Source: an uncultured Acidobacteriota bacterium (GTDB taxonomy: Bacteria > Acidobacteriota > Thermoanaerobaculia > Multivoradales > UBA5704). From it: DNA of 64,000 nt. The stretch is from positions 3,872,001 through 3,936,000 of the forward strand of contig CAVYRF010000002.1 in the NCBI GenBank assembly GCA_963770895.1, read 5' to 3'. Positions 1 to 64,000 of this stretch are shown piece by piece. Below the pieces are notes generated by a model. The model saw only the letters and a list, made by a program, of their open reading frames with translations. It was not told where the DNA came from and made no database searches. Numbering within the stretch: the first letter of the stretch is position 1; every line of letters starts with the position of its first letter. Both the position numbers and the translations under genes were made by a program.

Positions 1-2
1 AG

Positions 3-2330
3 CCGCGCGCCGGCAGCGTCACGGTGCGCGGCCACTACGCTTTTGTGGCGGCCGGCGAGGAAGGTGTTTTCGGCGGTCTGCACGTGGTCGAGCTGGCGGA
101 AGCGATCGACCCGGTGGAGGTGGGGGCGAGCGAGGACGACCTGGGGGTGGTGCGGGCTACCCTTCAGGACGGGTTCGCCTTGGGGGCGCAGTTCTTCCTT
201 GCCGCGCAGGTGGCGATCTTCGACGTGAGCGGACTGCCGCCGGTCTACTCGGCGGTGCTGGACCTGGCCACCCTTCCCGGTGGCGAGGCGGTCGTCGCGC
301 CACGCGCCAACGACATCGCCGTGCGCAACGGCGCGGTGTTCCTGGCGGCCAACGGCGTGCAGCTGGGCGAGCTCATCCCCTATGCCGTGGAGCAGGGCGG
401 CCTGTACACGGGCCTGTTCGAGCTGCCGAACGACGGCGATGCCACGCCGCCGACGGTGAGCCTGAGCACGCCGTCTGCCGGGTCCTCGGTCATGGAGCGG
501 CTGCCGATGACGGTGACCGCGACGGCCCAGGACGAGGTTTCGGTGACCTCGGTCGGAATCCTGGTTAACGGCGCGCTGGTCGAAACGCTCTACAAGCCGC
601 CCTTCCAGACGACCATCACCGTGCCCGCCGGTCAGCCGGCGATGACGCTGGGCGCAGTCGCGACCAACATCGGCGGCGTGCAGGCGACGACTCAGGAAAC
701 GCTCGCCGTCCAGCCGTATCCGCTGCCGGTCGCGACACTGCTGGCGCCGGTACCCGGCCAGACGCTGGTCGATGGTACGCCGCTGACGATCGCGGTGGCG
801 GCGACCGACGCCGTGGCGGTGACGCAGGTCGAGGTCTACGTCAACGGCCACCTGGCGGGCACAGCCACGACGCCGCCCTACCTGTTCCAGGTGACACTCC
901 CACGCGGCGCGGCGACGTTTGCGGTGACGGCCCTGGCCTACGACGCTCAGGGACCAGGCACGATGTCGGCGCCCGTGACCGTCGTCGTGCAGCCGGATGC
1001 GCCCCCGACGGTGGCGATCCTTGCGCCGCTCGATGGGGCGCAGGTCACCGAAGGGAGCGTGGTGTCGATCGTCGCCGGAGCGAGCGATCCGACCGGCATT
1101 GCCGGCGTGCAATTCGACCTCGACGGCGTCGAGCTCCAGGGGACGGCGGTTGCACCCTACACGGTGCAGATCGTGGCACCGCCGGAGGGTCAGACCCTGG
1201 TGCTCGACGCCGTCGCCACCGATACCGTGAACTTGGCGGCCCGCTCTACGCCGGTGACGATCACCACCGTGGTCGACCCCGGAACAGCGATCAGCGGCAC
1301 CGTCCTGGACCCGGCCGGCGCTCCGGCCGCCGGGGCGAGCATCGTCGTCGTCGCCGGCACCTTTTCGGCGACTGCCACGTCGGGTGTCGACGGCTCGTTC
1401 ACGTTGGGCGGCCTGCCCACCAACGACGGCGACTATGCAATCAGCGCCGTCGGTCAGGTAAACGGCTGCCAGGCGGAGGCCGACGCCCAGGTACCCCCGC
1501 CGCCGCCGGGGCAAAACGAATCGCTCGGCAACCTGACCCTGGTGCCGGCTCCCGTGCCGCAACCCACTACCGTGGCCGGCACGATCCTGGGAACGGACGG
1601 CAACGGCCTTGCCGGCGTCACCATCACGGTTTCGAGCACCGACCTGGCCGACACCGCAACCGTCGTGAGCGGTCGCGGTGGCGTGTTCGTCGCGCCCAAC
1701 TTCCCGGCGCGCGCCTGGACGCTGCAGGCCGAGGCCACGATCGCGAACGGCGGAGCGCTGCTCTACGCCGCCACCGGCGCCTCGCCGACCGGCCCGCACG
1801 CGGTCGCCGGCGGCACCACCAACCTGTAGACGCTCGCCCTGCAACCCTATCCGTTCACCGGTCCCGACCCGCTGACCACCGTCATCGGCCAGGCGCTCAA
1901 CCCCGACGGTTCGCCCGCCGCCGGCGCTCAGGTGGTGGTCGACGTCGGCTTCGAGCAGCTGGCAGGGGTCGCTGCGGCCGACGGTACGTTCAAGGTGGCC
2001 GGCGTGCCCACGCTCCAGGGGTTCTTCAAGATCACCGCGGCGCTCCACGAGCCGTGCAACGTCCTGCTGGTTGGCGGACCGGTGACGGTGAGCCAGCTGA
2101 CCGCGGGTGGGCAGACCGCCGTAACGCTGCCTCCGCTGGTGCCCGACCCTGGACCGCCCCCGCCGATCATCTTCGCGTCGCTGCCGTTCCCAGCTTGGCC
2201 CGGCAAGGCGGCGCGGTGCGCGGACACCGCCGCCGCAGGCGGCCTGCGCGGCTCCGTGCGGCGGGCTGCGCCGACCGCGTGCATGGCTTCTGCCGCGCGG
2301 ACCGTGGCGGTGCCGGAGCTCCCGCAGTGA
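3..2330 (+). CDS. Large surface/secreted protein, truncated at the left edge: LVIVD-like repeat, three bacterial Ig-like domains, three carboxypeptidase-regulatory-like beta-sandwich repeats; interrupted by an in-frame TAG at 1827-1829
   Basis: The frame is open from base 3 (SVTVRGHYAFVA..GLHVVE, LVIVD-like). Three 'PTVxxxxP..G..V.E/DG' Ig repeats follow. Repeats 'TAISGTVLDPAGAPAAGA', 'TTVAGTILGTDGNGLAGV' and, after the TAG, 'TTVIGQALNPDGSPAAGA'. ORFs 24..1829 and 1932..2330 are in the same frame. Confidence 0.75.
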
Positions 2331-3955
2331 CACCGCGGCTGGACGACCTCGCGCCCCTTACCGGCGTGGCGGCGCCGGGGCTCAGCCGCCGGCGCCTGCT
2401 GGCGGGCGGCGCCGCGCTGGCCGGCCTGGCGGTCGCGCCCGCGGCAGGAGCCCTCCCTGCGGCTGCTGGGTCCGCAGGTTCGCGGGCTTCGGCGCGTGCC
2501 GTGGCGGCTCAGCTCCAGGCCGAGCTGCCACATCCCGCGCACCCGATCAACGGCGACGAGACCGCGCTGCCCGGCTGGATTGCCTGCTACTCGAAGGGCC
2601 TGCCCCATAATGCGCTGGGCGAGGTGGACCCAGCCGCCTACCGGCTGCTGCTGCGGGCGGTCGCAAGCCGCGATCCGGCCGATTTTGAATCGATCCCGTT
2701 GGGCGGCTTCGTCAAGCTGGCCAACCCCCAGGCGGCGCTGGCCGAAAATCTGATCGGTCCCGACCCAGACCGCATCGAGCTGCCCTCACCGCCGCGCTTC
2801 GCCAGCGCCGAACAGGCCGCCGAGCTGGTCGAGCTGTACTGGCAGGCGCGGCTGCGCGACGTGGCGTTCGAGGACTACGACGCCCACCCGCTCGCCCGGC
2901 AGGCGACGGCGGACCTGTCGCGCCTGCCCGCCCACACCGGACCGCGCGATGCGACGGGCCAGGTTACGTCGCGCATCCTGTTTCGCGGCGCCGGCACGGG
3001 CTCGGCGACCGGCCCCTACCTGTCGCAGTTCCTGTACCGCGACGTCTTCCTGCCGCCGGTGTGGGTCAAGCAGCAGGAGCGCACGGCGGTGGCCGGGATC
3101 GATTACATGACGCGCCCCGATGCGTGGCTCGAGTGTCAGAACGGTGCCCTGACCGGGGTCAACCGCTTCGACCCCATCCCGCGCTTCATCCGCAACGGCC
3201 GCGACCTGGGGGAGTGGGTGCACCGCGACTTCACCTATCAGGCGGCGCTCGATGCCTGCCTGGTGCTGCTCAAGATCGGCGCGCCCACGAGCGGCGCCAA
3301 CCCCTATAAGCATTCGCGCACGCAGAGCGGCTTCGCCACCTTCGGCGCGCCCTACCTGTTTTATCTGCTGGCGGTGGTGACCCAGGTGGCGCTGACCGCA
3401 TCTTGGTACCAGAAGTGGTGTGTACACCGCAGGCTGCGCCCGGAAGAGTTCGCTGGGCGGGTCGAGATGGTGCGCACCGGTCGCGCCGCCTACCCCATCG
3501 ACCCCGCGGTGCTGCACAGCGCCGGCCTCGACAAGACCCTGCGATTCCACGGCACGGCGCTGCTGCCTCAGGCCTACCCGGAAGGAGCGCCGACCCATCC
3601 CTCGTACCCGGCGGCGCATGCAGTGATAGCCGGCGCCGGCGTCACCGTGCTGAAGGCGTTTTTCGACCAGTCGCACCTGCTGCCCGCCCCGGTGGTCGCC
3701 GCCCCGGATGGGCTGGCGCTCAAGCCCTACATCGGATCGCCGCTCACCGTCGGCGGTGAGCTCGACAAGCTCGCCTGGAACGTCGGCATGGGGCGTAACT
3801 TTGCCGGCATCCACTGGCGCTCGGACGTGGCCGCGGGGCTCGATCTGGGCGAGCGCGTAGCCGTCGCGGTGCTGCGCGAGATGAAGCTCACCGGCAACGA
3901 GATCTTCGCCGGCTTCACCCTGCTGCAGTTCGACGGCCGCCGGGTCGCGATCTGA
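2327..3955 (+). CDS. Vanadium-dependent haloperoxidase (PAP2 superfamily, bromoperoxidase-like) with Tat signal peptide, 542 aa
   Basis: Vanadate-site motifs KWCVHRRLRPE, HPSYPAAHA and RNFAGIHWRSD. N-terminal SRRRLL followed by a hydrophobic stretch and AGA. The GTG start at 2327 overlaps the upstream TGA (GTGA), so the ORF-track start at 2054 is too long. Confidence 0.9.
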   Translation: MTPRLDDLAPLTGVAAPGLSRRRLLAGGAALAGLAVAPAAGALPAAAGSAGSRASARAVAAQLQAELPHPAHPINGDETALPGWIACYSKGLPHNALGEVDPAAYRLLLRAVASRDPADFESIPLGGFVKLANPQAALAENLIGPDPDRIELPSPPRFASAEQAAELVELYWQARLRDVAFEDYDAHPLARQATADLSRLPAHTGPRDATGQVTSRILFRGAGTGSATGPYLSQFLYRDVFLPPVWVKQQERTAVAGIDYMTRPDAWLECQNGALTGVNRFDPIPRFIRNGRDLGEWVHRDFTYQAALDACLVLLKIGAPTSGANPYKHSRTQSGFATFGAPYLFYLLAVVTQVALTASWYQKWCVHRRLRPEEFAGRVEMVRTGRAAYPIDPAVLHSAGLDKTLRFHGTALLPQAYPEGAPTHPSYPAAHAVIAGAGVTVLKAFFDQSHLLPAPVVAAPDGLALKPYIGSPLTVGGELDKLAWNVGMGRNFAGIHWRSDVAAGLDLGERVAVAVLREMKLTGNEIFAGFTLLQFDGRRVAI

Positions 3956-3971
3956 AGCGCGTGGCGGTCCG

Positions 3972-3990
3972 CCGCGGCTCGGAGCCGCGG
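3972..3990 (+). terminator. GC-rich hairpin after the haloperoxidase stop (possible terminator or RNA-stability element)
   Basis: Perfect inverted repeat CCGCGGCT-CGG-AGCCGCGG 16 nt after the TGA; no U-tract. Confidence 0.3.
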
Positions 3991-4325
3991 TCACAGGGTG
4001 CCGCGAGCTGGGGGCTCCCCCGCGGGGCTTTCGAGCGACGGCGCCGCTACCCGTAGCAGAGTCCGCGGGTCGTCGGGGCGGATCTTCAGCCGCCGTCGCT
4101 CCCGGCCAAGGCGTTCGGCGTGCAGGCGCCAGCCGCGGCGGCGAAGACTCGGCACCGCAGGCACGCCGGGTGCGTCCACGCGTTGCAGGAAGTGCGGCAG
4201 GTCCTGCTTGGTTTCGTCGGTCGTCGAGCCGCCGCCGTAAAACACCGGACGCCGGTGTCATGCGTTTCGAGCCCGGCGCGTCTGGCCGGCCGGCAAGCAC
4301 ACTACTTGATGAGGAGGAAAGGCTC

Positions 4326-4493
4326 ATGAAAAAGACAACTTGGACGCTCCACCTCAGCCGCGAGACCCTGCGTCACATGCAAGACCCATCGGCTCTGCGC
4401 ACCGCACCCGGCGGCGCTCAAAGCATACCTGTGACCGCCTGCAATACCAGCTGCCCGCCCATCTGCACGCAGGTCAGGGTCTGCGCCGGCTGA
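4326..4493 (+). CDS. RiPP-like precursor peptide 1, 55 aa: MKKTTWTLHLSRETLRHMQDPSALRTAPGG|AQSIPVTACNTSCPPICTQVRVCAG
   Basis: AGGAGG RBS upstream of the ATG; LxLSRETL leader motif; GG cleavage motif; core with 4 Cys and 5 Ser/Thr. Confidence 0.85.
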   Translation: MKKTTWTLHLSRETLRHMQDPSALRTAPGGAQSIPVTACNTSCPPICTQVRVCAG

Positions 4494-4773
4494 GCGCCGG
4501 TCGGGTGCTCTGGGGCAGAGGCGTAGCGCGGTCCAGATGGCGCAGGGCGTCGCGAGCGGCGCCCTGCGCGGGATCGTGACGTGGGGCGGCCTGCAGCTGC
4601 TCGCGGGTGCGAACGACCTCGCACTTACGGAGCAGCATGCAGGCCAGCTCGAAGCGGGTCCGCTTGGTTGGCGCAATCGCCAGCCGTCAGGTGCGCAAAG
4701 GTAGCCCTCGTCATGGATTGCGACCGCTCCGGCACAAGAATAGGTACGGGGCCAACTAAAGGGAGACAGCACC

Positions 4774-4929
4774 ATGAAAAAACAGATCCGGCACCTGTTG
4801 CTCAATCGCGAGACACTGCAGAACCTGACCGCTTCCAACCTGCCCAAGGTGGTCGCCGGCGCCGCCACCTTTCCGCCTGTGTGCGAGAACAGTGGCAACG
4901 CCATCACCCACTGCACGGGCTGTTGCTAG
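4774..4929 (+). CDS. RiPP-like precursor peptide 2, 51 aa: MKKQIRHLLLNRETLQNLTASNLPKVVAG|AATFPPVCENSGNAITHCTGCC
   Basis: Translated by hand, absent from the ORF track. AAGGGAG RBS; LxLNRETL leader; VVAG cleavage-like motif; core with 4 Cys and 4 Ser/Thr. Confidence 0.85.
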   Translation: MKKQIRHLLLNRETLQNLTASNLPKVVAGAATFPPVCENSGNAITHCTGCC

Positions 4930-5112
4930 GAGGCCGGCAGCGATCGCTCCGAACCGGTGCCGGCTGCGACCGGCGCCGGCCGCCGCGACCTCGGTGCGGC
5001 GCCGGCGGTCCCGCGTTGACAACCTGGGCCGCGAGATCGGTGCCGATCCGCTGCGCTAGCTTAGCGACGAGTGCTAAACTTCCGCTGTCTCAAAGGCAAG
5101 GGAGATCCGTTC

Positions 5113-5268
5113 ATGCACAAGACGACCAAGAAGCTGACCCTGTCACGCGAAACTCTTTCCATTCTGACCCTCGATCGTGCGCTTCGTCCGGTGGTAGGGG
5201 GCGTCAGCGTCCAGACCTGTCCTGAGGAAACCTGTACTGAACTGAACCACTTCTGCGTCGGAACCTAA
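5113..5268 (+). CDS. RiPP-like precursor peptide 3, 51 aa: MHKTTKKLTLSRETLSILTLDRALRPVVGG|VSVQTCPEETCTELNHFCVGT
   Basis: AAGGGAG RBS; KKLTLSRETL leader; VVGG motif; core with 3 Cys and 5 Ser/Thr. Confidence 0.85.
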   Translation: MHKTTKKLTLSRETLSILTLDRALRPVVGGVSVQTCPEETCTELNHFCVGT

Positions 5269-5432
5269 ACTGGCGGGTGACATCGAGGGAAGGCTTCGCC
5301 GGGGTGCGGCAGCTGGCAGTGCCAACCCGAAGGTGGCGCCGGCGCCGGGGGCCGGCTGGTGTTCTGGGCCAGACCCGCTTCGCGGGCCGCCTCCTCCCAG
5401 ATCCTGGTGGCCGGCGGAGGGGCTTGCTGCGG

Positions 5433-7832
5433 CTACTCGTAGCGGATGGCGACCAGCGGGTCGACGTTCATGGCGCGGCGGGCGGGAAAGTAGGTGGCCA
5501 GCAGGGCGACGAGCAGGAGAAACAGGGCGGTGCCCAGGTAGGCGAGGGGGTCGGCGGGGGAGATGCCGTAGAGCATGCTGGCGATGAGGCGGTTCCCAGC
5601 GAGGGCGCCGGCCGCGCCGATCGCGATGCCGAGGAGGGTGAGGACGAGTCCCTGTCCTGAGACGAGGCGAAAGATGGCGGTGCGACGGGCTCCCAGGGCG
5701 ACGCGGGTGCCGATTTCGTTGGTGCGCTCCATGACCGAGTAGGCGAAGACGCTGTAGATGCCGAGGGCGGCGAGGAGGAGGGCGAGCACGGCGAAGAGGG
5801 CGAGCAGCATGGTCTTGGCGCGCGGCTCGGCGACGGAGGTGGCGAGGTGGGCGTCCCAGGTCTGCAACTCGTCAAGCGGCAGCTCACGGTCGAGACTCCA
5901 GACGAGACGGCGCACGCTCGGCAGGGCGCCTCCGGGGTTCGCCGCCGTGCGCACCATGAAGGTCAGATCGTCGATGTGCTTCTGCAGCAGCGTTACGTAG
6001 AGGGAGGGCGTGATGTCGTCGGTGATGCCGCGTTCGCGTGCGTCGCCGACGACGCCGATCACTTCCCAGTCCTTGTCGTCGTAGCCGAAGTGCTTGCCGA
6101 GCGGATCCTGGCCCGGCCAGTAGGTTTCGGCCATCTTGCGGTTGATCATCGCCACGAGCGCCGTATGCTCGGTGTCGCCGGAGTTGAACTTGCGCCCGTG
6201 CAGGAGCGGCGTCCCGACGGTGCCGAAATAGTCGCCGTCGATGATGCGCACGTTGGCCGACGGTTCCTTGCCCTTGGGCGGCTGCGCCCGGTCCTTGAAC
6301 ACGATGGTGCTCACCGTCGCGGGCCACATCAGCGGCGGCTGGTTGATCGCGCCGACAGCGGTGACGCCGGGAAGGGCGGCGGCTCCCTGCAAGACCTGCT
6401 GGAAGAAGGCGTCGCGCTTCGCCACCGAGTCGTAACGCGCCGTGTCGGAGGGGAGCGCCAGCGGCACCATGACCATGTGACTGGGGTTGAAGCCGAGGTC
6501 GATGGCGCGCAGGTTGGACAGGCTGCGCAGCAGCAGCACCGCGGCGACCAACACCATCATGGTGAGTGCCACTTCAGCCACCAGCAGCCCCTTGAGCACG
6601 CCGCGGGTGCGTCCCGAGGTGGCCCGCCCGCGCGCCTCCTTGAAGGCCGAGACGAGGTCGAGCCGGAAGGTCTGGCCGACCGGTGCGAGTCCGGCCACCA
6701 CGCCGGTCAGGAGCGAGACCGCAAGGGTCACGAGGAACACCCGCATGTCGATGGTGATCTCGTCCTTGCGCGGCAGTGAGGTGAGCAGGTCGAGCAGGAA
6801 GCTCTTCGAGAGCACGGTGAGGACGACGCCCAGGGCGCCGCCGGAGAGCGCGAGCAGCAGTCCCTCGAGCAGGAACTGGCGCACGATGTCGCGACGGTCC
6901 GCCCCGTGCACCAGGCGCAGCGCCACCTCGTAGCCGCGCTGCTGGGCGCGTGCGACCAGCAGGCTCGCGACGTTGGCGCATGCAATCAACAGGACGAGCG
7001 CCGCGGTCGCGGTGAGCGCCAGGATGCCGACCCGGGTCTTGCCAACCACCACCTCGCGCAGCGGCACCACGTTGACCCCCCAGCCGGCGTTGGTGTCGGG
7101 GTACTGCTGCTCGAGGTGGGCGGTGATGATCGACAGCTGCTTCTGCGCCAGCGCCACCGAGGCCGTGGGCTTGAGGCGGCCGATGGCGAAGAAGTAGCGC
7201 CAGCGGTAGGTCCGCTCCTGCGGCGTGAACGCCACCGGCACCCAGAGCTGCGCCGAGGTGGGGTAGATGTAGCCCGCCGGCATGACGCCGATGACGGTGT
7301 AGGGGCTGCCGTTGAGCTTGAGCGTCTTGCCGATGACGTTGGGGTCGCCGTTCAGAAATTTCTTCCAGAACGAATAGCGGATCACCACCACGTGCCTGCC
7401 AGGGTCGTTCTCCTCGTCGGCGTCGAGGGTGCGCCCGAGAATGGGCTTCATGTCCATGACCTTGAAGAAGTCGCTGCCGACGCGGACGCCGAGCTGGCTG
7501 GTGGGGGTGGCGAGGCCGGTGATGTTGTAGTACTGGAACCCGGCCGGGCTGAAAGCTGCGAAGACCGTGCTCTGGGCCTTCCAGTCCAGCACGTTGCCGG
7601 GCGAAACCATGGTGCGGTCGTCCGCCGAGCCCTTCTGGTGATCGTAGACCATCACCACGCGCTCCTGATGCGAGATGGGTAGCGGCTTGAGCAGGATGGT
7701 GTTGACGACGCTGAAGATGCCGGTGTTGGCGCCGATGCCCAGCGCGAGCGCAAGCACTGCGGCCAAGGTGTAGCCGGGGCGGCCCAGGAGAGACCTCAGA
7801 GCGTAGCGAACATCCCGAGTCAATGCCTCCAT
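5433..7832 (-). CDS. ABC transporter permease, internally duplicated MacB/FtsX type (ADOP-like), 799 aa
   Basis: Typical N-terminus 'DVRYALRSLLGRPGYTLAAVLALALGIGANTGIFSVVN'; 'LLIACANVASLLVAR'; two periplasmic/FtsX halves; C-terminus 'PARRAMNVDPLVAIRYE'. An AAGGAGG RBS supports the ATG at 7832. Confidence 0.92.
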   Translation of the reverse strand: MEALTRDVRYALRSLLGRPGYTLAAVLALALGIGANTGIFSVVNTILLKPLPISHQERVVMVYDHQKGSADDRTMVSPGNVLDWKAQSTVFAAFSPAGFQYYNITGLATPTSQLGVRVGSDFFKVMDMKPILGRTLDADEENDPGRHVVVIRYSFWKKFLNGDPNVIGKTLKLNGSPYTVIGVMPAGYIYPTSAQLWVPVAFTPQERTYRWRYFFAIGRLKPTASVALAQKQLSIITAHLEQQYPDTNAGWGVNVVPLREVVVGKTRVGILALTATAALVLLIACANVASLLVARAQQRGYEVALRLVHGADRRDIVRQFLLEGLLLALSGGALGVVLTVLSKSFLLDLLTSLPRKDEITIDMRVFLVTLAVSLLTGVVAGLAPVGQTFRLDLVSAFKEARGRATSGRTRGVLKGLLVAEVALTMMVLVAAVLLLRSLSNLRAIDLGFNPSHMVMVPLALPSDTARYDSVAKRDAFFQQVLQGAAALPGVTAVGAINQPPLMWPATVSTIVFKDRAQPPKGKEPSANVRIIDGDYFGTVGTPLLHGRKFNSGDTEHTALVAMINRKMAETYWPGQDPLGKHFGYDDKDWEVIGVVGDARERGITDDITPSLYVTLLQKHIDDLTFMVRTAANPGGALPSVRRLVWSLDRELPLDELQTWDAHLATSVAEPRAKTMLLALFAVLALLLAALGIYSVFAYSVMERTNEIGTRVALGARRTAIFRLVSGQGLVLTLLGIAIGAAGALAGNRLIASMLYGISPADPLAYLGTALFLLLVALLATYFPARRAMNVDPLVAIRYE

Positions 7833-7980
7833 CGGTCCTCCTTTATAAATCATTATATTAAGACAATTCCTTCGGCTAGCGCATGCTCTACAACAGCTTA
7901 ATCATCTGTTATGGTAAATAGTAGTGATTAGATCAAGTCGCTCGGCAATTTCAGTGGTGATCGTCATTTAATTTTCGCAG
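7833..7980. promoter_or_regulatory. AT-rich divergent promoter region between the permease and the NRPS operon
   Basis: The most conspicuous AT-rich island in the window. Perfect TATAAT on the minus strand at 7857-7852, just upstream of the permease RBS. Inverted repeat AACAG-N9-CTGTT at 7892-7910. Confidence 0.6.
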
Positions 7981-8269
7981 GCGCGGCCGTGGATGCGCCA
8001 TCCGATGGAGGTGACCCAGGTGGGTTCCGACGAGAGAAGCAGAGGGGGGCGCACTGCGGCGGGCACCGCGATGCTTGGGGGGCTCTCGTGATCGGTCACG
8101 GCAGTGGGAAAGCGAGCCGACGACTTGCCCTTCCGAGGCTCCGTCAGGGCGAAGATTTGGTAGTTGCCGGTCGACTTCGACAGTACCATGCGCCGCGGCG
8201 AAGCCGAAATACCCGGCGGCCCTTCGCGGTATCCAGCGCGCCCGCCGCGGTGCGCCGCGGAAGGCCGCG

Positions 8270-11200
8270 GTGAGCGCGCCCGCCGTCCCCGGCCGCCCCA
8301 GCCCTGCCGTGGGCGCTCCTCCCCTGCCGGAGCCCTGGCGCTCGACCCTGCACGAGGTCGTGGCGCGGGCCCTGCGGCGCGACGGCGCAGCGTTGGATCC
8401 GTCCCGACCCCTGATCGCACAGGGCCTCGATTCGCTGGCCGCGTGCGAGATCGCGAGCGGAGTCGAGGCGGCTTTCGGCACCCCGCTCGACATCGCCTGC
8501 CTGCTCGACGGGGCGAGCCTGGCGGATGTCGCCGCAGCCGTGGCGAGCGGCGCGGCGCGCCCTCACGCGGCGAGCGGCCCGCCGGTGCCGCCGGTGCCGG
8601 CGGCCACCTTCGGCCAACGCGCGATCTGGTTCCTGCAACGCCTGGAGCCCGCGGCCGCCGCCTACAACCTGGCGGCGGCGTTCCGCGTCCGCTCGCCGCT
8701 CGACACGGCGGCCTTCGAGCGCGCCTGGACCGCCCTCGCGGCGCGCCACGAGGCGCTGCGCGCCAGCTTCCCGGCGGGCGACGGCGGCGAACCGGTGCTC
8801 CAGGTGGCGGCGGCGCCCAGCGCGGCGGTGGTCTCGGTGGACGCCTCGCCGTGGAGCGCCGGCGAGCTCGCCGCCGCCCTGGCCGACGCCGCCCATCGCC
8901 CCTTCGACCTCGAGCGCGGGCCGCTGCTGCGCGCCGAGCTCTTCGCCGCTGGCGTCCACGGCGACGCCTGCCTGCTGATCGCCTTTCACCACATCGTCAC
9001 CGACTTGCCGTCGCTGCGGATCCTGGCGCGCGACCTCGCCCGCCTCTACGAGCGCGAGCTGGCGGCCGGCGCCGGCCGGCCGCAGTTGCCGCCTGCCGCG
9101 GGAGGTGGGCTGGCGCGCTACGCCGCCTGGGAGGAGCGGCAAGCCCGCGGTCCCGACTCAGCCGCCCACTGGCGCTACTGGAGCGAAGCCCTGGGCGGCG
9201 ATCCGCCCGACCTCGATCTGCCGGCCGACCACCCGCGCCCACCGCGCCGCCGGTTCGCCGGCGCCGCCTGCCGCGCGCGGCTCGACCCGGCGCTGGCCGG
9301 CAGCGTCGCGGCGCTCGCTCGGCAGAGCGGCACGACGCTCTTTGCCGCGCTCCTGGCCGGCTTCCAGGCCGTCCTCCACCGCCACTCCGGGCTCGACGAC
9401 GTGCTGGTCGGCACGCCCGTCTCCTGCCGCGCCGCCGCCGGCGCCGGGGAGACCGTGGGATACCTGGTCAACCCGCTCGTGCTGCGCGGCCGCTTCGTCG
9501 CCGCCCCGGCGTTCGCCGGCACGCTCGCCGCCGCCCAGGCGGCGCTCGCCGGCGCGCTGCGCCACCAGGGACTGCCGCTGCCGCTGCTCGTCGAGCGCCT
9601 GCGCGCCGGCCGCGATGCCGCGCGCTCGCCGCTCTTTCAGGCGCTCTTCGTGCTCCACCGCGCCGCCGCCGGGGAGGCCGCCGCTGACGAGGCGCTGCTG
9701 GCCGGCCTCGCTCTCGGCGTCGCCGGCGAGCGCTGGGACCTGGGTGGCACCAGCCTTGAGACGGCGCCGCTCGCCACCCGCTCCAGCCAGCTCGATCTGT
9801 CGCTGGCGGCGGCCGAGCGCCGCGGCGAGATTGTGCTGCGGCTGGTGTTCGACAGCGACCTGTTCGATGGCGCCACCGCCGAGCGCCTGCTCGGCCACTT
9901 CCGCACGCTGCTCGCGGCGGCGGCGGCCGACCCCGGCCGCCGGGTGGCGGAGCTGCCGCTCCTCAGCCCCGGTGAGCGGTCCCAGCTCGCAGCATGGAAC
10001 GCCACCGAGGCGCCGTTCCGGCGCGCGGCGTGCGTGCACGAGCTGTTCGCGCAGCAGGCGGAGCGGACCCCCGCCGCGGTGGCGCTCCTCTGGGAGGAGG
10101 AGAGGATCACCTACCGCGAGCTGGCGGCGCGCGCCGCCGCGACGGCCGCCGGCCTGCGGGCCCTGGGCGTCGGGCTCGAGTCGCGCGTCGGCCTGCTGCT
10201 CGGGCGCACGCCGGAGCTGGTGGCGAGCCTTCTCGGCGCGCTCGCCGCCGGTGCCGCCTTCGTGCCGCTCGACGACCGCCTGCCGGCTCGCCGCCTGGCC
10301 TGGCTGGCGCGCGACGCCGCGCTCGCCGCCCTGGTGGTCGATGCCGGCACCGCCGGCTTGCTCCCCGACGTCGCGGTGCCCCGCCTGGTCTGCGGCGGCG
10401 CCCCCGTGGCCGCCGCTGGCGCGCCGCGGCCACGGGCGGCGCCCGACAACATCGCCTACGTTCTCTATACCTCGGGCTCGACCGGATGGCCGAAGGGCGT
10501 CGAGGTGCAGCAGCGGGCGCTGGTCAACATCCTCGAGCACCTGATGCGCGACACGGCGCTGGGGCCCGGCGACGTGGTGCTCTCGTTCACCACGCCGAGC
10601 TTCGACATCGGCATCCTCGAGCTGTTGCTGCCGCTCGTCGCCGGCGCCCGGCTCGACCTGGCGCCGGTCGCCACCGGGCGCGATGGAGCGGCTTTCGCCG
10701 CGGCCCTGGCCGCGCACCGTCCGACGCTCACCCAGGCCACGCCGGCGAGCTGGTCGCTGCTGCTGGAGGACCCGCCGCCGCGCCGCGCGGAGCTGCGGGC
10801 CTTTTGCGGCGGCGAGGCGATGAGCGGCGCCCTGGCGGACGGCCTGCGCGCCCTGGCCGGCCGCGCCTGGAACATGTACGGCCCCACCGAGACCGCGGTG
10901 TACTCGGTGATCTTCGAGCTGGCCGCGGGCGAAGGCGCGCCGCCCATCGGCCGGCCGGTCGCCAACACCCGCTGTCACCTGCTGAGCGCCGCCGGGGAGG
11001 CGGTTCCCACCGGCGTACCGGGCGAGCTGCACATCGCCGGCGACGGGGTGGCGCGCGGCTACCTCGGGCGCCCCGAGCTGACCGCCGAGCGCTTCCTGCC
11101 CGATCCGTTCTCGCCCGTTCCCGGCGGCCGCCTCTACCGCACCGGCGACCTCGCCCGCCGCCGCGCCGACGGCACCATCGACTACCTGGGACGGATCGAC

Positions 11201-14200
11201 CGCCAGGTAAAGATTCGCGGTAACCGCGTCGAGCTCGGCGAGGTCGAGGAGCGGTTGCGCGATCACCCCGGCGTGCGCGCCGCGATCGTCGCGGCGCGGC
11301 CTGACGCGGTTGGGGAGCCGCGCCTGGTCGCCTACTACCTGGCCGCCGTGCCACCCCCCGCTCCTGACGACCTGGCGCGGTTCCTGCGCGAGCGGTTGCC
11401 GGAGCCCATGGTCCCCGCGGCCTTCGTGGCGCTCGCCGCCTTGCCGCTGCTGCCGAGCGGCAAGGTGGACCTGCGCGCCCTGCCCGATCCGGTGCTGGCC
11501 ACCGCCGCCGACGGCGCGGCGCGCTCGCCGCTCGAGGAGTGGGTGCTCGCCATCTGGGCCGGCGTGCTGGGCGTCGCCGGCCTCGGCCGGCACGACAACT
11601 TCTTCGCCGCCGGCGGCCACTCGCTCAAGGCGGCGCAGGTGATCGCCCGGGTGCGCAAGGTCTTCGGCGTCGAGCTGCCGCTGCGCGACCTGTTCGAGGC
11701 CCCTACGGCGGCGGCCTTCGCGCGCCGCGTCGCGGCGGCGCGCGGCGGCGGCGCCCCGCTGCCGACGCCGGCCGGCGCCGAGGGCGCGCTCGCCGCGGCG
11801 GCGGGCGGCGCGGCGGATGTCTCGGCCGCCCAGCGCCGCCTCTGGCTGCTCGACCGCCTGCACCCCGGCCAGGCCGCCTACAACATGCCGGCCGCGCTGC
11901 ACCTTGCCGGCGTCCTCGACGTCGCCGCGCTCGCCGCGGCGCTGGGTGAGATCGTCCGCCGCCACGAGGTGCTGCGCACCCGCTATCCCGCGGTGGCAGG
12001 GGAGCCGCGGGCGGTGATCGAGCCCGTGCCCGATGTCCTGCTCGGCGTGGTCGACCTCTCCGCCCTGCCGCAGCCGGCGGCCGTAGCACACGGTATCGCC
12101 CGCGCCGAGGCGTCGCGGCCCTGCGACCTCGCCGCCGGACCGGTGCTCCGCTGCCGCCTGCTGTGCCTGGCGGCGGACTGCCACCTGCTGCTTGTCGCGG
12201 TGCATCACATCGCCGCCGACGGCGCGTCGCTCGCGCTCTTCGTCGCCGAGCTCGACGCGCTCTACACGGCGCTTGCCGCCGGCGCCGCGCCGCCGCTGCC
12301 GCCGCTGCCGCTGCGCTATGCGGACTTCGCGGCGTGGGAGCGGCGCGTGCTGACCGATGAGCTGCGCGAGCGCCACCTCGGCTACTGGCGCTCGCGGCTC
12401 GCCGCGGCAGAGGCGCTCGAGCTTCCCGCCGACCACCCGCGCCGTGCGCTCCCCGGCTTCCGCGGCGTGCGCGTCTCGGCGCGCCTGGGCCGCGGCGAGA
12501 CGGCGCAGGCCCTGGCGCTCGCCCGCCGCGAAGGTCTGACGCCGTTCGTCGTCCTCGCCGCGGCGTTAGCCCTGCTGCTTCACCGCTCCACCGGCCAGCG
12601 GCTGGTGATCGTCGGCACACCGTTCGACGGCCGCGACCGGGTCGAGCTGGAACCGCTGATCGGCCTCTTCGCGCAGCTCCTGCCGCTGCCGCTCAGCCTC
12701 GACGAGGCGGCGCCGGGCGTGGACCTGCTGCGCGCGGTGCGCGACCAGGTTCTCGCCGCCTGGGAGCACCGCCGCGTGTCGTTCGAGGCGCTGGCGCAGG
12801 AGGGGCTGGCGCCGCTGCCGCAGGCGACGCTGACCTGGGAGCGCGCCGCCGCGGCGCACCGCATCGGGCCGCTCGCGGCGCGCCTCGAAGAGGTGGAGAA
12901 CGGCTCCGCCAAGTTCGACCTCAGCCTGTTCGCGCGCGAAACGGGCGGCCAGCTGGCGCTGACCCTGGTGGCGAACGCCGACCTCTTTCTGCGCCCCACC
13001 GCGGCGCGCCTGCTCGGCCACCTCCAGCACCTGCTCGCCGCGCTCCTCGCGCAGCCCGAGCGGCCGCTGGCCGACCTGCCGCTGCTGAGCGCCGCCGAGC
13101 GCTGGCAGCTCCTGGGGGAGTGGAACGACACCGCCGGTCCCGCCGCCGCGGCCTTCGGCACGGTGTGCGACGCCTTCGAGGCGCAGGCGGCGAGCGCGCC
13201 GCACGCCGTGGCCGTCGCCCTCGACGCGGAGGTCCTGACCTACGGCGAGCTCGATCGCCGCGCCGGCCGGCTGGCGCGCCGCCTGCGCCGGCTCGGCGTC
13301 GCGCCGGAGACGCTCGTGGCCCTGCTGCTGCCGCGGTCGAGCGCACTGGTCCTGGCGGCCGTCGCGGTGCTCAAGGCGGGCGGCGCCTACCTGCCGCTCG
13401 ATCCGGAGCACCCGGCGGAGCGCGCCGCCGCCATGCTGGCGGACTCCGGCGCCCGCGTGCTGGTGACGGCGGCGGAAGCGGCCGCGGACCTTGCCTTTGC
13501 CGGCACCCGTCTGGACCTCGACCGCGTCCTCGCCGCCGCCGACGACGACGCCCCTGTCGAGGGCGCCGCGGCGCCCCGCCCCTCGCTCACCGCCGACAAC
13601 CTTGCCTACGTCGTCTACACCTCGGGCTCGACCGGGCGTCCCAAGGGGGTTGCGCTGTCTCAGGGCGGCCTCGCCAACCTGGTCGGCTGGCACCTCCGCG
13701 CCTACGGTGTCGAGCGCGCCGACCGCGCCACCCTGGTGGCGTCGCCGGCGTTCGACGCCTCGGTCTGGGAGATGTGGCCCTGCCTCTGCGCCGGGGCGAG
13801 CCTGGCCCCGCTGCCGGCCGCGCGTCTGGCGCCGCCCGCGGCGCTCGCCGCCGCGTTGGAGCGCCTGGCGGTGACGATCGCGTTTCTGCCCACGCCGCTC
13901 GCCGAGGCGCTGCTCGGCGAGCGAGGCACGGCGCTGCCGCCGTCGCTGCGCCTCCTGCTCACCGGCGGCGACCGCCTGCAACGCGCCTATGCCGCGGGTG
14001 CGACGCGCCTGGTGAACCACTACGGGCCGACCGAGGCGACCGTGGTGGCGACCGCGGCGCCGGTGGCCGCCGGCCGCCGCGGCGCCGCGCCGCCGCCGAT
14101 CGGGCGCCCGATCGAAAACCTTGCCGTCCACGTCCTCGACGGTCGCCTGCGGCCGGTCCCCATCGGCGTCGCGGGAGAGCTCCATGTCGCCGGCCGCGGC

Positions 14201-14974
14201 CTGGCGCGCGGCTACCTGCACCAGCCGGCGGCCACCGCCGACCGCTTCCGGCCGTCGCCGTTCGCCGCCGCCCCGGGCGAGCGCCTCTATCGCACCGGCG
14301 ACCGCGCGCGCCTGCTGGCGGACGGCAGCCTGGAGTTCCAGGGGCGCGCCGACCGCCAGGTGAAGATCCGCGGCGTGCGCATCGAGCCGGCGGAGATCGA
14401 AAGCCTGCTGCTCGCCCAGCCGGGGGTGCGCCAGGCCGTGGTTGCGGTGGCGGTGGACGCGCATCTCGGGCCGTTCCTCTGCGCCTACGTCGTGGCGCGC
14501 CACGCCGCCGCGCCGCCGGCCGCGGCCGAGCTGCGCACCGCCCTCCAGGCGGCGCTGCCCGCCGCCATGGTGCCCGCCGCCTTCGTGCTGCTGCCGGCGC
14601 TGCCGGTGAACGCCAACGGCAAGATCGACCTCGCGGCGTTGCCGGTGCCCGACCGCGCCGGCGACGGCGCGGCGTGCGACGACGGCACGCCGCCCGGCTC
14701 GGCGCTCGAAGAGATCCTGGCGGCGATCTGGTGCGAGCTGCTGGGGCGTCCCCAGGTCGGCATCCACGCCGATTTCTTCGCCCTGGGCGGCAACTCGCTA
14801 CAGACCGCCCGGCTGCAGGCGCGCATCCAGGAGGAGCTCGGCGTCGAGCTGCCGCTCGCCACGATCCTGCGCCGGACGACGATCGCACAGCTTGCCGAGG
14901 CGCTGGCCGAGCGGCTCGCCGCGAGCCTCGACGAGGAGACGTTGCAAAACCTTTTCAACCTCACCGGTCCGTGA
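8270..14974 (+). CDS. NRPS 1: T(ACP-like)-C-A(Gly-like)-T-C-A(Leu)-T
   Basis: Carrier motifs GLDSL, GGHSL, GGNSL; C motifs HHIVTD and HHIAADG; A-core YTSGSTG and YRTGD. Codes read by eye as about DILQFGMVYK and DAWFLGHVVK. Start codon uncertain (GTG 8270 chosen; ORF open from 8075). Confidence 0.9.
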   Translation: MSAPAVPGRPSPAVGAPPLPEPWRSTLHEVVARALRRDGAALDPSRPLIAQGLDSLAACEIASGVEAAFGTPLDIACLLDGASLADVAAAVASGAARPHAASGPPVPPVPAATFGQRAIWFLQRLEPAAAAYNLAAAFRVRSPLDTAAFERAWTALAARHEALRASFPAGDGGEPVLQVAAAPSAAVVSVDASPWSAGELAAALADAAHRPFDLERGPLLRAELFAAGVHGDACLLIAFHHIVTDLPSLRILARDLARLYERELAAGAGRPQLPPAAGGGLARYAAWEERQARGPDSAAHWRYWSEALGGDPPDLDLPADHPRPPRRRFAGAACRARLDPALAGSVAALARQSGTTLFAALLAGFQAVLHRHSGLDDVLVGTPVSCRAAAGAGETVGYLVNPLVLRGRFVAAPAFAGTLAAAQAALAGALRHQGLPLPLLVERLRAGRDAARSPLFQALFVLHRAAAGEAAADEALLAGLALGVAGERWDLGGTSLETAPLATRSSQLDLSLAAAERRGEIVLRLVFDSDLFDGATAERLLGHFRTLLAAAAADPGRRVAELPLLSPGERSQLAAWNATEAPFRRAACVHELFAQQAERTPAAVALLWEEERITYRELAARAAATAAGLRALGVGLESRVGLLLGRTPELVASLLGALAAGAAFVPLDDRLPARRLAWLARDAALAALVVDAGTAGLLPDVAVPRLVCGGAPVAAAGAPRPRAAPDNIAYVLYTSGSTGWPKGVEVQQRALVNILEHLMRDTALGPGDVVLSFTTPSFDIGILELLLPLVAGARLDLAPVATGRDGAAFAAALAAHRPTLTQATPASWSLLLEDPPPRRAELRAFCGGEAMSGALADGLRALAGRAWNMYGPTETAVYSVIFELAAGEGAPPIGRPVANTRCHLLSAAGEAVPTGVPGELHIAGDGVARGYLGRPELTAERFLPDPFSPVPGGRLYRTGDLARRRADGTIDYLGRIDRQVKIRGNRVELGEVEERLRDHPGVRAAIVAARPDAVGEPRLVAYYLAAVPPPAPDDLARFLRERLPEPMVPAAFVALAALPLLPSGKVDLRALPDPVLATAADGAARSPLEEWVLAIWAGVLGVAGLGRHDNFFAAGGHSLKAAQVIARVRKVFGVELPLRDLFEAPTAAAFARRVAAARGGGAPLPTPAGAEGALAAAAGGAADVSAAQRRLWLLDRLHPGQAAYNMPAALHLAGVLDVAALAAALGEIVRRHEVLRTRYPAVAGEPRAVIEPVPDVLLGVVDLSALPQPAAVAHGIARAEASRPCDLAAGPVLRCRLLCLAADCHLLLVAVHHIAADGASLALFVAELDALYTALAAGAAPPLPPLPLRYADFAAWERRVLTDELRERHLGYWRSRLAAAEALELPADHPRRALPGFRGVRVSARLGRGETAQALALARREGLTPFVVLAAALALLLHRSTGQRLVIVGTPFDGRDRVELEPLIGLFAQLLPLPLSLDEAAPGVDLLRAVRDQVLAAWEHRRVSFEALAQEGLAPLPQATLTWERAAAAHRIGPLAARLEEVENGSAKFDLSLFARETGGQLALTLVANADLFLRPTAARLLGHLQHLLAALLAQPERPLADLPLLSAAERWQLLGEWNDTAGPAAAAFGTVCDAFEAQAASAPHAVAVALDAEVLTYGELDRRAGRLARRLRRLGVAPETLVALLLPRSSALVLAAVAVLKAGGAYLPLDPEHPAERAAAMLADSGARVLVTAAEAAADLAFAGTRLDLDRVLAAADDDAPVEGAAAPRPSLTADNLAYVVYTSGSTGRPKGVALSQGGLANLVGWHLRAYGVERADRATLVASPAFDASVWEMWPCLCAGASLAPLPAARLAPPAALAAALERLAVTIAFLPTPLAEALLGERGTALPPSLRLLLTGGDRLQRAYAAGATRLVNHYGPTEATVVATAAPVAAGRRGAAPPPIGRPIENLAVHVLDGRLRPVPIGVAGELHVAGRGLARGYLHQPAATADRFRPSPFAAAPGERLYRTGDRARLLADGSLEFQGRADRQVKIRGVRIEPAEIESLLLAQPGVRQAVVAVAVDAHLGPFLCAYVVARHAAAPPAAAELRTALQAALPAAMVPAAFVLLPALPVNANGKIDLAALPVPDRAGDGAACDDGTPPGSALEEILAAIWCELLGRPQVGIHADFFALGGNSLQTARLQARIQEELGVELPLATILRRTTIAQLAEALAERLAASLDEETLQNLFNLTGP

Positions 14975-15005
14975 TCGTTCGCGGCCCGGTGCGGAAGGAG
15001 CAGAC

Positions 15006-15929
15006 ATGGATATGAAGAGATCGCTCACCACGTGTGGGAAGCTGTGCGGCATCCTGGTACTGGCCAGCCTGGCGCTGGCGAACGCCGCCTGCGCGGCGAC
15101 CCCAGATGCCGGCCTGGCCGGCATCTGGCAGGGCGCGATCATTTTTCAGCGAGGAATGATCGAAGGCGACATGGTGGTCAAGCTGTCGGCCGGCGGCGAC
15201 GGCAAGCTCGACGGTCTCTGCTCGCTGCCCGTCCTGGGCGTCAAGGATCACCCGATCACCGACGTCAAGACCAACGGCAAGCAGCTGTCCTTCGTCTACA
15301 CGGACAATACGGGAAGCTCTGTCGTGAACGTCTCCCTGGCGGCGGACGGGCAGCGCCTCGACGGCGAAATGGTGGAGAAGGACAAGCACTATCCGGTTTC
15401 TCTCAAGCGCACGACGGCCAAGGAGATGGCGCCGAGCGGCACGCTCCAGGTGCTGTCCAAGGATGCGCACGAGCTGCACCAGCGGTTCGATCAGGACGCC
15501 GGCAAGGTGCGCCTGGTGATCTTCGTGTCGCCGACCTGTCACAACTGCGTGCGGATGGTGCGGATGGTGCAGCGCTACCTGCTCGAAGCGGTGAGCGATC
15601 CGCGGCTGGCGGTCTACGTCGTCTGGGGGCCGATGCTGGACGGCGACTCGGCGGAGGCGGCGCGGCAGGCCATGGTGCACCTGACCGACCCCCGCGGCGT
15701 GCACTTCTGGGCGCCGAGCGCCGACCTGGCGCAGGAGTTCAGCCAGCCGCTGCACAGCGAGCGGCCGGCCTGGGACGTGGTCTTCTTCTTCGCGCCGGGA
15801 GCGCAGTGGAGCGATCCGCCGCGCCCCGCGGACTACGTCCACACCTTGGGCAAGCAGCTGCCGCTCGATCACCAGTTCGACGCCACCCAGCTGCAGGGCA
15901 AGTTCGAGAAGCTGGCGGCGGGCAAGTAG
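15006..15929 (+). CDS. Exported protein, 307 aa, with N-terminal beta domain and C-terminal thioredoxin-fold CxxC domain
   Basis: AAGGAG RBS; signal peptide 'MKRSLTTCGKLCGILVLASLALANAACAA'; 'VRLVIFVSPTCHNCVRMV' followed by 'AVYVVW' and 'PAWDVVFFF'. Confidence 0.75.
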   Translation: MDMKRSLTTCGKLCGILVLASLALANAACAATPDAGLAGIWQGAIIFQRGMIEGDMVVKLSAGGDGKLDGLCSLPVLGVKDHPITDVKTNGKQLSFVYTDNTGSSVVNVSLAADGQRLDGEMVEKDKHYPVSLKRTTAKEMAPSGTLQVLSKDAHELHQRFDQDAGKVRLVIFVSPTCHNCVRMVRMVQRYLLEAVSDPRLAVYVVWGPMLDGDSAEAARQAMVHLTDPRGVHFWAPSADLAQEFSQPLHSERPAWDVVFFFAPGAQWSDPPRPADYVHTLGKQLPLDHQFDATQLQGKFEKLAAGK

Positions 15930-15957
15930 CGGCGTAGCGGCGCGGGCAAGGGCGCTC

Positions 15958-51023
<35,066 letters not shown>

Positions 51024-51049
51024 CGCGTGACCACTGGGGGGAGCCGAGC

Positions 51050-63840
<12,791 letters not shown>

Positions 63841-63844
<4 letters not shown>

Positions 63845-64000
63845 GCCGCGACGAGACGCCGTCCCACGCCAACGCGGTGGCCGTCGTCGGCATGGCCGGG
63901 CGGTTCCCCGGCGCCGCGAGCGTCGCCGAGCTCTGGCGCAACCTGTGCGCCGGGGTCGAATCGATCAGCGTGTTCGGCGCCGAGGAGATGGCCGCGTGCG
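63841..64000 (+). CDS. Start of the next type I PKS gene (KS N-terminus), truncated by the window edge
   Basis: The ATG overlaps the upstream TGA (ATGA); translation MSRDETPSHANAVAVVGMAGRFPGAASVAELWRNLCAGVESIS is a typical KS start. Not in the ORF track. Confidence 0.9.

What the first reader, a model, noticed from the sequence alone, without database searches (positions are those of the whole stretch)
4326..5268. Three tandem orphan Cys-rich RiPP precursors with a conserved LxLxRETL leader and hypervariable cores
Seen: three 51-55 aa ORFs, each with its own RBS. They share a Lys-rich start, LxL(S/N)RETL at the same offset (residues 8-15) and a GG/AG motif at residue 29-30, followed by unrelated 21-25 aa cores with 3-4 Cys and 4-5 Ser/Thr. 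The middle one is absent from the ORF track and the other two have wrong starts there. Known: a conserved leader with a variable core is the hallmark of RiPP precursors, LxLxKxT-type leaders occur in class I lanthipeptides, and double-glycine sites are cut by C39 peptidase transporters. Seen: there is no LanB/LanC/LanM/LanKC, YcaO, radical SAM enzyme or C39 transporter in 64 kb. Inference: this is a dispersed combinatorial peptide library matured in trans, or a new RiPP class using neighbouring enzymes.
Basis: partly seen in the sequence, partly recalled or inferred. Interest (0 to 1): 0.88.

Follow-up and report, generated by a model that had tools for sequence, protein, structure and literature searches.

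The report
Three dispersed class I lanthipeptide precursors
These three small genes are real and belong to a family of about ninety scattered lanthipeptide precursor genes in one soil acidobacterial genome that holds a single complete dehydratase far away, much like the marine prochlorosin peptide libraries but built on different enzymes.

Summary
Three ORFs (4326-4493, 4774-4929, 5113-5268) each have a ribosome-binding site. They share a K-rich LxLxRETL...GG/AG leader and have unrelated Cys/Ser/Thr-rich cores.

They are not a local oddity. The 8.16 Mb genome carries 88-97 such genes at about 80 loci, and this is the only triplet.

The leader is the class I lanthipeptide type:
- It gives sub-threshold hits to NCBIfam NF038153.
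- The same leader lies beside LanB dehydratases in 31 of 80 LanB loci from Acidobacteriota, Myxococcota and other phyla.
- A model built only from those LanB-adjacent leaders finds all three ORFs.

The genome has one full-length LanB with an adjacent LanC, 1.3 Mb from the triplet and with no precursor within about 16 kb. Among 41 relatives, 24 of 25 genomes with precursors have a strong LanB match, against 2 of 16 without precursors.

The neighbouring genes (a vanadium bromoperoxidase homologue, an ADOP permease, an NRPS/PKS cluster) are not recurrent partners of these precursors.

Best reading: class I LanA precursors matured in trans. This would be a soil, class I counterpart of the prochlorosins, and my literature searches found no description of one. 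Modification and expression remain untested. Novelty: new variant of a known kind.

The parts
4311..4317 (+). RBS-like GAGGAGG upstream of ORF1
   Evidence: Read. RBS-like strings occur upstream of 94 of 107 family matches, against 17.8% of 5000 random 17-mers.
4326..4415 (+). ORF1 leader (30 aa, MKKTTWTLHLSRETLRHMQDPSALRTAPGG)
   Evidence: Leader model E=1.2e-12. Model built from LanB-adjacent leaders of other genomes E=0.0062. No NF038153 hit.
4416..4493 (+). ORF1 core (25 aa, AQSIPVTACNTSCPPICTQVRVCAG) plus stop codon
   Evidence: 4 Cys and 5 Ser/Thr. An orthologue in G005 is 72% identical and keeps all 4 Cys. A soil contig in run X8 shows substitutions but no indel inside the ORF, with indels starting 2 nt after the stop.
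4496..4704 (.). Spacer between ORF1 and ORF2, a repeated element
   Evidence: 78% identical to C2:2843060-2843266, which lies next to another family member at C2:2843327-2843482. No Pfam family at a credible score on the minus-strand frames. Function unknown.
4761..4765 (+). RBS-like GGGAG upstream of ORF2
   Evidence: Read; family-wide RBS count.
4774..4860 (+). ORF2 leader (29 aa, ends AG)
   Evidence: NF038153 gives 17.5 bits, E=0.0035, below the 22-bit cut-off. Leader model E=1.3e-13. LanB-adjacent-leader model E=7.2e-10.
4861..4929 (+). ORF2 core (22 aa, AATFPPVCENSGNAITHCTGCC) plus stop codon
   Evidence: 8 homologues in public protein collections are 63-92% identical, with PPVCE.SGNA and three Cys invariant while the leader varies more. 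The paralogue at C2:4747628 has 6 replacements, all at residues 33 or lower, and only synonymous changes in the last 18 codons.
5100..5104 (+). RBS-like GGGAG upstream of ORF3
   Evidence: Read.
5113..5202 (+). ORF3 leader (30 aa, ends GG)
   Evidence: NF038153 gives 12.1 bits, E=0.16. Leader model E=3.9e-13. LanB-adjacent-leader model E=3.7e-7.
5203..5268 (+). ORF3 core (21 aa, VSVQTCPEETCTELNHFCVGT) plus stop codon
   Evidence: 3 Cys and 5 Ser/Thr. An orthologue in G005 is 66% identical and keeps SVQTCP..CT..NHFCV.T.
2054..3955 (+). Neighbour, probably not part of the system: vanadium-dependent bromoperoxidase homologue (start codon uncertain)
   Evidence: PDB 1qi9 E=2.5e-72. Pfam PAP2. The three other copies in this genome lie 72-132 kb from any precursor.
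5433..7853 (-). Neighbour, probably not part of the system: ADOP-family duplicated permease (MacB/FtsX type)
   Evidence: TIGR03434 848 bits. The family has 58 ORFs in the genome and lies near 8 of 80 precursor loci, against 5.8 expected at random.

Best explanation
The three ORFs are class I lanthipeptide precursor (LanA) genes. They form the only triplet in a family of about 90 LanA genes scattered over about 80 loci in a Thermoanaerobaculia (Acidobacteriota) genome.

Inferred mechanism:
1. Each gene is translated from its own ribosome-binding site.
2. The N-terminal K-rich LxLxRETL box is bound by the genome's single full-length LanB dehydratase (C2:5180050-5183583, 1.3 Mb away). LanB glutamylates the Ser/Thr of the core and then eliminates the glutamate.
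3. The adjacent LanC, or one of the other stand-alone LanC-like proteins, adds the core cysteines to the dehydro residues. This would give 3-4 thioether rings per peptide.
4. The leader is cut after GG/AG and the peptide is exported. The likely agent is one of the C39 peptidase-domain proteins encoded elsewhere in the genome.

What is shown: the genes, the family, the conserved leader against variable cores, purifying selection on individual cores, the leader's association with LanB in other genomes, and the presence of intact-looking LanB and LanC.

What is inferred: that this particular LanB/LanC pair acts in trans on these three peptides, the cleavage site, the export route, and any bioactivity.
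For: Gene reality:
- All three ORFs have RBS-like strings. Family-wide, 94 of 107 matches have one, against 17.8% of random 17-mers.
- Pooled GC1/GC2/GC3 for 88 members is 0.54/0.52/0.83. ORF1-3 have GC3 of 0.75, 0.81 and 0.65. The overlapping long frames show no such pattern.
- The ORF2 core is invariant across 8 independent homologues while the leader varies.
- The ORF2 paralogue shows only synonymous changes in the last 18 codons.
- ORF1 and ORF3 orthologues in G005 keep every Cys.
- A contig in soil run X8 carries ORF1-like and ORF2-like genes in tandem, with no indel inside either ORF.

Family:
- 97 six-frame hits at E<=0.1, and 88 after filtering for a start codon and length, at 80 loci.
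- Cores are 15.9% Cys and 22.8% Ser+Thr; leaders are 0.7% Cys. Ser+Thr is at least equal to Cys in 86 of 88 cores.
- Mean pairwise identity is 39% for leaders and 23% for cores. Shuffled controls give 20% and 21%.

Class I link:
- NF038153 (lant_leader_L1a, class I lanthipeptide) hits ORF2 and ORF3 below its cut-off and three paralogues above it.
- The same leader lies directly beside LanB in G027 (six tandem copies, plus a second locus), G025 and G002.
- It also lies within 6 kb of LanB in 31 of 80 LanB loci across several phyla.
- A model built only from 34 such LanB-adjacent leaders in 26 loci of other genomes hits ORF2, ORF3 and ORF1 at E=7e-10, 4e-7 and 6e-3, and hits 74 of the 97 family members.

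Co-occurrence:
- 24 of 25 relatives with precursors have Lant_dehydr_N at E<=1e-60, against 2 of 16 relatives without.
- LanM was not found in 7 of the 25, including genomes with 29, 36 and 38 precursors.

Machinery:
- One ORF carries both LanB domains, at 550 and 236 bits, with no internal stop. It matches MibB (5ehk) at E=6e-47.
- The adjacent LanC aligns to solved LanC proteins with its GxAHG, WCYG and CHG motifs in register.

Complex prediction (LanB residues 1-790 with ORF1):
- Median score 0.55 (three runs: 0.60, 0.55, 0.55); best of 3 controls 0.02. The tool's verdict was 'weak support'.
- The pass mark was reached by 58 of 80 solved complexes and 2 of 110 mismatched pairs. At 0.60 or under, only 7 of those 80 solved complexes passed, as did both mismatches.
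- The runs agree in at least 35% of contacts, and the partner's pLDDT is at least 39.
- A NisB-leader complex has been solved, so the pass may come from the model's memory.
Against: - There is no experimental or expression evidence of any kind.
- None of the three ORFs reaches NF038153's curated cut-off, and ORF1 has no hit at all.
- No family member lies within about 16 kb of the LanB/LanC pair, so action in trans is an inference.
- The genome also holds two LanM, two LanKC-like proteins and several LanC-only loci that could take some of these peptides. The best-scoring family member lies 3.5 kb from a LanM, and three members lie within 320 bp of stand-alone LanCs.
- G024 has 27 precursors but only fragmentary LanB matches.
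- The co-occurrence counts come from related genomes and are not independent.
- The seeds of the 'independent' leader model were picked with the model trained on G000.
- The assembly is 94.95% complete, so 'single LanB' is a lower bound.
Confidence: 0.72

Rival explanations
1. The peptides are lanthipeptide precursors, but they are matured by one of the genome's class II (LanM) or class III/IV (LanKC) synthetases rather than by LanB/LanC. The nearest candidate is the LanKC about 13 kb upstream.
For: - A RamC_N + Pkinase + LANC_like protein lies at C2:3859985-3863089, about 13 kb upstream of ORF1.
- The top-scoring family member lies 3.5 kb from a LanM.
- A class II cluster from a Thermoanaerobaculia MAG with a Cys-rich precursor has been characterised (PMC13083261; I read passages only).
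Against: - The genes between the LanKC and the triplet are unrelated large surface proteins with Ig-like and CBM domains.
- As I read the three cores, they lack the Ser-x-x-Ser-x-x-x-Cys pattern. That this pattern typifies class III is recalled, not tested here.
- LanM was not found in 7 of 25 precursor-bearing relatives.
- One of the two LanM genes in this genome has a precursor-like ORF of a different leader type next to it (C2:276215-276463).
- The leader family lies beside LanB in 31 of 80 LanB loci.
Confidence: 0.12
2. They are unmodified, or only disulfide-bonded, Cys-rich secreted peptides. Their double-glycine-type leader is cut and exported by a C39 peptidase transporter with no lanthionine chemistry.
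For: - A GG/AG motif ends the leader.
- The genome has 9 Peptidase_C39 matches, 3 of them strong.
- There is no maturase in the window.
Against: - Ser+Thr is at least equal to Cys in 86 of 88 cores, and Ser+Thr is about three times a crude background.
- The N-terminal LxLxRETL box is conserved as well as the GG end, and it co-occurs with and lies beside LanB.
Confidence: 0.07
3. A new RiPP pathway uses the local genes: the vanadium bromoperoxidase homologue, the ADOP permease or the NRPS/PKS cluster.
For: - A bromoperoxidase homologue ends 371 bp upstream of ORF1.
- Its closest homologue in G005 (81% identity) also has a family member about 400 bp away, though with an unrelated core and on the opposite strand.
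Against: - The three other bromoperoxidase copies in this genome lie 72-132 kb from any precursor.
- Of the 9 relatives' loci that one search scanned (1.5 kb flanks; not all confirmed to be bromoperoxidase loci), only 1 has a precursor. That is near chance for this many loci.
- ADOP, PKS and ABC-ATPase neighbours are no more frequent than at random positions: 8 vs 5.8, 5 vs 9.95 and 7 vs 5.8 of 80 loci.
- 73 of the 80 loci hold a single precursor in varied contexts.
Confidence: 0.04
4. The ORFs are decaying or silent relics of past duplications and have no present product.
For: - No RNA data exist for this organism.
- There is no consensus sigma-70 promoter or intrinsic terminator in 3900-5500.
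- Gene callers missed ORF2: its exact sequence is not in the protein collection.
Against: - The ORFs have intact starts, RBS-like strings and stops.
- The ORF2 core is conserved, with synonymous-only change in its last 18 codons.
- There are no indels inside the ORFs, while the flanks carry indels.
- The Cys pattern is conserved in the orthologues.
Confidence: 0.05

Closest known systems
Prochlorosins and synechococsins (ProcM/SyncM, class II lanthipeptides of marine picocyanobacteria)
   Same: - Dozens of precursor genes per genome, with a conserved leader and hypervariable Cys/Ser/Thr cores.
- Most precursors are encoded far from the single synthetase.
- 29 precursors are reported for prochlorosins and 79 for one SyncM (review PMC12328550, passages read). 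Walker et al. state that many prochlorosin precursors lie far from their LanM (PMC7268733, passages read).
   Different: - Here the leader is the class I type found beside LanB, not a Nif11 leader.
- The candidate enzymes are a separate LanB dehydratase plus LanC cyclase(s), not a fused LanM.
- The host is a soil Acidobacteriota lineage.
- The count is 88-97.
- Promiscuous processing has been shown for ProcM and SyncM but is only inferred here.
Canonical class I lanthipeptide clusters with NF038153 (lant_leader_L1a)-type precursors
   Same: - The leader architecture is the same: K-rich start, LxLx(K/R)ETL box, ...GG end.
- The cores are Cys/Ser/Thr-rich.
- LanB and LanC are present in the genome.
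- In relatives G027, G025 and G002, and in 31 of 80 LanB loci, such precursors lie next to LanB.
   Different: - In this genome no family member is clustered with LanB (nearest about 16 kb away).
- Copy number is about 90 instead of 1-6.
- The three ORFs score below the curated cut-off.
Nisin-type system (NisA/NisB/NisC)
   Same: - Two-enzyme chemistry.
- The LanB here matches NisB (4wd9, E=1.8e-24) and MibB (5ehk, E=6e-47). The LanC matches NisC (2g02, E=5e-10).
- A short hydrophobic box in the leader plays the role of nisin's FNLD box. That comparison is recalled, not tested.
   Different: - Nisin has one precursor in one operon with a dedicated transporter, protease and immunity genes. None of these lie beside the precursors or beside LanB/LanC here (ORFs read only).
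- The leader ends in GG/AG rather than at a NisP site (recalled).
Thermoanaerobaculia tha/the class II clusters with a GMC oxidoreductase (PMC13083261)
   Same: Same bacterial class, with a Cys-rich lanthipeptide-type core following a leader that ends in glycines (passages read).
   Different: Those precursors are clustered with a LanM and a GMC oxidase that forms thiazoles. I did not see their sequences, so I cannot say whether their leader is the same type.

Membership tests
Class I lanthipeptide precursor, NCBIfam NF038153 lant_leader_L1a | Leader scores at or above the curated cut-off (22 bits) | tested here: not met
   ORF2 scores 17.5 bits, ORF3 12.1 bits, and ORF1 has no hit. Three paralogues in the same genome score 27.5-28.5 bits.
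Class I lanthipeptide precursor (LanA) in the wider sense | Leader is homologous to leaders encoded next to LanB dehydratases | tested here: met
   A model built from 34 LanB-adjacent leaders in 26 loci of other genomes hits ORF2 at 7.2e-10, ORF3 at 3.7e-7 and ORF1 at 0.0062 among 108,811 segments. Adjacency is shown. The seeds were selected with the G000-trained model.
Class I lanthipeptide precursor (LanA) in the wider sense | Core holds Cys together with at least as many Ser/Thr | tested here: met
   Cys versus Ser/Thr is 4/5, 4/4 and 3/5 for ORF1-3. The same holds for 86 of 88 family cores.
Class I lanthipeptide precursor (LanA) in the wider sense | LanB and LanC are encoded in the same cluster | tested here: not met
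   Neither is in the 64 kb window. LanB and LanC lie at C2:5.18 Mb, 1.3 Mb away. The genome-level requirement, that both are present and intact-looking, is met.
Class I lanthipeptide precursor (LanA) in the wider sense | Dehydration and thioether rings are formed in the product | not testable with these tools
   This needs co-expression and mass spectrometry.
Prochlorosin-like one-enzyme, many-substrate library | Many precursors with a conserved leader and unrelated cores, mostly unclustered | tested here: met
   88-97 members at 80 loci. Leader identity is 39% and core identity 23%, against 20-21% for shuffled sequences.
Prochlorosin-like one-enzyme, many-substrate library | A single synthetase processes all of the precursors | tested here: inconclusive
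   There is one full-length LanB, but also 14 LANC_like matches, two LanM and two LanKC-like proteins. Processing was not tested.
Prochlorosin family proper (ProcA/ProcM) | Nif11-type leader and a class II LanM synthetase | tested here: not met
   Pfam and NCBIfam give no Nif11-type hit, and the only leader match is to the class I family. LanM was not found in 7 of 25 precursor-bearing relatives.
Double-glycine leader peptides cut by C39 peptidase transporters | GG-type cleavage motif, with a C39 transporter available | tested here: inconclusive
   GG is present in ORF1 and ORF3, and AG in ORF2. There are 9 Peptidase_C39 matches in the genome, 3 of them strong and none in the window. Cleavage was not tested.
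Class III/IV lanthipeptide precursors (LanKC/LanL substrates) | Clustered with LanKC, and a Ser-x-x-Ser-x-x-x-Cys core pattern (pattern recalled) | tested here: not met
   The LanKC is 13 kb away with unrelated genes between. As I read them, the three cores lack the pattern.

The most novel reading that the evidence does not exclude
One LanB dehydratase, with a small set of LanC cyclases, matures about 90 unrelated cores in this soil Thermoanaerobaculia lineage. That would be the first natural class I counterpart of the prochlorosin and synechococsin libraries, and the largest lanthipeptide precursor repertoire per genome so far. The repertoire turns over quickly between species: ORF1 and ORF3 have orthologues in only 1 of 60 family genomes searched. 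Each individual core is nevertheless under purifying selection.
Probability: 0.45. Interest if true: 0.78.

Novelty: new variant of a known kind. Interest (0 to 1): 0.62.

Why it matters
Natural systems in which one lanthipeptide synthetase handles dozens of unrelated substrates are known only for fused class II enzymes of marine cyanobacteria. They are the basis of lanthipeptide display and engineering work.

A class I equivalent would give:
- a naturally promiscuous, leader-guided LanB/LanC pair to use as an engineering scaffold;
- about 90 ready-made substrates per genome for studying how ring topology is set when the enzyme is not specific;
- a second, independent case for asking why bacteria keep large, fast-evolving peptide libraries, this time in uncultured soil Acidobacteriota that are already noted for their biosynthetic richness.

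There is also a practical point. Genome-mining tools that look only near LanB or LanC miss nearly all of these genes. ORF2 itself is not in the public protein collection searched.

Tried and rejected
- Promoters and terminators. A consensus sigma-70 promoter and intrinsic terminator scan of 3900-5500 found none. This says little for Acidobacteriota.
- Shared upstream motif. k-mer enrichment over -200 to -15 of 88 members gave only weak signals (CACACT in 8 of 88 against 0.46 expected; TGTCTC in 8 against 0.79). There was no sigma-54-like site (0 of 88). I could not establish common regulation.
- Expression. No RNA holder was listed for the stretch, so expression could not be tested.
- Synteny. 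No genome of the genus has the bromoperoxidase-precursor-ADOP-NRPS arrangement. The G005 contig with the closest bromoperoxidase homologue shares only that gene with the window.
- Recurrent neighbours. ADOP permeases, ABC ATPases, PKS/NRPS, a 42-member family with no Pfam hit, and sigma-54 activators are all within chance. Only phage-type integrases are enriched (4 of 80 loci against 0.64 expected, 0 of 300 simulations as high). I did not follow this further.
- Radical SAM and YcaO. The genome has 31 and 1 matches, none in the window. I did not systematically test their proximity to the other precursors.
- Spacer ORF. The minus-strand 54-aa ORF in the ORF1-ORF2 spacer looked to me like a winged-helix regulator fragment. 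Pfam gave nothing credible, so I dropped the idea.
- Literature. Searches, and passages read, gave no description of a many-precursor class I system or of lanthipeptide precursor expansion in Thermoanaerobaculia. The library holds only open-access papers and preprints. The supplements of PMC7268733, PMC11118758 and PMC13083261 could list such precursors.
- Unpublished genome. The phylum count of 6 of 201 includes one match in G182, an unpublished genome. No other claim rests on it.
Full report
**Observation.** All three begin M(K/H)K and carry LxL(S/N)RETL at residues 8-15. The conserved part ends in GG at residues 29-30 in ORF1 and ORF3, and in AG at 28-29 in ORF2. The cores that follow are 25, 22 and 21 aa long, with 4, 4 and 3 Cys and 5, 4 and 5 Ser/Thr. 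A purine-rich RBS-like string lies 8-14 nt upstream of each ATG. The mechanical ORF list merges ORF1 and ORF3 into longer GTG-started frames. It shows ORF2 only because I lowered the length threshold.

**Are they genes?** Five independent lines say yes.
- An RBS-like string precedes 94 of 107 family matches in the genome, against 17.8% of 5000 random 17-mers.
- Codon-position GC pooled over 88 members is 0.54/0.52/0.83, the pattern of coding DNA in a 70.7% GC genome. ORF1-3 have GC3 of 0.75, 0.81 and 0.65. The long overlapping frames (204 aa antisense, 214 aa sense) show no such pattern.
- ORF2 has 8 homologues, 63-92% identical, in JGI, NCBI, ENA and Logan collections. The core string PPVCE.SGNA and three Cys are invariant in them, while the leader varies more.
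- The paralogue of ORF2 at C2:4747628 differs by 6 residues, all at position 33 or lower. The last 18 codons show only synonymous changes.
- ORF1 and ORF3 each have an orthologue in the closest genome, G005, at 72% and 66% identity, and every Cys is kept. A 2125-base contig in soil run X8 carries ORF1-like and ORF2-like genes in tandem. It has substitutions but no indel inside either ORF, and four indels begin two bases after the ORF1 stop. Of the nine listed ORF1 differences, I read three as synonymous. The rest give T7K, N40G and I46L.

No RNA data were available.

**The family.**
- A regex for the leader box gave 59 six-frame matches. A model built from 45 of them found 97 segments at E<=0.1 among 108,811.
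- After requiring a start codon and a length of 100 aa or less, 88 remain at 80 loci. There are 73 singletons, 6 pairs and one triplet, which is this finding.
- Cores are 15.9% Cys and 22.8% Ser+Thr; leaders are 0.7% Cys. Of the 88 cores, 86 have at least two Cys, and 86 have at least as many Ser/Thr as Cys.
- Mean pairwise identity is 39% for leaders and 23% for cores. Shuffled controls give 20% and 21%, so cores are unrelated beyond their composition.

**What kind of leader?**
- NCBIfam NF038153 (lant_leader_L1a, 'class I lanthipeptide') hits ORF2 at 17.5 bits and ORF3 at 12.1 bits, both below the 22-bit cut-off. It misses ORF1. Genome-wide it gives 43 matches at E<=10, three of them above the cut-off.
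- The decisive link comes from other genomes. In relatives of the same order the same leader lies directly beside LanB: six tandem copies and a second locus in G027, two copies in G025, and one in G002.
- Of 80 public loci encoding relatives of this genome's LanB, 31 carry at least one such precursor within 6 kb. These come from Thermoanaerobaculia, Holophagales, Acidobacteriaceae, Bryobacteraceae, Archangium, Cystobacter, Myxococcus, Kofleriaceae, Chthoniobacteraceae and Actinomycetota MAGs.
- A model built only from 34 of those LanB-adjacent leaders (26 loci) recovers ORF2, ORF3 and ORF1 at E=7.2e-10, 3.7e-7 and 0.0062, and 74 of the 97 family members. Caveat: the seeds were picked with the G000-trained model.

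**Machinery in this genome.**
- Only one ORF has both LanB domains: C2:5180050-5183583, 1177 aa, Lant_dehydr_N 550 bits and Lant_dehydr_C 236 bits. It matches MibB at E=6e-47 and NisB at E=1.8e-24.
- A LanC converges on it 35 bp away. It aligns to solved LanC proteins with its GxAHG, WCYG and CHG motifs in register. That these motifs are the zinc and catalytic residues is recalled, not tested.
- No family member lies within about 16 kb of this pair.
- The genome also has a LanB-N-only protein, a LanB-C-only protein, two LanM, two LanKC-like proteins, stand-alone LanC-like genes (14 LANC_like matches in all) and 9 Peptidase_C39 matches, 3 of them strong.
- A complex prediction of LanB residues 1-790 with ORF1 scored 0.55 (runs 0.60, 0.55, 0.55) against a best control of 0.02. 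The tool's verdict was 'weak support', and with a solved NisB-leader complex in existence the result may come from the model's memory.

**Co-occurrence.**
- Among 41 genomes (G000 and 40 relatives), 25 have leader matches: G000 has 96 and relatives have up to 70. At most 150 candidates were scored per genome.
- Of those 25, 24 have Lant_dehydr_N at E<=1e-60. The exception, G024, has only fragments. Of the 16 genomes without leader matches, 2 have such a LanB.
- LanM was not found in 7 of the 25, among them genomes with 29, 36 and 38 precursors.
- These genomes are related to one another, so the counts overstate independence.

**Neighbours.**
- The gene upstream (2054-3955) is a vanadium-dependent bromoperoxidase homologue (1qi9, E=2.5e-72).
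- The gene downstream is an ADOP permease. From 8075 onward the window is filled by giant ORFs, the first of which is an NRPS.
- None of these families is enriched at the 80 precursor loci.
- The three other bromoperoxidase copies in this genome lie 72-132 kb from any precursor.
- The closest bromoperoxidase homologue in G005 does have a different family member about 400 bp away, on the other strand. With nine loci inspected, that is within chance.
- The LanKC 13 kb upstream is separated from the triplet by unrelated large surface-protein genes.

**Distribution.** The nearest LanB relatives carry titles of Thermoanaerobaculia (Acidobacteriota) soil MAGs. The expansion is found in 20 of 24 genomes of the same family and in one further family of the order. 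In an even sample of the phylum, only 6 of 201 genomes have a match at E<=1e-6, and only G000 and G025 have many. There, 33 candidates were scored per genome, and one of the six genomes, G182, is unpublished.

**Comparison and novelty.** This works like the prochlorosin and synechococsin systems: a conserved leader, unrelated cores, unclustered genes and a single candidate synthetase. It is not a member of that family, because the leader and the enzymes are class I. A 2025 review names SyncM, with 79 precursors, as the most flexible system reported, and it does not mention Acidobacteria (passages read). Walker et al. limited their mining to the LanC neighbourhood and so would have missed dispersed precursors. 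My seven literature searches found no description of a many-precursor class I system.

**Limits.**
- Modification, cleavage, export, activity and expression are all untested.
- 'Single LanB' rests on an assembly that is 94.95% complete.
- Several other lanthionine enzymes in the genome could share the substrates.

Noticed in passing
window 8075-63844: Four giant ORFs (2299, 5377, 6817 and 4951 aa) fill the rest of the window. The first has Condensation, AMP-binding and PP-binding domains, so it is an NRPS. I did not scan the other three.
   Followed up: partly
window 2054-3955: A vanadium-dependent bromoperoxidase homologue (1qi9, E=2.5e-72) with a twin-arginine-like N-terminus. The genome has three further copies at 73-78% nucleotide identity.
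   Followed up: partly
window 4496-4704: The spacer between ORF1 and ORF2 is 78% identical to DNA next to another family member (C2:2843060-2843266). It appears to be a repeated element downstream of precursors, of unknown nature.
   Followed up: partly
L045 4985-8089 (G000:C2:3859985-3863089): A LanKC-type protein (RamC_N + Pkinase + LANC_like) whose open frame also carries a Peptidase_S26 match at residues 30-182. This is either a fusion or two genes in one frame. An ISAZ013-type DDE transposase lies just upstream.
   Followed up: no
L048 4476-7265 (G000:C2:3320476-3323265): A family member with 10 Cys is followed directly by two LanC-like genes, with no LanB nearby. Two other members lie within 320 bp of stand-alone LanCs (C1:1011293 and C1:1568275). 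These may be dedicated cyclases working with a dehydratase in trans.
   Followed up: partly
G000, 80 precursor loci: Phage-type integrase genes lie within 4 kb of 4 of the 80 precursor loci, although the genome has only 8 such ORFs. The random expectation is 0.64, and 0 of 300 simulations reached 4. This hints that some precursors sit on mobile elements.
   Followed up: no
G024 (relative, same family): This genome has 27 leader matches, but its only LanB matches are short pieces in different frames at C3:1392860-1394854. The dehydratase may be broken or misassembled.
   Followed up: no
L046 6002-7584 (G000:C2:4304002-4305584): The best-scoring family member (72 aa, 9 Cys) is followed 90 bp later, on the same strand, by an alpha/beta-hydrolase (Esterase_PHB / Peptidase_S9) with a cupin domain. 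It lies 3.5 kb from a LanM and an ABC transporter.
   Followed up: no
window 4774-4929: The exact ORF2 protein is not in the 5.8-billion-protein collection, although its paralogue from the same contig is. Gene callers evidently missed ORF2.
   Followed up: yes
L047 13790-14890 (G000:C2:5183790-5184890): Directly upstream of LanB lies a 366-aa ORF with a signal-peptide-like stretch and a long Gly/Asn-rich tail that ends in a Cys-containing segment. It was seen only in the ORF list and has no family assigned.
   Followed up: no
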